A DNA stretch of 64,000 nucleotides from NCBI GenBank assembly GCA_002452155.1, contig DKEK01000005.1, positions 70,675 to 134,674 of the forward strand. The letters are read 5' to 3'. The DNA comes from Candidatus Saccharibacteria bacterium UBA6824. GTDB lineage: Bacteria; Patescibacteriota; Saccharimonadia; Saccharimonadales; UBA10212. The position numbers were made by a program, and so were the translations under genes. Positions 1 through 64,000 of this stretch are shown here, piece after piece. Below the pieces are notes generated by a model. That model ran no database searches and was not told the DNA's origin. It saw only the letters and a list, made by a program, of their open reading frames with translations. The number at the start of each line of letters is the position of its first letter. The first letter of the stretch is position 1.

Positions 1-94
1 CTTCATCGGTACGAACTTTGACCCGCACCAAGCTGTTATAGATGAGGACGATAGCCAGCAAAACAACGCCGACAGCAATTAACGCAATGACCAT
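1..94 (-). CDS. LemA-family membrane protein, N-terminal fragment (continues off left edge)
   Basis: ATG at 94..92 on minus strand. Translation is MVIALIAVGVVLLAIVLIYNSLVRVKVRTDE, a TM helix followed by the YNxLV motif typical of LemA. Only 31 codons are visible. Confidence 0.45.
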   Translation of the reverse strand, partial: MVIALIAVGVVLLAIVLIYNSLVRVKVRTDE

Positions 95-141
95 TGAATA
101 TTTACCTCCTTATAGGCTTCTCCTTAAATTATACATCAAGT

Positions 142-1332
142 ATGATGAGCCTTAGCATGAGTCCAAACAAAATCGTGCTTTTGGTGGTTTTATTTTTGCT
201 GGCAGTTGGATTTTATCAATACAGGCGGCCCACCTCCCCTGTGGCGGCAGTCCCAGCAACCAGCACGGCCAAAACAAGCGCGGCCATAGACTTGCCCTGG
301 CCGGCTTATGGACAAGGGGCGCTGGCAACCCAAGACCTTGGGCTACTGCAGAAGCATGGCGAACAAAAAGCCGTTCCGATAGCCTCTGTCGCCAAAGTAG
401 TAACCGCGCTGGCCGTATTGAAGCAAAAACCGCTGGCCGTAGGCCAACAGGGGCCAACTATCACTATAAACAGCGGCGATGTAGCGATTTATAATTCCTA
501 CTATTCCCAGGGTGGTTCGGTAGTTAAGGTCGAGAACGGCGAGCAGCTGAGCCAGCTTGAGGCATTGCAAGCCCTGCTTATACCATCTGCCAATAATATT
601 GCCGACACATTGGCTATTTGGGCTTTTGGCTCGATGGATAATTACCTATCTTACGCTAATAAAATGGTCGCCGGTATGCATCTTGGTTCAACCAAAATTG
701 CCGATGCCAGCGGGCTATCGCCCCAAACGCTTAGCACTGCCGAAGACTTGGTTAAATTGGGTCTAGTTGCCATTGAAAATCCAGTGCTGGTTAGCCTTGT
801 CGCCCAGCAAACGGCTAGCTTGCCGGTTGCTGGTAGCGTCAAGAATGTCAACTGGCTGTTGGGGGAAGACGGCGTGGTGGGCATCAAAACCGGTAACACC
901 GATGAAGCCGGCGGCTGTTTCTTATTCGTCGCTAGGCGCAGTATTGCCGGCCAAACCGTATCCTTGATTGGAGCCTTAATGCAGGCGCCTGACCTCAACA
1001 CTGTTATCGCCGACTCCCGCAGACTAATCCGGGCTAGTGATGGCGGGTTCGAAACTGTTAAAGCCGTCGCCAAAGGCCAGGCTGTCGGAACTTATAAAAC
1101 GCCGTGGGGTGCTACTACCAACGCTGTCGCCGATCAGGATTTAAGTCTACTGGCTTGGCGCGGCAGCCAGATCCAAGTCACTGCTAAATTGAGTGAGGTT
1201 AAGGCGCCGGCCAAAGCCGGCGCCGTTGTTGGCTTGCTATCAGTAGCCAGCGGTCAAAAAACTACCTCCGTTCCAGCCGTTTTGAAAAGTGGCATATCTA
1301 GCCCACCCTGGTACTGGCGCCTCCTGCACTAA
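142..1332 (+). CDS. serine-type D-Ala-D-Ala carboxypeptidase (PBP5/6-like, peptidase S11)
   Basis: ORF track 94..1332. The ordered active-site motifs SxxK (SVAK), SxN (SANN) and KTG (KTGNT) are present, with an N-terminal TM anchor. Start placed at ATG 142 (MMSLSM...) because 94 abuts the divergent LemA start; the start is uncertain. Confidence 0.8.
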   Translation: MMSLSMSPNKIVLLVVLFLLAVGFYQYRRPTSPVAAVPATSTAKTSAAIDLPWPAYGQGALATQDLGLLQKHGEQKAVPIASVAKVVTALAVLKQKPLAVGQQGPTITINSGDVAIYNSYYSQGGSVVKVENGEQLSQLEALQALLIPSANNIADTLAIWAFGSMDNYLSYANKMVAGMHLGSTKIADASGLSPQTLSTAEDLVKLGLVAIENPVLVSLVAQQTASLPVAGSVKNVNWLLGEDGVVGIKTGNTDEAGGCFLFVARRSIAGQTVSLIGALMQAPDLNTVIADSRRLIRASDGGFETVKAVAKGQAVGTYKTPWGATTNAVADQDLSLLAWRGSQIQVTAKLSEVKAPAKAGAVVGLLSVASGQKTTSVPAVLKSGISSPPWYWRLLH

Positions 1333-1348
1333 GGAGAGGTTGAAGTTG

Positions 1349-1366
1349 GTTGCGACGTGGTGGGCG
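1349..1366 (-). repeat. 18-nt exact copy of the tRNA-Val 3' end plus trailer (CGCCCACCACGTCGCAAC)
   Basis: The minus-strand reading is identical to 13832..13849 (+), which covers the last 9 nt of tRNA-Val(TAC) and 9 nt of its trailer. No complete tRNA can be folded around this copy. Confidence 0.8.
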
Positions 1367-1419
1367 AAAGAGGACAGCGCTCCGGCTATCGCGCGGGGCT
1401 AACCTCCACAGCCTATTTT

Positions 1420-1506
1420 TGGTGGCGCAGAAAGGACTTGAACCTTCACGGGCGTAAGCCCACTACGTCCTGAACGTAGCGTGTATACCAATTTCACCAC
1501 TGCGCC
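1420..1506 (-). tRNA. tRNA-Leu(CAG)
   Basis: Hand-folded cloverleaf. Acceptor stem GGCGCAG/CTGCGCC, encoded ACCA end, anticodon loop TTCAGGA (CAG), long variable arm, T-loop GGTTCAAGTCC. Confidence 0.9.
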
Positions 1507-1516
1507 ATCAAAATTA

Positions 1517-1752
1517 TTATACTAGTGATTTTAGATATTCTTTACCAGCACCGGACTTTAAATACTTCTCTCTTGTACGGGCAGCGAGACGACTCGCACA
1601 TGTTTCTTGATAGATAATCCTAAAAGGCGCATATGATCGAGTCGTTCTTTCATGCCCTTGATTATGTCGCTTGACACGTCTATCAAGGTCACTAGTCAAG
1701 CCACGTATATATAGTTTTTAGTTAGGCTTTTCAGTGCATAAACTTTGTACAT
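1517..1752 (-). pseudogene. GIY-YIG (COG2827/YhbQ-like URI-domain) nuclease gene with a 1-nt frameshift
   Basis: ATG at 1752 gives MYKVYALKSLTKNYIYVA followed by a stop. The -1 frame continues (G)LTSDLDRRVKRHNQGHERTTRSYAPF...REKYLKSGAGKEYLKSLV (track ORF 1517..1699). Restoring one G near 1700-1704 (GTGGC to GTGGGC) would give a canonical YIYVGLTSDL GIY-YIG core. It could instead be a sequencing error. Confidence 0.6.
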
Positions 1753-1775
1753 AATCTATGTCCAATCGTAGCGCG

Positions 1776-1817
1776 CCTGCCTGCCGCCTGCCTACCGGCA
1801 GGCAGGCGGCAGGCAGG
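1776..1817. repeat. 42-nt perfect hairpin, extended copy of the CCTGCC...GGCAGG palindrome family
   Basis: CCTGCCTGCCGCCTGCCT-ACCGGC-AGGCAGGCGGCAGGCAGG, with an 18-bp perfect stem. The core CCTGCCTACCGGCAGGCAGG is identical to the copy at 34952..34971. Confidence 0.9.
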
Positions 1818-1917
1818 TCTACCAATTCCGCCATTCGCCCGGAATAACTGTATTCAGTTTAACAGATAGAATATTAACTCATGCTATGATATTAGCGAAT
1901 GATCTAAGGGGTTATAT

Positions 1918-3546
1918 TTGAATAAAATCGCGCATTATTTGCAGGGACATATCGCCGGAGAAGTTACTTCTAACCCGGATGCTAGGCGGTACTTTGCGCA
2001 TGATGCCAGTATCTTAGAAATAGTTCCAACGGCTATTGTTTACCCGCGTAATGAAAACGACGTCCGCAAAAGTATTCGTTTCGCCTGGCAGCTCGCTGGA
2101 CGTGGTAGAAAACTACCTATCACGCCGCGCGGTATGGGTAGCGGCACCTCGGGTTCCGCGATCGGTAGCGGTATTGTTTTGGTTTTCCCGGCCCACATGA
2201 ATAAAGTTGTCTCACTGGATACCAAGAAGCGCACAATGTCTGCCCAACCGGGCGCCAACTTTGGGGCGCTTTTGCAAATGCTCCAAACTCACGGCCTGTT
2301 TTTGCCGCCTTATCCTGCGTCAAAAGATTACGCGACCATCGGCGGCGCTGTGGCTAATAATGCCATTGGCGAAAAATCGGTCAAATATGGGGCCATGGCC
2401 GATTTTGTTCAAAGTCTGCGGGTAGTGCTGAGCAATGGCGAGCTTATTGAAACCGGCCCCTTGAGCCAAAAAGAACTCAGCCACAAGATGGGGTTGCAGA
2501 CTTTGGAGGGCGAAATTTATCGCTTGATTGACGCCCTACTTGAAGAAAATGCCCACCTTTTGCCGGTTGGCCGGGAGCGCCTTAAAGCCCGCTTTAGCAG
2601 CATCGGCTATAACATCTTTGACGTCAAAAAAAATGGTCAGTTCGATTTAACACCTTTATTTACCGGTTCATTGGGTACATTGGGGGTCATTACGGAAGTC
2701 ACGTTTAGGGTTGCTCCGCACCACCCGCGCACCACCCAAATGCTGGTCAGCCTGGAAGAACTTGAGGACTTAGGCGATATCCTACCGAGTCTTTTGGACC
2801 TCAAGCCAAGTATGGCCGATATGCTCAGCCGCGCAGCCGTCCAACAAATCCTGGAGCTTAACCCTAATCAATTGTCTGACTTATCAATGCCTCATGAGGC
2901 TTTCATGCACTTGTTTATTGAGTTTGACGACTCGAAAGAGGCCGATAGAAAGAAAAAAGTAAAACATCTGCAAAAAATTGTCGATGGGCTTGGTGCATGG
3001 TCAGAAGTTTATGAAGATTTGCAGAGCCAGGAGCGCCTACGCAAACTGAGTGGCAGCGTAGCAATACTTCTCCAGCCGCAGGGCCCAGCTGTAGCCACGC
3101 CAATAGCCGAAGATATCTCTGTCCCGGTGGACAAGCTGGCCGACTTTCTGAAGAAAATCCAGCTGGTCTACCGCGAGGTTGGCCTGCCTCCCGCCCTCTG
3201 GGGTCAAGCCGGTATCGGCGTAGTACGGATGTGGCCGGCGCTGGATCTGGGACAAACCGGTGACCGCCAGAAACTGTTTAAGATCCAGGGTAGCCTGTAC
3301 GCCGCGGCTGTGCGCCATGGCGGCAGCATTAGCGCATCAGCCGGGGACGGCCGGGTCCGGGCCCCTTATAGCCCCATGGTCTACGGCCCGGAGGTTCATG
3401 CTCTAATGCTGAGCGTCAAAAAGATATTCGACCCGCGAGGGATTTTAAATCCTGGTGTAAAGACCGCTTCAACAGAAGAAATAAAAGTTCTAATGCGAAG
3501 TAGTTATAGTTTGTCCAATTTTTACGACTATCTGCCCCGAAGTTAA
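1918..3546 (+). CDS. FAD-linked oxidase (GlcD / D-lactate dehydrogenase-like, PCMH-type FAD-binding domain)
   Basis: 542-aa ORF with TTG start. The N-terminal FAD-binding region (PRGMGSGTSGSAIG) and C-terminal FAD-oxidase domain ending ...KKIFDPRGILNPG are typical of the GlcD family. Confidence 0.75.
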   Translation: MNKIAHYLQGHIAGEVTSNPDARRYFAHDASILEIVPTAIVYPRNENDVRKSIRFAWQLAGRGRKLPITPRGMGSGTSGSAIGSGIVLVFPAHMNKVVSLDTKKRTMSAQPGANFGALLQMLQTHGLFLPPYPASKDYATIGGAVANNAIGEKSVKYGAMADFVQSLRVVLSNGELIETGPLSQKELSHKMGLQTLEGEIYRLIDALLEENAHLLPVGRERLKARFSSIGYNIFDVKKNGQFDLTPLFTGSLGTLGVITEVTFRVAPHHPRTTQMLVSLEELEDLGDILPSLLDLKPSMADMLSRAAVQQILELNPNQLSDLSMPHEAFMHLFIEFDDSKEADRKKKVKHLQKIVDGLGAWSEVYEDLQSQERLRKLSGSVAILLQPQGPAVATPIAEDISVPVDKLADFLKKIQLVYREVGLPPALWGQAGIGVVRMWPALDLGQTGDRQKLFKIQGSLYAAAVRHGGSISASAGDGRVRAPYSPMVYGPEVHALMLSVKKIFDPRGILNPGVKTASTEEIKVLMRSSYSLSNFYDYLPRS

Positions 3547-3602
3547 TGCGCTCGTGCTTGCCGGACCTATACCTCTGTACTGTAGTAGAATATATCTGGT
3601 AC

Positions 3603-3676
3603 GGCGCGATGGCCGAGGAGTTAGGCAAAGGTCTGCAAAACCTTTTACACGGGTGCGAATCCCGTTCGCGCCTCCA
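3603..3676 (+). tRNA. tRNA-Cys(GCA)
   Basis: Acceptor stem GGCGCGA/TCGCGCC, anticodon stem AAGGT/ACCTT with loop CTGCAAA, T arm ACGGG-TGCGAAT-CCCGT, encoded CCA. Confidence 0.9.
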
Positions 3677-3679
3677 CCT

Positions 3680-3764
3680 GGGCGGGTGGCGGAATTGGTA
3701 TACGCTGCGGACTTAAAATCCGTTGCCGCAAGGCTTGAGGGTTCGAGTCCCTCCCCGCCCACCA
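3680..3764 (+). tRNA. tRNA-Leu(TAA)
   Basis: Acceptor stem GGGCGGG/CCCGCCC, anticodon loop CTTAAAA, long variable arm, T arm GAGGG-TTCGAGT-CCCTC, encoded CCA. It lies 3 nt after tRNA-Cys. Confidence 0.9.
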
Positions 3765-3848
3765 CGTCAGAATTCTTTACGACCAAACATCAAAAAGGCG
3801 CAATCAAGTGGTGCCTTTTTTGTTTGGTCTAGCATGATTCTTCCTTTT

Positions 3849-3876
3849 CCGTTTTACGTAGCTCCCCGTAAAACGG
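3849..3876. repeat. conserved hairpin CCGTTTTACG-N8-CGTAAAACGG (copy 1 of 2)
   Basis: 10-bp stem. The ~35-nt context CCTTTTCCGTTTTACGTAGCTCCCCGTAAAACGGGTTA is nearly identical to 13920..13955. Both copies lie about 85 nt downstream of a tRNA whose 3' end reads CCCACCACGTC. Confidence 0.8.
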
Positions 3877-3976
3877 GTTAGCCACAGGGCTCAAGTTGCA
3901 TTCAAAGATTGCATAATTTATAAATAAACGTTATCGTAAGGATACTAAACATAAGCGGTGGGTAGAGGGGATATTT

Positions 3977-4123
3977 ATGTCCTGGGATTGGAGCTCACCT
4001 ATCGCTCTTGGCCTGTTTCTGCTCATGGCAAGCGTGGCGCTTGTCGGCGTCAGCGTAGCCATCGCGGTTGTCAGCGGCCGAGCCAAAGTCGCTGATCTAC
4101 CAGCATTCGCCTTCTGGCGCTAA
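3977..4123 (+). CDS. small hydrophobic protein (48 aa), hypothetical
   Basis: Not in the track because it is under 60 aa. GGTAGAGGGG lies upstream of the ATG. Translation is MSWDWSSPIALGLFLLMASVALVGVSVAIAVVSGRAKVADLPAFAFWR (one TM helix). A hairpin plus T-run follows at about 4141-4176. Confidence 0.4.
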   Translation: MSWDWSSPIALGLFLLMASVALVGVSVAIAVVSGRAKVADLPAFAFWR

Positions 4124-4277
4124 ATTTCTATTCTCGAGAATAAAAAATCCCCGCTCATTGTGGCCGGGATTTTTTATATTTGCTATACTTACCCCTGTTC
4201 TCAGTCTAATCCAATTTTGTGAAAACCCGCTTTAGCAGTTTTTACGAAATTGAAAGGAGTCCGCCTAGGCGGACGAC

Positions 4278-4354
4278 GCGGGTGTAGCTCAGTTGTTTAG
4301 AGCGCGTCCTTGCCAAGGACGAGGCCAGGGGTTAGAGTCCCCTCACCCGCACCA
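4278..4354 (+). tRNA. tRNA-Gly(GCC)
   Basis: Acceptor stem GCGGGTG/CACCCGC, anticodon stem CGTCC/GGACG with loop TTGCCAA, encoded CCA. A perfect 16-bp palindrome GTCCGCCTAGGCGGAC (4259..4274) precedes it. Confidence 0.9.
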
Positions 4355-4435
4355 TCCTACTTCGCGTAAAGCTTCGTAGGATTTGTGCGAAGTAGGATGC
4401 CCTCCATAGCCTTTTGGCGACGGAGGGCTTATTGT

Positions 4436-4681
4436 ATGACTATGTTTTACGTATATCTACTTAGGAGTCTTAATTATAACCAGACTTATGTCGGTTTCTC
4501 GAGAGACGTCCAAATAAGATTAAATCACCACAACGAAGGAAAAAGTCCGCATACAAGCAAATACAAACCCTGGAAACTGGTAACGTATTTTGGTTTTGAA
4601 TCTGAATCAAGAGCAAGGGAATTTGAGAAGTACCTAAAAACAGGATCGGGCATTGCTTTTGCCAGAAGACATCTTTTTTAG
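4436..4681 (+). CDS. GIY-YIG (COG2827/YhbQ-like URI-domain) nuclease
   Basis: Translation is M(T)MFYVYLLRSLNYNQTYVGFSRDVQIRLNHHNEGKSPHTSKYKPWKLVTYFGFESESRAREFEKYLKTGSGIAFARRHLF, a canonical small GIY-YIG layout. The track ORF starts at 4385; ATG 4436 or 4442 is the more likely start. Confidence 0.75.
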   Translation: MTMFYVYLLRSLNYNQTYVGFSRDVQIRLNHHNEGKSPHTSKYKPWKLVTYFGFESESRAREFEKYLKTGSGIAFARRHLF

Positions 4682-4718
4682 TTCCACCTGCCCGCCGAAG
4701 CTTTAGCGTAGGGTGGGT

Positions 4719-4740
4719 CACCCGCACCAAGCATAAGTAT
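4719..4740 (+). repeat. att-like junction: second copy of tRNA-Gly 3' end (TCACCCGCACCA) overlapping left copy of 17-bp direct repeat GCACCAAGCATAAGTAT
   Basis: TCACCCGCACCA at 4719..4730 repeats 4343..4354, the tRNA-Gly 3' end. GCACCAAGCATAAGTAT at 4724..4740 is repeated exactly at 6309..6325. Confidence 0.85.
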
Positions 4741-4806
4741 TATGACCTCTGTTTATTCAGGGGTTTTTTATTTAGGTATATACTGAGATTAAGGTTAATA
4801 GACACA

Positions 4807-6186
4807 ATGAGCAACAAACGACCTCTGCTAAAAGCCTTGAGGCAGACCATGATTCAAGATGTACCGGCTTACGCCAACAAGTTTTTCTACTCCCTTGGAT
4901 TTCTGTCGATGACTTGTTTTATGATTCTGCTCGTGACGGGAGTCGTAATGGCGGGTTTCGGTCCCGATTGGTGGCTGACTAGCGGGATTGGCAGATACTT
5001 TCGCAGTGTCCATCTTTGGGCCACCCAAGCTTTTGTACTGTTTATTATTCTGCATCTTCTGATTGTATTTTTGACTTCCGGCTTTAAAAAACCGCGGCGT
5101 TTGACTTGGGTAATAGGTGCCATAATGTTCTTCTTCGTGATAGCCGAAGCCGAGTTTGGTTATGTACTGCGGGGCGATTTTTCCGGCCAATGGCGCTCTC
5201 TACAAGGAGCCGATTTCTATAACGGTACTGGCATCGGCGCCTGGATTAACAATATTAACTACCGACAGATTTATGGCATTCATGTTGTAGCAATTCCGAT
5301 TATCCTGCTGGGGCTGCTGTTTTTACACTACTTACGAATACGTATCTTGGGCATTGCCGAGCCCTACCGGAAAGACGTTCATGTGCCGACAGTTAGGGCA
5401 AACCACAAGGCGCTGTTTGTCCGGGGTGGTGTACTAATAGGACTAATCTTAGCCTTGTCTGTTTTATTGCCATCACCATTTTTGGAACCTAACACCGCTA
5501 AACAAGTCGCCGCCAGCGACCCTAAACTGGTAGGCCAAACTCTCATAAAAGAATTTGACCGCTCTTCCGACACCGCGGGGTATCTCGATAGTATTGACCC
5601 CTATAAATATGATACAAGGAGTATTTATGTAGAGCAGCCATATGCTCAGTTGTCTAGCCTGTTACATACGCCAAACTTGCTGCAAAAATATAATTCTGAG
5701 CCGCAGGCTTTGCAGGACTCTCAACTGAAAGCTGCCCAAGACTACTTTGATAATGCCTACCCGGCCAAAGCCGATGCTAACAACCCGCTTGAGCCAGTCG
5801 TAATATCTTTGATAAACATGGCTTCAGCCGGGCTGTACCAGCCGGCGCTTAACTCGGCTAGCCCGTCGGGCGACCAAACGACCTACGGCCTGCGTTTTTT
5901 GGCCGACACCGGTGTCATGGATGACCGGGCGCAAGCTCTAGGCATTACCACCGACCAATATGGTATGCTGCGCGAAGAAAAGGGGCGTATTCCCCCCGGT
6001 GCTTGGTGGCTAGCGCCAATCGGCCTGCTTAATCATACCGTACTGGCTCATGACGATAACGGTGACCGAGACGGTGCCATAATCATGGGGTTATTCTTAC
6101 TGTTACTTATTGCATTCCCTTACATACCAGGCTTAAACCGACTGCCCGAGTGGCTGAAGGTCTCCAAACTAATTTGGCGTGTATAG
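4807..6186 (+). CDS. di-haem cytochrome b N-terminal-domain protein fused to an unknown ~200-aa domain and a C-terminal TM helix
   Basis: 459 aa. The cytochrome b/b6 N-terminal pattern is present: FYSLGFLS..., helix B HLWATQAFVLFIILH (H-x13-H), helix D HVVAIPIILLGLLFLH (H-x14-H), and WVIGAIMFF...GYVL between them. No Rieske or cytochrome c partner gene is adjacent. Confidence 0.7.
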   Translation: MSNKRPLLKALRQTMIQDVPAYANKFFYSLGFLSMTCFMILLVTGVVMAGFGPDWWLTSGIGRYFRSVHLWATQAFVLFIILHLLIVFLTSGFKKPRRLTWVIGAIMFFFVIAEAEFGYVLRGDFSGQWRSLQGADFYNGTGIGAWINNINYRQIYGIHVVAIPIILLGLLFLHYLRIRILGIAEPYRKDVHVPTVRANHKALFVRGGVLIGLILALSVLLPSPFLEPNTAKQVAASDPKLVGQTLIKEFDRSSDTAGYLDSIDPYKYDTRSIYVEQPYAQLSSLLHTPNLLQKYNSEPQALQDSQLKAAQDYFDNAYPAKADANNPLEPVVISLINMASAGLYQPALNSASPSGDQTTYGLRFLADTGVMDDRAQALGITTDQYGMLREEKGRIPPGAWWLAPIGLLNHTVLAHDDNGDRDGAIIMGLFLLLLIAFPYIPGLNRLPEWLKVSKLIWRV

Positions 6187-6308
6187 TTTCTTACGTGTAA
6201 CTCCCAGCTCTCACTTGGTTAGTAGATACTCCTGATACGGCACTTCCAATATCTTCCTCCACCTCACCATCTCATCCCCAATCAGGTGTAATGATCTTCC
6301 TACTTACT

Positions 6309-6325
6309 GCACCAAGCATAAGTAT
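6309..6325 (+). repeat. right copy of 17-bp direct repeat GCACCAAGCATAAGTAT
   Basis: Exact match to 4724..4740. The two copies bracket only the cytochrome b-like gene. Confidence 0.85.
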
Positions 6326-6338
6326 AATAAGACAGCGT

Positions 6339-6869
6339 TCAAACTGTACGATATTTAATGGTTTTCGTAACTTCCGGATCGACTACATACGTATGGCTCT
6401 TAAAGGTACGGATTGTGAACACATATACCCAGATCAGGCCGTAAAGCAGGCCTAGCACAACTCCAGTGTCAATAATACCCCTCCATGGTTGAGGTAAATA
6501 ACGGACTATTACAACTATCAGAGCAATGCCTACCGTTAAAGACCAACTAGTAATCATACGTTTTCGGGTTGTATGGAAATAACCTATGCAATATAGCGGA
6601 GCTAAAATTAAGTCAATTGGACGACCATGATTAACTAGGTGCCAAGTACGCGCAGCGACACGAGGTGAAAATAGTTTCTGAAAGCCCCGGTAGCCCTCAG
6701 CTACGACCATGAACACACACCAAAGTATCAATACTATCCATTCGAGCGGGGATAACCTTACTTTAAAAGCATCAAAAACGTGAGGCAAAACACGCGCAGT
6801 CGCACTGCCTAGAATGAGCGTAACACCTAAAATACCCCATATCGCGCCAAAGATGTGCGCCACCTTCAA
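6339..6869 (-). CDS. polytopic membrane protein, unknown function
   Basis: 176-aa ORF with about 5 hydrophobic helices. It lies 17 nt downstream of the acidic-protein gene on the same strand. I recognise no motif. Confidence 0.55.
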   Translation of the reverse strand: MKVAHIFGAIWGILGVTLILGSATARVLPHVFDAFKVRLSPLEWIVLILWCVFMVVAEGYRGFQKLFSPRVAARTWHLVNHGRPIDLILAPLYCIGYFHTTRKRMITSWSLTVGIALIVVIVRYLPQPWRGIIDTGVVLGLLYGLIWVYVFTIRTFKSHTYVVDPEVTKTIKYRTV

Positions 6870-6886
6870 AAAATATTTCCTAATAG

Positions 6887-8476
6887 CTACCCGTCTCCAT
6901 AGACCGGGCGGCGTTTTAAATCAAGCAGTAGTTCCTGAGAGTACAGCTGCAGGGCTGATTTGCCTATTTGATAAGCATGCTGGGCAGACTTCTTAATGCT
7001 GCTAATAGTCGCTAATAGTTGTTTTATAACTTCGTGAGTCCCACTATCCTGGGGAATATTAGTTTCTTCGTCTTTTTCCATCGTCACAATTAACTCGGAC
7101 ATGTCTCCTTTTAATGCAAGTTTGACGCAAGATTCTATTAGTTCCGGGGTATATTCCATTTCGATGTGATCAAATAACAGGATGAATAATTCCTTTAGCT
7201 CCTCTTCCGGTCCTTCAGCCTCTAAGGCAACCTCTTGATTTTCCGCGTCATTTTCCGTTAGTGTTTGAGCTTCGGCGACCTTGTGGATAATTTCATCAAG
7301 TATTTGATGGGCTGTTTCCGCCTCCTCTGATCCCATTTCCTCGATGGTATCTGCGACCAACATGATAGATTCTTCTACTTCTTCTACTGGTACGCTAAGT
7401 TCAGCTGTAGCCTCTGAACTTTCTTGGGCGAATTCTGTCATATTAAAAGCTTGGGTTTCGGCAGGAACAATAAAATCATTAGCCTGCTCTTCGGGTATTT
7501 CGTACTCAACAAAATCTTCTGGGAATTGTCTTTGTTCATCACCAGCTGTTAACAGCTGATGAAATTCTCCATCACCGGCTAGATCTTCGTTTGCGTTTAT
7601 CCCTGTGTAATCAGTTTTTGTATCGATTTCCGAATCCAATGCTTTATATAACTCGTCGATTTGCAAATTTTCATGAGGCCCTATGTCGGACTCGTCGGTT
7701 TGCTCGGTCGCTACGCTGACTTCGGCCGGTTCTGACACTTCTCCTACCAATATAGGTTGAGTGTCAATCTCTGTTGAAGTAGTGTCTGTGTCGGAGACTT
7801 CTGTCACTGCCGCGCTAATTGTCGGTTCGGAAACTTCCGCCACTATTGATCTAATAGGTTCAGAGATTTTTGATTCTACAGAATAGCCGCTATTGCCGCT
7901 GGTAGTTTGTGCCTCCGGTATCGACGCAACTGCGGCTTCGGGCGAGAGCGCATTAATTGTCCTGAGTGGGGATGTACCACCGCTTGCAGCAGAAGTATTA
8001 TCGGCTACCTCCGTTTTATCAGCTATAACACTGATCGCTGCGGCCTCCTCTTTTGGGACATTTAGTGCTTGTAACTGTTCGATTTTCGGTGCTTCTTGCT
8101 TAGAAGCTACCTGCTTTTTTTGTGGAGCGTCGTCGGCACTTTTCTTGGGCTCTTTGATTTCTGCCTTCTGTTCGGTTTTATCCTCTTTATTTTCGGCTTC
8201 CTCCTCAGTTTCCGTTTCTTGTACTTCTTCCTCTTTTTCTTCTTCGGCTTGTAGCCTACGTCCCTCGATATGTGCCCTAGCTAATTCAGCTCTTACCTCC
8301 GGTGGCAAACTGCCTAGAACTGCGCATCTCCCCATCTCTTCAACTGTGGCAGATACTGTTAGGCCGCTTTCGTGAGTGTAGTTATAAACTTCAGTAGATT
8401 CCATAACATCGCTTGTCTCCGCGATGAGGCCAGTCACACTATCGCTTTGGATCTCGTCAATAACTTCCACCTCCAT
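6887..8476 (-). CDS. large highly acidic (E/D/T/S-rich) protein, unknown function
   Basis: 529-aa ORF. The long low-complexity acidic middle (EEEKEEEVQETETEEEAENKEDK...) is flanked by more ordered N- and C-terminal regions. No signal peptide is evident. Confidence 0.55.
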   Translation of the reverse strand: MEVEVIDEIQSDSVTGLIAETSDVMESTEVYNYTHESGLTVSATVEEMGRCAVLGSLPPEVRAELARAHIEGRRLQAEEEKEEEVQETETEEEAENKEDKTEQKAEIKEPKKSADDAPQKKQVASKQEAPKIEQLQALNVPKEEAAAISVIADKTEVADNTSAASGGTSPLRTINALSPEAAVASIPEAQTTSGNSGYSVESKISEPIRSIVAEVSEPTISAAVTEVSDTDTTSTEIDTQPILVGEVSEPAEVSVATEQTDESDIGPHENLQIDELYKALDSEIDTKTDYTGINANEDLAGDGEFHQLLTAGDEQRQFPEDFVEYEIPEEQANDFIVPAETQAFNMTEFAQESSEATAELSVPVEEVEESIMLVADTIEEMGSEEAETAHQILDEIIHKVAEAQTLTENDAENQEVALEAEGPEEELKELFILLFDHIEMEYTPELIESCVKLALKGDMSELIVTMEKDEETNIPQDSGTHEVIKQLLATISSIKKSAQHAYQIGKSALQLYSQELLLDLKRRPVYGDG

Positions 8477-8480
8477 AAAA

Positions 8481-8792
8481 CTACGATGCTTCCTCTGTCA
8501 GCTTTAAATGGGCATACAGCATTTGCCGCAGTGCTGATTTGAGTTTCTCGTTATCAGGATCGGCTTCCAGGGCCAAATAAAACGGATGTACTCGCTCCAT
8601 ATATAACGCCTCCTTATATATAAGGGGAAATTCTTCGGCTACAAGTTCCCGCCCATCCTGTGTAGTAATAGACATTCCAATTAATTTCTGCTCGCCAAGA
8701 AGCTCAAACCAACTCCTCCCCTCCGCAATTAGCTCGAGTCTACGTTGAGCTTCACTTTTTTCGGAACCTAGCCTTGCTTCCTGAGAACTCAT
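8481..8792 (-). CDS. hypothetical protein (103 aa)
   Basis: The ORF ends 4 nt before the acidic-protein start, so they are probably co-transcribed. No recognisable motif. Confidence 0.5.
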   Translation of the reverse strand: MSSQEARLGSEKSEAQRRLELIAEGRSWFELLGEQKLIGMSITTQDGRELVAEEFPLIYKEALYMERVHPFYLALEADPDNEKLKSALRQMLYAHLKLTEEAS

Positions 8793-8989
8793 TGTTTACT
8801 TTTCCCTTAATGTTTTAATTATGACAGAAAAAAGGCCAGTGCATAATTACTAAAGCAAGTTGTGTAAATCCCAGCTCTTATCTAGACAACAAATACCCCC
8901 GTTAAAAGCAAAAACCCGAGCCTGTGGCCTATATTGACACCACCGAGCTCTAGGCATAAGCTAAAAACACTATTAAATAAAGGAAAAAT

Positions 8990-9541
8990 ATGCGCATTAA
9001 TAAACTAACGGTTACGGTGGCCACAGTGGTTGCCATGACGCTTAGCGGTGTACCGGCCCTAGCCATAGGGGCGGTCAATTCCCATCCCAACGCCCAAGCA
9101 ACCGGTGCGGGCAGCCAGGCGGTCGACCGCGTAGCGCTAGCTGAAACCAGGCTGGCAGATGCTAAACTTAAGGCTTGCCAGAACCGCGAAAAGACAATTA
9201 ACAATATATTGGCGCGTATCGCTAACCGGGGGCAAAAACAGCTGGACTTATTCAGCACAATCGCCACCCGCACAGAGACTTTTTACGTAAATAAGGGCAA
9301 GACACTTAGCAACTACGATGCCTTGGTAGCCGATGTTACAGCTAAAAAAGCCGCCGCCCAAACTGCCGTAGACACCATAAAGTCCGACAGTGTCAGCTTT
9401 AAATGCGACGGCACGGATCCCAAGGGCGCCGCCGAGTCATTCAAGACCCAGCTAAAATCGGAAATTTCGGCTCTGAAAGATTACCGCACAGCCGTTAAGA
9501 ACTTAATCGTAGGCGTGAAATCCGTCGAAGGAGGCCAGTAA
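8990..9541 (+). CDS. secreted alpha-helical protein, unknown function
   Basis: Signal peptide MRINKLTVTVATVVAMTLSGVPALA. AAGGAAAAATATG context at the start. The stop overlaps the next start (TAATG). Confidence 0.6.
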   Translation: MRINKLTVTVATVVAMTLSGVPALAIGAVNSHPNAQATGAGSQAVDRVALAETRLADAKLKACQNREKTINNILARIANRGQKQLDLFSTIATRTETFYVNKGKTLSNYDALVADVTAKKAAAQTAVDTIKSDSVSFKCDGTDPKGAAESFKTQLKSEISALKDYRTAVKNLIVGVKSVEGGQ

Positions 9542-9831
9542 TGAAAACTCGCAGTGATCACTCAGGCTTCTCGGCTTTTGAGCTAGTTTTAGTCATCGCC
9601 GTTGTTGCGATACTGGGCCTTGCCGGTTATACGGTGAATAACCGCCGTCACAACACCGCGGCGCCAGTAGCAACCAATCAGGCCGCTAGCACCATCAGTG
9701 TAAGCACCGCGCCCACTATCAGCTCCGCAAACGACTTAGACAAGGCATCCCAGGCACTTGACCAAACCGACCCGGGTACTGCTAACAGCAGTGACAGCGT
9801 CCAGCTAGACAGCCAAACCAGCGCCTTCTAG
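9541..9831 (+). CDS. type IV pilin-like (prepilin-type N-terminal) protein
   Basis: N-terminus MKTRSDHSG/FSAFELVLVIAVVAILGLAGY carries a class III signal: G at -1, F at +1, E at +5, then a hydrophobic helix. Confidence 0.7.
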   Translation: MKTRSDHSGFSAFELVLVIAVVAILGLAGYTVNNRRHNTAAPVATNQAASTISVSTAPTISSANDLDKASQALDQTDPGTANSSDSVQLDSQTSAF

Positions 9832-9854
9832 CAAAAAACCCTGTAAAAACAAAA

Positions 9855-9878
9855 TGCGCGGGTTTTTTTGCCCGCGCA
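9855..9878. terminator. bidirectional rho-independent terminator
   Basis: TGCGCGGG-TTTTTTTG-CCCGCGCA with T-rich runs on both strands. It sits between convergent genes ending at 9831 (+) and 9921 (-). Confidence 0.75.
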
Positions 9879-9920
9879 CATAAGCTTTTTGTTTAACTTT
9901 ATTTTGGCTTGTTTTGTGAT

Positions 9921-10253
9921 TTAGAGATTACCCTGGCGGTTGCCACACAGAGCACTGTTGTTTAAGCCCGTCTGCTGGCCATTTGCGCCACCACGAAAGT
10001 CATGTGTTACATCACCGTGCTCTCCAAATGCGCCAAAGGCTCCTGAACCAGCTCCTGTATCGCATTGAGCTCCAGCTGCAGCTGCACTTTCACAGCCGTT
10101 GGAAGAATTTACGCAGTACCCTCCGCCACCGTTTACGGCAAGAGCTGGAATCGCTGCCCCGCCGACCATCACCATGCTAGCGACGACGCTAACTATATAT
10201 TTCTTAATGCTTCCTTTGTCGCGTTGTACGCGTTCACCAATTTTGTACCTCAT
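9921..10253 (-). CDS. small secreted Gly-rich, 4-Cys protein (110-aa precursor)
   Basis: AAGGAGGA RBS 3 nt before the ATG. Signal peptide ...VVASMVMVGGAAIPALA, then VNGGGGYCVNSSNGCESAAAAGAQCDTGAGSGAFGAFGEHGD...ALCGNRQGNL. Confidence 0.65.
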   Translation of the reverse strand: MRYKIGERVQRDKGSIKKYIVSVVASMVMVGGAAIPALAVNGGGGYCVNSSNGCESAAAAGAQCDTGAGSGAFGAFGEHGDVTHDFRGGANGQQTGLNNSALCGNRQGNL

Positions 10254-10289
10254 AGGTCCTCCTTAATTTGTAGCTTCATTGTAGCACCA

Positions 10290-10357
10290 CCCCACACCTT
10301 TTGCAGGCGTTCTCGTAATCTGATTGCAGATTACTCCCACCCTGAAAAGGTACGGGG
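10290..10357 (-). promoter_or_regulatory. conserved ~66-nt hairpin motif, copy B (structured 5' element or operator)
   Basis: Minus strand reads CCCCGTACCTTTTCAGGGTGGGAGTAATCTGCAATCAGATTACGAGAACGCCTGCAAAAGGTGTGGGG. There is an outer 13-bp stem and an inner 8-bp hairpin GTAATCTG-CAAT-CAGATTAC. It is co-linear with 22881..22946 (+). It ends about 40 nt upstream of the 10253 start codon. Confidence 0.6.
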
Positions 10358-10403
10358 CAAGTATTTTTAGCAAAAAACACAAATAAAAGACTCTTAAAAC
10401 AAA

Positions 10404-10429
10404 GTGCGCGGGCTTTTTTGCCCGCGCAC
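10404..10429. terminator. rho-independent terminator (paralogous to 9855..9878)
   Basis: GTGCGCGGGC-TTTTTT-GCCCGCGCAC. It lies within a ~75-nt block (10394..10464) that is about 85% identical by eye to 9845..9915. Confidence 0.75.
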
Positions 10430-10464
10430 GATAACCTTTTTGTTTACTTCTATTTTAGCCTATT

Positions 10465-11223
10465 TTATCGGCCCGTGTTGGTGTAACTAACACAGTCACC
10501 TTGGTTCTTGAAGGTACTGCCATTAGCTCGAGCTAAGTCCATCCAGCCGCCGTTTTTACAATCGTTCTTGTTCTGCGGCTGTGGTACTTCGTAGGTGTAG
10601 GTGGTCGTATTTATTTGGGTGTTGTCCGCTAATACGGTCTGGTTGCCACCTGCAACCGCCCAACCACTGTCTGTAACTAATTGAACACCAGTTACGGTTT
10701 GTGTGCCTAGAAGTGCTTCAGCCTGTGCATACGTACTGTAAAAATTACCGCCAGCGTACTGACTAGTATCAAAACGAGCATCAGGTGAGGTAGTCAAATT
10801 TCCTGTTGATACCCAAGTATTCAACGTGCAGCCAGTAAAGCTAGGAAATGGCCCTATGTAGACAAATACATTATGGCCACCGATATTAACTTGAAATCTT
10901 GGTGAGCCGCCACCGCAATCACCCGCAGTAATTTTGTAGTCAGTACCCAGGTTAGTTAGATTATTAAATGTAAAACCAGTAGCATCAGTGTAATCAACGC
11001 CTCCATACGGATTTGTGGTACTAGATATCATTTGTACTGCATTACCGGGATTGCCGCCAGAAACGATGGTGGCATCACCAAACAGTGAGTATCCGACCGC
11101 TGCAGAAGCTACCCCTCCAGACAAAGCAATAACTGCTGGAAAAGTTAAAGCTGTTAATCCGATTAGTGTTTTTTGCGTTTTTGTTTTGACGTGTTTAACG
11201 CCAGTGGCGATGTTATATCGCAT
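10465..11223 (-). CDS. secreted protein with C-terminal CKNGGW...FKNQGDCVSY motif, unknown function
   Basis: AGGAGG lies 5 nt before ATG 11223 (the track starts at GTG 11229). It has a signal peptide/TM (LIGLTALTFPAVIALSGGVASAA). The Cys-containing C-terminal motif is common in uncharacterised secreted proteins. Confidence 0.65.
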   Translation of the reverse strand: MRYNIATGVKHVKTKTQKTLIGLTALTFPAVIALSGGVASAAVGYSLFGDATIVSGGNPGNAVQMISSTTNPYGGVDYTDATGFTFNNLTNLGTDYKITAGDCGGGSPRFQVNIGGHNVFVYIGPFPSFTGCTLNTWVSTGNLTTSPDARFDTSQYAGGNFYSTYAQAEALLGTQTVTGVQLVTDSGWAVAGGNQTVLADNTQINTTTYTYEVPQPQNKNDCKNGGWMDLARANGSTFKNQGDCVSYTNTGR

Positions 11224-11480
11224 GAGCACCTCCTATTTAGTAAGTTCAGTATAGCACCATAAAACTGACAAACTAAAAAACACAACAATAATGCATCCAG
11301 TTCAAAGCTCATTGCTTAGAGCTGGTGACCTGTAATAGAATTACTCATGCAGCTGTTACCAATTTTGCAAGATCGTGCATAAGCCAGATTCTTGTAAAAT
11401 TGAGGAGGAGGAAGCGACCCGAGGCTGTAAGTAAACAAATTATTGTTTGTTTACGAAAGTCGACATGTCGATTCCGACGC

Positions 11481-11556
11481 GGCTCTTTAGCTCAGTTGGT
11501 AGAGCAGAGGCTTGAAGAGCCTTGTGTCCCCAGTTCGAGTCTGGGAGGAGCCACCA
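11481..11556 (+). tRNA. tRNA-Phe(GAA)
   Basis: GGCTCTTTAGCTCAGTTGGTAGAGC D arm, anticodon loop TTGAAGA, T arm CCCAG-TTCGAGT-CTGGG, encoded CCA. Confidence 0.9.
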
Positions 11557-11558
11557 CT

Positions 11559-12320
11559 TTATTTCTCTTTGGCTAGGAAGTTCTTTACGTCTTCGACGGT
11601 GCTCATAAACTGGGCGGGAAAGATAACCGTGCTGTTTTTCTCGCTTGATATCTCGGTTAGAGTCTGTAGGTTTCTAAGCTGCAGCGCAATAGGGTGTTTT
11701 GCGATAATGTCGGCGGCCTGGCCAAGTTTAGTAGCGCTAAGCTGTTCACCTTCGGCAGCGATAATCTTGGCCCGCTTTTCACGCTCGGCCTCGGCCTGTT
11801 TGGCCATCGCCCTCTGCATACTATCAGGCAGTTTAATATCTTTAAGTTCTACTGTGCTAACGTATATTCCCCACTTTGCGGTAGCTACATCTAGTATTTT
11901 TTTGATTTTATCGTTGATTGATGCGGTTTGGCTCAATACTTCATCTAAAGAACTTTGACCGACGACGTTTCTGACTGTCGTTTGGGCGATTTGGTAAGTA
12001 GCACTGATAACATTCTCGATTTCGACCACCGACTTTATTGGATCGTTAACCTGGTAATAAGCTACCGCGGCAACATCGATGGAAACATTATCTTTGGTTA
12101 TTACTTGCTGGCTGTCTACCGGTAAGGTAACAATCCGGATGCTTATCTTTCTCATCTGGTCGACAAAAGGAATAATTACTCTGAGGCCAGGCTCTTTAAC
12201 GGCGGGTCTTACTTTACCCAGCCGCAACACCACGCCACGCTCGTACTGGTTGATAATTCGAACACCGGCCAAAATTATTATCAAAACAACGACAGCCGCA
12301 ATCCAAACACCTATCATCAC
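11559..12320 (-). CDS. SPFH/band-7 (stomatin/slipin-like) membrane protein
   Basis: N-terminal TM followed by [16 protein letters not shown] and the rest of an SPFH domain, with an [15 protein letters not shown] coiled region. Confidence 0.85.
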
Positions 12321-12384
12321 ATCTGCCTCCTTACACTACAATTGTATTCTTGCCTCTGTTAAATTACAATGTACAAGCCCGTTC

Positions 12385-12469
12385 GGGTGAGTGGTGAAAC
12401 TGGTATACACGCAGCCTTGAGGTGGCTGTGCCGCAAGGCGTGGAGGTTCAAGTCCTCTCTCACCCACCA
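12385..12469 (+). tRNA. tRNA-Leu(GAG)
   Basis: Acceptor stem GGGTGAG/CTCACCC, anticodon stem CAGCC/GGCTG with loop TTGAGGT, long variable arm, encoded CCA. Confidence 0.9.
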
Positions 12470-12570
12470 TTTGACTCACTTCGTTCACTCATGGTAAACC
12501 ACATAAGTTGAATGATCCTGAGCGTAGTCGTCATATTGACTATTTGCAATAAATATGCTAGTATAAGTAC

Positions 12571-12900
12571 ATGATCGAAGTTGAGCCCGTTAGTATTTCA
12601 GAGTTAGTTGATGCTGACACTAGCCAAAAGAGACAGAGCTTGGCACCTGATGGCTTTTTGTTTTATCGCAACCTAGAACCATCTTTAGATTCCGGCTCTC
12701 CTCCCCTAGATGAAGAGCTGGCACGATTAAGTAGGCTATTTGGTTCTGAAAACATTTCTGTGTCTGAGCTAGCTTTCAGCCAACTGGGGGAACCTATTAA
12801 AAATGCTTTAGCAATATACCTTATGGAGACTGCTAAACCTCTAAATATAAAAGACCGCTTAGCTAGAAAGATAGGACAGTTATCACACAGAGAGCGCTGA
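12571..12900 (+). CDS. hypothetical protein (109 aa)
   Basis: ORF only; no motif recognised. Confidence 0.35.
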   Translation: MIEVEPVSISELVDADTSQKRQSLAPDGFLFYRNLEPSLDSGSPPLDEELARLSRLFGSENISVSELAFSQLGEPIKNALAIYLMETAKPLNIKDRLARKIGQLSHRER

Positions 12901-13094
12901 CTTCTATTTACAGAAGTTAAATTCCGGATTGGCATGAAGCCGCCACCAAAGTTCGTTATGTAGCTACTTTCACTCAAGAACCGTGGGTCTTAGTTTTTGA
13001 GCACACTGCTAAAAATCGTTCTGAAATCCGACTCTAAACCCCGCCACGTATAAGCACTATTGTTTGTCGGTCTATTTGAGTTTATTCTGAGAGC

Positions 13095-13640
13095 ATGAAA
13101 ACTGGAAAACAGAGTGGTTTTGGCGTCATAGGGGTGCTTGCCATTTTAGTAGCCTTAGGGGTCGTCGGTTTTGCTGGCTGGTATGTCAATAAAGCCAGAA
13201 GCCAGCCCCTGGTAAAAAATTACCAAGAATGTGTGAACAAGGGCTACCCGATATTACTAACTTATCCGGGGCAATGTAAAACTCCCGACGGTAAGTCATT
13301 CACCAACCCAGCTGATACTAGTAACTCGCTAAATACAGCTGGTCTGGCCATTTTAAGTGGTGTGGTTACGCAAGGGCCTACTGCGCCAGTCTGCTCAACA
13401 AGCGGCGGCTGCTACTCAGTAGTTAGCAACCACACAATTGAAGCTGAAGACTCAGATGGGAAGATTGTCACCACCACCAAAACCGACAGTAACGGCAAGT
13501 ACACACTGCATTTAAAACCAGGACACTATAGCCTAGTCTTGGTGCCCAGCATTGGTTCGGGGGTTCTTAAGGGCAATGAGGTGGATGTGATTAATGGAAC
13601 GAATAGTTTGGATTTATCAGCCGATACAGGAATGCGATAG
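13095..13640 (+). CDS. membrane-anchored protein with carboxypeptidase-regulatory-like beta-sandwich region
   Basis: N-terminal MKTGKQSGFGVIGVLAILVALGVVGFAGWYV is pilin-like but has G rather than E at +5. The C-terminal DSDGKIVTTTKTDSNGKYTLHLKPGHYSLVLVP resembles CarboxypepD_reg-type repeats. Confidence 0.55.
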   Translation: MKTGKQSGFGVIGVLAILVALGVVGFAGWYVNKARSQPLVKNYQECVNKGYPILLTYPGQCKTPDGKSFTNPADTSNSLNTAGLAILSGVVTQGPTAPVCSTSGGCYSVVSNHTIEAEDSDGKIVTTTKTDSNGKYTLHLKPGHYSLVLVPSIGSGVLKGNEVDVINGTNSLDLSADTGMR

Positions 13641-13763
13641 AAATAGTTCTCAATTGGATTGTCCCAAAGAAACTGTTCGAAAATTATGGTTATAAAGAGG
13701 TAGCTTTCAGGGATGGAGCAGTTATAATGATACTGTCCGTCGGCAAGGTAAGCGAAAGAATAA

Positions 13764-13840
13764 GGGCGCTTAGCTCAGTTGGCTAGAGCATCTCGTTTAC
13801 ACCGAGAGGGTCGGGGGTTCGAGTCCCTCAGCGCCCACCA
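13764..13840 (+). tRNA. tRNA-Val(TAC)
   Basis: GGGCGCTTAGCTCAGTTGGCTAGAGC, anticodon stem TCTCG/CGAGA with loop TTTACAC, T arm GGGGG-TTCGAGT-CCCTC, encoded CCA. Confidence 0.9.
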
Positions 13841-13925
13841 CGTCGCAACTAATATCAACCCCTCTAGAAATTTGTGCAAGCAAGTTGCACAAATTTAGCG
13901 GGGTTTTGTATTGCTGCTCCTTTTT

Positions 13926-13951
13926 CGTTTTACGGAGCTCCCCGTAAAACG
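13926..13951. repeat. conserved hairpin CGTTTTACGG-N6-CCGTAAAACG (copy 2 of 2)
   Basis: 10-bp stem. The context CCTTTTTCGTTTTACGGAGCTCCCCGTAAAACGGGTAA matches 3843..3879. Confidence 0.8.
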
Positions 13952-13963
13952 GGTAAAAAGGCT

Positions 13964-15751
13964 TTAGTTGGTTTGGTGTTTTTGGCGGACTATCCAATTT
14001 TCGACGTTATAAAATCGGTCCGCCGCCCCGTTGTCGGCCTTACGGTTATAGCCAAAGACCGGGCCGCGAGTAATATAAATATAATTTGGCTGGTAGAGTG
14101 CCAGCGCCGGCACGTCGGCCGTCCAGGCTGTCAAAAAAGCTTTGTATTTAACTACCCGCACCGCGTTGTCTGTACGACTCCGCCCGGCTTCCAGCGCTTC
14201 ATCGGCGACCGCGGATTTATATTCGCTTAAATTAGAGTGTCCCTGTGATGTAATACTGGCCTGCGAACTGTCCCAGTAGGCAAAAACGTCCGGGTCAGCG
14301 CCGATACCTATGCCATAAACTAAAATATCGTAGTCGTGGTTAGAAACTATCTGGCCCTGCAGGTCGTCACCACTATAATATGTAACATTGACCTTTACGC
14401 CCAGCCTTTCCCATTGTTGCTGCAAATATTGGGTTGTCAGCGAATACTGTTGGGTGTCTTGTGAGCGCAGGGAAACTTCCAAAACTTGGCCGTTTTTGTA
14501 GCGCAGATTCCGGTCGCCCCGAGCCCAACCAGCCCCATCTAGTAGCTGATTGGCTTGATCAAAATTATAGCCGCGCTGGGTAAGCTCCGGACTGTAGCCC
14601 AGCTGGCCGCGCAGCAGCGGGCCGTCAGCTAGCTGGGTTGGACGGCCGGTTATATTGGCCAGCGGCTGCCGCTCAACACCGGCCGCTAGTGCGCGGCGGA
14701 CACCGATGTCACCAAGCGCCCCACGCGAAGTGTTGAAGAACGCCATGACGATACTGGTTAGCGGCGTGCTACGGAGCTGTACGCCTTTATCTTTAGCTAG
14801 TTCCTCAGGAATCGATTCCAGCCCGCTCATGGCATTGATTTGTTTCTTCTTAAAAGCTGAGACTAGCAGTTTTTCGTCGCTATAGGTAATTAGATTGAAG
14901 CCGTCAAGCTTGGGCCGGCCGCCAGTGTATTTGTCAAAAGCCGCCATGGTTATGCGCTGCTGGCGATCGGTTGTTGGATTGCCCAGTACTTCGATAAATT
15001 TCCAGGCAAAAGGCCCGGCACCAACCGGTGCAGCGTTAAATGGCGCGCTGCGCAGACCGGCTGGCGAAATATTTTTTAGCAAATGGGCCGGAATAATACC
15101 CTCGACTAGTGAATGGGGGAATGAGGCCAACGGTGCCGGCAGATCAAAGGTAACCGTGCTGGAGTTCGGTGCGATGACGATAACGTCTTTCCAGGCATTA
15201 TAAAGCGATGACTGCGCCTGGATGTTCTTAATTGTATTAAAAGTAAAAACAACGTCAGCGGCAGTCAGCGGCTGGCCGTCGTGCCAGGTCAAATTCTTTT
15301 TTAGATGAACTGTGTAGTGAGTTTGAGCCGGCCCTAGCACAAAGTCCTGGGCTAGATCACCGACTAAATTATTACCATTATCATATTTCAAGAGGCCGGC
15401 AAAAACTAGCCGGCTAACCGCCCGGTCAGCCGCACTTGAGGCATAAAGTGGGTTGGCGTTAGTAAACGTGCCGGCAATCCCCTCGCTATAGATTCCGCCC
15501 GGAACCGGTTGGAGGGATTGGTAATAAGTTGATAGGCCGCGAGCCTGGAAAAATGTCAAAAAAATCAAAGCCACAAACAAGGCCATCCACAAAAAAACAA
15601 ACCGCCGGACAAACAGCAACCGATCAAACCGCCGCAGCAGAAGCCTTTCTATCTGCCGATCGGCCTGCTGGCCGAACTCAACTGCATCCCGCCTATTTTT
15701 TCGGAAATCCCTCCGCCAGCGGCGCTTAGTCTTATCATCGATTACAGACAT
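13964..15751 (-). CDS. ABC-transporter substrate-binding protein, family 5 (oligopeptide/nickel type), membrane-anchored
   Basis: 595 aa with an N-terminal TM, and the length and motifs of an SBP_bac_5 domain (e.g. GAGPFAWKFIE..., DYDILVYGIGIGADPD). No permease or ATPase genes are adjacent. Confidence 0.75.
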   Translation of the reverse strand: MSVIDDKTKRRWRRDFRKNRRDAVEFGQQADRQIERLLLRRFDRLLFVRRFVFLWMALFVALIFLTFFQARGLSTYYQSLQPVPGGIYSEGIAGTFTNANPLYASSAADRAVSRLVFAGLLKYDNGNNLVGDLAQDFVLGPAQTHYTVHLKKNLTWHDGQPLTAADVVFTFNTIKNIQAQSSLYNAWKDVIVIAPNSSTVTFDLPAPLASFPHSLVEGIIPAHLLKNISPAGLRSAPFNAAPVGAGPFAWKFIEVLGNPTTDRQQRITMAAFDKYTGGRPKLDGFNLITYSDEKLLVSAFKKKQINAMSGLESIPEELAKDKGVQLRSTPLTSIVMAFFNTSRGALGDIGVRRALAAGVERQPLANITGRPTQLADGPLLRGQLGYSPELTQRGYNFDQANQLLDGAGWARGDRNLRYKNGQVLEVSLRSQDTQQYSLTTQYLQQQWERLGVKVNVTYYSGDDLQGQIVSNHDYDILVYGIGIGADPDVFAYWDSSQASITSQGHSNLSEYKSAVADEALEAGRSRTDNAVRVVKYKAFLTAWTADVPALALYQPNYIYITRGPVFGYNRKADNGAADRFYNVENWIVRQKHQTN

Positions 15752-15957
15752 ACAAATACTTTACCATTATGCTTGTAGTCATGCGCTCCCCAGAACCACG
15801 TACTTGGATGCAGTGCAAGGAAGCCAGGAGGAGCGAGCAAGCCGTACAGAGACGTACGGTGAGCGAGCGACAGACGCAGCTGACGCCGCAATGCGCCAAG
15901 AACCACTAGTGCTAAGCCGGCTTTGCCGGGTGGCAGAGTGGTGGTACTTGATTCTGG

Positions 15958-16173
15958 TTACTGGGAGACTATGGTCATTAATATGCTAGCCGCAAAAATA
16001 AAAACCAAAATAATTGTCAGCTGGTGTATGCTTTTGTCCGAGCCGCGCCTAACTGTATTAACTTCACCGCTGCCACCCAGTCCGGCGCCTAACGACGCGC
16101 CGCGGGTTTGAATTAAAATCAGAATTATAACCAGTGTTACCGAGAAAATCGTAACGTAGTTCCAAATATTCAT
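15958..16173 (-). CDS. secG: preprotein translocase subunit SecG
   Basis: 71 aa with two TM helices and a Gly-rich loop (LIQTRGASLGAGLGGSG). Confidence 0.75.
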   Translation of the reverse strand: MNIWNYVTIFSVTLVIILILIQTRGASLGAGLGGSGEVNTVRRGSDKSIHQLTIILVFIFAASILMTIVSQ

Positions 16174-16174
16174 C

Positions 16175-16552
16175 CTACTTTACATCCTCCAAAACTTTGC
16201 TTACTAAAAAGTTAACCAGGCCAACAATTGCGCCGGCCACAATAGCCATGCCTAGGTTTTTAACATACAGCGGGCTGTACAACCAACTGACAATCAGGAT
16301 TAAAAAGCCGTTTAGTACCAACATAAAAAGCCCCAGGCTAAAAATTATGGCCGGAAAAGACAATATGACTAATATTGGCTTAAGCGCCATGTTTACAAGC
16401 GCCAGGAAAAAGCCGGCGCCGGCTACGGTGCCTATGCCCTGGCCAATACTTAAACGCTCAGCGCCAAGCAGTGAGGCAGCAACCCATAGCCCCAGCGTCG
16501 ACACAAACCAGCGGACTCCAAATCTGAACAAAAAATTCTGCATATCTAGCAA
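16175..16552 (-). CDS. phage-holin-family-4 (YvlD-like) membrane protein
   Basis: 125 aa with four TM helices. WVAASLL...ALVNMALKPILVILSFPAIIFSLGLFMLVLNGFLI is typical of PF04020. Confidence 0.65.
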   Translation of the reverse strand: MLDMQNFLFRFGVRWFVSTLGLWVAASLLGAERLSIGQGIGTVAGAGFFLALVNMALKPILVILSFPAIIFSLGLFMLVLNGFLILIVSWLYSPLYVKNLGMAIVAGAIVGLVNFLVSKVLEDVK

Positions 16553-16576
16553 CTATTGTATCAAAAGGTGCTCGCC

Positions 16577-16761
16577 CCAGTGTTTTTTCAGGCACTTCGC
16601 AAACTCGATGCATCCGTTAGTAAAAAATAAGCTTGCCTGCAGAACTCCGCGAAAATCATCTACCAGATAATTTTCTCGTCAAACAGCTGCAGGCAGCCAA
16701 GCCCGCTCATTTTACTACAACATCTGCTCGGGTTTGCTCCGTAGGCCTGAAAAAACACTGG
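16577..16761. repeat. 185-bp intergenic element bounded by perfect 17-bp inverted repeats
   Basis: CCAGTGTTTTTTCAGGC (16577..16593) and GCCTGAAAAAACACTGG (16745..16761) are exact reverse complements. There is also an inner 8-bp inverted repeat GCCTGCAG/CTGCAGGC. Confidence 0.8.
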
Positions 16762-16783
16762 ACCTCGCTTAACAAAAATTGCA

Positions 16784-18223
16784 TTAACTTTTGATGGCGG
16801 ACAGGTATTTCGCAATTGTTTTACCGGTTTTAGGCCCTAGGGCATTTTGCAATTCCGGTTCTTCGGCCGCGAGTAGCGCCTTCATTGAGCCAAAACGTCT
16901 GATAAGTTTCTTCCGGGTGGCTGGCCCAATGCCAGGGACATCGTCAAGCAAGCTGGCGGTCTGGCGACCTCTTCGCAGGGTACTGTGATAACTGACGGCG
17001 AAGCGGTGCGATTCGTCGCGGATGCGCTGCAGCAGTTTCACCAAATGAGAGTTTTGCGACAGCGCCAAGACTTCAAAATTCTGGCCCTTCGGCACAATGA
17101 TTTCCTCAAACCGTTTGGCCAGTCCAATCATTGGCAGCCTTGATTGGTTGGCTGTGTCACGGGCTGCCATGGCTGCGGCTAGCTGGCCCTTGCCGCCATC
17201 TATTAAAATCAGGTCCGGGATATCCCATTTTTTGATATTTTCGTCCCGCAGGCGCCGTTTGATAGCCTCTGCCATATGGGCAAAATCGTCGTTGCCGGGT
17301 AGGCGCATTTTAAATTTGCGGTAGTCGGTCTTACTGGGGACACCATTAATAAATACCACCATACTAGCTACCGTATCCGACCCTTGGATGTGGCTAATGT
17401 CAAAGCCCTCTATGCGCCGTGGCGGCGTGGTCAGGCCAAGCAGCCCGGTAAGCTCAACCAGCGCCTGGTCTTTGGATGCATCTAACATTTCACGGTCCGA
17501 AAACAGTACCTGGTGGTTTAGTGCCTGCAGCGAGAATAACTGGTTGCGCAGGTTGGCCGCCAGCTCAAAATCCTTGGTTTTGGCAGCACGCTTCATTTCC
17601 TTTTCAATCTCCCGCTGAAGCGTCACCCGGTTACCGCGCAAATAGGCCGTCAATTTTCGTAAGTTGACACGGTAATCTGGAAGACTGGTACGGCCATCTT
17701 CAAGGCCCGGGTCAAGCCCCAGGTGATAGTGCAGGCCGGCCCGCTTCTGGTTTATGGGCTTTGAAGTAGCGTAAGGGAAAGCCCGACGCAAATAGCGCAG
17801 GGCCTTTTTGACCTCAAAAATACTGATATAAGGGCCAAAATATTCGGCGCCATCGTCCAGGGGCCGGCGGATAAATGTAACCGTCGGGTAGTCGCTTTTA
17901 TAATCTATCCGGACGTAGCTGAGGCTTTTGTCGTCACGCAGCAAAATGTTATAGGGCGGCATGTAGCGCCGTACCATTTCGGCCTCCAAAAACAGGGCGT
18001 CGACTTCAGTCTCTACTTCCGTCCAGTCAACGTCAGCGATCTCATTTACCAAGAGGTCGGTTTTTGGATCACGGAAGTGGCTAGCCTGAAAATACTGCCG
18101 GACGCGGTTGCGCAAATTCGCAGCTTTACCGATATAAATAATTTCACCGGCGGCATTTTTATGGAAATAGATGCCCGGCGCAGCCGGCAACTTCTTGAGT
18201 TTATTTTCGACTTTTTTAGTCAT
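16784..18223 (-). CDS. uvrC: excinuclease ABC subunit C (compact, 479 aa)
   Basis: GIY-YIG N-terminus (PGIYFHKNAAGEIIYIGKAANLRNRV), UVR domain, endonuclease domain (IEGFDISHIQG) and C-terminal HhH (LDDVPGIGPATRKKL). Confidence 0.9.
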   Translation of the reverse strand: MTKKVENKLKKLPAAPGIYFHKNAAGEIIYIGKAANLRNRVRQYFQASHFRDPKTDLLVNEIADVDWTEVETEVDALFLEAEMVRRYMPPYNILLRDDKSLSYVRIDYKSDYPTVTFIRRPLDDGAEYFGPYISIFEVKKALRYLRRAFPYATSKPINQKRAGLHYHLGLDPGLEDGRTSLPDYRVNLRKLTAYLRGNRVTLQREIEKEMKRAAKTKDFELAANLRNQLFSLQALNHQVLFSDREMLDASKDQALVELTGLLGLTTPPRRIEGFDISHIQGSDTVASMVVFINGVPSKTDYRKFKMRLPGNDDFAHMAEAIKRRLRDENIKKWDIPDLILIDGGKGQLAAAMAARDTANQSRLPMIGLAKRFEEIIVPKGQNFEVLALSQNSHLVKLLQRIRDESHRFAVSYHSTLRRGRQTASLLDDVPGIGPATRKKLIRRFGSMKALLAAEEPELQNALGPKTGKTIAKYLSAIKS

Positions 18224-18289
18224 ATTTATATTCTACCTTCCTACACCGAAAGAAAATGCTTGACCTGTTAAGTATTTTCAATGCGACCT

Positions 18290-19015
18290 TTATTTTGTTT
18301 CGGCAGGTTCTTCTGGAGGTGTTTCGTCGGCTTCGCCCGGCTTGGCTTCGCCTTCGGCGGCGCCTTCGCCTTCAGCACCTTCCTCACCTTCGGCAGCTTG
18401 GGCCGCGGCGGCTTCGGCATCGGCGGCCAGCTCGTCCTCAGAAATCATCGCCTTGGTCTCCACGACTCTGGCTATTGGGTGGTCGGCTTCAGTTAAAACT
18501 GTGATGCTTTCGGGTACAACCAAGTCGGCGACTGTAATTTGATCGCCTATTTCGGCTAAGACAGAAGCGTCAACCTTGAATTCATCGATCAAATCTTTCG
18601 GCAAGGCTTCTACTTCTACGTGGTCCAGCTGATGCAGTACCATCAGCCCAACTTTTTCGGCTGGGATTTCGCCTTCCAGGTGGATCGGCACTTCGGCTTC
18701 AACTTTTTCATCTCTACGGATGGCTTGGAATACCACATGCTCCATCCGGCGCTTGGCAGGATGATAGTGGACATCTTTGATAAGGGCTAGGAATTTTTGG
18801 TCATCAACGTCCAGATTTAGGGGGTGGTGCTTACCAGCTTCGCGGTAAATTTTGCCAATTTCAAGTTCCGGCGCCATAACATAGATCGACTCCTGGCCGT
18901 GGTTATGAATAACTGCCGGCACTAGTCCATCGGCCCGCAAAGTAGCTAGCTTCTTACGGACGACTGTGCGACGACGCAACTTTAATGGCGCATCTAAATT
19001 GGCCAACTCTCTCAC
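18290..19015 (-). CDS. rplY: 50S ribosomal protein L25/Ctc with acidic C-terminal tail
   Basis: TLRADGLVPAVIHNHGQESIYV... matches an L25 fold sequence, and the length is Ctc-like. Confidence 0.8.
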   Translation of the reverse strand: MRELANLDAPLKLRRRTVVRKKLATLRADGLVPAVIHNHGQESIYVMAPELEIGKIYREAGKHHPLNLDVDDQKFLALIKDVHYHPAKRRMEHVVFQAIRRDEKVEAEVPIHLEGEIPAEKVGLMVLHQLDHVEVEALPKDLIDEFKVDASVLAEIGDQITVADLVVPESITVLTEADHPIARVVETKAMISEDELAADAEAAAAQAAEGEEGAEGEGAAEGEAKPGEADETPPEEPAETK

Positions 19016-19084
19016 TCCTTGTTTTTGTCTAGAGCTATTATAACAGATGTAATTATAAAATTAAACTGTTAAACTTAGGCTGAA

Positions 19085-19744
19085 ATGTTGTTTAACTCAG
19101 AACATATTATCCAAAGCGGCGGCCTACTGGCCATTGGCCTGATAGTTTTTGCCGAGAGCGGTCTGCTTTTTGGCTTTATTTTCCCTGGCGATACACTGCT
19201 TCTAGCGGCTGGCTTTTTTGCCGGCCAGGGTAAGCTACCGATAGTTTGGCTGATAGTAGTTACGGTGGTTGCCGCAGTCCTGGGCGATAATGTTGGCTAC
19301 CGCATCGGACGAAAGCTTGGCCCCCAGGTTTTTAAGCGCAAAAATGGCCTGTTATTCCGTGCGGATTACATTAAAAAGACCCAGGATTTTTACAATCGCC
19401 ATGGCGGCAAAACGATTGTGGCCGCCCGCTTTATCGCCTACATCCGGACTTTTGCCCCAGTCGTGGCCGGCATGGGCAAAATGCAGTGGCAGTTGTTCGC
19501 TTTTTATAATCTCCTGGGCGGCATATTGTGGGGCATTGGTTTACCGCTGGTCGGATACCTGATTGGCAACTCGTTCCCCGGTATCGATAAATATTTCATT
19601 TGGTCACTGATAATTTCGGCGCACGTGCTGGTAGCCATTGCCCTAATCCATATTTTTAAAAATCCGGAGGCTAGAAAAAGACTAAAAACTCAGATTAAGG
19701 AAGATTGGCGGCACTACTTCGGCCGTAAGAAAATTGAAAATTAA
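19085..19744 (+). CDS. DedA-family membrane protein
   Basis: FPGDTLLLAAGFFA...VAARFIAYIRTFAPVVAGMGKM are DedA/SNARE-associated motifs. Confidence 0.85.
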   Translation: MLFNSEHIIQSGGLLAIGLIVFAESGLLFGFIFPGDTLLLAAGFFAGQGKLPIVWLIVVTVVAAVLGDNVGYRIGRKLGPQVFKRKNGLLFRADYIKKTQDFYNRHGGKTIVAARFIAYIRTFAPVVAGMGKMQWQLFAFYNLLGGILWGIGLPLVGYLIGNSFPGIDKYFIWSLIISAHVLVAIALIHIFKNPEARKRLKTQIKEDWRHYFGRKKIEN

Positions 19745-20037
19745 CTAGACTTACCCTTTCCATAAATCATCAAATGGGCAATAATATCAAAAATCGATCT
19801 ATCAACTAGTGGGCGCCCTTCTCTTTCGGCATGTAACTCCGCCCGCCTAAGCTCTTCGCGAAGAGCAAACCCTACAGACTCTTGGACTTGGGCTAATCCT
19901 TCTGGGGTCTGCTTGGGAAGTAAGTCTAGGCGCCACTGTAATTCCTGCTCTGCGACCATGGGATTATCTTGTTTTAGCTGGGCGAGCTGTAAATTATGAA
20001 TTACCGCGTTGATTCGTTCGGTTCTCACTTCATCCAA
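19741..20037 (-). CDS. hypothetical protein (98 aa), co-transcribed after uvrA
   Basis: The ORF overlaps the uvrA 3' end by 8 nt. No motif recognised. Confidence 0.4.
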
Positions 20038-22849
20038 CCTTCAGCATCTTTTTCAGGAATTGGCCGGTGTAGCTTTGTTTGTTCTTAGCAACTTGTTCGG
20101 GCGTGCCCTGGGCCACAATTTGGCCGCCGGCGTCGCCGCCTTCAGGGCCCATGTCTATAACGTGGTCGGCATTTTTAATCACGTCCAGATTATGTTCGAT
20201 CACAATCATGCTGTTGCCAGTATCAACTAAGGCGTGTAGGACTTGCAAGAGCTTGTCGACATCGGCCATGTGCAGACCGGTGGTCGGTTCGTCCAAAATA
20301 TAAAGCGTGCGGCCGGTGGGGCGGCGGCTGAGCTCGGTAGCTAATTTTACCCGCTGGGCCTCGCCCCCTGACAGAGTCGTGGCTGGCTGGCCGAGCTTGA
20401 TGTAGCCCAGACCGACATCGACCAGTGTTTGCAGTTTGCGGGCAATGCTGGGAATATTTTCAAAAAATTCCAGTGCCTGTTCGGTTGTCATTTCCAGCAC
20501 GTCACTTATGATTTTGCCTTTGTAATGGATCTCTAGCGCCTCACGGTTGTAGCGTTTGCCGTGGCAGACTTCGCAGGTTACGTAGACATCGGGCAAAAAG
20601 TGCATTTCGATTTTTATGACGCCGTCGCCGGCACAGTTTTCGCAACGGCCGCCCTTAACGTTGAAACTGAAGCGGCCGGGACTGTAGCCGCGCAACCGGG
20701 CTTCCGGCGTGGCCGCAAAAAGTTCACGGATAGGTGTAAAAACCCCAGTATAGGTCGCCGGGTTACTGCGCGGCGTCCGGCCAATGGGTGATTGGTCTAT
20801 GACAATCGCTTTGTCGAGATTTTTAATGCCTTCAATATCATAATGGCGGCCCGGCACGGTCTGGGCCCGCATCAGCCGGGCCTGCAGTTCCTTGGCTAGG
20901 ATATCGTTTATCAAACTTGACTTGCCCGAGCCGGACACGCCACTGACAACCACTAGCTGGCCAAGCGGGATTTTTACATCCAGGTTTTTGAGGTTATTTT
21001 CGCGGGCACCTTTAATAAGCAGTTCGCTGCCATTGCCCGGACGACGATATTTGGGGGTGTCGATCTTTCGTTCGCCGCGCAAAAATTGGGCAGTAACAGA
21101 GTTTTTAACTTTAACGACCTGATCCGGCGCACCGGTAGCTACGATTTTACCGCCGTGGATACCGGCACCGGGTCCGATATCGACCAAAAAATCGGCGCTT
21201 CTAATGGTCTCCTCGTCGTGCTCGACGACAATTACAGTGTTGCCGAGATCGCGTAATTTTTCCAAGGTATTTAAAAGGCGCCGGTTGTCGCGCTGGTGCA
21301 GGCCGATGCTTGGTTCATCTAGAACGTAGAGTACGCCCTGCAGGCCCGAACCGATTTGGGTGGCCAAACGAATGCGCTGAGCCTCGCCACCAGCCAAACT
21401 CACGGCACTGCGCGCCAAGTTTAAATAATTTAGGCCGACGTCTTGTAAAAACTTCAGCCGAGCATTGATTTCTTTTAGAATCTGACTAGCGATTTTAGCC
21501 TCGGTGGCACTAAGCTTAACAGTGCCAAAAAACAGGGCGGCTTTATCGATGTCCATTTCACAGATATCCGTGATGGATTTGGCGGCAACTGTCACGGCCA
21601 AAACCTCGGGCTTGAGGCGCTTACCGCCACAGGCGTGGCAGGGACGTTCCTGCATATATCTTTGGATATCGCGGCGAATAAAGTCGCTGTCTGTTTCTTT
21701 GTGCCGGCGTTCCAGATTGGGAATCACGCCCTCATAGGTTGTATTAAATGTCCGGCCCATGCCCAACGAGACGCTGTAGGTTTCACCACCTGTACCGTAC
21801 ATGATGGTATCTAACTGGCTCTTGGTCAGCTCGCTAGTAGGCACATGCAGGCTGAATCTGAATTTATCGGCTACGGCTTGCAGTTTTTTCATCCACCAGG
21901 CGTCGGTATTAATTCGGTTAAAGGGGCGGATGGCGCCTTCGGCGATGGTCAGCCGGCCGTTGGGAATGACTAGATCCGGGTCGACTTCCAGGCGGTTGCC
22001 TAGTCCTGTACACACTGGACAAGCACCGTGCGGCGAGTTAAAGCTAAAGGTGCGGGGTTCTAATTCCGGGATGGCGACATCGGGATGGTCGACACAAGCA
22101 TACTTGAGCGAATAGTGCAGGTCCTGCTTGGTGTCAGCATCGTGGACGGTGATTAAACCATCGGCTATATCCAGCGTTTGTTCCACGCTTTGGGCCAGAC
22201 GTGTTCGGCTTTCGCTGTTATTGACCAAGCGGTCAACGACGATGTCAATATTGTGCTTGAAGTTCTTGTCCAATTGCGGAAATTCATCGAGGGCATAAAT
22301 CACACCGTCGACCCGCGCCCGGGCAAAGCCGGCGCGCTGGAACTGTTCGGGAATGTGTTCGAAGGCGCCCTTTTTATCAATTACCACTGGTGCTAGGATG
22401 ATAATTTTGGCACTTTTGGTAGCTTCAATTATTTGATCAAGTATGGCGCCAGAGGTTTGGCGGGTGACCGGTTTGCCGCAGATCGGGCAGTGCGGAATGC
22501 CAATCCGGGCAAAGAGTAGGCGCAAGTAATCATAAATTTCGGTCACTGTGGCCACCGTACTGCGCGGGTTGCGGCTGGTCGATTTTTGGTCAATGCTGAT
22601 TGCCGGGCTGAGACCGTCGATCTGGTCGACGTCCGGTTTTTCCATAATGCCCAAAAACTGCCGGGCATATGCACTCAGCGATTCTACGTAACGCCGCTGT
22701 CCCTCAGCATAGATCGTATCGAATGCCAAAGAAGACTTGCCGGAACCCGACAGGCCGGTTATAACAATCAGTTTCTCGCGCGGGATCTGTAGGCTAACAT
22801 TCTTAAGATTATGCTCACGAGCCCCCCGTACAGATATAAAATCAGACAA
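20030..22849 (-). CDS. uvrA: excinuclease ABC subunit A
   Basis: 939 aa. It has two ABC ATPase modules ([18 protein letters not shown]; LSGGEAQR twice) and Zn-finger Cys clusters. Confidence 0.97.
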
Positions 22850-22880
22850 AATACCTCCAAAAAAAATAAGCCGAACCTGT

Positions 22881-22946
22881 CCAGCACATTTTCGGGGTGA
22901 TAGTAGTCTGCAATCAGATTACGAAAACGCCTGCAAAATGTGCTGG
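22881..22946 (+). promoter_or_regulatory. conserved ~66-nt hairpin motif, copy A
   Basis: CCAGCACATTTTCGGGGTGATAGTAGTCTGCAATCAGATTACGAAAACGCCTGCAAAATGTGCTGG. There is an outer 12-bp perfect stem and an inner hairpin GTAGTCTG-CAAT-CAGATTAC. It lies 32 nt upstream of the uvrA start (antisense to uvrA) and 140 nt upstream of the 23086 ORF (sense). Confidence 0.6.
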
Positions 22947-23085
22947 ATGATTATACACAAATTTTCCGAATTTTTCTAGTCCTACGGTGTGGCACCGCAA
23001 ATAAGCATTAGTAATATAAAGATATTGCATATTTAGCAAATAAGTAGTACAATGCTAATACTTTAAACCCTTCTAAGGCGTAAAA

Positions 23086-23292
23086 ATGTTAGACTTCCTA
23101 CTCGTTTTAGGCCAGATCCCTGGCACAGATTTCCAACTGTCTTTTTGGGAGCTAGTTTTTGGCACCCTGGCAATTTGTATCGGACTGCAGCTTTGGCGTC
23201 GGCCGGCCCTGCGCCGCAAGTACGCCCAACGGTTTCGTTTAACAGCCTTTTATATCTACCATTTCCGCAGTCTCCACCGCCTCCACCACTGA
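23086..23292 (+). CDS. small membrane protein, hypothetical
   Basis: 68-aa ORF with one or two hydrophobic segments and a basic C-terminus. A TTGCAT-17-TACAAT promoter-like sequence lies at about 23019-23047. Confidence 0.4.
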   Translation: MLDFLLVLGQIPGTDFQLSFWELVFGTLAICIGLQLWRRPALRRKYAQRFRLTAFYIYHFRSLHRLHH

Positions 23293-23325
23293 TCCCCCTT
23301 TTCCGACATATGTTAGAATTAGGGT

Positions 23326-23883
23326 ATGGCTAACAGAGATAGTATTAACCAAGCTTTGAAAGTTATTGGTTCGGCCGGTTTTTCCGGCCTAAGCGTTTCG
23401 GCTCCTTCTGCCAGCCGCGGTTTGGTGCTGCTACTACGCAAACACGGCGCCAAACATATCAGCACCAACCGCCTTTTATATGATTTAAAGCGCCGCGGCT
23501 TAGTTGAGGTTGCTGCCCAGCCGGGCCGAATTAGATACACACTAACTCCGGCCGGAGCCTACCGCCTACAAGAACTAGGGATTGACGAAATACGCATACC
23601 ACCGCCCAAGAAATGGGATAAAAAATGGCGGTTGGTGGCCTTTGATGTGCCGGTTAAGCAGTCGCGGCAGCGTCAAGAATTTGTGGAGAAGCTGCAAAGC
23701 CTGGGGTTTGTGATGCTCCAAAAAAGTCTATGGGTTCATCCGTTCCCGTGTTTTACGGAGGTTGAAGAAATCACCAGTCACTATAACGTTTTGCGCCACT
23801 GCAGTCTAATGGAGGTTGACATAGTTGACGAAGCTTCCAGGAGACACCTGCGCCGCCAGTTCAAAAATTTGCTGGAAAAATAA
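23326..23883 (+). CDS. PaaX-like / Cas2-fold-domain transcriptional regulator
   Basis: WDKKWRLVAFDVPVKQSRQRQEFVEKLQSLGFVMLQKSLWVHP is the characteristic PaaX-family central motif. The N-terminal part is winged-helix-like. Confidence 0.6.
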   Translation: MANRDSINQALKVIGSAGFSGLSVSAPSASRGLVLLLRKHGAKHISTNRLLYDLKRRGLVEVAAQPGRIRYTLTPAGAYRLQELGIDEIRIPPPKKWDKKWRLVAFDVPVKQSRQRQEFVEKLQSLGFVMLQKSLWVHPFPCFTEVEEITSHYNVLRHCSLMEVDIVDEASRRHLRRQFKNLLEK

Positions 23884-23927
23884 TCCCCGTTTCCAGTCAT
23901 ATGTTGGAAAATGGGGATTTTGGTCAA

Positions 23928-25358
23928 TTAGGTGGGGGGAAGGATAGACTGTGCGTAAAGCTGCAATTCTTTCAGCAAGTATTTTTGCTGTTTGTTCAGC
24001 TGGGATTGTTTGCCCAACTCTTCGAGGCGATTGAAGTATTTGGCGGCTCGGCTGGCCTGTCCACCACTTAGCAGACGCTTGGTTTTGAACTTCTCCCACG
24101 CAGCCTGCTCCTCACTCGACAAAGTTTGCGGGAAGTTACGGGCCTTATATAGAGGCAGCAGTGCTTGGAGCCGGTCATCGGTAAAATCCAATTTTAGCTG
24201 GCCAAGTTCGGCTAGGTCGGCCGCCCGGACGACGCCCATTTTGACCCGGTCGGCATCTTTAACAAAATTGTCATAAAGCTGCTCGTCAACGTTTTGTTCG
24301 TCAATAACCATTTCCGGCTGCTTCGGCGGATAGACAGTTTGCAGAGCATAGTTTAGTTTATCGCCAAAATCCTTGGCGCCACGCAGCTTCTTGAGGTGCT
24401 CATCAATCTGAACTTTATCGAGCTGGAGCCTTTTGGCACTTTGCTTATCGAGAACCGACAGCGGTGCGATAGCCGGAGACTTGTTATAGGACAGCGCTTT
24501 AACCGGAAAGTACGGTGTGCCCTCGCCGCGCGCCGACCACCGCTGGGCCAGCTCGGCCACTGAGAGTTTTGTAAATTCATCAGGATCGATACGCAGGTCA
24601 TACATTAACGCTCCTGGCCGATCGGTACGGTGGGCAATTATTACGGCGACGGTGGTTTTTTCGAATTCGCTTGGGTAACGGCCACTGGAGTAAATCACCG
24701 GGTCGCGTTTGCCTACCAGCGCCTCGACTTTGGTTTTATCGCGCAGGTTCAGCAGATAGTCAAACAGTTTTGGTTGTTTGTTCCTTATCAGCCGGGCGAT
24801 GGCCATTGAGGCCCTGACATCGCTAAGTGCGTCATGGGCGCTATCGTGGTCAAGTTTATTGACTGCGCTTAGAAATTCCAGCCGGTTGCTGGCTTGGCCA
24901 TCGGGCGCGAACGGCCACTTGATACCCCCCGGCCTGAGTGCCCGTGTCATGCGCACCGCGTCCAGCAGGTCCCAGCGGCTGCGGCCATCTTTCCACTGCC
25001 ATTCATATGCATCGTAAAAATTGCGCCACAGCAAATGCCGGATGAATTCGTCGTCAAAACGGATATTATTGAAGCCAATGATTATAGTGTCGGGGGTGGC
25101 AATTTTATTGATCAAAAATCGGGCGAAGTCGGCTTCGCTTATACCATCGGCCCTGGTTTTTTGCGGCGTAATGCCGTGGATCAAAATGGCATCAGGCTCC
25201 GGTAAAATGTCATCGCTTAATTTAATTAAGATATTATCCGGCTCCCCGATTGGTTTGAGGTTCATATCAGTCCGCTGGCCGCCGAACTGCATAATGCGGG
25301 CCTGACGTGACCTAACGCCACTGGTTTCTAGATCATAAAAATAAAAACTAAGAGCCAT
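23928..25358 (-). CDS. sbcB: exodeoxyribonuclease I
   Basis: A DEDDh exonuclease N-terminus (FYFYDLETSG, ...HDALSDV) followed by an ExoI SH3-like and C-terminal domain. Length 476 aa. Confidence 0.85.
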   Translation of the reverse strand: MALSFYFYDLETSGVRSRQARIMQFGGQRTDMNLKPIGEPDNILIKLSDDILPEPDAILIHGITPQKTRADGISEADFARFLINKIATPDTIIIGFNNIRFDDEFIRHLLWRNFYDAYEWQWKDGRSRWDLLDAVRMTRALRPGGIKWPFAPDGQASNRLEFLSAVNKLDHDSAHDALSDVRASMAIARLIRNKQPKLFDYLLNLRDKTKVEALVGKRDPVIYSSGRYPSEFEKTTVAVIIAHRTDRPGALMYDLRIDPDEFTKLSVAELAQRWSARGEGTPYFPVKALSYNKSPAIAPLSVLDKQSAKRLQLDKVQIDEHLKKLRGAKDFGDKLNYALQTVYPPKQPEMVIDEQNVDEQLYDNFVKDADRVKMGVVRAADLAELGQLKLDFTDDRLQALLPLYKARNFPQTLSSEEQAAWEKFKTKRLLSGGQASRAAKYFNRLEELGKQSQLNKQQKYLLKELQLYAQSILPPT

Positions 25359-25361
25359 AGT

Positions 25362-26645
25362 TTAATACTCAATGTGGCTGATTTCGGGGCGGCCGATTTG
25401 GATTTTTTGGCCGGGTTCGACGCCTTGGCGTTCTAGCTCGGCCATGATGCCCATTTTGCCCATGATATCGCGCAGGCGTTGTTCACCATAGTAATCATCA
25501 AAGTCGGTACGGCTAGCAAAGCGTTCGATTTTTTTACCAGTTAATACGAATTTGTTTGCGTCTTGGGATAGCTGCCAGGAGTCATCATCCTCGCGCAGGC
25601 CGATTACCGGCAGCTCATCTGCGGGCATATCTTTGGCGGTGCGTTTTTTAACCTTTTCCATGTTTTTTTGGACCAGCCGCAGCAGTTCCTTCACGCCCTC
25701 GCCGCTAGGGCTGGAAATAGCCAGTACCGGGGTGCCCCGCGGGACTATTTTTTTAAGAGCTTTTACGTACTTTTCAATCTGTTTTTTTGGGATTCCCTCG
25801 ATTTTAGTCAAAGCTACGATTTGTGGCCGGCGGCTTAAGTCGATTTTGTAATCTTTTAGTTCTTTCATAATAGTTTTGTAAGCCGCTTCAATATCTTCGT
25901 TATAAGCGTCAATTAAGTGCACTAGCAGGCTGGTGCGCTCGACGTGGCGCAGAAATTCGTCACCCAAACCTTTGCCGGCGCTGGCGCCCTCGATGAGGCC
26001 CGGGATGTCGGCAAACAAAAGACTGGTATACTTGTCGACATCAACCACCCCTAAATTGGGGGTAAGTGTGGTAAACGGGTAATTGGCGATTTCCGGTTTG
26101 GCGTTACTAATAACCGAAAGCAGAGTTGATTTGCCGGCATTGGGCAGACCGACTATACCGACATCGGCAATCATTTTTAGTTCTAAAACCCCATCTATTT
26201 GCTGGCCCTTTTCGCCTTTTTCGGCCACCCGCGGAGCTTGGCGGGTAGAGCTTTTGAAGTGGGCATTGCCAAATCCGCCCTTGCCGCCTTTGGCAATCAC
26301 GACTCTTTGGCCGTCGCGGGTTAGGTCAGCCAGAATTTGTTCGTCCACCACTACGCTTGTCCCCACCGGTACCGGCACTTCCAGGGCCGGAGCGCTTTTG
26401 CCGTGGCGCTTACGCTCGGTGCCGGGCTTGCCGTCATTTGCCTTAACCAGTTTTTGATAGCGGAAAGCCGCCAGGGTATTTTGGTTACGGCTGGCCACCA
26501 AAATAATATCGCCGCCGCTGCCGCCATTGCCACCGTCGGGGCCACCTTTATCGACAAATTTTTCACGCCGGAAACTGACGATACCGTTGCCGCCATCGCC
26601 GGCTTTTAACGTCACCTGCACTCTATCCACAAAACTCATACACAA
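25362..26645 (-). CDS. obg: GTPase Obg/CgtA
   Basis: Obg fold (FVDRVQVTLKAGDGGNGIVSFRREKF), G domain (GLPNAGKST, DIPGLIEGA, NKID-like TKIE) and a C-terminal OCT-like domain. The start may be ATG 26639. Confidence 0.95.
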   Translation of the reverse strand: MCMSFVDRVQVTLKAGDGGNGIVSFRREKFVDKGGPDGGNGGSGGDIILVASRNQNTLAAFRYQKLVKANDGKPGTERKRHGKSAPALEVPVPVGTSVVVDEQILADLTRDGQRVVIAKGGKGGFGNAHFKSSTRQAPRVAEKGEKGQQIDGVLELKMIADVGIVGLPNAGKSTLLSVISNAKPEIANYPFTTLTPNLGVVDVDKYTSLLFADIPGLIEGASAGKGLGDEFLRHVERTSLLVHLIDAYNEDIEAAYKTIMKELKDYKIDLSRRPQIVALTKIEGIPKKQIEKYVKALKKIVPRGTPVLAISSPSGEGVKELLRLVQKNMEKVKKRTAKDMPADELPVIGLREDDDSWQLSQDANKFVLTGKKIERFASRTDFDDYYGEQRLRDIMGKMGIMAELERQGVEPGQKIQIGRPEISHIEY

Positions 26646-26767
26646 AGTATATAGCTTTTAAGGGGAAAGGTAGTAGACGCGGTTCGCGCATTGCGCGAAT
26701 TTGGATTCATTCCAAAAGCGTGGTTGAAGGAAAACCGTAGGTTGTCCTTCAAAAGGCGGAGCCGCTG

Positions 26768-27904
26768 CTACTGGTAGATGAAGTGGTTGTAATGGGAATT
26801 AGCTGGCACCCAATCGCTGAAGCCCACCCGCCCCCAGCCGGCCAGGCCGTTCATGTCCGAATATTTAATCATTGTGCCATCGGCAGAGACCGCCTCGACA
26901 ATCCCTACGTGCCCCAGATAACCGCCGTCGGATTGGGCGATAGCGCCTACCCGGGGCGAAGTACTAACCGTCCAGCCGGAAGCCGCCGCATAGTTGTCCC
27001 AGGTATTGGCGTTGCCCCAGTTGTTGGGCACGGCAAGCTTTGAAGCCACATAGTAGGTACAGTAGCCGTAGTCGTAGCCGTTGCCGCCATAACTAGCTAC
27101 AAAGACACCGTAAGTTAGCGGCGCGTTCTTTTGTCCGTTAGGAATAATAATCTGCTCGCCTGGCGTTAGACCGTTAAGTTCGGCGTCGTTATAGGTCACG
27201 ATTTGGCTTTCGTCGGCCTGGTATTTAGCCGCCAAGCTGGCCGGTGTGTCACCGGCTTTTACCGTATAAACTACCCCGTTGACTGGTGGTATAACCAGCT
27301 TGGTGCCGGCGGCAATGCCGTTGCCAGCCAGGTTGTTAGACCAGCGCACGCTATCGGCCGACACGCCGTACTTGTCGGCGATACTCTGGATAGTATCACC
27401 AGCCAAGGCAACATATTTAATGATGCCTTGTTTGGATTTTTGGGTAGTGGGTACGATCTGGGGTTTGGCTAAAATGGTAGTGTCGCTGGGCGTTTGGGCC
27501 AGCAAAATGCTATCACTGTCGGCTTGGCTGCGGACGGCTTTTATTTCTGGCAGTTGGGCCATTTGGGCAGCGGTTAGGGCAATTTGGGCAGCCGATAACT
27601 GGTCTAGCGGATTTTGCTGGGAGCTAGATATAGAAATAGCGCTATTAACAGTGCCCGAGCGGATAGTTTGGCTGACCGAGTGGTTGGTCAGTATAAATAT
27701 GCCGATGCCCAGCAGCAGCAGCAGGTTGCCCACCACTAGCCCCCAGCGGGTTAAGCGGCGCTTGGATTTCTTATTCAGGTTTTTGTACTTATAATTCTCG
27801 GGTAATGACGGCAAAGAGTCCACCGACGGGACCTTATTTACAATGTCATTTACGGAAACTGATGGCCGGCGAATTTTTGAAATAGGAATTTTAAAAACCT
27901 CCAA
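26768..27904 (-). CDS. LysM-repeat / CHAP-domain peptidoglycan hydrolase
   Basis: N-terminal TM, two LysM repeats (YVALAGDTIQSIADKYGVS; YTVKAGDTPASLAAKY) and a C-terminal CHAP domain (CTYYV...GHVGIVEAV). Confidence 0.85.
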   Translation of the reverse strand: MEVFKIPISKIRRPSVSVNDIVNKVPSVDSLPSLPENYKYKNLNKKSKRRLTRWGLVVGNLLLLLGIGIFILTNHSVSQTIRSGTVNSAISISSSQQNPLDQLSAAQIALTAAQMAQLPEIKAVRSQADSDSILLAQTPSDTTILAKPQIVPTTQKSKQGIIKYVALAGDTIQSIADKYGVSADSVRWSNNLAGNGIAAGTKLVIPPVNGVVYTVKAGDTPASLAAKYQADESQIVTYNDAELNGLTPGEQIIIPNGQKNAPLTYGVFVASYGGNGYDYGYCTYYVASKLAVPNNWGNANTWDNYAAASGWTVSTSPRVGAIAQSDGGYLGHVGIVEAVSADGTMIKYSDMNGLAGWGRVGFSDWVPANSHYNHFIYQ

Positions 27905-28006
27905 AATAAACGAAAGATGTAAGGACCTTCCGCATAGGTATTATTATACCAAGAGTTGATCCAAAGGGTTCTGTTTCACCCCTGTTGGGCGTGCATTGAC
28001 AATAGG

Positions 28007-29080
28007 CTACTGGGGGCACTTTTTGACGCAATATTTACGAATATTATCCTCGTGTTCGGCTTGGGTGTGGGCAAAGTGCATCTTGCCGTCATCACCGGCT
28101 ACAAAATATAGATAGTCAGTGGTGGCAGGGTGAGCCACAGCGTTAAGTGCGTCTTTGGTCATATTGCTAATCGGCCCAGGTGGGAGGCCTGGATATAAGT
28201 GAGTGTTATATGGCGAATCAATAGCCAGGTTTGGCGGTTTCACGCCGGCGATAGCCGAAGCGTAAAAAGCCGTAACGTCAGAACCAAGCGCCATGTTGCC
28301 CGCTAGGCGTGACAAAAAGACTTGGGCAGCTGTTGGCTGGTAGGTCGGATCATCGGTCTCTTGGGCAACGATAGAAGCCAGCGTAATCCCTTGGTAGACG
28401 TTCAACGAGTGGGTCCCGAAACCATTGATTACATCTTGTGTTAGGTATTTTTGCATTTCGTCAAGCGATTCGCGGACGATGTCGATAGCCGGGGTATCGG
28501 CCTGCTTTTCAAAAGAGTCGGGATATAAGTAGCCTTCTAGCGAAGCGCCGGCAGGCAGGCTGGCCAGCACTGGATGGCCACGGTAGCTGGCCGGGTCAAA
28601 GGCCTGATCAATTTGACCGGCGCTGTAACCGGCGGCCGCAAAAGCTTGTTTAACTTCGTCGAGGCGCTTTTGCGGCAGAATAGTCAGCAGATTTTTAGCC
28701 ACGTCGCCGCCCACCATTTTTTTGACGATCTGTTCGACCCCCATAGAAGGACCCAGCGAATAAGTGCCGGCTTGCAACTTGTCGTGGAGTTCGTTGCTGC
28801 GGACATAGGTTTCAAAAACCCGGGCATTTCTGACCAGCCCGGCGCTTTTAAGTTTAATGGCGATTTGATGCAAGCTGGCCCCAGGTGTAACTGTAAAATA
28901 CTTACTGGTAGTCAAAGATGATACCGGTCTTAGGTTATGTACGTACCAAGTGCGAAGCGAAATAACACCGCCGCCCAACACTAAAATGATAACTGCCAAG
29001 GCAATGAGCAGCCGTTTGGATGGTCGAGGAGGCACCGGTTTATTCAGCCGCATCATAAAACTATACCAAAACCCGGTCAA
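28007..29080 (-). CDS. mltG: endolytic murein transglycosylase MltG (YceG-like)
   Basis: N-terminal TM followed by a YceG domain (ASLEGYLYPDSF, LASIVQETDD, SPYNTHLYPGLPPGPI). Confidence 0.9.
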   Translation of the reverse strand: MTGFWYSFMMRLNKPVPPRPSKRLLIALAVIILVLGGGVISLRTWYVHNLRPVSSLTTSKYFTVTPGASLHQIAIKLKSAGLVRNARVFETYVRSNELHDKLQAGTYSLGPSMGVEQIVKKMVGGDVAKNLLTILPQKRLDEVKQAFAAAGYSAGQIDQAFDPASYRGHPVLASLPAGASLEGYLYPDSFEKQADTPAIDIVRESLDEMQKYLTQDVINGFGTHSLNVYQGITLASIVAQETDDPTYQPTAAQVFLSRLAGNMALGSDVTAFYASAIAGVKPPNLAIDSPYNTHLYPGLPPGPISNMTKDALNAVAHPATTDYLYFVAGDDGKMHFAHTQAEHEDNIRKYCVKKCPQ

Positions 29081-29486
29081 TTTTATCGGTTTTTAAGAAG
29101 TCTTCCAGGATAATGGCTGCAGCCTGGGCATCCACATCTGCCACTTTAGCACCCCGGTTTTGTTTCTCTACTTCATGACTGGTCAGGGCTTCGTCCTGCC
29201 AGTAAAAAGGCACGCCCAGCTGCGTTTTTGCTATAGCCACCCAATCTCTTACCCAGCGGGTCTGCTGGGTATCGTCGCCAGATAAGTTTCGAGGCAGGCC
29301 GGCTACGATCATCTTAACCTGGTTTTGTTTAATAATTTCCTTCAACTGTTCAATTGCTTCATCAGTTTTAACGGTATTAAGTGGCTGGGCCAAGCGGGCT
29401 TTTAGCGATGCCCGGGCAATTCCCACCCGTTTGCTACCTATATCAAGGGCTAGTATTTCCACTACTAACCTGCTGTTGAACGACAT
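29061..29486 (-). CDS. ruvX: Holliday-junction-resolvase-like nuclease RuvX/YqgF
   Basis: ILALDIGSKRVGIARAS...GLPRNLSGDDTQQT...LTSHEV are YqgF motifs. The track ORF extends to 29636 and overlaps the upstream gene, so the start is placed at ATG 29486; this is uncertain. Confidence 0.8.
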   Translation of the reverse strand: MSFNSRLVVEILALDIGSKRVGIARASLKARLAQPLNTVKTDEAIEQLKEIIKQNQVKMIVAGLPRNLSGDDTQQTRWVRDWVAIAKTQLGVPFYWQDEALTSHEVEKQNRGAKVADVDAQAAAIILEDFLKTDKIDRVLV

Positions 29487-31263
29487 GTATTTTGCCGGCA
29501 TTTTTAGGAGTTTTACTGACCCAAAACGGGCTGAGTTTGACATCGACTTCTTTGACACCCGGCAGATTGCCGAGCGCTGAGCGGATATCACCGGTTTTTT
29601 GGCCGGCGGCGGTTTTTTTGACAGCGGCGACATCAATGATCGGCACCGCGGTGGTGTCTTCCCTTAGCGCTAATGTGACTTTGGTCGGCGCCTCTTGAGA
29701 CGTGACACTGACCGTCAAGCCCTTAAGCACATCGTCGCTGCTGAGTTTTTGTTTTTTAGTGTCAATCTGCTTAGACATCTGGTCGGCAACCGCTTTTCTG
29801 AGGTCGTCATTTTTGAGCGTTAGTAGGGTATAGGTAATTTTAACGGTCACATTGGCATTGGTGGCCGGCTGACCGACCGGCACTGATGAAGTTAGCGCCG
29901 GGTCGCTCAGTTTAAGGGTTGAGGTAATGAGGTATAGTCCCTGGTCGCTAAGTTGTTTTTGCCAGTCTTTAGTGAATTTGTCGGTGTCGGCACTGGTAAT
30001 TTTTTGTTTAGCGCCATCGACGTCTGACTGGCTAAGGACAGTAGCTGTATTATCAGTACCGCCGCTGGCGCTGCCGCTGGCGGCCACATCTGGGCGGCCG
30101 GACACACTGAAGCTGGTTGAACCAACATTATATTTACTGCCACCAGTTTGGGCCTTGATGGCTGTCGGGCTGTTAGCAGAATAATTCACACAGCTACCAG
30201 CGGCGCCACTTATACTAAAGCTCGTCTTGGCTTGGGTTATATAAGTTAGACTGTTATGGCTAAGACCGGTGCCTGCCGGTACGTCATCTGGGGTGCTAAA
30301 GGGCGCCGAGCAGTCTTGAGCTGACATTGTTACCGAACCGCTGGCTTTATCGCCGTTATTCTGCTGGCCGGTGGCATTAACGGCAGTCGTGGCCGTTTGG
30401 TCCTTGGTTTGCAGGGCGGCCGGAATGATGCCTTTGGCCTCGTCAAGAGTTTTGGCGCCGCCGTCAGCTGTTAAATTAAAGCTGGCTGAAACCGGCAGAC
30501 TGATAGTTTTGAGGGTTATGGTGGCCTTGGGCAGCACAAATAGTGCCAAGATCAAAAAGACAATAAAGAGTACTAAACCGGCGATGCCCATGCCCAGGCT
30601 CAGGCGGAATTTGTCAAAGTTTGGTACTTTCAATCCCTTGTCTTTGAAGGCTTTAGCCTTGGCTTTGGCAGATGCCGTTACCCCCCCAACTTCCGCGGAG
30701 CCAGTCTCTACATCGTCCAAGGGGATGGTTTCGGGTTCTTCCACTTCAGCGGCCGCGGCCAGCTCGCCGATTGAATGGTTATAATCTATTTTGGCGTTAC
30801 CTTCGTCAATCTCTGCTTCTGGCTCCTCGGCTATTGCTTCGGCCGACGAAAGGGGTTTCCCCGGCCCTTCGTGGATGGGTACGGGTGAGGGTGGAATGTG
30901 CGGCTTGCTAGTCAAATTTTTAGCTATGTGCAGTCCGGCGGCACCGGCTAACGGTGACAGTGCCGAATCGCTGGTTATTAAAACGGCGCTTCTTCCGGCG
31001 CTGTCGGCAGCCCTCTTTAGCAGGCGCATATTGACAATGCTCTGCATGACGGTTGCCCGCTTAGGTAGTACCAGTGCCACCATCTTCTCTTTAGCGTTTT
31101 CAACTTTGTCGATTATCGATGTGATCTCATCGTCAAGGTCAATGTAAACTACGTCTTTGCCCGGTTTGGCCAGATTTTTATCGGCGCTCATCCCGTTAGA
31201 AGTCCGATTCGCGTCTGGCAAATCGGCAGTATTCCCCGAATTCTTACTTTTAACGGGACTCAT
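29443..31263 (-). CDS. bitopic membrane protein (cytoplasmic N-domain, one TM, large T/S/A-rich external domain), unknown function
   Basis: 606 aa. The start overlaps the ftsA-like stop by 4 nt. TM helix is MGIAGLVLFIVFLILALFVLP. Confidence 0.55.
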   Translation of the reverse strand: MSPVKSKNSGNTADLPDANRTSNGMSADKNLAKPGKDVVYIDLDDEITSIIDKVENAKEKMVALVLPKRATVMQSIVNMRLLKRAADSAGRSAVLITSDSALSPLAGAAGLHIAKNLTSKPHIPPSPVPIHEGPGKPLSSAEAIAEEPEAEIDEGNAKIDYNHSIGELAAAAEVEEPETIPLDDVETGSAEVGGVTASAKAKAKAFKDKGLKVPNFDKFRLSLGMGIAGLVLFIVFLILALFVLPKATITLKTISLPVSASFNLTADGGAKTLDEAKGIIPAALQTKDQTATTAVNATGQQNNGDKASGSVTMSAQDCSAPFSTPDDVPAGTGLSHNSLTYITQAKTSFSISGAAGSCVNYSANSPTAIKAQTGGSKYNVGSTSFSVSGRPDVAASGSASGGTDNTATVLSQSDVDGAKQKITSADTDKFTKDWQKQLSDQGLYLITSTLKLSDPALTSSVPVGQPATNANVTVKITYTLLTLKNDDLRKAVADQMSKQIDTKKQKLSSDDVLKGLTVSVTSQEAPTKVTLALREDTTAVPIIDVAAVKKTAAGQKTGDIRSALGNLPGVKEVDVKLSPFWVSKTPKNAGKIHVVQQQVSSGNTSP

Positions 31264-32585
31264 GTCCGTAGCACCTTATTAAGTTTAGCCTTTACGCTGG
31301 TGCGCTCGGGCGCGGCACCGGAATTTACCGTATCCATACCAACCCGGAGCAAGCCCATGGCGGTAATGTAAGTGTGGTCGTTAACGTCGCCCGTGGCATC
31401 AGTGATACCTATCACTTCTTCCGGCTGGATGTGCTGGACAATCGGCTTTTTGGTGAAGGGCAGATTTTTATGCCATTTGCCGTCTTCCAGCTGTTTCATT
31501 AACATTTCAAGTGATGAGCCGCCGCCGCATAGCAGCAGACGGTGTGGCAAATGGTCGAGCTTGCTAAATTCGGCCAGTGCCAGTTCAACGCCGCTAATCC
31601 AGACATTCAGGGTTTTTTCCAGAGCTTTTTCTATCTCCGGCCGCTGCTTGGCGGCTACCAACTGGCCGCCCAGGCCAACTTTTAGGGCTTCGGCCTTGGT
31701 AAAATCAATGTCCAGTTCGCGTTCGATGGCGTGGGTAAAGGCCCGGCCGCCAATGCCAAACATTTTAGTACCCTCAACGCCGCCCTCGTTGACCACGGCA
31801 ATATCGGTTGTACCACCGCCGACGTCCATCAATATGGCGCTCAGGCTGGTGTTGGGGTCGTCGCCAACTACCGAGCGGGCAACCGCAAAAGGTTCGGCGG
31901 CCACGGCCAGCAACTCTAGGTCGAGTTCGGTGGCCGTACGCTCCAGCGCCCCGATATGAATCATCGGCGCAAAAGCCGTGTACATTTCTACTAATATGTC
32001 CTTGCCCTGGAAGCCAACGGGGTTGGTGACTTTATAGCCGTCGATATCAATCCGCACCAAGGCACTATTGACTAAGCGCACCTGAACGTCCTTACCGCCT
32101 AGTTCCCACGCCAGCTGTTGACGGGCTTTTTGCTCGGCGCGCTCCTGCACCAGCTCGATAATCCGTTCCATCTCATCAATGTCCAGTTCTTTGGCTTGGT
32201 TATTGCGGGTAAATCTGACCGTACTGGTCGTGCCTTTCACCAGTTCGCCAGCAATGCCAATAACAGCGGTCCGGGCGGAAACTCCGGCTTGGGATTCAGC
32301 CGCTGCTAAGGCCTGGTCGCAGTTAGCCACCACAGCCGCGATGTCGGCAATCGCCCCAGCCTGCATATCAGCCAGTTCTTGGTGAGAGCGGCCAACACCT
32401 ATAATCTCGACTTCATTGCCGACCACCCTGCCGACTAGGGCTTTGATAAATTCGGTGCCAATATCCAGCGCTACCAGGTAGTTTTCTACCGGCTTGCCCT
32501 GCCTGCCGGCAGGCAGGCGCGCCTTCAGCTGTGAGACTTTTGGCACTTTTGCCCTGATATTTTTAACCCTGTCGGCAATAGCCAT
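31260..32585 (-). CDS. actin-like ATPase of the FtsA/PilM family (probable FtsA)
   Basis: LVALDIGTEFIKALVG..., IGIAGELV, LMDVGGGTTDIAVV and LLLCGGGS are ASKHA phosphate and adenosine motifs in FtsA-like order. No ftsZ is adjacent. Confidence 0.7.
   Translation of the reverse strand: MAIADRVKNIRAKVPKVSQLKARLPAGRQGKPVENYLVALDIGTEFIKALVGRVVGNEVEIIGVGRSHQELADMQAGAIADIAAVVANCDQALAAAESQAGVSARTAVIGIAGELVKGTTSTVRFTRNNQAKELDIDEMERIIELVQERAEQKARQQLAWELGGKDVQVRLVNSALVRIDIDGYKVTNPVGFQGKDILVEMYTAFAPMIHIGALERTATELDLELLAVAAEPFAVARSVVGDDPNTSLSAILMDVGGGTTDIAVVNEGGVEGTKMFGIGGRAFTHAIERELDIDFTKAEALKVGLGGQLVAAKQRPEIEKALEKTLNVWISGVELALAEFSKLDHLPHRLLLCGGGSSLEMLMKQLEDGKWHKNLPFTKKPIVQHIQPEEVIGITDATGDVNDHTYITAMGLLRVGMDTVNSGAAPERTSVKAKLNKVLRT
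32498..32517. repeat. 20-nt perfect palindrome CCTGCCTGCCGGCAGGCAGG inside the ftsA-like gene
   Basis: Exact palindrome, translated on the minus strand as LPAGRQ within the N-terminal tail ...KARLPAGRQGKPVENY. Confidence 0.9.
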
Positions 32586-32624
32586 AATCAGGTTGATTAT
32601 AGCACAGGAGGCCCCTGTAACTCC

Positions 32625-34505
32625 TTATTCCAGAACGGCTTTGATGCGGCGGACGCCGGCAGAAGAAGCTTCTTCTTTAACGATTTTGAATTTTTTGCCG
32701 CCTTCACCGATCATGCCGGTATGCTGCACGTGCGGGCCGCCGCAAATTTCGCGGCTGAAAGGCTTTTTGGGGTCGCCAATTGTATAAACTTTGACGCTGT
32801 CGCCGTATTTATCGCCAAAGGCGCCGGAGGCGCCTTTTTTGAAAGCCTCATCGGTGGGCTCTTCTTTCCAAGTGACCGGCAGATCTTCGGCGATTTTACG
32901 GTTAACTATAGCTTCGACTTTTTTAATCTGCTGGGGGGTGACTTTTTCCGGATGGGAAAAATCAAAGCGAGTCCGCTCGTCCGTAATGTTACTACCACGC
33001 TGGACTATGTGATCGCCCAACACTTCTTTGAGGGCTTCGTACATCAGATGTGTGGTCGTGTGGAGCTCAACAACAGCCTCGGAATGGTCGGCTAGTCCGC
33101 CCTTAAACATACCCTGGCTGGCAGTCTGACTGCGCTTTTTCTGCTGCTGCATAGACTCGTCAAAGTCAGCCCGCCAATTTGGGTCGACTTCGACTTTTTG
33201 CAGATAGGCTTCTTCGATGCTAAGCTCTGCAGGAAAGCCGTAAGTGTCGTACAGCTTAAAAACGTCTTCACCAGATAAGGTTTGCTTTTTCTGCGACATT
33301 TTTGCAAATTCCCTGACACCGGCCCTCAAAGTTTGACGGAAGATGTTTTCTTCCTTTATAAAAGCGTGCACGATGTTGTTTTTGCGCTCTTTGACTTCCG
33401 GAAAATCCGGCTCGTACAGACTCGTGACAATTGGTACAACTTCCTCACAAAGATGCTGCTCGATGCCAAGTTCAAACGCGTAGCGGATTGCCCGACGCAG
33501 CAAGCGGCGCAAGACATAGCCTTGGGCTTTATTGCTCGGGATTACTCCGTCAACACCCAGCCAGACGGCCGCCCGCATATGGTCGGCAATTACGCGCATC
33601 GCCGCCTGATATTGATCATAATTTTTGCCGCTCAAAACCTCTAGTCCGTTAATTATTGGCTTAAGCAAGCTAATCTGGAAAATGTCCGGGTTATTGATGG
33701 CCGCGGCGGCGATGCGCTCCAGGCCGCCGCCAAAGTCGACATTGGGTTTTGGTAGCTGCTCAAAACCCTTGGCCGTTTTTTTGTAGGCCATAAAAACGCT
33801 GTTAGCAATTTCCAAAAACCGGCCACAGTCGCAGTTGAGGTGGCAGTGTTTACCGTATTTTTCGTTGTGCGGTGTACCAAAATCATAAAAAACTTCGCTA
33901 TCGGGGCCGCCCGGCTCGCCCTCGCGCATATGGCTGGGTTCACCCTCGCGGCTCCACCAGTTTCTTGACGCGTCGTAATAAAAAATCCGGCCATCTTGCA
34001 TGCCTTTTTCATAACCATCTTGCTCCGAGCCCAAATCGACTTCTTTGGCGTCAATGCCGGCTTCTTTGTAGAGTTTCTTCCAAATCCCGGCCGATTCGGT
34101 ATCTTTTGGGGTTTCCGTTTTTACATCGCCAATAAAACAAGTAACGTAAAGTTTTTGCGGATCCAGCCCAACGACTTTGGTTAAGAATTCCCAGATCCAG
34201 GGCAGTTGCTCGGCTTTATAATAATCGCCCAGGCTCCAGTTACCGAGCATTTCGAAAAAGGTCGTGTGGCGGTTGTCTCCAACTTCGTCCATGTCCTCGG
34301 CCCGGAAGCACGTCTGGCTATCGACTAGCCGCTTGCCAGCCGGATGTTTTTCGCCCAAAAGATAAGGCACCAATGGCTGCATGCCGCTGCCGGTGAAAAG
34401 CGTCGTTGAGTCGTCTTTGGGCACCAGCGGCGCCCGCGGTATGACTTTATGCTCCCGCGCCTCAAAAAACTCCAAGTATTTTTTTCGTATCTCCTGCGCC
34501 GTCAT
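32625..34505 (-). CDS. alaS: alanine--tRNA ligase, short form lacking the C-terminal C-Ala/DHHA1 domain
   Basis: Class II catalytic core (FTGSGMQP, FEMLGNWSLGDYYK) and editing domain (HTTTHLMYEALK...CGGPHV). It ends after the editing domain at 626 aa. Confidence 0.9.
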   Translation of the reverse strand: MTAQEIRKKYLEFFEAREHKVIPRAPLVPKDDSTTLFTGSGMQPLVPYLLGEKHPAGKRLVDSQTCFRAEDMDEVGDNRHTTFFEMLGNWSLGDYYKAEQLPWIWEFLTKVVGLDPQKLYVTCFIGDVKTETPKDTESAGIWKKLYKEAGIDAKEVDLGSEQDGYEKGMQDGRIFYYDASRNWWSREGEPSHMREGEPGGPDSEVFYDFGTPHNEKYGKHCHLNCDCGRFLEIANSVFMAYKKTAKGFEQLPKPNVDFGGGLERIAAAAINNPDIFQISLLKPIINGLEVLSGKNYDQYQAAMRVIADHMRAAVWLGVDGVIPSNKAQGYVLRRLLRRAIRYAFELGIEQHLCEEVVPIVTSLYEPDFPEVKERKNNIVHAFIKEENIFRQTLRAGVREFAKMSQKKQTLSGEDVFKLYDTYGFPAELSIEEAYLQKVEVDPNWRADFDESMQQQKKRSQTASQGMFKGGLADHSEAVVELHTTTHLMYEALKEVLGDHIVQRGSNITDERTRFDFSHPEKVTPQQIKKVEAIVNRKIAEDLPVTWKEEPTDEAFKKGASGAFGDKYGDSVKVYTIGDPKKPFSREICGGPHVQHTGMIGEGGKKFKIVKEEASSAGVRRIKAVLE

Positions 34506-34631
34506 TAAGCTAATTGTAACAGAGGTAATAAACTAATTAAACTACGATGCCGCCCAGCACTAAATCTTGATGCTCCGCAATCCGATTACCGACTGCTTCG
34601 TTCAGGATTTAGATCGGGGCAAGCCGCCTTG

Positions 34632-35696
34632 TTAGACTACTATTCCTCCTCCCAGGCATTGGTCGTCGGAGTAGAAGACGGCGGATTGGCCGGGAGTTAG
34701 TGCCCGTACGTCTTCCTCCAAGTCAGCACTCCAGAAATTACTTGAGCGGTTAAGTTTTTTTACTGTAATCAACTTGGCACGGTGACGAGTGCGGACAAAA
34801 AGTTCTTGGTCCTTTTGAGGTTGGCTATTTATCCAATGAATGCCGGTCAGTTTGATCTGATTATTCCATAACCTATTGTCTTGCAGGTCGGTTGTGACGT
34901 GAATCTCATTCTTCTTTATATCTTTACCGACCACGTAAAACGGCAAGCCACCCTGCCTACCGGCAGGCAGGCGCCCTCCAGTTCCTAGGCCGTGGCGCTG
35001 GCCGATAGTGTAGAAAAAAGCGCCATCGTGCTCCCCAAGCGTCAGGCCTTTTTGGTCGATAATCTTGCCCGGCGTTTCCTTGATGTACTGCTTTAGAAAA
35101 TCTTTGATACTAACTTTGCCTACAAAACAGATGCCCATGCTTTCTTTTTTATCAGCCGTTACTAGGCTGGCTTTTTTAGCCAGGGCTCTGACTTCGGGTT
35201 TTGTCAGTCCGCCAAGCGGGAATAGGGTCTTACTGAGCGCGGTGGAGTCTACGCGGTGCAAGAAGTAAGTCTGGTCTTTATTGCCATCTTTAGCCGTGAG
35301 TAGCTGGCCGTTTTTAACTTTTGCATAATGACCGGTGGCAATATAGTCTGCCCCGCCGCGCAGCGCTGTTTCTAAAAACAACTTAAATTTAATTTCCTGA
35401 TTGCACATAATATCGGGGTTGGGCGTGAAGCCCGTCTCATAGCCTTGCAACATATATTTGACCACTTTATCAAAGTAATCTTTCTCAAAATCATAGACCT
35501 TAAACTCAATCCCAAGCTGCACGGCTACACGTTTAGCGTCTTGGTAGTCCTCTTTCCAAGGGCATTTCATGCCGGGCAAGTCCTGGCTCCAATTCTTCAT
35601 ATAGACGCCAACGACATGAAAGCCCTGCTCCTTTAGAAGCAAAGCGCTAACGGAGGAATCAACGCCCCCGCTTAAGCCAACGTAAACTGTTTTCAT
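34632..35696 (-). CDS. mnmA: tRNA 2-thiouridine(34) synthase MnmA
   Basis: PP-loop VGLSGGVDSS, catalytic Cys regions and ...YTIGQRHGLG... The track starts at TTG 35714; ATG 35696 (MKTVYVGLSGG) is more likely. Confidence 0.93.
   Translation of the reverse strand: MKTVYVGLSGGVDSSVSALLLKEQGFHVVGVYMKNWSQDLPGMKCPWKEDYQDAKRVAVQLGIEFKVYDFEKDYFDKVVKYMLQGYETGFTPNPDIMCNQEIKFKLFLETALRGGADYIATGHYAKVKNGQLLTAKDGNKDQTYFLHRVDSTALSKTLFPLGGLTKPEVRALAKKASLVTADKKESMGICFVGKVSIKDFLKQYIKETPGKIIDQKGLTLGEHDGAFFYTIGQRHGLGTGGRLPAGRQGGLPFYVVGKDIKKNEIHVTTDLQDNRLWNNQIKLTGIHWINSQPQKDQELFVRTRHRAKLITVKKLNRSSNFWSADLEEDVRALTPGQSAVFYSDDQCLGGGIVV
34952..34971. repeat. palindrome-family copy CCTGCCTACCGGCAGGCAGG inside mnmA
   Basis: One mismatch from the perfect palindrome. 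Translated as LPAGRQ in GLGTGGRLPAGRQGGLPFYVV, a loop between conserved blocks. Confidence 0.9.
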
Positions 35697-35710
35697 TGGC
35701 TTATAGTTTA

Positions 35711-35950
35711 TCAAACATCAAGGAAAACGGTGACTTTGTCGCTCTTGACGTGCATGACGGCTTGGTTAACCGTCATGGCAAAGTCGTCTTTGCCGGCTAT
35801 CCGCACTTTGACTTCCCCCGGTCTTAGTAAACACATGAAGTTTTTATGGCGCGGTAAAATATCAAATGGGCCGCTGTCATTGACGGCCGAGACACTGGCC
35901 GCCGGACCATCAAAATATACTTTGAACGGGGCGTAGATCTTTACGGCCAT
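35711..35950 (-). CDS. atpC: F1 ATP synthase subunit epsilon (short, beta-sandwich only)
   Basis: MAVKIYAPFKVYFDGPAASVSAVNDSGPFDILPRHKNFMCLL... It immediately follows atpD. Start chosen at ATG 35950 to avoid overlap with atpD. Confidence 0.75.
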   Translation of the reverse strand: MAVKIYAPFKVYFDGPAASVSAVNDSGPFDILPRHKNFMCLLRPGEVKVRIAGKDDFAMTVNQAVMHVKSDKVTVFLDV

Positions 35951-35960
35951 CACCCCCGTG

Positions 35961-38142
<2,182 letters not shown>

Positions 38143-38146
<4 letters not shown>

Positions 38147-39594
38147 GCGCCGGCTCCCGAAGTTTGGGCGGCAGCCGGGGCTGTCCCGGTTTTGAGGCTG
38201 GCCAGCTGCTGCTGGTAATTAGACTCAGTCTTAACTGCCGCGGCTGCTACAGCGACGGCTTTTTTAAGATTAACGATGTTTAGATTCGGGCCGCTATCGG
38301 GCGCCAAAATTATATCGAGCATCATTTGCTGGGCCATTACGCTGTAAGTTTCACCTGGGATTTGACTAAACAGCTTATCTAACTGTCGGCCTTTTTGCAG
38401 TACTTGCTGGCTGTCGGCCGACATCTCGGCCCCAAAACGGGCAAATTCCTGGGCCTTTTTGTATTCGCCGAGCAGCTTAAGGACTACGGCATTTTGGTCT
38501 TTTTGGCGGGAATTTTGACCGACACCACCAACCCGGGTTACTGATAAGCCGGTGTTAAGCGCCGGACGGTGGCCGCTGCGAAAAACTCCCATATCCAGGA
38601 TCCACTGGCCATCGGTAATCGACATAATGTTGGTCGGCAGGTAGGTAGAGATGTCACCCCCCTCAGTCAAAACGACTGGTATGGCGGTTAAGCTGTGATG
38701 GTTGGTTTTTAGTTTTCCGGCCCGTTCCAGCAAGCTGGAGTGGGCGTGGAAAATGTCACCGGGATAACTATCGCGGCCCGGGCTGGTACCCAATAGCAAT
38801 GATATTTCACGGTAAGCCTGGGCGTGGGCGGTTAAATCATCATAGACCACCACCACGTCCTGACCCAATTTTTGCCACAAATATTCGGCCAAAGCGCAGC
38901 CGACATAAGGCGCCAAATAACTGGCGACTAAAGACTCAAAAATGGTTGATACAACTACGATCGATTTTTCCATTACGCCGGCATCAGATAGGCGCGTCAA
39001 CAGCATATCAACATCACTACGGCGTTTGGCAATTAAGACATAGACAACAACTTGGTCGGTGCTGCGTTGGTTGATGGCAATTTGAGTAGCCAGGGTAGTC
39101 TTACCGGATTTGCTATCGCCGAGTAGTGCCAGCCGCTGGCCGCGGACGATTGGAAAAAGGGCATCAATTAGGGTGATACCGGTTTCTAGCTGGGTACTTA
39201 GCAGCTCACGTTCATAAATTGGCGGCGCCGGGTTAAAAACCGGCCAGTTGGCGTCAGCCGCGATGGCGCCTTTACCATCCAGCGGCTCGCCGTTCACCGA
39301 AACAACCCGGCCGATAAAGTCCTTGCCCACTTTAGCGCTTAAGTTCTCGTCCTGGACTACAGCTAAAGTGCCGATTTTAAGCTGGCTTGTGTCAAGGCGC
39401 AAAACCATCACCTGTTCTGGCAGTATGTCGCGCGTAAAACCGTGGCTGCCATCCTCAAAAACTATTAGCGAGTGGCTGCTAACCGGCTGGAGACCCTTCA
39501 CCGCCACCAAAAAACTGTTGAGGGCTATGACTTCGCCTACCGGCCGGCCGGCATCGACCAGTTTTTGGAAGTGCTGGCTGGAACTCGTGCTCAT
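38143..39594 (-). CDS. atpA: F1 ATP synthase subunit alpha
   Basis: Walker A GDSKSGKTTLA and alpha-type motifs (RPALNTGLSVTRVGG). Confidence 0.93.
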
Positions 39595-39695
39595 CCCGTT
39601 AGAGCCCCACCGCCCGTTAGTCTGTTGAAGTTCGCTATTTGAGTGATTAGCATAGTTTTATCAATTGTATATAGGCCCTTGGGGCCTCTAACGGG
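39595..39695. repeat. 101-nt atpH-atpA spacer bounded by 14/15-nt inverted repeats
   Basis: CCCGTTAGAG-CCCC (39595..39608) against GGGGCCTCTAACGGG (39681..39695), with one indel. The interior is AT-rich. The left arm abuts the atpA start codon. Confidence 0.75.
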
Positions 39696-39697
39696 AC

Positions 39698-40261
39698 TCA
39701 TGGCTTACCTGCCTGGCCGGCAGGCAGGCCCGCCGTGGTTGTCGTACCCGGTGCCGGTGCGTCCAGGGCGGCGCCTTTTAAGAGTTCCAGGAGATAGGGC
39801 GTCTGTTTTTCCAGGCTGGCGCCTAAGCTCATATCAAAAATTTTATTAGGCGTCCTTAGCACGCAGCCGGCAGCAATCGCCGGCTGCAAGCCAATCTGCA
39901 CTAGTGTATAGCGGTGAACGTTTGTCCGCAGCCAGTTTAGTATGGTTTCCGTCACTTTCGGTGAAGGCTCGGCTGCAAAACTAACGTGCACCGTCGGCGC
40001 GTGGTCACGGATTTTGGTTAATTGATCGGCCATGTGTCGTCGATGGGGCTGTTGCTGCAGTTTATAGCCGTTAGCCAAGGCGGTTTGGTCGAGCAGGTTG
40101 GTAACTTTGGGGGCTTGAGTTTCCCGGACCGGCTGGCTAATTAAGGCTTCTTCAAGCGTCTCTAGTTCGCGCAGTAAGTGGTTAATGTCGGTTCTACCAC
40201 TTAGCTGAGCCGGCAGTACAAACGCGGCAGTCTCGACTGGCTTTTGGCTTTTAAGCGCCAC
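39698..40261 (-). CDS. atpH: F1 ATP synthase subunit delta (OSCP)
   Basis: It sits upstream of atpA. The C-terminal half is OSCP-like (VHVSFAAEPS...AIAAGCVLRTPNKIFDMSLGASLEKQ). The tail DAPAPGTTTTAGLPAGQAGKP contains the palindrome copy. Confidence 0.75.
   Translation of the reverse strand: MALKSQKPVETAAFVLPAQLSGRTDINHLLRELETLEEALISQPVRETQAPKVTNLLDQTALANGYKLQQQPHRRHMADQLTKIRDHAPTVHVSFAAEPSPKVTETILNWLRTNVHRYTLVQIGLQPAIAAGCVLRTPNKIFDMSLGASLEKQTPYLLELLKGAALDAPAPGTTTTAGLPAGQAGKP
39708..39728. repeat. palindrome-family copy CCTGCCTGGCCGGCAGGCAGG at the atpH 3' end
   Basis: 21-nt variant with one extra G. Translated as LPAGQAG, 3 codons before the stop. Confidence 0.85.
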
Positions 40262-40904
40262 GTTTGATGTCCTCTATGATGGCGGCCTTATTATTCTCCA
40301 GCTCCGTCAGGATAAATTCCAGTTGGTCGGAGAGGTCAATTTGGTTACCGATGGCTTGCATAACGTAGTGGTTAACGATCCGTGCCATCTGAGCTTCAAA
40401 ACGAGCGATGATTTGGTTGCGCTCGGCTTCGGACTGGTTTTGCATCTGGCTTTCCAGCAGCTGGCGCTGCTGTTCGATTGTGGTGACCGTCTTTTCGATA
40501 GAATCGAGCGCCAGCTGTTTGGCGTCTGTAATAGACTGCTCGTATTTTTTAAATTCGATTTGCAGGGTGCGGGTAATCTCGGTCCGCATGTATTCATTGA
40601 GCTGGGTAGTCGTCTGTCGCAGGTCCTGCTGCAAAAACATGGCGTTTTCGCCAATGATTTTTTCAAAATGCAGGCGGCCGCGGTTACGCAATTCTTCGCG
40701 AAAGTCATCATTAAAGATATGTTCGACGTCTTCCTGGGCCATTTGACTGATGGCTTGAACTGGTTGGGGCGGCTCGTTGGTTTTGACGGCTGCTGGCCCG
40801 CTTGCTGCCGGTTTTTTGTGCCTGGCGCGCCAGTCAAAATAAAGGATGGCCGCAATCGCTGCTAATGCCCCGCCGACTATTAATAAAATCCCACCTAAAT
40901 CCAT
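40251..40904 (-). CDS. putative ATP synthase subunit b-like protein (N-terminal TM plus long coiled coil)
   Basis: 217 aa with a single N-terminal TM (ILLIVGGALAAIAAILYF) and a helical, Q/E-rich remainder. It overlaps the atpH start by 11 nt. The assignment rests on architecture and position only. Confidence 0.45.
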   Translation of the reverse strand: MDLGGILLIVGGALAAIAAILYFDWRARHKKPAASGPAAVKTNEPPQPVQAISQMAQEDVEHIFNDDFREELRNRGRLHFEKIIGENAMFLQQDLRQTTTQLNEYMRTEITRTLQIEFKKYEQSITDAKQLALDSIEKTVTTIEQQRQLLESQMQNQSEAERNQIIARFEAQMARIVNHYVMQAIGNQIDLSDQLEFILTELENNKAAIIEDIKRGA

Positions 40905-40908
40905 AGTT

Positions 40909-41706
40909 TTATATTCTTAATAATAAGTATATGCCAAACAAGCCGCCAACGAATACAATCGCCGCGGCGATAATTACTTGCGCTAGACCCTGCATAATGG
41001 AGTGCTTACTCAAAGGATTTCGGCCGATGGCAATCATGCCGCTGCGAACGCCCACCCAAAGTAGCCCAAAGGCAACGATTACTGTTACGACAAAAATAAT
41101 TAGAGCCGCGTAGATGCGGCTGGCCGACAGCGGTTTGCCGGCGATGGACTCGCCCAGCCGACGCAGTACTGATGGTACGGCAGTGTTTTCGCCTAGTCCG
41201 GGGTTTTTACCGGGCGCCACTTGAACCGAGATTTTACCGATAGTCGAGCCATTCTTGCCGCTGCCCAGGCCGCCGGACGTGCCATCGAAGTTGCTTGCCG
41301 CACGGCCAAGCACATATGTCTGGCCTTTAAGGCGGGCGGCTATGCCGTCGGCTGATGACATTGAGAGATAGTCACCAGAGGCGATTGGCCCATTTTCGGT
41401 ACTGACCAAAACCGGATAAATACCGCCGGTGACTACAAAAACATTTTGTCCTGGCTGCTGGGCTGTTACCGGTGGTGCAGCTGGTTCGACCGCCACTCCG
41501 TAAATGCGCGTTGGGTCACTTGCCGGAGCCAGCTCAACACTGGTTTTATCTGAGACAACCAGCGCCACAACCCGCCCCGGTTCAATAGCGCCTTTGCCGT
41601 TAAAGCTTCGAGTTACGGTTTCGGCCCGGGCATGAATAGATATCCCGGCCAAAGCTAGTAGCAGCGTCACGGCCAATAATTTCAAGGACAGCCATCTCAT
41701 ACTCAC
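40909..41706 (-). CDS. secreted/membrane protein with C-terminal two-helix hairpin carrying an IGRNP loop (subunit-c-like?)
   Basis: Signal peptide MSMRWLSLKLLAVTLLLALAGISIHARA, then a beta-rich domain of about 170 aa. The C-terminus reads IYAALIIFVVTVIVAFGLLWVGV-RSGMIAIGRNPLSKHSIM-QGLAQVIIAAAIVFVGGLFGIYLLL. Confidence 0.5.
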   Translation of the reverse strand: MSMRWLSLKLLAVTLLLALAGISIHARAETVTRSFNGKGAIEPGRVVALVVSDKTSVELAPASDPTRIYGVAVEPAAPPVTAQQPGQNVFVVTGGIYPVLVSTENGPIASGDYLSMSSADGIAARLKGQTYVLGRAASNFDGTSGGLGSGKNGSTIGKISVQVAPGKNPGLGENTAVPSVLRRLGESIAGKPLSASRIYAALIIFVVTVIVAFGLLWVGVRSGMIAIGRNPLSKHSIMQGLAQVIIAAAIVFVGGLFGIYLLLRI

Positions 41707-41726
41707 CTAAAAGTATACCCCTTAAG

Positions 41727-42863
41727 TTAATTTTTGAGGAGTTGGGAAAGAGTTTTGAGCGCGTATTTAATATCATTTTGGCTGGTCTGGCGGCCGAAAC
41801 TAAAACGCAGGCTGGAGCGGATGGCCGGCGCGCCAAGACTTATGGCTGCCAGTACGTGCGATGGTTCATCGCTACCGGCATTGCAGGCACTACCGGTAGC
41901 TACTTGCAGTCCGCGCTCATCAAGCTCCATCATCAGCCGTTCATTATCGATGCCGGGGAAGGTGACGCTCAAAATATGCGGCGCGCTGTGTTTTGGCGAA
42001 CCATTCACTACCGCCTGCGGAAATGTTCTTTGCAAAGTTTCTATAAATAACTGCCGTAGCTGCGCCACCCGTTTGGCCTCGGCAGGCCGTTTTTCTTGGG
42101 CAATATCCAGGGCGGCAGCCAGACCAATCACGCTAGCCACATTTTCGGTACCGGAGCGCAGGCCGTTTTCCTGGCCGCCGCCCAAAATTAGCGGCCGCAG
42201 CCTAACCCCACCACGTATATATAGCGCCCCGCTTTGTTTGGGCCCGTAAATTTTACCGCCGTTGATACTCAACAAATCAACGCCCAAGCGAGCAGTGTGA
42301 AGATCAAAATAATTGGGCGCCTGGGCAGCGTCGCTGTGCAGATATAGTGGGAGTCCTTGGGACCCGCGTAATTTCCTTAACCTGTTAAGCATTTTGACAA
42401 TGTCGCGCAAGGGTTGAACTGTGCCGATTTCATTATTAACTAGGCCGACGCTAACCAAAACGGCCCTAGGACTAATCATTTTTTCCAGCTTGGCAATATC
42501 GACTATTCCTTGGCGGCTGACTGGGATTTGGCGGTGCCTAAAAAACTTGGCTGGTTCCAGTACCGATTCATGTTCGACGGCGCTGACTAGTACTTCGCTG
42601 TCCGGAAAAGCCCGCATGATGCCTTGCACGGCCAGGTTGTTGGCTTCTGTTGCTCCGGCCGTGAAAGTGATTTCGGCCGGCCGGGCGCCCAAGTTTTGGG
42701 CAACGGAAGCCCGGGCGTCTTCTAGGGCCTGCCTGACCGCCCGGCCAGCCAGATAAACGGCCGAGGGGTTATAAAATTGCCTCTTAAAAAACGGCTCCAT
42801 TTTCTTTAGAACCATAGGGTCGATTGGGGTCGCTGCTGCGTAATCTAAATAGATTTGTTTCAT
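41727..42863 (-). CDS. cysteine desulfurase (class V aminotransferase, IscS/NifS-like)
   Basis: IYLDYAATPIDP-type N-terminus, PLP-lysine region SINGGKIYGPKQSG, and active-site Cys loop ATGSACNAGSDEPSHVL. Confidence 0.85.
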   Translation of the reverse strand: MKQIYLDYAAATPIDPMVLKKMEPFFKRQFYNPSAVYLAGRAVRQALEDARASVAQNLGARPAEITFTAGATEANNLAVQGIMRAFPDSEVLVSAVEHESVLEPAKFFRHRQIPVSRQGIVDIAKLEKMISPRAVLVSVGLVNNEIGTVQPLRDIVKMLNRLRKLRGSQGLPLYLHSDAAQAPNYFDLHTARLGVDLLSINGGKIYGPKQSGALYIRGGVRLRPLILGGGQENGLRSGTENVASVIGLAAALDIAQEKRPAEAKRVAQLRQLFIETLQRTFPQAVVNGSPKHSAPHILSVTFPGIDNERLMMELDERGLQVATGSACNAGSDEPSHVLAAISLGAPAIRSSLRFSFGRQTSQNDIKYALKTLSQLLKN

Positions 42864-43639
42864 ATGCCGAACAATCCGCGAGCGTTTTTGGTTGTATAAC
42901 CGGCCAGTTCTTCAATCGGCTCATCCCGTAAGCCAGCCAAAAAATCGGCAATATCCAAAATATGTTTCGGTTCGCAGGTTTTACCACGATACGATTTCGG
43001 CGCCAAAAACGGTGCGTCGGTTTCTAGCAGTAACTTATCCTTTGGCACCTTTTGGGCGGCTTCGAGCTGGGTCTGATCACTCGTGAAGGTCATGATGCCA
43101 TTTAGGGCCACGTGCAGGTCGCGACTCAGGGCTTCTTCCAACTGCTCTTCAGAGGCACTGAAACTGTGAACCACTCCGTGCAGCCGCCGGTTAGTGGGCT
43201 GGTAAGAATCGTAGATCCGCCAAAAGTCCGACCAGGCGTCACGGACATGAAAGATAAAAGGCAGATCCGTGGGAATACCCAGCTCAATTTGCAGGCGGAG
43301 TAGTTTCTCTTGAAGGGGTTTTGGCGAATAGTTTTTGTAAAAGTCCAGGCCAATTTCGCCGATGGCTACGACTTTGGGCTGGTCCAGTAATCGCTTCAGT
43401 GTTTTCGGGGCGCCCATGCGACCGAAAAAGTTTACGGCGTCGTGCGGATGAACGCCGACGCTGGCCCAAACATTTGGCTGAGCCTGGGCGATATCAATAG
43501 CCTTTTGGCTATCACTGACACTGGTGCCAACACACACTAAGCCGGTTACAGCCGCTTTTTGGGCATCTTTAAGCACGCTGTCCAGTTTGGCAGCCAGTTG
43601 TTCAAATTGAAGATGGCAATGAGTATCAATTAGTTCCAT
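42860..43639 (-). CDS. TatD-family metal-dependent hydrolase/DNase
   Basis: LIDTHCHLQF, GVHPHD, IGEIGLDF, HSF and ETDAPFL motifs. Confidence 0.9.
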   Translation of the reverse strand: MELIDTHCHLQFEQLAAKLDSVLKDAQKAAVTGLVCVGTSVSDSQKAIDIAQAQPNVWASVGVHPHDAVNFFGRMGAPKTLKRLLDQPKVVAIGEIGLDFYKNYSPKPLQEKLLRLQIELGIPTDLPFIFHVRDAWSDFWRIYDSYQPTNRRLHGVVHSFSASEEQLEEALSRDLHVALNGIMTFTSDQTQLEAAQKVPKDKLLLETDAPFLAPKSYRGKTCEPKHILDIADFLAGLRDEPIEELAGYTTKNARGLFGI

Positions 43640-43641
43640 AT

Positions 43642-45102
43642 TTAAGGGGCCGGCTGGGGCGTGGTTTGATGTTTGGGAAAAAGCGAAGCCGGCAGCGGCT
43701 TTAGGACGCCGGTGCCAAAAGTGCTTTGGATTTTGGCGGCCGTATCGGGCATAAAAGGCGCCAGCAAGCTAGCAATTTCCAGCAGGTTGGAAGCTAGGTA
43801 GGCCAGGACTTCGCGCAGGTGCTCTTCGTCGCCAGTCTTAGCCACTTCCCAAGGCTTTGATTCGTCAATATATTGGTTGAGACCCTTAACTTGTTCCCAG
43901 ACTTCGTCCAGGGCCTTATCGAAGCGATAGTCTTGAAGGTGGCTGCTATACGCCGCCACGTCGTGTTCGGCCGGCGGCACTTCGCCGATGATACCATTTT
44001 GGTATTTGGTAATCATGGCGGCGGTGCGTGAAACGGCATTGCCCAGCTGGTTAGCCAGCTCGCTGTTGTAGGCGGCTTCCATCATTTCCCAGGTGAAGTC
44101 GCCATCACCGTAACTGGGTATGTGGCGAGTCAAAAAATAGCGGGTGGCGTCAGTGCCATACTTTTCCACGACTTGACGCGGGGCAATAACGTTGCCCAGT
44201 GTTTTGCTGATTTTCTGGTTGTTTATATTTACAAAGCCGTGGACATAGAGTGACTTTGGAAGTTTGAGGCCAAGGGCCAGCAGCATGGCCGGCCAGATGG
44301 CGGCGTGAAAGCGCAAAATGTCTTTGCCGATAACTTGGATGTCGGCCGGCCAGTAAGTTTTAAAGTCGGCGTGTTCCGGATAACCGAGAACCGTGATGTA
44401 GTTCATCAAGGCTTCGAACCAGACGTACATGACCTGGTTTTCGTCGCCGGGCACGGCGATCCCCCAGCTAATTTTATCCTTTGGCCGGCTGACAGAAGTA
44501 TCGGTCAGGCCGGCTTTTAAGACGGATAGGATTTCGTTCTTGCGGCTGCCCGGGACGACCCGAAAGACGTCGGTCGTAATAGCCTCGGCGATTTGCGCAG
44601 CCATTGCCGAAGCTTTAAAAAAATAGTTTTCTTCTACTAATTTTTCATACGGCCGGTTATGGTCCGGGCAAACGCCTTTGTTGTCTTTGACGACTTTTTC
44701 CGGAAAATATTCTTCGTGGCCGGTACAGTACCAGCCGCTATATTTGCCTTTATAGATATGACCGGCGGCGGCTAATTTTTGCCAAATTAATTGCGCCCGC
44801 TGCTCGTGCCCGGAGTCGGTGGTACGGATAAAACGGTCGCTGCTAATGCTTAAAACTTTTAAGACCTCGCGAAAGCTCTGGCTAACCCTATCAGCGAATT
44901 CTTTGGGGGCCATTTTGGCTTCGGCGGCCTTTTCGGCGATTTTGCCGCCGTGTTCGTCAGTACCGGCGCTAAAGAGTACATTGTCCCCTTGCTGCCGGTG
45001 ATACCGGGCCAAAACGTCAGCCTGTACCAGCTCCATGCCGAAACCAATGTGCGGTTCAGTATTTACATACGGAATAGAGGTCGTGACATAGAATTTTGCC
45101 AT
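43642..45102 (-). CDS. metG: methionine--tRNA ligase
   Basis: A HIGH-type motif (PYVNTEPHIGF), KMSKS (KISKTLGN), and a class I MetRS core of 486 aa. Confidence 0.93.
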   Translation of the reverse strand: MAKFYVTTSIPYVNTEPHIGFGMELVQADVLARYHRQQGDNVLFSAGTDEHGGKIAEKAAEAKMAPKEFADRVSQSFREVLKVLSISSDRFIRTTDSGHEQRAQLIWQKLAAAGHIYKGKYSGWYCTGHEEYFPEKVVKDNKGVCPDHNRPYEKLVEENYFFKASAMAAQIAEAITTDVFRVVPGSRKNEILSVLKAGLTDTSVSRPKDKISWGIAVPGDENQVMYVWFEALMNYITVLGYPEHADFKTYWPADIQVIGKDILRFHAAIWPAMLLALGLKLPKSLYVHGFVNINNQKISKTLGNVIAPRQVVEKYGTDATRYFLTRHIPSYGDGDFTWEMMEAAYNSELANQLGNAVSRTAAMITKYQNGIIGEVPPAEHDVAAYSSHLQDYRFDKALDEVWEQVKGLNQYIDESKPWEVAKTGDEEHLREVLAYLASNLLEIASLLAPFMPDTAAKIQSTFGTGVLKPLPASLFPKHQTTPQPAP

Positions 45103-45117
45103 TGAAATAATTGTATC

Positions 45118-45630
45118 TTAAAATAAGGAGTTTTGCTGGGGTTCACCCTCTTGGGGCTCAAAGCTGACTTTGAAGTGTCTTGCCAGTCTTTTGAGGAACT
45201 GCACTTGGACAGACTGTAGTTTTTTGGCGGCGCCGGGCAGGTCAAACCAATGGGCTTTGTCGATCTCCGGAAATTCCTGCTTTTGACCGGATCTCGGCGG
45301 CCATTCCATCTCAAACGTATTGCTGTTAACTTTACTTTCGTCGATTTCACCTTCCACAGCCCAAGCTTTGATGGTTTTTCCGTCGCTGCGTTTTATCTCA
45401 CCAAGGTCAATGTATTCTCTGCTTGGAGCGGGTGAGCCAATTTCTTCTTCAAACTCCCGTTTAGCAGCCTCAAACGGGGCTTCATTCTCCTCATATAACC
45501 CCTTCGGAATAGACCAAGAGCCATTATCTTTCTTGGCAAAAAAGGGGCCGCCGGGATGAGCGATCAAAACCTCGAGCTGTCCGTTTTTCTGTCGATACAT
45601 AAGTAATCCGGCACTTTGTTTTTTAGCCAT
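45118..45630 (-). CDS. NUDIX hydrolase
   Basis: Nudix box region GLYEENEAPFEAAKREFEEEIG. Confidence 0.8.
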   Translation of the reverse strand: MAKKQSAGLLMYRQKNGQLEVLIAHPGGPFFAKKDNGSWSIPKGLYEENEAPFEAAKREFEEEIGSPAPSREYIDLGEIKRSDGKTIKAWAVEGEIDESKVNSNTFEMEWPPRSGQKQEFPEIDKAHWFDLPGAAKKLQSVQVQFLKRLARHFKVSFEPQEGEPQQNSLF

Positions 45631-45645
45631 TGCTTTAATTATAGG

Positions 45646-45807
45646 CTAAGAGTTGCTGGAAAGATGCCATAGCCCGCAGTGGCGGCATTTGTAGGCCTTT
45701 AGCTTAATATCACGCTGCCATTTAATAACCCGGGCTTGATCTTGTGCCTCTTTTTCGGAATCAAAGGCCAGTTTATCGGCACATGGTAAAACTTCAACCT
45801 CGTTCAT
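45646..45807 (-). CDS. small CxxC protein (53 aa), hypothetical
   Basis: Not in the track because it is under 60 aa. Translation is MNEVEVLPCADKLAFDSEKEAQDQARVIKWQRDIKLKAYKCRHCGLWHLSSNS. Its ATG lies 14 nt inside the trehalase 3' end in another frame. Confidence 0.4.
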   Translation of the reverse strand: MNEVEVLPCADKLAFDSEKEAQDQARVIKWQRDIKLKAYKCRHCGLWHLSSNS

Positions 45808-47071
45808 CTATAAACTCTTGGCAAAAATGCTCAAATACTGAATTGGTCCAGCCAAAGCCAGTTTGGCTGGGGTACAGACCTTTAGCCGGCGGCTTGCCCG
45901 GTTGGGCGACATTGTACTTTTCCAAGAAAACACCGTGTTTGTTGAACCAGTCCAGATTAGTTTTCAGCCATTTTAGGCCAATCCGCCGGGCATCTTCGTG
46001 ATAGCCGTAGTGCTGCAGGCCTTTTACCACAATAAAGTGTAGCGGTGCCCAGCCATTGGGGTAAGCCCATTGAGTAGGCACAGCCCCCGGCACCAACTGG
46101 CCGACTTGCGGGGCATCGGTAGTAGACAGGCCGCCTTTCTTTTCAAATTTTTTGAGTGAGTTGACTAAGCGAGCAGCCTGCTTTTCACTGGCCGCGCCGG
46201 CCCACATTGGATAATAGGCCGCCAGCGAGGCCACACTGCCCCGGGTTTTTTTAACGTAATTGTAATCATAGTAAAGACCGCGCAAATCACTCCACATCAG
46301 TTTATTCATAGTCATTCGCCGCTGGTGGCTAAGCCGATCCCATTTAGCGGCGGTCTTTTTGTCTCCCAGTAAATTGGCAACGTAGCTAAAATCCCGCTCA
46401 TACTTATAGAGCAAGCTATTGAGGTCGACGGGCAGATAGTTAAGCGCGTGGTGATTAAAGCGCGGGTTGAGATCCCAGCCACTTTCGGCCTCGGCTAGAT
46501 CCTGATGATAGTTGACATCATAATAGCGGCTTAAACCTTCGTACACCAGCCGAGCATTGGGCTTAACGTTCCCCAGCCAGACCGTTTCGTATTCGCTTTG
46601 GGCAACTTTGATGCCTTTTTTTAGCCAAGTTTTACCTGGCTCGTAGGTCTTATAAACATCTAATATAAAACTGGTTAACAGCGGTGGCTGCGAGCGCCCC
46701 ATCAGGTAGGTACGCGATGCGTTGGGGATGATACCAAAGCGTTCAAAGAGGTCAATTAAATCATCCAAAATACCCTGGACCAGTTTTTTATGCTCCTCAT
46801 CCAGCAGTCCCTGGACCATAAAGTAGCTGTCCCAGTAATAAAGCTCGTTGAAGTCGAACTCGTGGCCCTCTTCATGGGCTGGCACTAGATAGGGTTTGGG
46901 CAGGCCGAGCAGGCTGTCGTCATCTTTCGGGTGGTAGCGGGTAAGTTTTGGCCAATAGGCGGCTATATATTCCCGTGCTTCCCGGACATCATCCGCAGTC
47001 AGGTCACTACGCCGGTATCGGGGCAGGAGGTGTATTTTGTCAGTGAAGGCTTTTGTGTTAGGTAAGACCAC
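45794..47071 (-). CDS. trehalase (glycoside hydrolase family 37), cytoplasmic type
   Basis: YYWDSYFMVQGLL (signature-1-like) and QWAYPNGWAPL (signature 2, QWDxPxGWAPL). No signal peptide. Confidence 0.8.
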   Translation of the reverse strand: MVLPNTKAFTDKIHLLPRYRRSDLTADDVREAREYIAAYWPKLTRYHPKDDDSLLGLPKPYLVPAHEEGHEFDFNELYYWDSYFMVQGLLDEEHKKLVQGILDDLIDLFERFGIIPNASRTYLMGRSQPPLLTSFILDVYKTYEPGKTWLKKGIKVAQSEYETVWLGNVKPNARLVYEGLSRYYDVNYHQDLAEAESGWDLNPRFNHHALNYLPVDLNSLLYKYERDFSYVANLLGDKKTAAKWDRLSHQRRMTMNKLMWSDLRGLYYDYNYVKKTRGSVASLAAYYPMWAGAASEKQAARLVNSLKKFEKKGGLSTTDAPQVGQLVPGAVPTQWAYPNGWAPLHFIVVKGLQHYGYHEDARRIGLKWLKTNLDWFNKHGVFLEKYNVAQPGKPPAKGLYPSQTGFGWTNSVFEHFCQEFIDERG

Positions 47072-47116
47072 TCATTCCAGATTATGCTTAAGCATTTATA
47101 GAGTCAAGTCGCGGCG

Positions 47117-47314
47117 TTAGAGCTTGGTAGCAGCCCAGATACCGGCCAAGCCACCGACTACTCCACCCAATATACTCCAGCCGCCAATGAAGCTGGAACC
47201 AAACAGAACCGGCAGATAAGACCCGACCAGGCTGCCGATAAAGAGACCTAAATAAATAACTGATCTGCTCATGCTAAGGCCATACGATATGAGCATAACA
47301 GAAAGATACTTCAA
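47117..47314 (-). CDS. small Gly-rich membrane protein, hypothetical
   Basis: Two hydrophobic helices (GGWSILGGVVGGLAGIWAATKL). The start is ambiguous (47314 or ATG 47272). Confidence 0.45.
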   Translation of the reverse strand: MKYLSVMLISYGLSMSRSVIYLGLFIGSLVGSYLPVLFGSSFIGGWSILGGVVGGLAGIWAATKL

Positions 47315-47396
47315 AAGTGTTAAGGGGAGGAGATAAGCCCTGGACGGCCGGCTTTTCAGCCGGCCGTCCTAGTGCCTGCGTCGTTCAGAAGTGCAT

Positions 47397-47738
47397 CTAG
47401 ACGACCACGTCCGCGAAGCCCATGCGAGCGCGGTGCTGTGCACGAGGCTTACGACGACCGATGACCGGCCGTTTTTCCGGCCGGCAAGACCTTCCTTCCT
47501 GGCGCGCAGTCTTCTCGATCTGCCAGGCTTGCCGGTAATGATCGAAGAACTCGTTGTAGTCGCCGTCTGTGGGGCAGATGTTATTCACCGCCCAACGGAG
47601 AATTAAGGCCGTGGCGGTGCCTGGATAGACGCGCCTATCCGAGCGCAGGTGGGCCGCTTTCGTGGCGACCTCTTTGACGCTCATCTTGCTCAGCTGCTCC
47701 TGGTAGGCCTCAGGAAGCTCTTCTTTACGACGAGACAC
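47397..47738 (-). CDS. hypothetical basic protein in a high-GC insert
   Basis: GGGAGGAG lies 6 nt before GTG 47738. Translation runs VSRRKEELPEAYQEQLSKMSVKEVATK...PTDGDYNEFFDHYRQAWQIEKTARQEG...RKPRAQHRARMGFADVVV. A 12-bp GC hairpin GGACGGCCGGCT-TTTC-AGCCGGCCGTCC at 47343..47370 follows the stop. Confidence 0.5.
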   Translation of the reverse strand: MSRRKEELPEAYQEQLSKMSVKEVATKAAHLRSDRRVYPGTATALILRWAVNNICPTDGDYNEFFDHYRQAWQIEKTARQEGRSCRPEKRPVIGRRKPRAQHRARMGFADVVV

Positions 47739-48137
47739 GGGTGTCTCCTCCCTTGTGAAAGTTCCCCGCAGCTTGTGCGAAGAACGCTGCACCATTTTTG
47801 GGTAGGCTGGCGCATTTACCTTGTTTCTGGGACTTTCCCGCAACGTGCTGGCCGCGAGTCTTACTGCCCCACCCCTCACCGCCGCAAACGTTCTAACGAT
47901 GAGGGGTCGGGCAACAAAAAACCGGACACTTGTTGCGGTAGTCCGGTGCTTTCTTTGATTAACTTGTGTTTTTGGTGCGCTAGCGAACTACAGCATTATC
48001 TCGTAGAGACGAGAGTAATGAAACCTGTAAAGCTGTGCTTTTGCGCCATGCGTACCTTTATACACCGCTCTAAGAGGCTGGTCAACTAGTTTTTTTGCCA
48101 ATCAAATTCAATTGCTATAATAAATACCAGGAGTCGC

Positions 48138-48749
48138 TTGAAGGCATTAAAAAAAATTAATCGATCAATGCTGATGATAGCTGGTGGTGTGCTTTTGGGC
48201 GCTCTGCTTGTTCTAGGCGTCCGTTTTTTTACTTATCATCCCGAGCATACCCACTACCACGCTAATTTTACAGTTTATATAAATGGCCAGCGCGAGCAAT
48301 TCGCTGACCCTGCATTATATGAGGAGTCAGGAGCCTCATGTACGCAGGAAGAGCAAATGACACCGCAAGAACGGGCCCACATGCACGACAATGTCAACGA
48401 CGTTGTCCACGTCCACGATCATGCGGTTGCTTGGGGCCAGTTTTTCCTCAACCTTGGCTGGCTGGTTGACGCTAAAGTTATCGAAACGCAAGACCAGATG
48501 CTGCTGGCCGATGCCGGTCATAAAATAACCTTCATTCTTAACGGTGAAACTATAGATAATGTTAGCAACCGCGTAATTGGCGACCAGGATAAACTACTAG
48601 TCGATTACGGCGGCTCAAACCAAGTCGCTATGACTGAATACGCCGGTATTACCAACAAAGCCCAAAAATACGATACTAGTACCGATCCTAAATCGTGCGG
48701 TGGTTCAGCGCCCACCACGATCCACGACCGACTAACTCACCTCTTTTAG
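48138..48749 (+). CDS. membrane-anchored His-rich protein, unknown function
   Basis: N-terminal TM, then HPEHTHYHANFTVYINGQ...HMHDNVNDVVHVHDH. Confidence 0.55.
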   Translation: MKALKKINRSMLMIAGGVLLGALLVLGVRFFTYHPEHTHYHANFTVYINGQREQFADPALYEESGASCTQEEQMTPQERAHMHDNVNDVVHVHDHAVAWGQFFLNLGWLVDAKVIETQDQMLLADAGHKITFILNGETIDNVSNRVIGDQDKLLVDYGGSNQVAMTEYAGITNKAQKYDTSTDPKSCGGSAPTTIHDRLTHLF

Positions 48750-49508
48750 TGCCTGTCTATTGGGCCTGATACTGTAGAACAAGACAAGCAGCCACCAGCC
48801 AATGATCAGCATCTGGGCTTCCTGTGGAAAGCCGGCGGTATGAACACTCAGCGAGTGCTGATGTACGTATTCGTGGATGGCCGTTACAAAAGACAACACC
48901 GATACGCCTAAGCTCACCAGGCTGACACGTTCCAGCGCCTGCAGCCCATTAGCCCGGGCATACTTATAACTGGCCAGCGGTAGCAAAAAATATGATACGG
49001 CTATAAGCACACTGCTATAGGCGTGGCTCGGCAGTATTATGTGCGATAAGCTAAGGGCAACCGTCACTTGACAGGTACTGTTTGCTGTGTCCGAGCAATT
49101 GAGCGGCAAAAGTCCGTCAACACCGTTAGCGACACCAAAAACCGCCAGACCGACGGCCAGGACATATAACCACTTGCGGGCCTTTTGGCTGCTCTTCATG
49201 AATTTGAGTACCCACGCCGACAGCGCCAGAAAAAGCAGCCCCGAGATTATATCCGTCGCCCTAAAAACCCAAGAATAAGGTTGCGTGGGCACGCTAAATT
49301 CACTAACGGAGCCATCCTTCAAAAACAAATGGGGGTTTAAAACAAGAGCCAGCAACCAGTTATTAAAAGCTGCTACTGCCAGAGCAGCCAAGGTGAGGGG
49401 CACTTTATGGTGGTTCCAAAGTTTTTCGATTGAAGCCATTGTTAATCGTATAATAACACTGTGGTAAACCTGCCGGGAGCCCCAAATAAAACTGCCGAAA
49501 TCAGACAC
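48732..49508 (-). CDS. polytopic membrane protein, unknown function
   Basis: 258-aa ORF with about 6 hydrophobic helices. The start is uncertain (ATG for MASIEKLW... is possible). Confidence 0.5.
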   Translation of the reverse strand: MSDFGSFIWGSRQVYHSVIIRLTMASIEKLWNHHKVPLTLAALAVAAFNNWLLALVLNPHLFLKDGSVSEFSVPTQPYSWVFRATDIISGLLFLALSAWVLKFMKSSQKARKWLYVLAVGLAVFGVANGVDGLLPLNCSDTANSTCQVTVALSLSHIILPSHAYSSVLIAVSYFLLPLASYKYARANGLQALERVSLVSLGVSVLSFVTAIHEYVHQHSLSVHTAGFPQEAQMLIIGWWLLVLFYSIRPNRQALKEVS

Positions 49509-51191
49509 CAGGGCTGGTTGGATATAGTTGCCGCCTTAGTGCTTTTAAGCGGCCTGCTAACCATCAGCAGCGTGCTACTGACCGTTTTGCGCGCCCACCA
49601 TAGCAATATCGCGATGAGCGATGCCCATTTTACGTTACTGGCTGGCTTGAGTCTCATTTATCTAGCGTCTCTGCTGCGACGGGGTAAGTATAACGCCTGG
49701 CTGGTGGCCGTGCCCCTCTATGGCTTTTTGGTCGTACGCGATGTGCGGCACTTTATTTTTGACATTCCTGAAGATGTCCGCCTGCTAGTGGCTATTTTAA
49801 ACTTGGCTATTCCGGTAGTGGCTTTTTTGGGCCTGCTGATTTTTCGCCACCAGTACAATGTCCGCAGCGAAATCCGCAGTTTTACTACCGCCCTCAGACG
49901 CTCGGCATTGGTACTGGCCGTAGCTCTGGTCTATGGCACGGTCGGTTTTCAGCTGCTCGACGAAAGAGACTTCTACCAGGACATTGCGCCTCTTACCGGT
50001 CTCCATTACACCTTGGACCAGTTCGGTTTGACGACTTCCAAGCAGCTGACGCCCCATACCAAGCGGGCCAAACTTTTTTTAGATAGTCTGGGAGTACTTA
50101 GTACCGGGTCAGTTTTTTATGTGGTCATTTCACTTTTCGCGCCCATCCGCTTCCGGCTGAGCCACTCCGGCCAAGATTTCGAAGATATACGCGGACTGCT
50201 AAGGAAGTATCCAAGTACCAGTGAAGATTTTTTCAAGCTCTGGCCGCGCGACAAAGCCTATTTCTTTACTCCTGGTCGCAACGCCGGCTTAGCCTATAAA
50301 GCCGTCGCCGGAATGGCCTTAGTGGTAGGTGATCCGGCCGGCAAGCCCAGAGACTTTGCCGATTTGCTAGCCAGGTTCGAAGAGTTCTGCCGGCTCAACG
50401 ACTGGCAGCCGGCGCTAATTCATACCGACAAAACCAACTTGGGTCTTTATAGGCGGCTGGGCTTCGAACTGCAGAAAATTGGCGAAGAAGCGATTGTTGA
50501 CATTGGTCATTTTGTAAAAAACGTCATGTCTAGTAAAGACTTCCGCCATATTGCGAATAAGTTCAGCCGCCAAAACTACCAGGTGCAGATGCTGGCACCG
50601 CCGCATAGTCCGGCCGTCCTGAAGCGCCTGCGCGAAGTTTCTAATGATTGGCTGCAGGCGCCGGGCCGGGCTGAGCGCGGTTTTATGATGGGCTACTTCA
50701 GCGATGACTATATGCAGCAGTGCCCGGTCATGGCCGCTCGGGACGAGACTGGCGCTATTCAGGCTTTCGTTAACCAAGTGCCGAATTTTAATCCGGCCGA
50801 GGCCAACTTTGATTTTTTACGCCATACCAGCAGTAGTCCCGGTAATATAAATGACTATCTAATGATCGAATTTATATCGCACTTGCATGCAGAGGGCACG
50901 GAGCGGCTAAACATGGGATTAGCGCCGCTAGCCGGGCTGGAAGCCAAAGCTAGCGGCGCTAAAGACCGCGGAGCTATCGACGCCCTAATGAGCCTGGTTT
51001 ATGTCACTGGCAACCGTTTTTATTCGTTCAAGGGTCTAAAGCGCTTCAAATCCAAGTACGAACCGCAGTGGGAAGACCGCTACATTGTTTATCGTGGCGG
51101 CTTGCGCGGCTTCGGCGGAGCTATGAACGCTCTACTGCGCGCTATGCGCGTACCACGCCGCCATTACTTTTCTAAATATAAGAACGTATAA
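49461..51191 (+). CDS. MprF-like phosphatidylglycerol lysyltransferase (membrane domain plus DUF2156 aminoacyl-PG synthase domain)
   Basis: The C-terminal domain motifs are GLAYKAVAGMALVVGDP, ERGFMMGYF and FKGLKRFKSKYEPQWEDRYIVY. The N-terminal part has about 6 TM helices. GTG start. Confidence 0.8.
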   Translation: MVNLPGAPNKTAEIRHQGWLDIVAALVLLSGLLTISSVLLTVLRAHHSNIAMSDAHFTLLAGLSLIYLASLLRRGKYNAWLVAVPLYGFLVVRDVRHFIFDIPEDVRLLVAILNLAIPVVAFLGLLIFRHQYNVRSEIRSFTTALRRSALVLAVALVYGTVGFQLLDERDFYQDIAPLTGLHYTLDQFGLTTSKQLTPHTKRAKLFLDSLGVLSTGSVFYVVISLFAPIRFRLSHSGQDFEDIRGLLRKYPSTSEDFFKLWPRDKAYFFTPGRNAGLAYKAVAGMALVVGDPAGKPRDFADLLARFEEFCRLNDWQPALIHTDKTNLGLYRRLGFELQKIGEEAIVDIGHFVKNVMSSKDFRHIANKFSRQNYQVQMLAPPHSPAVLKRLREVSNDWLQAPGRAERGFMMGYFSDDYMQQCPVMAARDETGAIQAFVNQVPNFNPAEANFDFLRHTSSSPGNINDYLMIEFISHLHAEGTERLNMGLAPLAGLEAKASGAKDRGAIDALMSLVYVTGNRFYSFKGLKRFKSKYEPQWEDRYIVYRGGLRGFGGAMNALLRAMRVPRRHYFSKYKNV

Positions 51192-51199
51192 TTGCAGTA

Positions 51200-51799
51200 A
51201 TGCACAATTTGCTAGACCCCAGCCACTTGGTGAAAGATTTTGGCTACTTGGGCATATTTATTACGCTGTTTTTGGAATCGGGCGTCTTTTTTGGCTTTTT
51301 CCTGCCGGGCGACAGCCTGCTTTTTAGCGCCGGGCTGCTGGCTTCGCAGGGCCTCTTAAATATCTTTGGGCTGGTGGTTATCAGCGTAGCGGCAGCAATC
51401 CTGGGTAACAATGTTGGTTATTACACCGGCAACAAAGCCGGGCCAGGACTATTCAATAAGCAAAAATCTTTCTTATTCTCGCCAAAACGGATAACCGAAG
51501 CCCACAATTTTTTTGAGAAGCAGGGCCCGCAGTCACTTATCTTGGCCCGTTTCATTCCGGCGGTCCGCACCTTTGTGCCGATTGCCGCTGGCATTGGCAA
51601 AATGAACTACCGCAAGTTTTTGGTTTTCAATGGCCTAGGCGGTCTACTCTGGGGCATTGGGGTGCCAATCCTCGGCTATACACTCGGTAAAAAGGTTCCC
51701 AGTATCGACAAATATTTACTGCCTATCATCTTCGTAATAATTATTCTATCCGCCGTGCCGGTGTTGTTTGCCTACTTCAAAAGCCGCCGCCGTAACTAG
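51200..51799 (+). CDS. DedA-family membrane protein (second copy)
   Basis: LPGDSLLFSAGLLA...ILARFIPAVRTFVPIAAGIGKM. Confidence 0.85.
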   Translation: MHNLLDPSHLVKDFGYLGIFITLFLESGVFFGFFLPGDSLLFSAGLLASQGLLNIFGLVVISVAAAILGNNVGYYTGNKAGPGLFNKQKSFLFSPKRITEAHNFFEKQGPQSLILARFIPAVRTFVPIAAGIGKMNYRKFLVFNGLGGLLWGIGVPILGYTLGKKVPSIDKYLLPIIFVIIILSAVPVLFAYFKSRRRN

Positions 51800-52410
51800 A
51801 TTAGACGGTGGATGATGTTAATGGTCGCTGCTCCAGCCGCTACCACAATTGCCACGCCAGCTATACCCGTTATATAGCCAAGTAAAAATACCCGAACGTC
51901 CTCTAGAATTACCGACAGGCAAAGCAAAACTACGCCCAGCGCCGGCAGAGTATCCAAGCCCGAAAACGGCGGAGCCAGAAAGGAAGCCGCAGTAAATACG
52001 ATTATTACCAGCGCGTTTAACCGCGTAAATAACGACAGCTGAAAAATCCGATTAAACTTCTGGCTTGAGTGTTTTTCAAACCAACGGATCCGGCGCAGTA
52101 TCATTGGGATAGCCCGACGTTCGATAACGCCAGCCAACTTCATTTGCTTCCAGCGCTTAGGTAGCCAAATTGTTTTAAGGCCTAATAACACCTCCAGTGC
52201 TAAAAGCACAGTGATGATTTCGAATATGTGCGTGATCCCGCCGGTCGGCAACGGTAGCGACGGTATAAACATCAGCAGAAGTATGGTGATGGCAAAGCTT
52301 TTTTCACCAAAGACTTCATCCAAAGAAGTTAGGGTTTTTGGCTTTTTACTCTTAAGCCACGCTTCCAGCTTGTGGCTAAAAAAGTAACTTTGCTCTACCT
52401 CATTTTTCAT
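51796..52410 (-). CDS. ExoD-family (exopolysaccharide synthesis) membrane protein
   Basis: GEKSFAITILLLMFIPSLPLPTGGITHIFEIITVLLA is the ExoD N-terminal signature. About 4 TM helices. Confidence 0.7.
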   Translation of the reverse strand: MKNEVEQSYFFSHKLEAWLKSKKPKTLTSLDEVFGEKSFAITILLLMFIPSLPLPTGGITHIFEIITVLLALEVLLGLKTIWLPKRWKQMKLAGVIERRAIPMILRRIRWFEKHSSQKFNRIFQLSLFTRLNALVIIVFTAASFLAPPFSGLDTLPALGVVLLCLSVILEDVRVFLLGYITGIAGVAIVVAAGAATINIIHRLI

Positions 52411-52460
52411 GCTAATGAATCATATCAAAAAAACACCAGAAAATGCTTCTGATGCTCATT

Positions 52461-52846
52461 TGGTGGAGCTGGTGGGAATTGCGCCCACGTCCGATGGTTT
52501 AATTAACTAGCGCTCTACAGGTTTAGGCCACTTAATATTGTTCGGAAACGAAGACCGCTAAATGGCCAAAAAGTCTCGTTCCCTAGTCCAAAATCTTAAC
52601 AAATCTCTAGGACACTGAGATTTGGGCAACCAGATGATATGACACACTGTAGACTCTATCTGATATCGAGCCGAGCATGGCTTACGAAATTAAGCGTAAG
52701 CTGGTGCGAAAACCGGCATGCTGAACATGCTAGCCATTCGCGAAACAAAAGATTTTACATCTATTGTGGTTGCACCGGATAACGTTCAGTGCAATCCGAC
52801 CTGCAAGCTAGTTGTTAAAGTCCACCGTCAAGCTGAAATCAGCCCC
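52461..52846 (-). ncRNA. ssrA: tmRNA (SsrA)
   Basis: The 5' end GGGGCTGATTTCAGC... pairs with the 3' end ...GGACGTGGGCGCAATTCCCACCAGCTCCACCA. That gives a tRNA-Ala-like acceptor with a G3:U pair, a T arm and CCA. An internal open frame ends ...MPVFAPAYA-TAA (stop at 52690..52692). Length 386 nt. Confidence 0.88.
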
Positions 52847-53103
52847 CGAAACCCCACAACCGCGATTTTTGATGATGAAATGAATCCATCATTCAAAATC
52901 GCTTGCAGTATATCGCTATGTCAGAGTTTCCGCTACTCCTTCACCGTATTCTTATACGATTCCGTCCGTTGCTGAAGCTCTTCCTTGCGCTATATCTGCA
53001 TTGTGCGCTTTCGGCGGGTGATTTTTCTAACTTAAGGTACGCCAGTATTATAACACAAGCACAGTGATTTGACAATAGCGGCTTATGGTTTTATCTTAAG
53101 TTT

Positions 53104-53535
53104 TTAGAGGGCTTTTAGGAGGTGGGAGACAACGCGGTCGAAGGCTTGAACCTCTTTAGAATTAAGTAGTTTCAATAGTTCTTTGTGCTGGGTGGCTAGG
53201 ATTTTTTCGGCTTTATCGAAGGCTTTTTGGCCTTTGACGGTTAATTCCGCTTCACGCAGGCGCTTGTCTTTTTTATTGCGGCCGATACTGACTATCCCCT
53301 TCTTTTTTAGCAGCTGCAGCTGGCGGCTGACGTTAGCCTCTGTTTGGTAGAGCTTTGAGGCAACGGCGCGCTGACTTAAGGGCACTGAGCGGTGCAGGGC
53401 CTGCAGAATTTGGACTTGGCCAAAGCCTACCCCGACGGAGTCCCGCAGTAGCAGATCTGATTTATGTTGTAAAATAAACTCGAGGCGGTGCAGGGAAGTG
53501 AGGGGGTTATATGGGCCACGTTTATTTAATGCCAT
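53104..53535 (-). CDS. MarR-family transcriptional regulator
   Basis: Winged-HTH region SQRAVASKLYQTEANVSRQLQLLKKKGIVSIGRNKKDKRLREAELTVKG. Confidence 0.85.
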   Translation of the reverse strand: MALNKRGPYNPLTSLHRLEFILQHKSDLLLRDSVGVGFGQVQILQALHRSVPLSQRAVASKLYQTEANVSRQLQLLKKKGIVSIGRNKKDKRLREAELTVKGQKAFDKAEKILATQHKELLKLLNSKEVQAFDRVVSHLLKAL

Positions 53536-53581
53536 CTTCTTTCTAGCTTATGCTTAGATACTTAACAAGTCAAGCATTTTT

Positions 53582-53698
53582 GGAAGGAGCAGGGGAGTCG
53601 GGGATTTTAAACCTCTCGGGTCCTGCCGCTTAAGGCAACCTCCCACCAGTCCTCATCCGCCTACGGCGGATTGCGGGCTGGTGGTGTGCCCTCCTTCC
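53582..53698. other. 117-nt GC-rich branched hairpin element (candidate structured RNA), unassigned
   Basis: Closing stem GGAAGGAG/CTCCTTCC, internal stem CCACCAG/CTGGTGG, and an apical ATCCGCC-TAC-GGCGGAT hairpin. It lies between the rsmA stop and the marR start. Confidence 0.45.
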
Positions 53699-53714
53699 GC
53701 GTCACCCGAGCGGT

Positions 53715-54482
53715 TTATTGCCCAATTTTTACATATAGGCTGTGCCACTGCTTTAAGGAGAGTTCTTGCGCACGGGCATTGGGATTGATGCCCGCGCGTT
53801 TTAAGAGGTCGTCGGCCTGGTCTTTACTCATCCCCAACCCGCCGGAGAGTGAGCTGCGCAGTTTTTTACGGCGCTGCGAAAAGCCGGCTTTAACGATTTG
53901 GAAAAAAATTTGGCTATCTAAATTTTTAAATTGCGGTCGGGCATAACGCCGCAGAATTACGACTCGGGAATCGACTTTTGGCGGTGGTTCAAATAGTTTT
54001 GCTGGTACTATACGGCCTAACTCGGGCTGGTAATAAAGCTGGGCGCTGATGGCCAGCAGACTCATCTTCCCCGGCCCAGCAGCAATCCGCTCGGCTACCT
54101 CTCTTTGGACTAGTAAAACCATCGTAATCGGAGAATTGGGGGACTCAGCTAAAGTTCGCAGTAAATTGCTGGTCAAATAATAGGGGATGTTGGCGACGAC
54201 TTTATAATCTGTCGGCAACTGTGACAGGTCAAAGCTCAGGATGTCCCCAGGCACCACTTGCAGATTTGGCTTTAATGGCAGTTTGGCGGCCAGAGTCTCG
54301 TCTTTTTCGACAGCTATTACTTTGGCGCCGGTAGCTAGCAGCTTCTGTGTGAGTGTGCCGGTACCAGGGCCAATTTCTAAAATGGTATCGTTTAGCGAAA
54401 TATCTGCAGCATCGGCAATATAATTTAGGGTTGCTCCGTGACTTAGCCAGTGTTGCCCCAAAGATTTTTTTGCCAAGTTCAT
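53715..54482 (-). CDS. rsmA: 16S rRNA (adenine1518/1519-N6)-dimethyltransferase RsmA/KsgA
   Basis: KSLGQHWL N-terminus, SAM motif ILEIGPGTGTLT, and NIPYYLTS. Confidence 0.93.
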   Translation of the reverse strand: MNLAKKSLGQHWLSHGATLNYIADAADISLNDTILEIGPGTGTLTQKLLATGAKVIAVEKDETLAAKLPLKPNLQVVPGDILSFDLSQLPTDYKVVANIPYYLTSNLLRTLAESPNSPITMVLLVQREVAERIAAGPGKMSLLAISAQLYYQPELGRIVPAKLFEPPPKVDSRVVILRRYARPQFKNLDSQIFFQIVKAGFSQRRKKLRSSLSGGLGMSKDQADDLLKRAGINPNARAQELSLKQWHSLYVKIGQ

Positions 54483-54485
54483 GTT

Positions 54486-55709
54486 TTACCAATACGAATG
54501 GCTGAGCCAGAAGTTATAGGCTCCGCCCCAACCACCAAAGCGGCTGGCATAGCCGCTGCACCAGCGCAGTTGGGTGACGGGGTTGGTGGCCCAGTCGCCG
54601 CCGGCTGAAGCCATTTTACTGCCCGGCAGGGCTTGGCATAGTCCGTAAGCGCCGGAGGCATTTTGGGCCGCGGGGTTCCAGTTAGATTCGCGGCTGACGA
54701 TATAGTTTGCATAGGCATAATCACCGGCACTGATACCGGCGGCGGCCATCAAGCCGGTTTTATCGCCCGGTACAGCTATCGTGCTACCCCGGGCGGTTAT
54801 TTGCGGAACCGGGTCCTGCAACCTGATTTCCTGAAGCAATTGACGCGAGGTTTCTTTGCCGCCAGCGTCGGTCTGGAGGATGTAGGTCAAAAACTTCCTG
54901 CCGGGCGCGCCTTTTTGGCGCACAACAGTTGTACCGAAGCTCAGCGTTGGGTCATTAACCACTTCTTCCGGTGCTGGAATTGGTTCTTCGGCGGTAACAA
55001 TCTTGGCGTCTTTGCGCAGCACAAACACCGGTAGATTGGGGGTAATAGGCGTATCCTGGGCCGGCTGGACCGATTCACCGCCAGACAATTTGATTTGTTT
55101 TTCGGCCAGCAGTTCTTTAACGGTTTTGGCTTGGGTGTAAGTGGTCAGCTGGGCGCCGTAGAGATTTAGGGCTACCGGTGTGGCCCGGCCAACAACTACT
55201 TTTTCACCGATGACATTTTCGGTCACGGCACCTTGGTCAAAACTGGCGCGGTCTTCCGGCTGCAGAGCCAGGCCGGCGTTTTGGGCTACTACCCGCGGGC
55301 TTTTTTGGGCAGTCAGAGTGACAACTTTATTGCTGTTATCTACTACCGTTACCGGGCGGGCGCGGTAGATATTAACCCGAAAGTTATCCTCCGGAATTGG
55401 CGTATCCAAGCTGGGTTCGACGACATCTTCCGGGATCAAGTGCAGGGGCAGTTTAGCGACCATATCACCTACCGTCTTGGCTTTGGTATCGATAACTTTG
55501 CGGTCTTTGCCGTCAAACAAAAAAACCACATGGGCATCGCTAGGCTGCAGTGACCGACCGTTGCCCCCCAGCAGGGCGGCGCCGACGATTACAAAGCCCA
55601 GTAGCAAGCCAAAAATCGGTACAATATAGGGCCGTTTCGTAATATGCCGCTTGCCGCTGGCATGGGCCGCCCTGTAATGCCTGGTTACTTTGATGCGTAA
55701 AGGACTCAT
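54486..55709 (-). CDS. RpfB/YabE-like cell-wall protein (TM, DUF348 repeats, G5 domain, C-terminal transglycosylase-like domain)
   Basis: DUF348-like repeats (VGDMVAKLPLHL; VKELLAEKQIKL), a G5-like segment (TTVVRQKGAPGRKFLTY...), and a C-terminal SRESNWNPAAQNASGAYGLCQALPGSKM. Confidence 0.7.
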   Translation of the reverse strand: MSPLRIKVTRHYRAAHASGKRHITKRPYIVPIFGLLLGFVIVGAALLGGNGRSLQPSDAHVVFLFDGKDRKVIDTKAKTVGDMVAKLPLHLIPEDVVEPSLDTPIPEDNFRVNIYRARPVTVVDNSNKVVTLTAQKSPRVVAQNAGLALQPEDRASFDQGAVTENVIGEKVVVGRATPVALNLYGAQLTTYTQAKTVKELLAEKQIKLSGGESVQPAQDTPITPNLPVFVLRKDAKIVTAEEPIPAPEEVVNDPTLSFGTTVVRQKGAPGRKFLTYILQTDAGGKETSRQLLQEIRLQDPVPQITARGSTIAVPGDKTGLMAAAGISAGDYAYANYIVSRESNWNPAAQNASGAYGLCQALPGSKMASAGGDWATNPVTQLRWCSGYASRFGGWGGAYNFWLSHSYW

Positions 55710-55722
55710 AAAAGTCTACCTA

Positions 55723-57909
55723 TTATAACTTTTCCAGCGGGGCGAATGCGATGTTGAGTTTTTTAGTTCCCTTGCCCTTGAAATAAATGGTGGCGGTTTC
55801 GCCCTCCAGGGTCAAAACCGTGCCGTCACCGAAAATTTTGTGTCTCACGACTTCGCCCTCAGCCAGGTCTAGCACGTATCGCGGCTCGTCAGAGGCCTGT
55901 AGGCTGTCCGGCGAGCCAAAATCGGTCGCCGTAGCCACCCGTGAATCCTCGATATCGGCCAAAAAACGGCTTGGTGGATTGCTGGTGTAGCCGCCGTGCA
56001 GCCCCCGGCCGACAGCGTGAATTAAATAAAGCTCGGTCCGGGCCCGGGTCATGCCGACGTACATCAAACGTCTTTCTTCTTCCAGCTCGCTGGCATCATA
56101 AAGTGCCCGGCTGTGGGGTAGAACGGTTTCCTCCAGACCGGTTATAAAAACGGCTGGGAATTCCAGGCCTTTGGCGGAGTGCAGGGTCATCAGTGTTACA
56201 GCGTTTGGTCTGTCTTCGTCTTTTGTGGCCTTGCTTGCTCCGCCGGATTCTTTCATGTTGATGGTATCCAGGTCGCTGACCAGCGCCACTTCCTCCAAAA
56301 ACCCCCCCAGCCCAACATCGTGATACTGGGCGGCTACGCTTAGTAATTCTTTAACGTTTTCGACCCTGGCTTCACCCTGGGGCGTGCCGTCAATCAGGTG
56401 ACGGAAATAGTCGAGTTTTTTAAGCAGTCTTTCGGTCAGTACTTCGGGTGTCAGATTGTCAATTTGGCTACCAAAGCTGGCAATAATATCGGCCAGTTCG
56501 CTCAGCCCTTGGCGAGCCTTAGTGGTTAAAGCCGCGCAGGACTCAACCCTAGTCATGGCTTCCAGTAGGTCGTACCCCTCGCCGCGGCGCCAGCTGTCAA
56601 AAACTTCTAATGATTTGCGACCGATGCCGCGCGGCGGCAGATTGACAACGCGTTCAAAACTGACCGTATCATTCGGCTGATAGATCAAACGCAAATAAGC
56701 CATGACATCTTTAATTTCCTTGCGTTCGTAAAAGCGGACGCCGCCGACAATCCGGTACGGCAGACTGTAACTGACAAAGGCTTCTTCGATGGCCCGGCTT
56801 TGGGCATTGGTACGGTACAGCACAGCGAAGTCCCTGTAGTCACGTGCCCCGGCATCGACGGCCGCCCGTACCCGCCTGACAATCGCTTCGGCTTCGGCTC
56901 GTTCGGAACTGACCTGCAGTATTTGGACTGGTATACCGGGCGCGGCGGCCGTCCAGAGTTTTTTCTGGCTGCGGTTTTGGTTGTGGCTGATGACATTGTG
57001 GGCGGCCTCCAAAATGTTGGCGCTACTACGGTAGTTTTGCTCCAGTTTTATAACCGTAGCCCCCTCGTAATCGCTTTCGAAGTTAAGAATGTTGCGGTAG
57101 TCGGCACCCCGCCAGCTGTAAATACTTTGCCAGTCGTCACCGACGACGGCAATGTTATGGTGGGCTGCTGTCAATAGCTTGACCAACTGGTATTGGGCGG
57201 CATTGGTGTCTTGGTATTCGTCAATCATGACGTATTTGAACTGGCGCTGCCACTTGTCGCGGATCGGTGCCTGGGTTGTTAAAAGCTCAACCGTCCGAGC
57301 AATCAGATCATCAAAATCCAGGGCGCCATTTTCTTTGAGCAGATCTTCGTAAACCGGGAAAACTTTAGCCGCCGTCTGTTCGGCAGGACTGCCGGCAATC
57401 TCACTAAATTCGGCCGGCGTGACCATTTCATTTTTGGCGCCGGAGATGAGCGCCGCCAGTAGCCGCGGCGGAAATTTTTTTTCATCTATCTGTAGTCGAC
57501 GGCTGGCCTGCTTAATAGCGGCTAGTCGGTCAACTTCGTCCCAAATGACAAAATTTCTGGGAATGCCGATATGCTGCCCGTCTTGGCGCAAGATCCGTAC
57601 GCAGATGCCGTGGAAGGTACCCATAAAAGGCAGCAGGTTGCGGTTGCCGCGGCTACCGCCCAAAAGCTCTGTAATCCGGTGGCGCATTTCGCCGGACGCT
57701 TTGTTGGTGAAAGTCACAGCTAAAATATTAAACGGCGTGGCCCGGTTGGTGGCTAAAATGTAAGCTAAGCGGTGCGTCAGGGTTTTGGTTTTACCGCTGC
57801 CGGCGCCGGCCAAAATTAGCAGTGGACCCTCGGTAGTTTTAACCGCCCGGGCTTGTTCCGGGTTTAGCCCCTCCAGTAAAAAATCGACGTCTTTAACACC
57901 TCGCGACAT
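55723..57909 (-). CDS. pcrA: ATP-dependent DNA helicase PcrA/UvrD
   Basis: SF1 motifs AGAGSGKT, DEYQDTN, VGDDWQSIYSWRGA, TLHSAKGLEF and YVGMTRA. Confidence 0.95.
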   Translation of the reverse strand: MSRGVKDVDFLLEGLNPEQARAVKTTEGPLLILAGAGSGKTKTLTHRLAYILATNRATPFNILAVTFTNKASGEMRHRITELLGGSRGNRNLLPFMGTFHGICVRILRQDGQHIGIPRNFVIWDEVDRLAAIKQASRRLQIDEKKFPPRLLAALISGAKNEMVTPAEFSEIAGSPAEQTAAKVFPVYEDLLKENGALDFDDLIARTVELLTTQAPIRDKWQRQFKYVMIDEYQDTNAAQYQLVKLLTAAHHNIAVVGDDWQSIYSWRGADYRNILNFESDYEGATVIKLEQNYRSSANILEAAHNVISHNQNRSQKKLWTAAAPGIPVQILQVSSERAEAEAIVRRVRAAVDAGARDYRDFAVLYRTNAQSRAIEEAFVSYSLPYRIVGGVRFYERKEIKDVMAYLRLIYQPNDTVSFERVVNLPPRGIGRKSLEVFDSWRRGEGYDLLEAMTRVESCAALTTKARQGLSELADIIASFGSQIDNLTPEVLTERLLKKLDYFRHLIDGTPQGEARVENVKELLSVAAQYHDVGLGGFLEEVALVSDLDTINMKESGGASKATKDEDRPNAVTLMTLHSAKGLEFPAVFITGLEETVLPHSRALYDASELEEERRLMYVGMTRARTELYLIHAVGRGLHGGYTSNPPSRFLADIEDSRVATATDFGSPDSLQASDEPRYVLDLAEGEVVRHKIFGDGTVLTLEGETATIYFKGKGTKKLNIAFAPLEKL

Positions 57910-58045
57910 CTTTCAATTGTAACAGCCGACGGCTCTTCACCATTAACCCTTAACCGTTTACCGTGCATTAACCATTGACTGTTACCTATGGGGGGATGGA
58001 TCACGGCTATTTTATGGTGAATGGTAAATAGTAAATGGTTAACGG

Positions 58046-59221
58046 CTATTGGATGTTTTGGAAGCTGCTAAGCATGGTCTGGATTAGGTCGCCGTTTTTG
58101 GCGGTTGCGTCCTTAACCCGGGCTACTACGTAGTCGTTGCTTTTGAGATTCTTGGTATAGATATCGCCCTGTAGGCTACCGTCGGCATTTTTGATATTTG
58201 CCTGGACAATCGTATCACTGGTCAATTTGGCGGCGTTATTAAGCGGTCCCTGGTCGCAGGCTACCGTACCCGGTGTGTCCACGCCGCCGGACGATGTAAA
58301 GCTCAAGTGCCCAAAGTAATACTTCGCATCAGCCGTGCCGACGCACCAGCCCAAAAAGTCATAGTATTGGGCGGCGCGGGTTGGCGGCAAAAACTTGCCC
58401 GAAGTAATAGCTACGGCTACATCTTTGTTAGTGGGAAAGGTGAGAACAAAGGCGTAAGCGACATCGGGTTTGGCTGCAGCCGACCGCTTGGAGAAACCTT
58501 GGTCAGTCGTGGCCGCCGGCGCTCCCCAAGCCGTGGGGTAGGCAAAACTCAGGTTGGCCTCAACCAATTTAGTGGCGCTAAAGCCGGCCGGGATGCTTGC
58601 CTGGGTAGCGGAGCCGCTGGGCGGAGCGCTAGTAGCCGCCGTATCGGCCTTCTTAAAAATGTGCAGTGGTAAATTTATACTGCCCAGGATCAAGCCCTTA
58701 TCGATGGCGGCGTAGGCACCGAGCAGTAGAATAAGTATAAGTAGTGGCGCTAGCCATCGCTTGGCGCGCGATCCATGATGTTTGGGCGCCTGGCCTCCAC
58801 TGATGGGCGTATGATTACTGCTGCCAAAAACACTTGGTTTGGGTTCGGTGGTGACAATTTGTTCGTCCCTAAATTCGCTGGCCTTGACGGGCCCAAAGCC
58901 ACTACTGGGCTGACCCGGGTTAATGCCGGTTAGGTCAGATACGGGCATATATGGGCTACGCTCGGCGTCTGATGCGCCATCGCTGTGGGGCTTAAAGGGC
59001 GGCGAGAGTTGCGGTTCGCCCTCCATAATAGCCGGGGGGACAGACTGCTCATCGGTTTTGACGTTTATTTTCTCGCTATCAGATGCTTCCTTGGGCGCGA
59101 TCATCGGGTCGGGCATCATCGGCTGATGGCCGGTTATGACCGGACGCCCGGACGGCGCGGCGCCGTAAGTATACGGCTTGTTAATATCAAAGACTGTCGG
59201 TCCGCTATTTTTTTTATCCAT
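58046..59221 (-). CDS. bitopic membrane protein with Pro-rich N-terminal region, unknown function
   Basis: 391-aa ORF with a central TM (WLAPLLILILLLGAYAAI). The stop of the upstream tpiA abuts its start. Confidence 0.5.
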   Translation of the reverse strand: MDKKNSGPTVFDINKPYTYGAAPSGRPVITGHQPMMPDPMIAPKEASDSEKINVKTDEQSVPPAIMEGEPQLSPPFKPHSDGASDAERSPYMPVSDLTGINPGQPSSGFGPVKASEFRDEQIVTTEPKPSVFGSSNHTPISGGQAPKHHGSRAKRWLAPLLILILLLGAYAAIDKGLILGSINLPLHIFKKADTAATSAPPSGSATQASIPAGFSATKLVEANLSFAYPTAWGAPAATTDQGFSKRSAAAKPDVAYAFVLTFPTNKDVAVAITSGKFLPPTRAAQYYDFLGWCVGTADAKYYFGHLSFTSSGGVDTPGTVACDQGPLNNAAKLTSDTIVQANIKNADGSLQGDIYTKNLKSNDYVVARVKDATAKNGDLIQTMLSSFQNIQ

Positions 59222-60010
59222 TTATTCACCCTCCCCGCTACTTCTTCGATTGCGCTGCCAGCGGTGTGCTGCTTCTACAATACCCGCAAAGCTCTCGTAG
59301 TTCAAACTCGAGTGGCCGATCAAAAAGCCGTCGATACCCGGCACGGCTAGTAAGCCGTGGATAACTTCCGGCGCGACGTCGCCACCATATAGGACACGGA
59401 CTTTTTTGGCGGCTAGCTCGTTAAACACATCGCCTATGTAACGACGTATATAAGTCACGGCTGCCTCAACTTGATCCGGTTTAGCCGCCACCTGGCCGAT
59501 GGCCCAAACCGGTTCGTAGGCAATAACAGTTTTGCCTACTTCATGGGCCGTTAAGTTACTCAGCGCAGTCATTAGCTGGTCGTGTAATACCTGCTTGGTT
59601 TCGCCTTCGTCGCGTTCATGCTTGGTCTCGCCAACGCATAAAATAGGCGTGATTTCATTGCGGATAGCGGCCGCTACTTTGTCTCGAACCATGTTTAGGT
59701 CTTCGTCAAAAATGTGCCGCCGCTCGCTGTGGCCAATGATGCCGTAGTGTACCAGCTCGCGCAGCATGGTAAAGCTGACCTCACCGGTAAAAGCGCCTTC
59801 GTCGTGAAAGTAGGCGTTTTGGCTGGCCAGGCGGAATTTGCGGCGGTCGATCTGGGTACTCAGCGGCTGCAACGCCAGCATGCTGGGCGCCAGTACTACT
59901 TCGATGTCATGGTGAATTTTAATTCTCTCGGACAAACGGTGCAGTAAAAGACTCGCCTGGCTGGCATTTAGGTGCATCTTCCAGTTGCCGACAATTAAAA
60001 GCTTACGCAT
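59222..60010 (-). CDS. tpiA: triosephosphate isomerase
   Basis: GNWKMH, GHSERR, AYEPVWAIG and YGG motifs. Confidence 0.93.
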   Translation of the reverse strand: MRKLLIVGNWKMHLNASQASLLLHRLSERIKIHHDIEVVLAPSMLALQPLSTQIDRRKFRLASQNAYFHDEGAFTGEVSFTMLRELVHYGIIGHSERRHIFDEDLNMVRDKVAAAIRNEITPILCVGETKHERDEGETKQVLHDQLMTALSNLTAHEVGKTVIAYEPVWAIGQVAAKPDQVEAAVTYIRRYIGDVFNELAAKKVRVLYGGDVAPEVIHGLLAVPGIDGFLIGHSSLNYESFAGIVEAAHRWQRNRRSSGEGE

Positions 60011-60066
60011 TCCACCCGATCATTCTTATGGTTATTGTACATTAAACAGTTGTGGCGCGGCTAGAT

Positions 60067-61350
60067 TTATTTGTCCTGCAGGGCTTCTATGCCCGGTAGC
60101 TTTTTACCGGCCATCAGATCAAGACTGGCACTACCGCCGGTTGAAACGTGGTTAAAGTCCTCGATTAAATTTTCGGACTCCACGTAAGCTACCGTATCGC
60201 CGCCGCCAACAATTGTGTATGGTTTGTTTTTATGGCCATTGGTCGCGCCAATCATAGCCTCAACGACTGTGCGCGTGCCGTGGGCAAATGGATCCTCCGC
60301 ACCGGCAATGCCTTTGGTTTCAGTCATGCCCAGCGTACCGCCGAAGATCACCGTCTTGGCCATTTTAACCGCGCCGGCAATCAGAGCCGCGCTGATGGGG
60401 CCAATGTCTAGGATCAGCTCATCGGCGGCTACGGTGTGGGCGCCGGCGGCCGGCTGTTTGGGATAGGCTTCAATGTCGGCTAGGGTGTTGCTAGTTAGAT
60501 CTACCAGCCTAGTGGGCAGCCGGCCGGCCATTGACCGACTGACCACGGCGTCTACCGGTACTAGAAAATTAAAGTCACGTTTTTTCTCCTGGGCCCGGGC
60601 TTGGTGCAGGATATTTTCGGTTTCGTGCATCAGTTCTTCTTCATGATAGCTCTTGCCAATTTTTAGGCCTTCGGCGGCTAAAAAGTTATTGGCTAGCGCG
60701 CCGCCAACGACTAGGGCATCAGCCACTTCGATAAACTTGCCCAGCACCTCAATCTTGTCTCTGATTTTAGCGCCGCCGACCACGGCTACAAACGGCCGGT
60801 TGGGGCTGTCCATAGTTTTTTGGATAATCTCAACTTCTTTTTCCAGCAGTAGTCCGGCTACAGAGGGCAAGAGTTTGGTAATGGCATCAGTGCTGGCGTG
60901 GGCCCGGTGGACTACGCCAAAGCCATCCTGCACAAAAACCTCAGCGCCGGCTGCCTCAATGATAGCTTTGGCGAACCCGGAATCATTTTTCTCTTCTCCC
61001 TCATGGAAGCGCAGATTTTCCAGTAAGGTTACCCTGCCGGCGGCTTTAGCTTGTTTGCCTACACAGTCCATGGCAAAACCAACTGGTGACCCGCGCAACT
61101 GGCTGAGCCGTTTAACTACCGGCAACAGGCTAAGCTCGGCATTAGGCTTACCCTCGGGCCGGCCAAGGTGGGAAATAATAATCAGGGCGGCCGGTTTCTG
61201 CCCCAGAATATATTCAATAGTCGGTAGTGACTGGCGGATTCTATAATCGTCAACTACCCGGCCATCTCTAATTGGCACATTATAATCGGCCCGCAGCAGT
61301 ATGCGCTTGCCTTTTAGGCTTATGTCCCGAATTGTTTTTTTCCCCACCAT
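60067..61350 (-). CDS. pgk: phosphoglycerate kinase
   Basis: RADYNVPI, SHLGRP, GGAKI.DKI and STGGGA motifs. Confidence 0.93.
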   Translation of the reverse strand: MVGKKTIRDISLKGKRILLRADYNVPIRDGRVVDDYRIRQSLPTIEYILGQKPAALIIISHLGRPEGKPNAELSLLPVVKRLSQLRGSPVGFAMDCVGKQAKAAGRVTLLENLRFHEGEEKNDSGFAKAIIEAAGAEVFVQDGFGVVHRAHASTDAITKLLPSVAGLLLEKEVEIIQKTMDSPNRPFVAVVGGAKIRDKIEVLGKFIEVADALVVGGALANNFLAAEGLKIGKSYHEEELMHETENILHQARAQEKKRDFNFLVPVDAVVSRSMAGRLPTRLVDLTSNTLADIEAYPKQPAAGAHTVAADELILDIGPISAALIAGAVKMAKTVIFGGTLGMTETKGIAGAEDPFAHGTRTVVEAMIGATNGHKNKPYTIVGGGDTVAYVESENLIEDFNHVSTGGSASLDLMAGKKLPGIEALQDK

Positions 61351-61398
61351 CTTCTCTTACTTCAGTATGTCAAACTTAGCTATCTGTATCAAAGCGGA

Positions 61399-61473
61399 TG
61401 GTGACCCCAAGGGGAATCGAACCCCTCTTGCCGGGATGAAAACCCGGTGTCCTAACCTCTAGACGATGGGGCC
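61399..61473 (-). tRNA. tRNA-Glu(TTC)
   Basis: GGCCCCATCGTCTAGAGGTTAGGAC, anticodon stem CCGGG/CCCGG with loop TTTTCAT, T arm GGGGTTCGATTCCCC, encoded CCA. It is flanked by a 13-bp inverted repeat. Confidence 0.9.
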
Positions 61474-61867
61474 TTCATCCGCTTTGATAATCATATAATC
61501 AGCCATATTTTATCACTTCTAAGGTGTTTTAATGGCATCAAAAAAACCCTCGGAACTCCGAAGGTTTCATTAATTCGTTGGTCTCATACAATTTTATAAA
61601 AACACGCAGTGCAGGTTTTTATAAAATTGAGAGGAGCAACATAGCACTAGACCGAAGCTTTTAGCGACTAGCTAAAACGAGGTAGGTGCGTAAGTTGCGA
61701 CGAGCGGTCAGTCATGATAGCTCTACCTAAACCCTAGCACATTTTACCCCTTGGGGCAACTGTTATCCACAGCGTTCGCAGGGACTAGCCTTCCGCGGGC
61801 AAAGGACAGTCCCCGTAAGTGGAGTACGCCCAGGAAGGCGTACTCCACTGCAAAGGTTAAATTTGTT

Positions 61868-62539
61868 TTATTGGCGAGCGCGGCGAGTCACAAAATAGTG
61901 ACCAGCACCGGCGATCGCACTAACTCCAGCGAACAGACCAACTACACTACCAGGACCGGTGTTAGGCAAAGCCTTAGCAGCGGGCGGGGTTGGTGTAGGG
62001 GTCGGGGTCGGGGTTGGTGTAGGTGTAGGGCAGTTGACCTTGGCTTTAAAATTCACGAACTCCGTAGTAGAGCCGTTTATGCCGCCAATGTTTACACCAC
62101 CCTGTGTAATAGTGTCAGGCAAAGTTTTAATTACGTTGCCATCACTATCATAGAGTGTAGTTGTACCGTTTTCATATGCCAGGCTACCACCAGAGGCAAC
62201 GTTTACTGTAACGCTACCACTTGTGCCAGCACTTGCGCCTTCGGCAGGTGTAGCAATTAGTGTGCCGTTAGCCAAGTTGGCACTGACTTGAATGTTAGTC
62301 AAACCACCATAGGCAGCGTTGTGCAGCATTGCGCTGTACTGAAGCTCATCGCCGCAAGCGGCGCTGGCAGTGTTGGCATAGCTAGTTTTTTGAGTCAGAT
62401 TCTTTACTTGGTAAACTTGCGAGCCACCTGTTAACTGGCCCGGGCTGTCTGCCAAGACTGGAGAAAAATTGAAAGCTGCGATGGCTAAGGTCATGATAAT
62501 ACCAGAAGCTAAAGCAGCAAGTTTAGATAGACTTTTCAT
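61868..62539 (-). CDS. LPXTG-anchored surface protein with (PT)n linker
   Basis: GGAGA RBS before ATG 62539. Signal peptide MKSLSKLAALASGIIMTLAIAAFNFSPVLA. The C-terminus has PTPTPTPTPTPTPTPP, LPNTG, a hydrophobic segment and RRARQ. The track ORF extends upstream to 62689. Confidence 0.8.
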   Translation of the reverse strand: MKSLSKLAALASGIIMTLAIAAFNFSPVLADSPGQLTGGSQVYQVKNLTQKTSYANTASAACGDELQYSAMLHNAAYGGLTNIQVSANLANGTLIATPAEGASAGTSGSVTVNVASGGSLAYENGTTTLYDSDGNVIKTLPDTITQGGVNIGGINGSTTEFVNFKAKVNCPTPTPTPTPTPTPTPPAAKALPNTGPGSVVGLFAGVSAIAGAGHYFVTRRARQ

Positions 62540-62743
62540 AGTCGATCTCCTTTCCGTGTGAGAGTACTTAATTACATTAATATTGCGGCAAACTAGATAG
62601 TTATTGGGCTTTAATGAGTTGAAACGCGGCTGCTGATGTCTGGATAAACCAGAACTTTCGCCGTTTAGGCAAAAGGAGCGATGCTCCAATCAGCAGCCGG
62701 GGTGGGGGCCCGCGTAAAGCGGGCCCCCTTCCGACTATTCGTT

Positions 62744-63952
62744 CTACGGCCGAGGCGGAGGTGCCTTGATCGGGAACGACATCGACTGCGCCGACTGGCC
62801 GCTAAGGCCAGTGGTGTTGTCGTGCACGTTGACCGTGATCCTGTCGTTCTTGCCGACCGCCGTGGCGTCGTTAGGCGCCTTGTAGGTCGTGCAGATCCGG
62901 TCGTACCCCGATGAGGTGAACGTGAACGTCGAGCTCGGGAACGAGCCGAAGTTCGCGCTGAACACCACCGTCAGGCTGTTGCCGTTCTTACCAAACGCGT
63001 CGACGCAGATGTTCGGATACGTCTCCCCGTTGGCGTAGACCTCCTCCGGCGACGTCACGTTGCTCACCGACGGCGGTTGAGCCGGCGTTGTTGTGGTCGT
63101 GGTCGTCGTAGAGGTAGTCTGGGTGGTCCCCGGCTGGGTCACGGTGGTACCCGGTTGGGTGACCGTCGTTCCCGGTTGCGTGGTGGTCGTCGTAACCACC
63201 GGGCCACAGTTGATGTTGGCCTGCACTGCCGTCGACAGGTTGACGATCGCCTTCTCGAAGACGCTAGCGGAAACCGCACCCCGAACACGAATGAACTTGC
63301 TCAGGGAGATCGTGGCCTTCGCCATCGCATGCGCTGAAGCCGAGCCGCACGTATCGTGTACCTCGACGCTCACCTCCGCCAACAGCGGGATGGTGACCTT
63401 GAACGAGTTCACGATGACAACCGTGACGGCGGGAACTTCCCCGAGCTTGGCGAAGTTGAAGCACTTACGCCCGGTTTTGCCGCCCGCCACCTTGATGAGT
63501 CCCGTCGGAGATTTCTTCGAGTGGCAGAGCTGCGCCGGGGTTGTCTCCGGTTCGTAGACAACGCCATTGCCGGTCTTGTATCCGTTGCCCCACTTCTGGC
63601 CAGGCTTCGTCCAGAAGCAGTTCTTTCGGTTGACCTTGACGCCCTTGATGTGCATCTCGACGCCAAAGATCACTTCGCCGCTCGCGACGCTCTGAGCGCT
63701 AACGGACTTGCCTCCTACGACTGCAGTCACGTTTGTAACTGTGACCTTGTCGCAAGTGGCCGTCTTCGGGTTGAAGACGAAATCCTGCGGACACGTCGGT
63801 GTCGGATTGTTGCTCGACGCGAAGCCGAGTGTCTGCGTGAGCAGCTCGGATGCCTGAGCCGGCGACACTGTCGCGGCTGCAAGCCCGAGGGAGAGAAGCA
63901 GAACCAGCACGAGGCTGGCCCAGATATGCTTTCGCAATATCATTCGTTCCAT
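62744..63952 (-). CDS. secreted protein with Thr-rich QPGTTVT repeats, unknown function, high-GC gene
   Basis: Signal peptide MERMILRKHIWASLVLVLLLSLGLAAATVSPAQA. Three tandem 21-nt repeats encode QPGTTVT (about 63120-63190). A GC-rich hairpin GGGGGCCCGC-GTAAA-GCGGGCCCCC lies at 62702..62726, downstream of the stop. Sampled 60-nt lines are 57-62% GC. Confidence 0.6.
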   Translation of the reverse strand: MERMILRKHIWASLVLVLLLSLGLAAATVSPAQASELLTQTLGFASSNNPTPTCPQDFVFNPKTATCDKVTVTNVTAVVGGKSVSAQSVASGEVIFGVEMHIKGVKVNRKNCFWTKPGQKWGNGYKTGNGVVYEPETTPAQLCHSKKSPTGLIKVAGGKTGRKCFNFAKLGEVPAVTVVIVNSFKVTIPLLAEVSVEVHDTCGSASAHAMAKATISLSKFIRVRGAVSASVFEKAIVNLSTAVQANINCGPVVTTTTTQPGTTVTQPGTTVTQPGTTQTTSTTTTTTTTPAQPPSVSNVTSPEEVYANGETYPNICVDAFGKNGNSLTVVFSANFGSFPSSTFTFTSSGYDRICTTYKAPNDATAVGKNDRITVNVHDNTTGLSGQSAQSMSFPIKAPPPRP

Positions 63953-64000
63953 CCTTTCGTGATGGTCCGAGATTGACGGCGAGGCCTTTGGGCCCTCCTA

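Follow-up and report, generated by a model that had tools for sequence, protein, structure and literature searches.

A GIY-YIG gene cassette inserted at the 3' end of tRNA-Gly in a Saccharimonadales genome, and its relatives behind tRNA and tmRNA genes

In the 64-kb stretch of DNA analysed here (the window), comparison with related genomes shows the 375 bp that follow the tRNA-Gly(GCC) gene to be an insertion, in which the last 12 bp of the tRNA gene are duplicated. The inserted segment belongs to a very large family of cassettes located behind tRNA and tmRNA genes in many phyla, and it is probably a compact mobile cassette that integrates just 3' of the CCA end of such genes. The best reading is that of a self-mobilising element targeting tRNA and tmRNA 3' ends, in which the predicted nuclease would drive the insertion.

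The insertion at tRNA-Gly

The last 12 nt of tRNA-Gly, TCACCCGCACCA, occur exactly twice in the window, at a spacing of 375 bp (Table 1). When up to one mismatch was allowed, four matches were found where 0.24 would be expected, and the count stayed below four in all 100 shuffles. An earlier reading of the letters alone (the sequence-only reading) had noticed this recurrence; the duplication holds, with the second copy one base away from the 4719-4730 assigned to it. That copy had also been described as lying directly after the stop codon of the GIY-YIG gene, but it begins 36 nt past the stop and is hence only near it.

Metagenome contigs of related Saccharimonadales provided the empty sites that the sequence-only reading had suggested looking for. 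In L099, L100 and L101 the GIY-YIG gene is absent, a single 12-mer is present, and the end of tRNA-Gly (...CACCCGCACCA) runs straight into AGCATAAG..., the trailer found in the window just after the second 12-mer. Since these contigs join tRNA-Gly directly to the right flank of the window, the segment 4355-4729 is an insertion. The tRNA-Gly genes of the window and of the empty-site contigs are 97% identical, as are positions 351-385 of L100 and 4718-4752 of the window, and the stem of the terminator shows compensatory changes between the window and the terminator after tRNA-Gly in L100. Locus L002 is a second, independent filled allele, in which a displaced GCACCA and the same trailer lie 830 nt downstream. 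No empty site was found through synteny with the downstream cytochrome b gene, the relatives L095-L098 (82-94% identity) carrying other genes upstream.

With a repeat of just 12 nt, chance or an assembly artefact might be suspected. The probability of either is negligible: there are exactly two copies, the expectation is only about 0.24 even with one mismatch, and the empty-site alleles match the flank. Furthermore, the identical arrangement was found in three independent contigs from different samples, which rules out an assembly artefact. Exact-protein look-ups returned the same strain alone.

The window also holds a second, different GIY-YIG cassette at a tRNA-Leu gene. Intact 78-aa homologues of its nuclease gene, in the same architecture, were found in L102-L110. 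The assignment of its GC palindrome as an element-specific end is weakened, given that the same palindrome is also present inside two protein-coding ORFs.

Table 1. Features of the two cassettes in the window and of the empty site at tRNA-Gly
Feature	Position	Strand	Remarks
Target gene tRNA-Gly(GCC), intact, CCA encoded	4278-4354	+	ARAGORN; Rfam tRNA 70.8 bits
Direct repeat copy 1, last 12 nt of tRNA-Gly, TCACCCGCACCA	4343-4354	+	
Long hairpin P1	4353-4399	+	arms 4353-4370 / 4382-4399, 89% complementary
Left-end hairpin ATCCTAC-TTCGC-GTAAA-GC-TTCG-GTAGGAT	4354-4382	+	stem takes in tRNA A76
Inserted segment, 375 bp including one 12-mer copy	4355-4729	+	missing from empty-site contigs L099/L100/L101
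Motif hairpin HP2 GCCCTCC-ATA-GCC-TTTT-GGC-GAC-GGAGGGC	4399-4428	+	arms 4399-4411 / 4416-4428, 85% complementary
Predicted GIY-YIG nuclease gene, 79 aa, minimal Slx1/UPF0213-type catalytic domain	4442-4681	+	alternative ATG 4436
Right-end motif copy, direct, partly degenerate, CCCGCC-GAAGC-TTTA-GCGTA-GGGTGGG	4691-4717	+	read from sequence; folded
Direct repeat copy 2, displaced tRNA-Gly 3' end, TCACCCGCACCA	4718-4729	+	
Intrinsic terminator, originally that of tRNA-Gly, now 3' of the cassette	4744-4775	+	homologous to L100 terminator
Empty-site junction, tRNA-Gly end to trailer			...GGTTAGAGTCCCCTCACCCGCACCA then AGCATAAG...; also written CACCCGCACCA then AGCATAAGT
Second cassette, splitting resident tRNA-Leu(CAG)	1358-1840	-	empty site in L101
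Outer tRNA-Leu 3' end, second cassette	1358-1374	-	
Inner tRNA-Leu(CAG), intact, second cassette	1420-1506	-	
Frameshifted GIY-YIG gene, second cassette	1517-1752	-	
GC palindrome, second cassette	1776-1816	-	
Outer tRNA-Leu 5' fragment, second cassette	1817-1840	-	

The nuclease gene and the hairpins

The identification of the ORF at 4436-4681 as a GIY-YIG gene was confirmed by its match to Pfam PF01541 (E=5.7e-16, 59 bits versus a cutoff of 22.6). Homologues start at the Met encoded at 4442, which gives a protein of 79 aa, and Y5, Y16, G18, R26, H30 and E62 are invariant in 35 homologues. Profile matches to the PDB were obtained with 1zg2 (BH0048; 2e-11), SLX1 (1e-8 to 2e-6) and 1ywl (2e-6). 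The AlphaFold model (pLDDT 96.9) displays the elements E-E-H-E-H-H, a three-stranded sheet with flanking helices, for which the best folds in Foldseek are 1zg2 and Slx1 (TM 0.67-0.72); Slx1 is matched with an E value of about 1e-3, versus 0.4 or worse for I-TevI. The family models of NCBIfam and PADLOC, including those of homing endonucleases, gave no match to the protein, which consists of the catalytic domain alone, with no auxiliary or DNA-binding domain. These comparisons place it, as a predicted nuclease, in the GIY-YIG superfamily and within this in the Slx1/UPF0213 (COG2827) lineage, to which it is closer than to the UvrC/homing-endonuclease lineage.

The beta-beta-alpha-beta-alpha-alpha catalytic domain of the modelled protein is the same as that of the stand-alone bacterial UPF0213 proteins (BH0048, 1zg2; EF2693, 1ywl) and of the eukaryotic Slx1 domain, and the conserved Tyr/Tyr/Arg/His/Glu residues are also shared. 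Slx1 requires Slx4 and a RING domain, both of which are absent from the cassette. We know of no assigned function or genomic rule for proteins of the BH0048/EF2693 type. The Slx1/UPF0213 lineage was described by Dunin-Horkawicz et al. (2006) as the minimal form of GIY-YIG, for which mainly vertical descent was proposed, and a link to tRNA genes, hairpins or insertion was not reported there (PMC1564403).

The absence of an integrase from the cargo, already pointed out in the sequence-only reading, is borne out by the size of the insertion: 375 bp with one 79-aa ORF is too small to hold one. No promoter-like site was found on the plus strand between tRNA-Gly and the ORF.

Both hairpins that had been proposed upstream of the ORF are real, and their arms are given in Table 1. 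P1 starts with C75-A76 of the tRNA and ends with the TG just 5' of the next hairpin; an equivalent helix of 9-19 positions is present in 44 loci, and pairing of CCA with TGG was observed in 24 of 46 loci. For HP2, 96% of the cells across the family are paired, changes on both sides occur in six of nine pairs, and none of 500 shuffles was as good. The RNA fold of the hairpin region has a z score of -5.6. The hairpins are under structural selection. The GGAGG at 4422-4426, in the 3' arm of HP2, is a likely ribosome-binding site.

The near-terminal inverted sequences that had been noticed, TAAAGCTTCG (4367-4376) and CGAAGCTTTA (4696-4705), are real; they are complementary at 10 of 10 positions and are opposite-orientation copies of a family-wide motif. 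The left-end hairpin is the reverse complement of this motif (minus-strand reading CCTACGAAGCTTTACGCGAAGTAGG), and the right-end copy abuts the second 12-mer; the layout of ORF, motif hairpin, tRNA 3' fragment and terminator is common to the window and L033. Of 54 target tRNAs, 40 have the inverted motif no more than 45 nt from their end, compared with none of 21 other, neighbouring tRNAs, and arrays of hairpin modules without an ORF are found in L030, L062 and L065. In both orientations the motif keeps the same internal-loop and loop letters. The view that the leader acts purely as RNA is weakened by the left hairpin, in which even the unpaired letters are those of an exact reverse complement of the motif. 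Counts of G-U versus A-C in the helices, which bear on a role as RNA or as single-stranded DNA, are 39 versus 26 and 12 versus 3 and would fit either.

When the leader and trailer were searched with the Rfam 15 covariance models, including those of self-cleaving ribozymes, tRNA and tmRNA alone were matched at the gathering or E<=10 thresholds. A "COG2827 RNA motif" may also exist. The best other Rfam score was that of BTnc231 (13.8-15.7 bits versus a gathering score of 80.4), and it was treated as chance given the weakness of the score and the nature of BTnc231, which in Bacteroides is a free-standing sRNA that has a transcription start and a terminator of its own (PMC7366714).

A family of cassettes behind tRNA and tmRNA genes

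The sequence-only reading had proposed that GIY-YIG genes be checked genome-wide for nearby tRNAs and flanking duplications, and both were found. Each of the two GIY-YIG genes in the window adjoins a tRNA, and at least 61 of 80 homologue loci from other genomes of many phyla lie just 3' of a tRNA or tmRNA gene: a same-strand tRNA ends within 400 nt upstream in 48 (19 anticodon species), and tmRNA lies immediately upstream in a further 13. The left junction is precise across the family, the leader starting right after CCA. Behind Ser, Tyr, Val and Leu tRNAs lie elements that share one leader start, TCCTGCTTC, and whose proteins are at least 68% identical. One or two copies per locus are usual, and tandem and decayed copies occur, which together with the frameshifted second cassette of the window point to repeated insertion and decay. 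Bradyrhizobium, Reyranella, Geomonas and Aquisalinus are among the cultivable carriers. The family comprises 4,811 clusters at 50% identity (E<=1e-10). In open-access papers and bioRxiv we did not find a description of a link between small GIY-YIG genes and tRNA or tmRNA genes.

In independent lineages, too, the tRNA 3' terminus is found duplicated. At least 12 nt are copied downstream in 8 of 51 loci (the window and seven others) versus 0 of 153 controls, and 5 of 50 exceed the 99th percentile of a cross-locus control. The duplicate always ends at the tRNA terminus and varies in length from 6 to 30 nt; a terminator comes next in the window, L033 and L057, and an older, decayed element in L020. 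About 85% of the copies have no recognisable duplication, which indicates that it may not be an obligatory product of insertion, and many copies end at the stop codon.

Integrases classically target tRNA and tmRNA genes and leave direct repeats of the tRNA 3' end as their footprint. The cassette could on these grounds be a very small integrative element that is not autonomous and depends in trans on a tyrosine integrase encoded elsewhere, with the 12-mers as attL and attR cores. Islands and prophages that carry an integrase do resemble it in their target, in the duplicated tRNA 3' end and in leaving the gene functional; they are, however, kilobases long, with a tyrosine integrase and a fixed crossover core. 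We consider this explanation highly improbable, since the repeats of the cassettes vary in length and are fixed only at the terminus, the element itself begins, at the left junction, exactly after CCA and not inside the tRNA, and across phyla it is the nuclease gene and the hairpins that are conserved, not an integrase. One element lineage also uses many tRNA species, which likewise rules out an element that carries its own tRNA 3' end in an integrase-like manner.

The description of these genes as mobile and homing-like in the sequence-only reading is retained for the insertion at tRNA ends and not for "homing". In classical homing the nuclease would break an empty tRNA allele and repair would copy the cassette from a filled allele at the same locus. 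The GIY-YIG domain is a homing-endonuclease fold, presence or absence is polymorphic at tRNA-Gly, and three diverged elements (the window, L002 and L011) all occupy tRNA-Gly(GCC). Seg proteins, the free-standing GIY-YIG enzymes of T4-like phages, have about 200 aa or more, with DNA-binding domains. Their genes lie among tRNA genes or beside them, with SegB residing and cutting in a tRNA gene cluster (PMC2330249), and share with the cassette a nuclease gene as the sole cargo and presence/absence polymorphism. In contrast to the cassette, Seg genes are phage-borne, lack hairpins at their ends and are propagated through break repair from one homologous genome to another, leaving no target duplication. 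Homing fits the cassette poorly because a target duplication is seen in the window and seven other loci, the protein is a bare Slx1-like domain that lacks the DNA-binding domains of Seg and I-TevI and matches Slx1 far better than I-TevI, homing-endonuclease models go unmatched, and closely related elements with an identical left junction lie behind different tRNAs without flanking homology. Homing is therefore unlikely, and the insertion looks more like site-specific transposition than like allele-to-allele homing.

A once-mobile cassette may instead now be a resident, host-useful Slx1-like nuclease gene that borrows a strong promoter from its position at the tRNA; it might, for example, resolve folded DNA or R-loops at busy tRNA genes, or hinder integrases whose target is a tRNA 3' end. 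Purifying selection on the ORF is strong (dN/dS 0.02-0.12), the gene is retained for long at the same tRNA within genera (e.g., Bradyrhizobium and Enterousia), and tblastn against 72,556 plasmid records and 50,697 phage records gave no match. These observations would also fit a gene that is useful to the host and rarely moves, as would the usual one or two copies per locus, the large, intact family and the closest solved relatives, which are repair and recombination nucleases. Several features are left unexplained: a junction that follows CCA to the base at 19 tRNA species, motif copies in inverted orientation, duplications at the terminus, decayed copies in tandem and the frameshifted copy in the window; close relatives, moreover, do without the gene. 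This explanation is on balance rather improbable as an alternative, and it is compatible with a mobile cassette: both can be true.

A model for the insertion and its relation to known systems

For the self-mobilising element, we propose the following scheme. The cassette leaves the RNA gene intact. Its leader is a compound palindrome in which a motif of about 24 nt appears inverted at first and in direct orientation after that; the outermost stem of this palindrome pairs with the CA/CCA of the target. Its single gene encodes the predicted minimal Slx1-like GIY-YIG nuclease, followed in young copies by a further motif hairpin and then a duplicate of the tRNA 3' terminus. Insertion may start when the nuclease nicks the foot of a hairpin or the folded end of the tRNA gene, and an imprecise break of the second strand would give rise to the variable duplication. 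The closest solved relatives of the nuclease cut branched and folded DNA. The gene, probably promoterless, may be expressed by read-through from the tRNA promoter, and the hairpins would let the tRNA be processed at its 3' end and would hide the ribosome-binding site, thereby keeping expression low. At 79 aa and lacking a DNA-binding domain, the catalytic domain is unlikely to be a site-specific enzyme by itself, and no circular or excised junction was seen.

A further proposal, which we put forward tentatively and regard as possible though doubtful, is that the cassettes constitute a new class of prokaryotic transposable elements, with their sole protein, a minimal structure-specific Slx1-like GIY-YIG nuclease, as the "transposase". 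The nuclease would recognise the folded motif hairpins of the element, and the end of any tRNA or tmRNA gene would be found partly by base pairing between the TGG of the element and the CCA of the target. Nick-primed insertion would then leave a duplication that is fixed at one end and variable at the other. A Leu-type cassette would destroy its target tRNA gene and bring a replacement copy.

Elements of the IS200/IS605 family are very small, have imperfect-palindrome hairpins in place of long terminal inverted repeats at their ends and insert directly 3' of a short fixed sequence, which they recognise through base pairing with DNA of the element. The cassette is similar in that a hairpin module lies right after CCA, which is paired with TGG in the left hairpin. 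However, the IS200/IS605 transposase is an HUH Y1 enzyme (TnpA), whereas the sole ORF of the cassette is GIY-YIG, and these elements show neither tRNA specificity nor target duplication, which with the cassettes amounts to 6-30 nt (seen at L002 and seven other loci as well as in the window). REPIN-RAYT systems are well established as the combination of a single-copy nuclease-type gene with inverted copies of a short hairpin motif, vertical upkeep under purifying selection and ORF-less hairpin modules that can multiply, all of which are features of the cassettes as well. Nevertheless, RAYTs are HUH enzymes and REPINs are scattered over the genome, while the cassette modules are found behind tRNA and tmRNA genes only.

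Penelope-like elements insert by a nick-primed route with variable target duplications. They combine GIY-YIG with a reverse transcriptase, and the GIY-YIG nuclease enables their integration (PMC8557442). In compact eukaryotic genomes, tRNA genes serve as safe landing sites for retrotransposons such as Ty3 and the Dictyostelium TRE (PMC5006619). All of these are retroelements with a reverse transcriptase, which the cassette does not have. A GIY-YIG-based element would join integrases and eukaryotic retrotransposons as users of tRNA landing sites, and a natural system of about 375 bp and 79 aa that marks a universal site may be of interest for genome engineering.

Few unassigned proteins are commoner in bacterial genomes than the small stand-alone GIY-YIG proteins of the COG2827/UPF0213 type, and their link to the cassettes provides them with a concrete, testable biology. 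The cassettes also explain recurrent oddities of annotation: spurious N-terminal extensions that are translated hairpins (e.g., "PSIAFWRRRA"), isolated pieces of tRNA 3' ends and, in Patescibacteria, tRNA-Leu genes that are broken.

The insertion behind tRNA-Gly and its empty sites

The terminal 12 nt of tRNA-Gly(GCC) occur exactly twice in the 64-kb window, at a spacing of 375 bp, where 0.24 matches would be expected by chance for a 12-mer with one mismatch tolerated. The sequence-only reading had reported this repeat, together with two hairpins between tRNA-Gly and the ORF; all were recovered, the second repeat copy lying one base away from the coordinate proposed there. Contigs from two other samples are identical to the cassette arrangement across the stretch covered, which excludes an assembly artefact.

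Features of the cassettes at tRNA-Gly(GCC) and tRNA-Leu(CAG)
Feature	Position	Strand	Basis
tRNA-Gly(GCC), intact	4278-4354	+	ARAGORN, Rfam
Direct repeat copy 1, TCACCCGCACCA, last 12 nt of tRNA-Gly	4343-4354	+	Sequence search
Direct repeat copy 2, TCACCCGCACCA	4718-4729	+	Sequence search
Long hairpin, starting at C75-A76 of tRNA-Gly	arms 4353-4370 / 4382-4399	+	Sequence/fold
Second hairpin, GGAGG in 3' arm	4399-4428	+	Sequence/fold
GIY-YIG ORF	start Met 4442, end 4681	+	Pfam, homologue alignment
Third hairpin, partly degenerate, abutting 12-mer copy 2	4691-4717	+	Sequence/fold
Intrinsic terminator, downstream of 12-mer copy 2	4744-4775	+	Terminator prediction
Second cassette	1358-1840	-	Comparison with L101
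Outer tRNA-Leu(CAG) 5' fragment, first 24 nt	1840-1817	-	Identical to L101 tRNA
GC palindrome, 41 nt	1776-1816	-	Sequence
GIY-YIG gene, frameshifted	1517-1752	-	Homology
Inner tRNA-Leu(CAG), intact, differing from resident gene	1420-1506	-	tRNA search
Outer tRNA-Leu(CAG) 3' fragment, last 17 nt	1374-1358	-	Identical to L101 tRNA

Relatives with an empty tRNA-Gly site, suggested earlier as a comparison, were found by scanning a metagenome collection with the predicted empty junction, in which the tRNA-Gly end runs straight into what follows the second 12-mer. Three contigs matched (L099, L100 and L101). Their tRNA-Gly is 97% identical to that of the window, with one compensatory pair differing in the anticodon stem, and is followed directly by AGCATAAG; the 12-mer is single, and no GIY-YIG gene was found in these contigs. 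In L100 the match extends through the old trailer into the terminator, with compensatory stem changes. With 60% identity between their FAD oxidase and that of the window, these are genus- or family-level relatives. The comparison shows that 4355-4729 is an insertion with a 12-bp duplication of the tRNA-Gly terminus.

A second filled allele, L002, carries an ORF 72% identical to that of the window, and its displaced GCACCA and the same trailer lie 830 nt downstream, past an extra 226-aa ORF; this insertion occurred independently and duplicated 6 nt. The interval from the GIY-YIG stop to the displaced tRNA-Gly end (L002 3241-4069) contains a conserved element of ~50 nt, present also in L011, which has a diverged element at the same tRNA. 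The 226-aa ORF, on the minus strand, has no Pfam match; it and the ~50-nt element may be either element cargo or a later insertion.

Two other differences surround the locus. A perfect 7-bp hairpin, GTCCGCCTAGGCGGAC (4259-4274), stands 3 nt upstream of tRNA-Gly where relatives have tRNA-Phe, which in the window is at 11481. The cytochrome b-like gene right behind the cassette (4807-6186) is absent from this position in L099-L101, where the stretch past tRNA-Gly reaches a homologue of window 6195-6315. Close homologues of this gene (82-94% identical) have unrelated neighbourhoods, and it may itself have been relocated or inserted.

The nuclease family and its linkage to RNA genes

The ORF product is a GIY-YIG domain (Pfam E=5.7e-16) of 79 aa, counted from the Met at which homologues begin, and 35 homologues all retain the catalytic Tyr, Tyr-x-Gly, Arg, His and Glu. 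A PDB profile search matched the UPF0213 protein BH0048 (1zg2), Slx1 nuclease domains and EF2693. The AlphaFold model (pLDDT 96.9) superposes best on 1zg2 and Slx1 (TM 0.67-0.72), and only marginally matches the I-TevI catalytic domain. The profile matches and superposition indicate that the protein is a Slx1-like catalytic domain alone, lacking any DNA-binding domain. Gene callers often place the ORF start further upstream, so that the conserved hairpin (4385-4435 in the window) is read as coding; this accounts for the listed lengths of 100-130 aa of many family representatives and gives spurious N-terminal peptides such as MPSIAFWRRRAY in the 98-aa ORF of the window and in the database proteins P0008, P0017 and P0020.

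The family comprises 19,685 clusters at 50% identity with E<=1e-3, and 4,811 at 1e-10. With one genome per species, the best 80 of 584 confirmed relatives were kept, drawn from Saccharimonadales, other Patescibacteria, Alphaproteobacteria, Verrucomicrobia, Lentisphaerae, Planctomycetes, Nitrospirae, delta-proteobacteria and others. The proposed proximity of GIY-YIG genes to tRNAs holds in this set: a same-strand tRNA (19 anticodon species) ends <=400 nt upstream in 48/80 and a tmRNA gene lies upstream in 13/80, and most of the remainder have either a fragment ending in CCA or, between tRNA and ORF, a tandem array. The non-coding leader begins at the base immediately 3' of CCA. Cassettes that share a leader start and whose proteins are >=68% identical stand behind tRNA-Ser, -Tyr, -Val and -Leu; further groups at this identity stand behind Gln, Thr and Pro tRNAs, or behind tRNA-Val and tmRNA. 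These groups argue that the junction is set by the RNA-gene end, not by a particular tRNA sequence.

The nuclease gene may now be useful to the host and move rarely, a rival reading that is compatible with a mobile origin. Two results are consistent with it: purifying selection on the ORF (dN/dS 0.02-0.12 for pairs with unsaturated synonymous sites), and no family copy in the plasmid and phage collections searched. Between the window and the L002 and L011 copies synonymous sites are saturated, with pN ~0.15.

A second cassette within tRNA-Leu(CAG)

The GIY-YIG gene of the second cassette shares 36% identity over 53 aa with the one behind tRNA-Gly, has intact 78-aa homologues at 72-77% identity and lies directly upstream of an intact tRNA-Leu(CAG). 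In L101 a plain tRNA-Leu(CAG) stands between the same carboxypeptidase and FAD-oxidase genes, whereas in the window the resident tRNA is split, with the palindrome, the nuclease gene and the inner tRNA between its fragments. L105-L110 share this nesting at the syntenic locus, and L102-L104 have it elsewhere, at a tRNA-Leu(TAG) locus. From this comparison, the second cassette apparently breaks its target tRNA and brings a replacement.

The tRNA-Leu block (1333-1917) is inverted relative to the flanking genes, compared both with the empty L101 (1322-1455) and with the filled L105 (1375-1940). The GC-rich palindrome CCTGCCT(G/A)CCGGCAGGCAGG has three copies in the window (0 expected), one in the D-arm of the broken tRNA-Leu and two (32498-32517 and 34952-34971) within long minus-strand ORFs (31260-32585 and 34632-35714); in L102 it also occupies the T-loop of the outer tRNA. 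This recalls the in-frame insertion of small palindromic elements.

Hairpins, duplications and the mode of insertion

The cassette leader carries a recurrent motif (stem, (G/A)NAGC, loop, GCG N(A/C), stem), with a direct copy just upstream of the ORF. The hairpin that opens at the tRNA end matches the reverse complement of this copy exactly, down to the unpaired letters and loop (CTTG or TTTA). This inverted copy lies <=45 nt from 40/54 target tRNAs and from 0/21 other tRNAs at the same loci. At 24/46 loci its stem opens with CCA of the tRNA itself, which pairs with TGG, and at about a dozen more, the window included, with A76; at 44 loci a longer helix of 9-19 positions joins C75/A76 to the TG immediately preceding the direct copy. 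Among 31 fixed-length copies, pairing is 96%, both sides change in 6/9 pairs (0/500 shuffles equal this), and the outer pair of "loop" letters covaries without exception (T-A 17, C-G 14). No Rfam family matched the module. Use of one motif in either orientation leads us to think that recognition acts on DNA, folded into single-strand structures or cruciforms; a role in RNA is likely too. The G-U and A-C counts in the helices (39 against 26 and 12 against 3) are compatible with either RNA or single-stranded DNA. In the window GGAGG is buried in the direct copy, 9-15 nt before the start codon, and no promoter-like site was found between tRNA-Gly and the ORF.

Same-strand downstream copies of the tRNA 3' terminus of at least 12 nt occur at 8/51 loci, against 0/153 control searches, and 5/50 exceed the 99th percentile of a cross-locus control. 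The fixed boundary of the duplicate is always the tRNA terminus, its length being 6, 12, 14, 17, 21, 22 or ~30 nt. Past the duplicate comes the sequence that adjoined the tRNA in its uninserted state, which in the window, L033 and L057 is a terminator and in L020 a decayed, older element. A repeat with one constant and one shifting edge is at odds with an integrase core or with the fixed stagger of a transposase, and would resemble a nick-initiated insertion followed by an imprecise second break.

The empty sites and the family-wide pattern support a mobile cassette aimed at tRNA gene ends, and a general pattern, in substance as the sequence-only reading had it; homing probably does not describe how it moves. 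The best current model would have the Slx1-like nuclease insert the cassette site-specifically, guided by the hairpins, and self-mobilization overall appears likely. IS200/IS605 have hairpin ends and insert adjoining a short paired sequence, and integrase-borne islands occupy tRNA genes. With REPIN-RAYT systems and T4 SegB, a GIY-YIG homing endonuclease within a tRNA cluster (PMC2330249), these are the nearest precedents; the cassette has single features in common with each of the four but lacks a defining feature of each. Stand-alone Slx1-like proteins were described in the reference survey of the superfamily as vertically inherited and of unknown function (PMC1564403), and the full-text literature covered (open-access papers, bioRxiv) yielded no description of small GIY-YIG genes behind tRNA or tmRNA genes.

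In L022 (~2670-3290) there are three copies of a 3' end (…TTCCCGCCAGCTCCTCCA) from a tRNA- or tmRNA-like gene that neither ARAGORN nor Rfam called; a terminator comes after one of them, and ~200 nt further on the remaining two bracket the cassette. ORF-less tandem arrays of the leader module lie between tRNA and nuclease gene in L030 (~2226-3000, 5 copies, period 128 nt), L065 (~2472-3000, 4 copies, period 101 nt), L062 and L057 (2756-3000, with an exact internal duplication), which suggests non-autonomous, MITE-like derivatives or repeated insertion.

Follow-up and report, generated by a model that had tools for sequence, protein, structure and literature searches.

In a 64,000-nt stretch of contig DKEK01000005.1 from Candidatus Saccharibacteria bacterium UBA6824 (referred to below as the window), a single gene for a cytochrome b-like protein stands between two identical copies of a 17-bp sequence, the first of which overlaps a copy of the 3′ end of a tRNA-Gly gene. 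The locus raises the question of how the gene came to lie there: was it brought in at the tRNA gene as part of a larger or circular DNA, or is it an old neighbour of tRNA-Gly around which the DNA was duplicated and lost? The repeats, their counterparts in relatives and the signs of mobility at the locus were examined in turn.

The repeat and the gene that it encloses

The 17-mer GCACCAAGCATAAGTAT is exact at both places (Table 1). No third site was found in the window on either strand with up to two mismatches; the expectation by chance was 0.01, and none of 100 shuffled sequences gave two copies. When extended, the match reaches 19/20 nt. Weak similarity goes on beyond the 17-mer (TATGAC after the left copy, AATAAGAC after the right one), and the right copy may extend weakly to about 6333. 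The arrangement of repeat, gene and repeat is 100% identical in seven independent contigs (JGI and ENA samples), which excludes an assembly artefact.

An earlier sequence-only reading had described exact 17-bp repeats that enclose the cytochrome b-like gene alone, the left one starting inside a duplicated tRNA 3′ end, and had seen in them an att-like arrangement derived from tRNA-Gly. Both copies and the 459-aa ORF, the single real gene between them, were confirmed; the left 17-mer overlaps a 12-nt copy of the tRNA end, and comparison with relatives divides the repeat into 6 nt of tRNA end and 11 nt of trailer. Two features of tRNA-integrated islands are thereby present: direct repeats containing an RNA gene 3′ end, as in attL and attR, and a location at a tRNA 3′ end, the 5′ flank of the gene being tRNA-Gly trailer that follows the tRNA 3′-end copy.

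Table 1. Features of the tRNA-Gly locus, in window coordinates
Feature	Position	Strand	Basis or remark
Functional tRNA-Gly(gcc), ending ...TCACCCGCACCA	4278..4354	+	ARAGORN; Rfam tRNA 70.8 bits
GIY-YIG insertion	4355..4717	+	Between tRNA CCA end and 12-nt copy; hairpins 4353-4399, 4408-4429
81-aa GIY-YIG ORF	4436-4681	+	Pfam GIY-YIG 5.7e-16
12-nt exact copy of tRNA-Gly 3′ end, TCACCCGCACCA	4718..4729	+	Left 17-mer starts with its last 6 nt
Left 17-bp copy	4724..4740	+	GCACCA (6 nt of tRNA-Gly 3′ end) and 11 nt of native trailer, AGCATAAGTAT
Rest of native tRNA-Gly trailer, with intrinsic-terminator hairpin (4744-4765) and T-run	4741..4773	+	Terminator scan; homology to L040 and L038 trailers
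Conserved promoter-like box GGTATATACT and leader of cytochrome gene	4775..4806	+	Relatives
459-aa cytochrome b-like gene	4807..6186	+	Pfam PF13631 (Cytochrom_B_N_2), PF00033 (Cytochrome_B)
Tail TTTCTTAC, then G	6187..6195	+	L008 homology downstream of the gene stops here
Segment A, 113 nt, non-coding	6196..6308	+	Immediately 5′ of right copy
Right 17-bp copy	6309..6325	+	Truncated second copy of tRNA-Gly 3′ end and trailer
Native 3′ flank of convergent 176-aa membrane-protein gene (6339-6869)	6326..6338	-	L057 homology
Second copy of first ~40 nt of A (GTGTAAATCCCAGCTCT...)	8861..8900	+	Between divergent 103-aa and 183-aa genes

Tandem insertions at one tRNA, also proposed from the letters, were borne out as two nested duplications, since the GIY-YIG segment between the tRNA gene and the left repeat is a separate unit with its own 12-nt duplication. 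The local alignment of this 12-nt copy with the tRNA end was equalled in 2/1000 shuffles, and judged by its sequence and place the copy would be the old tRNA end, pushed away when the GIY-YIG segment was inserted. The segment carries an inverted repeat and a terminator-like hairpin (terminator scan), and it is absent 3′ of tRNA-Gly in the relatives L063, L040 and L038.

The enclosed protein joins a b6-type four-helix N-terminal domain to a conserved, lineage-specific C-terminal part of ~270 aa. Its best match among solved structures is cytochrome b6 (1.5e-17, residues 18-186). H69, H83, H159 and H174 are invariant in 15/15 homologs (62-86% identity) and are spaced as H-x13-H (H69/H83) and H-x14-H (H159/H174); a four-helix domain with two histidine pairs ligating haem b is thus predicted. 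NCBIfam scores fall far under every equivalog cut-off, so that the protein is not a canonical PetB or QcrB. No partner subunit (Rieske protein, subunit IV, C-terminal cytochrome b domain) was found at the locus or among the Pfam matches listed for the window. The gene itself is strongly conserved across the lineage, with more than 600 homologs along a smooth gradient of identity. The promoter-like box and leader are kept upstream of it in relatives with 80-94% identity whose other flanks differ.

The native site and permuted orders in relatives

The tRNA-Gly gene of relatives shows which side of the repeat is native. In three other Saccharimonadales the CCA end leads directly into AGCATAAGCGT (L063), AGCTTAAGCGT (L040) or ACCATAAGTAC (L038), and the trailer then runs on as T(T/A)TGACCTCTG... 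into a terminator hairpin. This continuation is the sequence found 3′ of the left copy in the window. Because trailer and terminator of the relatives match the left side, it is the left copy that belongs to the native flank, and its counterpart on the right is a truncated duplicate. The hairpin after the left copy is also homologous to one 3′ of the tmRNA gene in L020; an initial view of it as a relic of an ssrA terminator was superseded by the trailers of L040, L038 and L063, which identify it as the terminator of tRNA-Gly.

L063 and L040 have AGCATAAG... directly after tRNA-Gly and lack a cytochrome gene downstream; the L038 contig stops ~135 nt past tRNA-Gly and shows the trailer only. The empty site predicted by the sequence-only reading was therefore right in its first part, tRNA-Gly directly followed by AGCATAAG, as L063 and L040 have it, and wrong in its continuation: after AGCATAAGTAT it had placed AATAAG, and these last six bases disagree with the trailers of relatives. 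L063 also keeps the outer synteny (ligase, M48, LemA, S11, FAD oxidase ... SBP_bac_5, UvrC). Its interval between FAD oxidase and SBP_bac_5 measures 4.0 kb, against 10.4 kb in the window, and holds no homolog of the cytochrome gene or of its neighbours; the order of tRNA genes in this region differs between the two. These sites come from distant relatives, with FAD oxidase identity of at most 66% (45% for L038 and L040). Among 5.8 billion proteins the nearest homolog of the FAD oxidase is 66% identical, and GTDB representatives reach at most 56%. Within the species neither an empty site nor a circle was seen, all seven contigs being identical here.

Two closer relatives, each with a cytochrome protein 94% identical in amino acids, bear on how the repeat arose. 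In L008, segment A, the repeat, the terminator, the promoter and the cytochrome gene form one uninterrupted run. A synthetic junction made from the window (6195-6325 joined to 4741-4850) is colinear with L008 over 195 nt (77% identity). The two orders are related by circular permutation, so that one arose from the other via a circle or a tandem duplication. In L009 the order is that of the window, and the unit meets a degenerate tRNA-Gly 3′ end on its left (16/20 nt, in the same register; equalled in 0/1000 shuffles). Segment A thus lies downstream of the gene in the window and L009, and upstream of the block of repeat, terminator, promoter and gene in L008. The joint between A and the repeat (the core) falls at the identical nucleotide in all three genomes; this sameness, together with the fact that A is not derived from a tRNA, makes it resemble an att joint between element and chromosome. 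The A-core-terminator-gene block of L008 is flanked by ExoD and VIT1, in a context only 2.9 kb long, which may show the larger form of the element. The same run can equally well be read as an attR joint next to which the gene lies natively, and does not thereby prove an attP.

Segment A was also compared with known sequences and structures. It is not a decayed fragment of tRNA-Gly or tmRNA: alignment scores gave z of at most 1.5, no z above 3 was obtained against four tmRNA genes, and no Rfam tRNA match appeared even at E up to 10. Neither A nor the repeat is a known or structured RNA, with no Rfam match and fold z-scores near 0; for A, folding relative to shuffled sequence gave z from -0.5 to +1.7 and no attC-like palindrome. 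An IS200/IS605-type insertion of A after TTAC was dropped, as the expected right-end and flank matches are absent. The start of A, with the motif GTGTAAMTCCCAGCTCT, recurs farther downstream (Table 1), and about 55 nt after this second copy stands GGCATAAGCT. On the right of the islet, as we call the unit bounded by the repeats, homology to L057 covers the stop codon of the convergent gene and about 9-10 nt more, then ends a few nt from the right repeat. The three-gene operon to which this gene belongs is inverted relative to L057.

A search for the unit elsewhere, as the sequence-only reading had advised, found the cytochrome gene in a different context in every relative examined. In L020, 83 nt separate the tmRNA gene from the start of the cytochrome gene; in L022 and L003 too it is found downstream of the tmRNA gene, and in L001 a gap of 77 nt lies between its end and the tRNA-Asn 3′ end. 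The tmRNA region of the window is syntenic with that of L003 but lacks the cytochrome gene. The place of the gene is unstable across the order, and often beside tRNA or tmRNA 3′ ends. On the far side of the gene, no direct repeats of the tmRNA 3′ end were found in L020, L022 and L003; in L022 a 14-nt copy of that end lies 115 nt after the tmRNA gene.

Origin of the arrangement

In our view the locus went through a Campbell-type (loop-in) recombination at the tRNA-Gly 3′ end; the repeat would be its scar, and the unit beside the GIY-YIG insertion a decayed, integrase-less, CIME-like islet that it left. We give this reading a probability of about one half. The starting state would be tRNA-Gly followed by its trailer (AGCATAAG...) and terminator hairpin. 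A circular DNA, comprising a core like the tRNA-Gly end and trailer, a terminator, a promoter, the cytochrome gene, the tail and segment A, would have recombined with this site, placing the gene between a native-type left flank and a second tRNA end and trailer preceded by A. A later rearrangement, which brought the operon of the 176-aa gene alongside, would have left about 17-25 nt of the right copy. Afterwards the small GIY-YIG segment would have entered at the CCA end of the tRNA, duplicating its last 12 nt. The recombinase would lie outside the window, acting in trans, or would have been lost as a larger element decayed. We infer the order of events, the circular intermediate and the kind of crossover, site-specific or homologous, from the comparison of these loci. 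Site-specific recombination, homologous Campbell integration and tandem duplication with loss are not distinguished by it.

Other fragments of tRNA ends in the genome mark such ends as recombination hot spots here, which counts for the loop-in. Several observations count against it. The sequence-only reading had noted that no recombinase is present, and indeed neither the islet nor any of the scanned ORFs of at least 150 aa in the window gave a match to an integrase, resolvase or transposase; an integrase of its own is one mark of an island integrated at a tRNA or tmRNA gene, and the sole ORF here is the cytochrome gene. Foreign composition was rejected. Sampled sixty-nt lines of the gene had been put at about 38-43% GC, against about 50% in the housekeeping genes, but just 6/23 lines have at most 43% GC; the gene has 48.8% against 50.7% for the window, and the 1568 nt between the repeats lie at the 15th percentile of GC and the 82nd percentile of tetranucleotide distance among windows of the same size, which is ordinary usage. 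Neither the window nor L009 has the native terminator that should follow the right copy. In L009 just 6 repeated nt are left at the right end, next to a truncated hydrolase gene; the junction is an illegitimate one. A gene conserved throughout the lineage is also not typical accessory cargo.

A cassette in the sense of a free mobile unit, as first described, found no support: no polymorphism and no second copy were found, nor any copies of the unit in phage records, plasmid records or IMG/VR, and strains of the species (seven contigs) show no variation in its presence. Since these contigs are 100% identical here, the islet looks inactive now, and it is probably fixed and immobile. Two familiar kinds of mobile unit were rejected. 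Against an IS element or transposon, no transposase was found, the ends share just GTAA/TTAC, and duplication of a tRNA end with its trailer is not a typical target-site duplication. An integron gene cassette was rejected because A has no attC-like fold and no integrase was found.

Several of these observations fit a rival history in which no mobile cassette took part: a segment was duplicated in tandem and then partly lost, the cytochrome gene being the native downstream neighbour of tRNA-Gly. The A-core joint would then be the right-hand att joint of another element at tRNA-Gly, as in L008; the block of A, core, terminator, gene and tail would have been doubled, the element excised, and most of the second copy deleted, leaving A and a trailer stub. 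Such a history also produces a circular permutation. It agrees with a left flank that is wholly native trailer and terminator, with native composition, with conservation of the gene across the order and with L008, whose run is naturally taken for element end, core, native flank and gene; a truncated right copy suits a region as rearranged as this one (operon inverted relative to L057, tRNA order changed relative to L063). We nonetheless hold it to be rather unlikely. It takes three events, against one or two for the circle; homologous loss of a redundant copy normally removes the whole unit and leaves no A-core stub; and a static native gene does not predict a shifting position, repeatedly beside tRNA and tmRNA ends.

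Under a broader and improbable proposal, Saccharimonadales would possess a class of very small, recombinase-less modules of 1-3 genes with their own promoters, shuttling between tRNA and tmRNA 3′ ends by recombination in the CCA end or the trailer. The A-start would mark the ends of such modules, in a tRNA-anchored system analogous to integrons. The sites may be tRNA-Gly here, ssrA in L020, L022 and L003, and another tRNA in L057; the catalyst, acting in trans, may be a host recombinase or the small GIY-YIG nucleases that flank tRNAs.

The GIY-YIG gene itself could have been the agent, its nuclease cutting tRNA genes and repair from an ectopic copy or by end joining duplicating tRNA ends and capturing nearby DNA, the cytochrome module included. 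Phage T4 offers a parallel in SegB, a free-standing GIY-YIG homing endonuclease located in a tRNA gene cluster, within which it cuts. Both GIY-YIG ORFs of the window adjoin tRNA genes and have tRNA fragments at their borders: the 12-nt tRNA-Gly end in one case and, around the degraded copy, 5′ and 3′ pieces of an older tRNA-Leu. The 81-aa protein, however, is a bare catalytic domain lacking a DNA-binding domain, and GIY-YIG enzymes leave 2-nt overhangs, which do not fit duplications of 17 nt. Moreover, the left boundaries of the 12-nt and 17-nt duplications differ, and the A-core joints occur in L008 and L009, on whose short contigs no GIY-YIG gene was detected. We regard this origin as quite improbable.

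Still less probable is that the 17-mer is a functional cis-element (promoter -10 region, operator or processing signal) that merely occurs twice. GCATAAG stands unchanged in the window, L008, L009 and L063, and the similar GCATAAGCT is the -10 region of the promoter of the 183-aa gene, here and in L057. Flanking repeats were sought around the cytochrome gene in 17 other loci, and the only significant case was L059, where an unrelated, imperfect 36-nt repeat (28/36) has each copy just 5′ of a promoter. Neither 17-mer copy, however, has a usable -35 element by eye or is reported by the promoter scan; a terminator follows the left copy, and on the right a convergent gene has its 3′ end towards the repeat. 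Identity of 17/17 nt including the tRNA-terminal GCACCA points to common descent from the tRNA end, not to convergence. A chance match or artefact, for which only the shortness of the repeat speaks, is already refuted by the shuffles, the seven contigs and the homologous junctions in L008 and L009.

Known systems and what the islet means

CIMEs and tandem accretion at att sites in tRNA genes are known from the ICE/IME literature (PMC5704250, PMC6323972), and the islet has the structure by which a CIME is defined (PMC5704250); derivation from an ICE or IME by decay, and mobilization in cis once a related element has integrated alongside, also belong to a CIME and are putative here. Like a CIME, it is bounded by attL/attR-like repeats of a tRNA 3′ end, has no genes for integration or transfer, adjoins, in tandem, a second insertion at this tRNA and is plausibly the decayed remnant of a larger element. 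It differs in being 1.6 kb long with one gene, in a cargo that is conserved lineage-wide and native in composition, in a repeat that is mostly trailer (11/17 nt) and in its host, a CPR bacterium; no cognate ICE, IME or integrase was identified. To our knowledge, CIME-type elements have not been characterised in CPR bacteria.

A second parallel is offered by the tandem ssrA islands of Dehalococcoides, whose borders are 20-bp direct repeats of the 3′ end of ssrA and some of which lack integration genes and may be fixed (PMC3146451). Here too the distal boundary is a repeat of an RNA gene 3′ end at a hot spot with several adjacent insertions, and in relatives the same cytochrome gene lies just 3′ of ssrA. 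Unlike those islands, the islet is much smaller, has no dsiB-like serine integrase or other integration module that we could find, and shows no strain-to-strain variation in presence within the species. With integron cassettes it shares a single promoter-proximal gene unit devoid of its own recombinase, circular permutation between genomes and an end motif of ~40 nt (the A-start) at two places in the locus; it has no IntI, attI or attC-like fold, and has its own promoter and a tRNA-derived boundary. The GIY-YIG segment, though not the cytochrome unit, recalls T4 SegB by its place among tRNAs and the tRNA duplications at its borders, but its 81-aa product is a bare catalytic domain of YhbQ/UPF0213 type, its context is chromosomal and not phage, and cleavage by the protein is putative.

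The best reading is hence an old loop-in footprint at a tRNA hot spot of Saccharimonadales (TM7): a known kind of rearrangement involving no new mechanism and not visibly active. Its clean junction sequences (tRNA end, trailer and A) can serve as queries against reads and further genomes. If the reading is correct, att-flanked islets and tandem accretion at tRNA genes would be documented in a reduced CPR genome, where accretion would relocate a conserved respiratory-type gene and not typical accessory cargo. It would account for the differing neighbourhood of the cytochrome gene in almost every Saccharimonadales genome examined, and tRNA and tmRNA 3′ ends would be the main sites of change in gene order in these genomes.

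Source of the direct repeats

The sequence-only reading described a cytochrome b-like gene as the sole gene enclosed by exact 17-bp direct repeats, the left one overlapping a copy of the tRNA-Gly 3′ end. All three points were found as described. A search of the window allowing up to two mismatches located the 17-mer GCACCAAGCATAAGTAT at two sites and no other; when the match is extended, 19 of 20 nt agree. Two copies have a chance expectation of 0.01 (0 of 100 shuffles), and across the repeat region seven contigs, taken from independent samples of JGI and ENA, agree at 100% identity; the arrangement is therefore real and fixed in the population. A chance match or an artefact is ruled out by the shuffles and the identical contigs. 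The gene had also been called GC-poor, which was not upheld: its GC content is 48.8% versus 50.7% for the window. Between the repeats the composition is native: among windows of the same size, this segment's GC falls at the 15th percentile and its tetranucleotide distance at the 82nd.

Features of the repeat locus and of the tRNA-Leu site upstream (window positions)
Feature	Position	Remark
Older tRNA-Leu 3′ fragment, CCTCTTTCGCCCACCA	1358-1373 (-)	
Complete tRNA-Leu(cag)	1420-1506, within 1358-1840 (-)	between older tRNA-Leu fragments
Degraded GIY-YIG ORF	~1544-1750, within 1358-1840 (-)	36% identical to intact copy
Older tRNA-Leu 5′ fragment, GGGCGAATGGCGGAATTGGTAGAC	1817-1840 (-)	
tRNA-Gly(gcc)	4278-4354	
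GIY-YIG ORF, 81 aa	4436-4681	between tRNA-Gly and 12-nt copy
12-nt copy of tRNA-Gly 3′ terminus, TCACCCGCACCA	4718-4729	overlaps left repeat
Left 17-bp repeat	4724-4740	
Hairpin	4744-4765	flagged terminator-like
Cytochrome b-like gene (459-aa ORF, cytochrome b N-terminal domain)	4807-6186 (+)	sole gene inside repeats
Tail	6187-6195	directly 3′ of the gene
Segment A	6196-6308	non-coding, 113 nt
Right 17-bp repeat	6309-6325	

In contigs anchored on the upstream FAD oxidase, the ancestral tRNA order is Leu(cag), FAD oxidase, Leu(gag), Val, Phe, Gly ... Cys, Leu(taa), and variable genes occupy the gaps between these tRNAs. The nearest genome available (L063, GCA_016176605.1; FAD oxidase 66%, SBP_bac_5 80%, UvrC 75%) keeps the outer synteny, with an interval from FAD oxidase to SBP_bac_5 of 4.0 kb versus 10.4 kb in the window. 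This interval holds the window's seven tRNAs, differently ordered, and no homolog of the cytochrome gene, the 176/529/103-aa operon or the 183-aa gene. Its tRNA-Gly runs into the trailer as ...CCGCACCA/AGCATAAGCGT; two further relatives read ...CGCACCA/AGCTTAAGCGTTTTGACCTCTGCAAACGGAGGTCTTTTT (L040) and ...GCACCA/ACCATAAGTACTTTGACCTCAG (L038). By these trailers, the 17-mer comprises the terminal 6 nt of tRNA-Gly and the initial 11 nt of its native trailer, which supports the att-like, tRNA-Gly-derived duplication proposed earlier.

The hairpin is the tRNA-Gly terminator itself, which places the left copy in its native context: old tRNA end, trailer and terminator, and after them the promoter box GGTATATACT that is conserved ahead of the cytochrome gene. 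The right copy is a second, truncated copy of the tRNA-Gly end and trailer; its continuation AATAAGAC only weakly resembles TATGAC, and comparison with L057, a related locus, shows that the sequence from ~6326 onward is native flank on the 3′ side of the convergent 176-aa gene. The empty site had been reconstructed as tRNA-Gly followed by AGCATAAGTAT and AATAAG. Since the left flank is native and the right one belongs to the 176-aa gene, the assignment of the native flank is corrected: the 11 nt agree with the relatives' trailers and the last six are wrong.

The FAD-linked oxidase (1918-3546) has no homolog above 66% among 5.8 billion proteins, unlike the cytochrome gene and the 176-aa gene just 3′ of tRNA-Gly, for which relatives of 94% and 86% identity exist. 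The contrast suggests a wider sharing of the tRNA-cluster filling compared with the backbone on either side, or else a difference in evolutionary rate.

The cytochrome b-like gene and its neighbours

More than 600 homologs of the protein were found, their identity falling smoothly from 94% to ~60%, and those with a named source are Saccharimonadales. Residues 18-186 match cytochrome b6 (1.5e-17). In 15 homologs of 62-86% identity the haem-ligand histidines H69, H83, H159 and H174 are invariant and the C-terminal ~270 residues likewise conserved. NCBIfam scores fall far under every equivalog cut-off, and no Rieske or subunit IV partner lies near the gene. By these features the protein is a functional, lineage-specific dihaem b-type cytochrome and no canonical bc or b6f subunit.

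The neighbourhood of the gene differs in essentially every relative examined, with 3′ ends of RNA genes as recurrent neighbours. It starts 83 nt past the tmRNA gene in L020, where the terminator-promoter block is homologous to that of the window, has the tmRNA gene upstream of it in L022 and L003, and ends 77 nt from the 3′ end of a tRNA-Asn in L001. The window's tmRNA region (52461-52846, minus strand) is syntenic with that of L003 (G5, RrnaAD, MarR, tmRNA ... trehalase, MetRS, TatD) and, unlike it, lacks the cytochrome gene. This tmRNA gene scores 104 bits with Rfam and was missed by ARAGORN. Identity to the window is 35-66% for flanking proteins versus 80% for the cytochrome in L003, and 60% for FAD oxidase versus 86% in the L001 genome; such an excess fits either strong constraint on the gene or horizontal exchange.

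Several relatives show further features. In L020 (~1201-2400) the gene, 83% identical, appears in our own reading split by an IS200/IS605-type TnpA insertion (motif ...KYHLVWIPKYRKRIL...). A perfect or near-perfect CRP/FNR-like palindrome, TGTGA-N6-TCACA, was seen by eye upstream of the promoter box in L011, L012, L014, L015 and L022 (71-82%); the window, L008 and L009 lack it and have the tRNA-Gly terminator in that place. In L059 an unrelated 36-nt imperfect direct repeat (582-617 and 2057-2092; 28/36, 0 of 200 shuffles) surrounds an 84%-identical gene, each copy just 5′ of a promoter. The L059 operon downstream (DUF4342, cupredoxin, DoxX) hints at a functional link with electron transfer.

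Permuted gene orders and the origin of the arrangement

The cytochrome genes of two relatives, L008 and L009, are 94% identical to that of the window (~87% in nucleotides). In L009 the segments run as in the window: a degenerate tRNA-Gly 3′ end (TAGAGTCTCTTAATCCGCAC), trailer, hairpin, promoter, gene, tail, a shorter A and GCACTA. The degenerate end matches at 16/20 nt in the same register, a score that none of 1000 shuffles reached. Past GCACTA lies what looks by eye like a truncated reading frame of the alpha/beta-hydrolase type, for which Pfam gave no match. The order in L008 is ExoD(-), A, GTACCG, trailer, hairpin, promoter, gene, tail, VIT1(+). A synthetic junction of window 6195-6325 and 4741-4850 follows L008 colinearly for 195 nt, with 77% identity and a single indel of 46 nt. 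With the tRNA-Gly end and trailer part taken as core, the orders core, gene, tail, A, core (window, L009) and A, core, gene, tail (L008) are circular permutations of each other. Such orders can be interconverted only through a circular intermediate or a tandem duplication; no deletion or inversion suffices. The joint between A and core falls at the identical nucleotide in all three genomes. Segment A has no likeness to tRNA or tmRNA, no Rfam match and no stable fold, and its behaviour fits element DNA at an att joint. The window's own ExoD gene (51796-52410) directly follows its tmRNA gene; the ExoD abutting A in L008 is 52.6% identical to it.

We give a probability of about 0.5 to Campbell-type integration at the tRNA-Gly 3′ end and trailer. 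A circle of core, terminator, promoter, gene, tail and A would have recombined with tRNA-Gly and its trailer. The crossover would be the work of an integrase specific for t(m)RNA ends, which either acted in trans or has disappeared since, or else of homologous recombination over ~60 nt of shared tRNA end, trailer and terminator. The core would thereby be duplicated and its distal copy later truncated, and the GIY-YIG segment would next have entered at the CCA end, producing a 12-nt duplication of its own. The tandem insertions at one tRNA that were first proposed find support. L008 may represent a larger parent element (ExoD ... A, core, gene ... VIT1), one internal deletion of which would give the window unit and so explain the tail-A junction by a single event. 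The islet matches the published definition of a cis-mobilizable element (CIME), which keeps its att sites and has lost its integration genes, and the tandem accretion described with it (PMC5704250).

The insert was said to lack a recombinase, and none occurs among the ORFs scanned in the window. The present-day mobility also implied is not retained: the seven contigs show no polymorphism within the species at the locus, and no copy of the cassette was found on phage or plasmid records. All these points, with the native composition, count against Campbell-type integration, as do the illegitimate right junction in L009 and an equally good reading of L008 in which the joint is an attR and the gene a native neighbour.

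Tandem duplication of A, core, gene and tail, followed by element excision and partial loss, yields the same topology without a mobile cassette; it requires more events, and we consider it less likely. Repair of a GIY-YIG-induced break could account for the tRNA fragments flanking both GIY-YIG ORFs of the window. It appears improbable: the protein consists of nothing but an 81-aa catalytic domain, and the short L008 and L009 contigs with the same joints yielded no GIY-YIG gene. A repeated regulatory motif is also improbable. The string GCATAAG is conserved and similar to the -10 region in the promoter of the 183-aa gene, and a promoter-associated repeat of a different kind exists in L059, but neither window copy is placed where it could serve as a promoter, and the promoter scan gives no site at either.

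Other tRNA-end and tmRNA-end fragments

At the upstream tRNA-Leu site it looks as though a module of GIY-YIG and tRNA replaced the middle of a resident tRNA-Leu gene. The older acceptor halves, GGGCGAA and TTCGCCC, are complementary, and a perfect 19-bp GC-rich hairpin (~1780-1822) follows the older 5′ fragment.

The first ~40 nt of segment A recur (GTGTAAATCCCAGCTCT..., 1 mismatch in 16 nt) at 8861-8900, between the divergent 103-aa and 183-aa genes; ~55 nt further (~8955-8965), GGCATAAGCT forms the -10 region of the 183-aa promoter and is conserved in L057, which is without the A-like motif and has the 103/529/176-aa operon oppositely oriented. A 15-nt exact copy of the tRNA-Val(tac) 3′ end plus 2 trailer nt, TCAGCGCCCACCACG, lies 35 kb from the tRNA at 48703-48717 (estimated chance expectation ~1e-4); the copy falls within a 203-aa ORF, at its 3′ end, and this ORF belongs to the variable tmRNA-trehalase interval. 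The tRNA-Leu(taa) and tRNA-Val trailers (3765-3880, 13841-13955) share CGTC and, beyond a terminator hairpin whose sequence is different in each, a conserved ~40-nt palindromic motif, TTTTCCGTTTTACGNAGCTCCCCGTAAAACGGGT, a repeated element after tRNAs.

In the L022 interval from the tmRNA gene to the cytochrome gene, a 14-nt copy of the tmRNA 3′ end, CCGGCAGCTCCACC (2187-2200), lies 115 nt past the former. The 103/529/176-aa operon of L057 stands directly 3′ of the end of a tRNA (1-30; ...GTCCCGAAGCCA/ATAATAA), and a similar short ...TCTAGCAAGCCA/TAAGCT lies past the operon (~2806-2825); the two may be another tRNA-end repeat around a small module. A general tRNA-anchored cassette traffic in Saccharimonadales, the more novel possibility, has only circumstantial support.

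Follow-up and report, generated by a model that had tools for sequence, protein, structure and literature searches.

The window, by which we mean the whole 64,000-nt stretch of DNA that was analysed, is a housekeeping stretch of a Saccharimonadales chromosome (uvrA, uvrC, alaS, mnmA, ATP synthase, metG, pgk, and uvrD), with a tmRNA gene (52461–52846, minus strand; 104 bits) and eight tRNA genes scattered over it. At 9921–10253 (minus strand) lies a gene for a Gly/Cys-rich secreted peptide of 110 aa, preceded by the ribosome-binding site (RBS) AAGGAGG at 10258–10264, an extended −10 box TGCTACAAT at 10278–10286 (minus strand), and the hairpin motif with which this study is concerned (copy B). 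This peptide is part of a family, at least 302 small proteins strong, that matches no Pfam entry, and those members that were followed up are encoded in Saccharibacteria-type contigs. Near-identical intrinsic terminators (GTGCGCGGGCAAAAAA[G/A]CCCGCGCA[C/T] and a T run) flank the peptide gene at 10404–10429 and 9854–9879 (both minus strand), the one after the upstream gene for a 254-aa protein and the other after the peptide gene itself.

The original prediction took the motif for a cis-regulatory RNA within the 5′ leader of the peptide gene or, alternatively, for a DNA operator, and drew attention to a TACAAT −10-like box between the motif and the RBS. The box is indeed present, as part of the extended −10 TGCTACAAT, which begins 3 nt downstream of copy B. 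At the orthologous locus in another contig (L130; peptide 72% identical), the terminator is followed by GGTGGTGTTACAAT, an RBS, and ATG, with no element; the box there is TGTTACAAT, with GGTGG before it. In the window, copy B ends 3 nt ahead of the TG in GGTGGTGCTACAAT, so that the comparison with L130 sets the 3′ boundary of the element. Because the extended −10 is conserved in the element-free L130, the promoter is native to the gene, and the motif is predicted to lie outside that transcript. The motif was likewise absent across the loci of four orthologue groups of the peptide gene sampled from other genomes. Judged by these sequence comparisons, the peptide gene is a neighbour of copy B and not its target.

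Copy B (10290–10361, minus strand; covariance model score 96.7 bits, E 1.5e-22) has a close counterpart elsewhere in the window, copy A (22876–22947, plus strand; 96.4 bits). As had been proposed, the two align without gaps over the motif (10290–10357, minus strand, with 22881–22946, plus strand) and share a near-invariant core; gap-free alignment over the motif holds for 10282–10364 (minus strand) versus 22873–22955 (plus strand), and the 32-nt core TCTGCAATCAGATTACGA[G/A]AACGCCTGCAAAA occurs exactly twice in the window, with zero occurrences expected from 100 shuffles. Both copies are imperfect palindromes of about 72 nt, and their shared fold comprises, from the base upward, a 13-bp outer stem, a 6-bp middle stem with one bulged G, a 4 × 4 purine internal loop, an 8-bp apical stem, and a CAAT loop. 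In copy B these parts are a 5′ CTTG, the outer stem CCCCGTACCTTTT/AAAAGGTGTGGGG, the middle stem CAGGGT/ACGCCTG, the internal loop GGGA/GAGA, and the apical stem GTAATCTG/CAGATTAC closed by CAAT. An unpaired CYTG is kept at the 5′ end of the element, which gives the limits 10290–10361 and 22876–22947; the hairpin proper is about 68 nt long.

The outer-stem arms of copy A (TCCAGCACATTTT/AAAATGTGCTGGA) differ from those of copy B and remain paired. The compensatory changes and the two G-T wobbles of the original prediction were recovered in this stem, but the pairs altered on both sides number three and not two (one T-A to C-G and two A-T to C-G), the third being the outermost pair (T-A to C-G). 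The inner hairpin GTA(A/G)TCTG-CAAT-CAGATTAC is kept in both copies with a single A-T to G-T change, again in agreement with the prediction. On the motif strand the two copies fold with −38.1 and −38.3 kcal/mol (z = −5.5 and −7.5 versus shuffles), whereas their opposite strands fold more weakly (−31.5 and −27.7 kcal/mol). Copy B is identical in four samples of one species, and there is therefore no sign of present-day activity.

The two copies belong to a larger family. When 185,579 species genomes were scanned for the exact pattern, the core turned up in two Candidatus Saccharibacteria MAGs (L001 and L002), and a metagenome pattern scan found four additional distinct copies, in L020, L060, L061, and L075. 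Among the 120 loci listed in the metagenome scan, six hits were true copies and more than 100 were a chance match in a human-gut coding gene, 106 of them with one identical flanking sequence; the gapped pattern hits most of L003–L122 by chance as GGGGTGGAAGTATGAAAAATCCATTACGAAAACGCCTGC, part of a very common gene of human-gut metagenomes with no relation to the element. With a covariance model built from eight copies (R1), four more were added: one in the window (its third), one in L001 (its second), and two further ones in L060. Copy 3 (34545–34626, minus strand) represents a diverged subfamily, with the apical stem GCAGTCGG-TAAT-CGGATTGC; it scores 23.4 bits with R1 and 47.1 bits (E 9e-9) with a second model (R2), which was built from 11 copies with copy 3 left out of training. 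The family thus numbers 12 copies in seven genomes or contigs, all intergenic and on both strands, with nine copies lying outside the window in six other Candidatus Saccharibacteria contigs (L001, L002, L020, L060, L061, and L075). The original prediction had looked to covariance-model searches of genomes, metagenomes, and Rfam for further support: the former gave additional copies and covariation in other Saccharibacteria contigs, and Rfam gave no matching family. Rfam 15, searched with the whole window at the gathering threshold, returned the tmRNA and the eight tRNAs and no family over the motif, and a search of 10200–10450 at E values up to 10 returned weak matches to the neighbouring terminator and none over the motif.

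A unit of the family comprises a 5′ unpaired CYTG, an outer stem of 13–16 bp, a middle stem of 6 bp, an internal loop that is rich in purines and closed by G.A and A.G, a highly conserved 8-bp apical stem, and a CAAT loop. In the diverged copies compensatory changes preserve every helix: among the examples are U-A to C-G for the apical stem, G-C to A-U for the middle stem, and, for the outer stem, four flips from U-A to A-U. In the 11-copy alignment, which was fitted to the model so that its counts lean towards the structure, 91.5% of cells pair versus 39–48% (about 42%) with slid partners, and 16 of the 30 pairs change on both sides, through all three helices; the observed pairing values were reached by none of 500 shuffles. 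RNAalifold gives the same fold independently of the model, and a gap-free MAFFT alignment of eight copies is 93.8% paired with eight double-change pairs. The claim that covariation reflects selection on structure is accordingly upheld by the wider family. The unpaired CAAT loop is nearly invariant across copies, the G and A that close the internal loop on either side do not vary among the eight close copies and persist in the diverged ones, and sequence conservation is higher at the centre of the element than at its ends, with the 8-bp apical arms and the 4-nt loop the most conserved. In DNA palindromes, compensatory changes can also arise through hairpin-templated correction (quasi-palindrome mutagenesis). 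Such correction would tend to erase internal loops, which are conserved here.

The structure is also asymmetric between strands. The strand chosen in the original prediction proved to be the better-folding one in 12 of 12 copies, by 4.4–11.7 kcal/mol, and we refer to it as the sense strand. Ten of the 11 aligned copies retain a G.U pair in the apical stem, and G.U pairs occur at eight stem positions versus genuine A.C mismatches at about two. A strand-biased mutation process is an unlikely cause, because the copies lie in both orientations with respect to transcription and alternate strand within 25 kb. It seems, therefore, that the hairpin of one particular strand matters, as RNA or as single-stranded DNA.

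The genes adjoining the copies are unrelated to each other. They include, in addition to the Gly/Cys-rich peptide gene, uvrA together with an ORF for a 68-aa membrane protein, mnmA/alaS, ndk with tRNA-Arg, a xerD-like recombinase gene, a gene for a type IV secretion system (T4SS) coupling protein, topA/dprA, rpmE, and a gene for an RRM protein. Orientation relative to the neighbouring genes is mixed: five copies are flanked by co-directional genes, two of them running with the local transcription and three against it (those antisense to both neighbours being L001 2118–2198, L060 8660–8742, and L061 583–665), and three other copies sit between convergent genes. Copies B, 3, L020, L075, and L001 2968–3050 lie upstream of a gene in the sense orientation, and the spacing from a copy to the next promoter or start ranges from 3 to about 95 nt. 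Copy 3, for example, starts 6 nt past the mnmA stop codon and about 45 nt upstream of the alaS −10 box. The alaS upstream region itself (34505–34530, minus strand) reads TGTTACAAT, 7 nt, ATG, that is, an extended −10 followed by a leaderless mRNA; this TGnTACAAT type of promoter is common to alaS and the peptide gene.

There is no conserved promoter upstream of the copies and no T run after the stem on the sense strand of any copy, and a reading of the element sequence found no hexamer pair with usable spacing on either strand, such that the element does not appear to carry a promoter. An intrinsic terminator was rejected because there is no U tract and the canonical terminator is separate, at 10404–10429. 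A coding function for the core was also rejected: three frames are open in most copies, but L060 1130–1212 has an in-frame stop, L001 2118–2198 and the second subfamily have frame-breaking indels, and a search of 1.84 billion representative proteins found the peptide read from the core only in three spurious ORFs. A link between copy orientation and replication was rejected in view of the flat GC skew and the alternating strands of the three window copies. An association with DnaA boxes was considered because perfect TTATCCACA 9-mers abut two copies (one such 9-mer abuts the first copy in L060), but box counts at these places are at chance level.

At uvrA, copy A lies between the −10 box and the start codon and is antisense on the uvrA mRNA strand. 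A promoter-like site (TAGAAA, 17 nt, TATAAT; 22950–22978, minus strand) is conserved in relatives, and in the window the element follows directly downstream of it; the uvrA start region (22847–22875, minus strand) has a TTG start at 22847–22849 and the Shine–Dalgarno sequence GGAGG at 22854–22858. Three relatives with UvrA 89–92% identical (L123, L124, and L125) share the gene order PaaX-like gene, small ORF, and uvrA with the window, with one extra gene inserted in L124, and their loci contain no copy of the element in 68 kb. Each has an empty site upstream of uvrA, TAGAAA-17 nt-TATAAT-CAT|TCGGCTTT-ATG. The empty site TATAATCAT|TCGGCTTT-ATG in L123 corresponds to the filled site TATAATCAT-[element]-TTCGGCTT in the window, where the flanks are split as TATAAT-CAT-[element, antisense]-TTCGGCTT and are followed by about 17 extra bases with GGAGG and the TTG start. 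Insertion at uvrA was thus precise, with a target duplication of at most 1 bp, this being a single site that gives both boundaries. Precise deletion of the hairpin in the relatives is formally possible as an alternative to insertion at any single site.

In the three relatives, uvrA is of the leaderless type, with TATAAT, 11 nt, and ATG (L123 9945–10014, and likewise L125 and L124), and the stretch of about 17 nt in the start region is absent. The window (22847–22978, minus strand) and a sister genome, L158 (UvrA 92% identical), instead share a leadered uvrA arrangement with a new GGAGG Shine–Dalgarno sequence and TTG start, which suggests, from sequence comparison, that insertion was followed by remodelling of the uvrA start region. 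L158 has a 75-nt palindrome (6378–6452, minus strand) at this uvrA site, CTTG-CCCAGCACTTAAAGCC-[39 nt]-GGCTTTAAGTGCTGGG, which shares with copy A the CYTG and the first eight outer-stem pairs; one of these pairs shows a T-A to C-G compensatory change between the two genomes, which speaks for constraint on the stem in place. The interior of the palindrome bears no relation to the family core, and within it lies a terminator-like hairpin (ATAGCCG-TTTTTA-CGGCTAT). This interior had no further copy in 573 kb of loci, and the covariance model sees the palindrome by its ends alone (21 bits). An insertion in a common ancestor may later have had its interior exchanged; alternatively, the ends may accommodate different interiors.

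Within the lineage the distribution is patchy. UvrA homologues at 84–92% identity are all labelled Saccharibacteria or Saccharimonadales, and the loci sampled from ten related genomes gave no match to the element. The core is near-identical in the window and in L002, though a Pgk fragment is just 59% identical between them. The L002 locus is syntenic with about 61–62.3 kb of the window, where the window has neither the element nor the Y1 transposase gene that adjoins it in L002, and this synteny (at about 61.77 kb) provides a second definition of the 3′ boundary of the element. Patchy presence, precise empty sites, and a core far better conserved than the genomes of its hosts together indicate an element that is mobile or has spread horizontally and is subject to a constraint of its own. 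Density is about three copies per 64 kb, from which any number per genome is an extrapolation based on a few tens of kilobases. A phage or plasmid origin was rejected: blastn against 50,697 phage records and 72,556 plasmid records gave no match, and scans of viral contigs gave nothing, or chance 20-mers.

The element is a new, lineage-restricted, small palindromic repeat family in a CPR phylum, similar in kind to REP and ERIC sequences and a member of none of the families against which it was tested. Like the REP/REPIN-RAYT systems of gamma-proteobacteria and Pseudomonas, it consists of short, extragenic, imperfect palindromes in multiple copies and both orientations, with compensatory change preserving the hairpin, a conserved tetranucleotide at its 5′ foot, no target duplication, and one strand that matters. 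In contrast to those systems, in which a hairpin of 20–40 nt or a doublet of them is accompanied by GTAG, it is a single 72-nt hairpin with CYTG, its centre is more conserved than its ends, and its density is modest. A tblastn search of the 64-kb window found no Y1_Tnp gene. The only Y1 transposase seen near a copy is that of L002, which encodes an IS200-like, RAYT-like Y1_Tnp (Pfam E 5.6e-11) in an ORF at 4104–4733 (plus strand); this ORF is flanked at 4078–4103 and 4742–4767 by a different palindrome, TGCTACAAGGAT.ATCCTTGTAGCA; in the form TGCTACAAGGAT[T/A]ATCCTTGTAGCA this palindrome contains CTAC...GTAG, and the locus has the appearance of a classical REP-RAYT arrangement within a Saccharibacteria MAG. 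We rejected the notion that the element is the REP of the L002 RAYT, since that gene has its own, different flanking palindromes and these are absent from the window.

The ERIC (IRU) elements of enterobacteria, the Correia (NEMIS) elements of Neisseria, and the RUP and BOX elements of Streptococcus pneumoniae are, like the present family, intergenic imperfect palindromes of about 70–130 bp in either orientation, with a conserved central inverted repeat, long hairpins when transcribed, and a patchy occurrence among related genomes. The means by which ERIC, Correia, RUP, and BOX elements are mobilised are mostly unknown. Compared by family descriptions only, these elements differ from the present one in having unrelated sequences and belonging to phyla other than the Patescibacteria (CPR); in addition, Correia and RUP elements are bounded by defined terminal inverted repeats and duplicate their target (TA in the case of Correia), as opposed to at most 1 bp at uvrA. 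The subterminal hairpins of IS200/IS605 elements and the ORF-less PATEs resemble the family in their strand-specific imperfect hairpin with conserved mismatches, their foot tetranucleotide, and insertion without target duplication. IS200/IS605 elements, however, carry a different hairpin at each end, left and right, and their insertion point is 3′ of a fixed tetranucleotide target, whereas here there is one hairpin, no common target sequence in the flanks, and no tnpA or tnpB nearby. The element also does not fit a MITE derived from a DDE transposase, in which terminal inverted repeats are best conserved and the target duplication is 2–10 bp: here the ends vary more than the centre, and the duplication is at most 1 bp at uvrA (a single site). 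TIGR-Tas systems consist of arrayed hairpin units with pairs of box C (RUGAUGA) and box D (CUGA) and an adjoining gene for a Nop-domain Tas protein (PMC12045711). The present copies are solitary, with variable box C positions and no Nop-domain protein among the window proteins scanned, and the G.A and A.G of the internal loop are two residues apart and not tandem as in a k-turn, so that a TIGR-Tas unit was rejected.

We consider copy B to be, with a probability of about 60%, a member of a dispersed, non-autonomous, REP/ERIC-like structured repeat family present in some Saccharibacteria (Saccharimonadales) genomes. The existence of the family, the conservation of its structure, the strand asymmetry, the empty orthologous sites, and the patchy distribution are direct observations; we infer that the unit is non-autonomous and acts via a folded single strand that is read by a trans-acting protein. 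Units would have inserted into intergenic DNA in either orientation with a target duplication of at most 1 bp, copy B landing just upstream of the native extended −10 of the peptide gene and copy A within the interval between the uvrA promoter and start. Spread, now or once, would have proceeded via the single-stranded hairpin of one specific strand, recognised by a trans-acting enzyme in the way that HUH/Y1 enzymes recognise REP or IS200/IS605 hairpins, with the conserved core as the putative recognition module. A transcribed copy would add a stable hairpin of about 30 bp to an mRNA, and could thereby have local side effects, such as the apparent conversion of the uvrA mRNA from a leaderless type to a leadered one dependent on a Shine–Dalgarno sequence. 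Weighing against this reading, no mobilising enzyme was identified. The window genes are all housekeeping genes; no transposase, integrase, reverse transcriptase, or Nop-domain gene was found among those checked. Somewhat speculatively, the family may be the first REP-like system described in the Patescibacteria (CPR), a strand-specific hairpin module constrained in structure, in which the purine-rich internal loop and invariant apical stem-loop would be read as single-stranded DNA or RNA by a not-yet-recognised enzyme or RNA-binding protein; the ends (CYTG and outer stem) may carry different interiors, as suggested by the L158 variant at uvrA.

Also counting against a mobile repeat is the greater conservation of the centre relative to the ends, the reverse of the pattern in MITEs and REPINs and more typical of a functional RNA. 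This pattern would be expected if the element were an RNA module on the sense strand (a protein-binding, processing, or stability element, or a small RNA) for which dispersal is secondary, and such a module would also account for covariation in all helices, for G.U pairs and lower free energy on the sense strand only, for the constancy of the unpaired CAAT loop and the G..A/GA.A internal loop, and for a core conserved across distant genomes. We regard it as the less probable account, while taking it seriously: the copies have no conserved promoter upstream, three of the five between co-directional genes are antisense, copy A is antisense in the uvrA leader, the element is wholly absent from the sampled loci of closer relatives and has no Rfam match, and a single-stranded DNA intermediate accounts equally well for the strand asymmetry.

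The narrower, original proposal, in which a riboswitch or other cis-regulatory leader occupies the 5′ UTR of the peptide gene and of the gene that follows copy A, is very improbable. A stable and conserved fold, together with the five sense-oriented copies upstream of genes, is what such a leader would predict, but the native promoter TGCTACAAT lies 3′ of the motif and is present in the motif-free L130, four orthologue groups of the peptide gene lack the motif, the downstream genes are mutually unrelated and variably spaced, and six copies are either antisense to both neighbours (three) or between convergent genes (three). A double-stranded DNA operator carried by the element, with GTARTCTG-N4-CAGATTAC as the putative site of a dimeric regulator (PaaX-like, MarR, or other), fares little better and is improbable, even though the apical arms and their 4-bp spacer are the most conserved part and copies are often near promoters. 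In the window the apical palindrome never occurs outside the full element, its distance to −10 boxes is not fixed, and in L123–L125 the PaaX-like gene is present beside an empty site; moreover, an operator leaves the covariation of the outer and middle stems and the constant strand asymmetry unexplained. Neither of the two original explanations is therefore retained, and the dispersed-repeat reading is preferred.

The genomes of Saccharibacteria are very small; few mobile elements have been recognised in them and hardly any non-coding features described, and a search of the literature on Saccharibacteria with RNA motifs, REP, or MITE found nothing relevant. A structured repeat in promoter-proximal DNA, as at uvrA, implies that the intergenic regions of Saccharibacteria are still being remodelled, and the repeat offers a handle for strain typing and for tracing its mobilising enzyme. 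It also calls for caution in annotation, as covariation and an upstream position are insufficient for a riboswitch, palindromic repeats giving the same signal. Separately from the repeat family, an intergenic block at 61690–61775 (plus strand), beside tRNA-Glu, is conserved between the window and about 4870–4950 (plus strand) of L002, two distant genomes; its sequence, GAGCGGTCAGTCA...CTAGCACA...TTATCCACA, ends in a perfect DnaA-box-like 9-mer.
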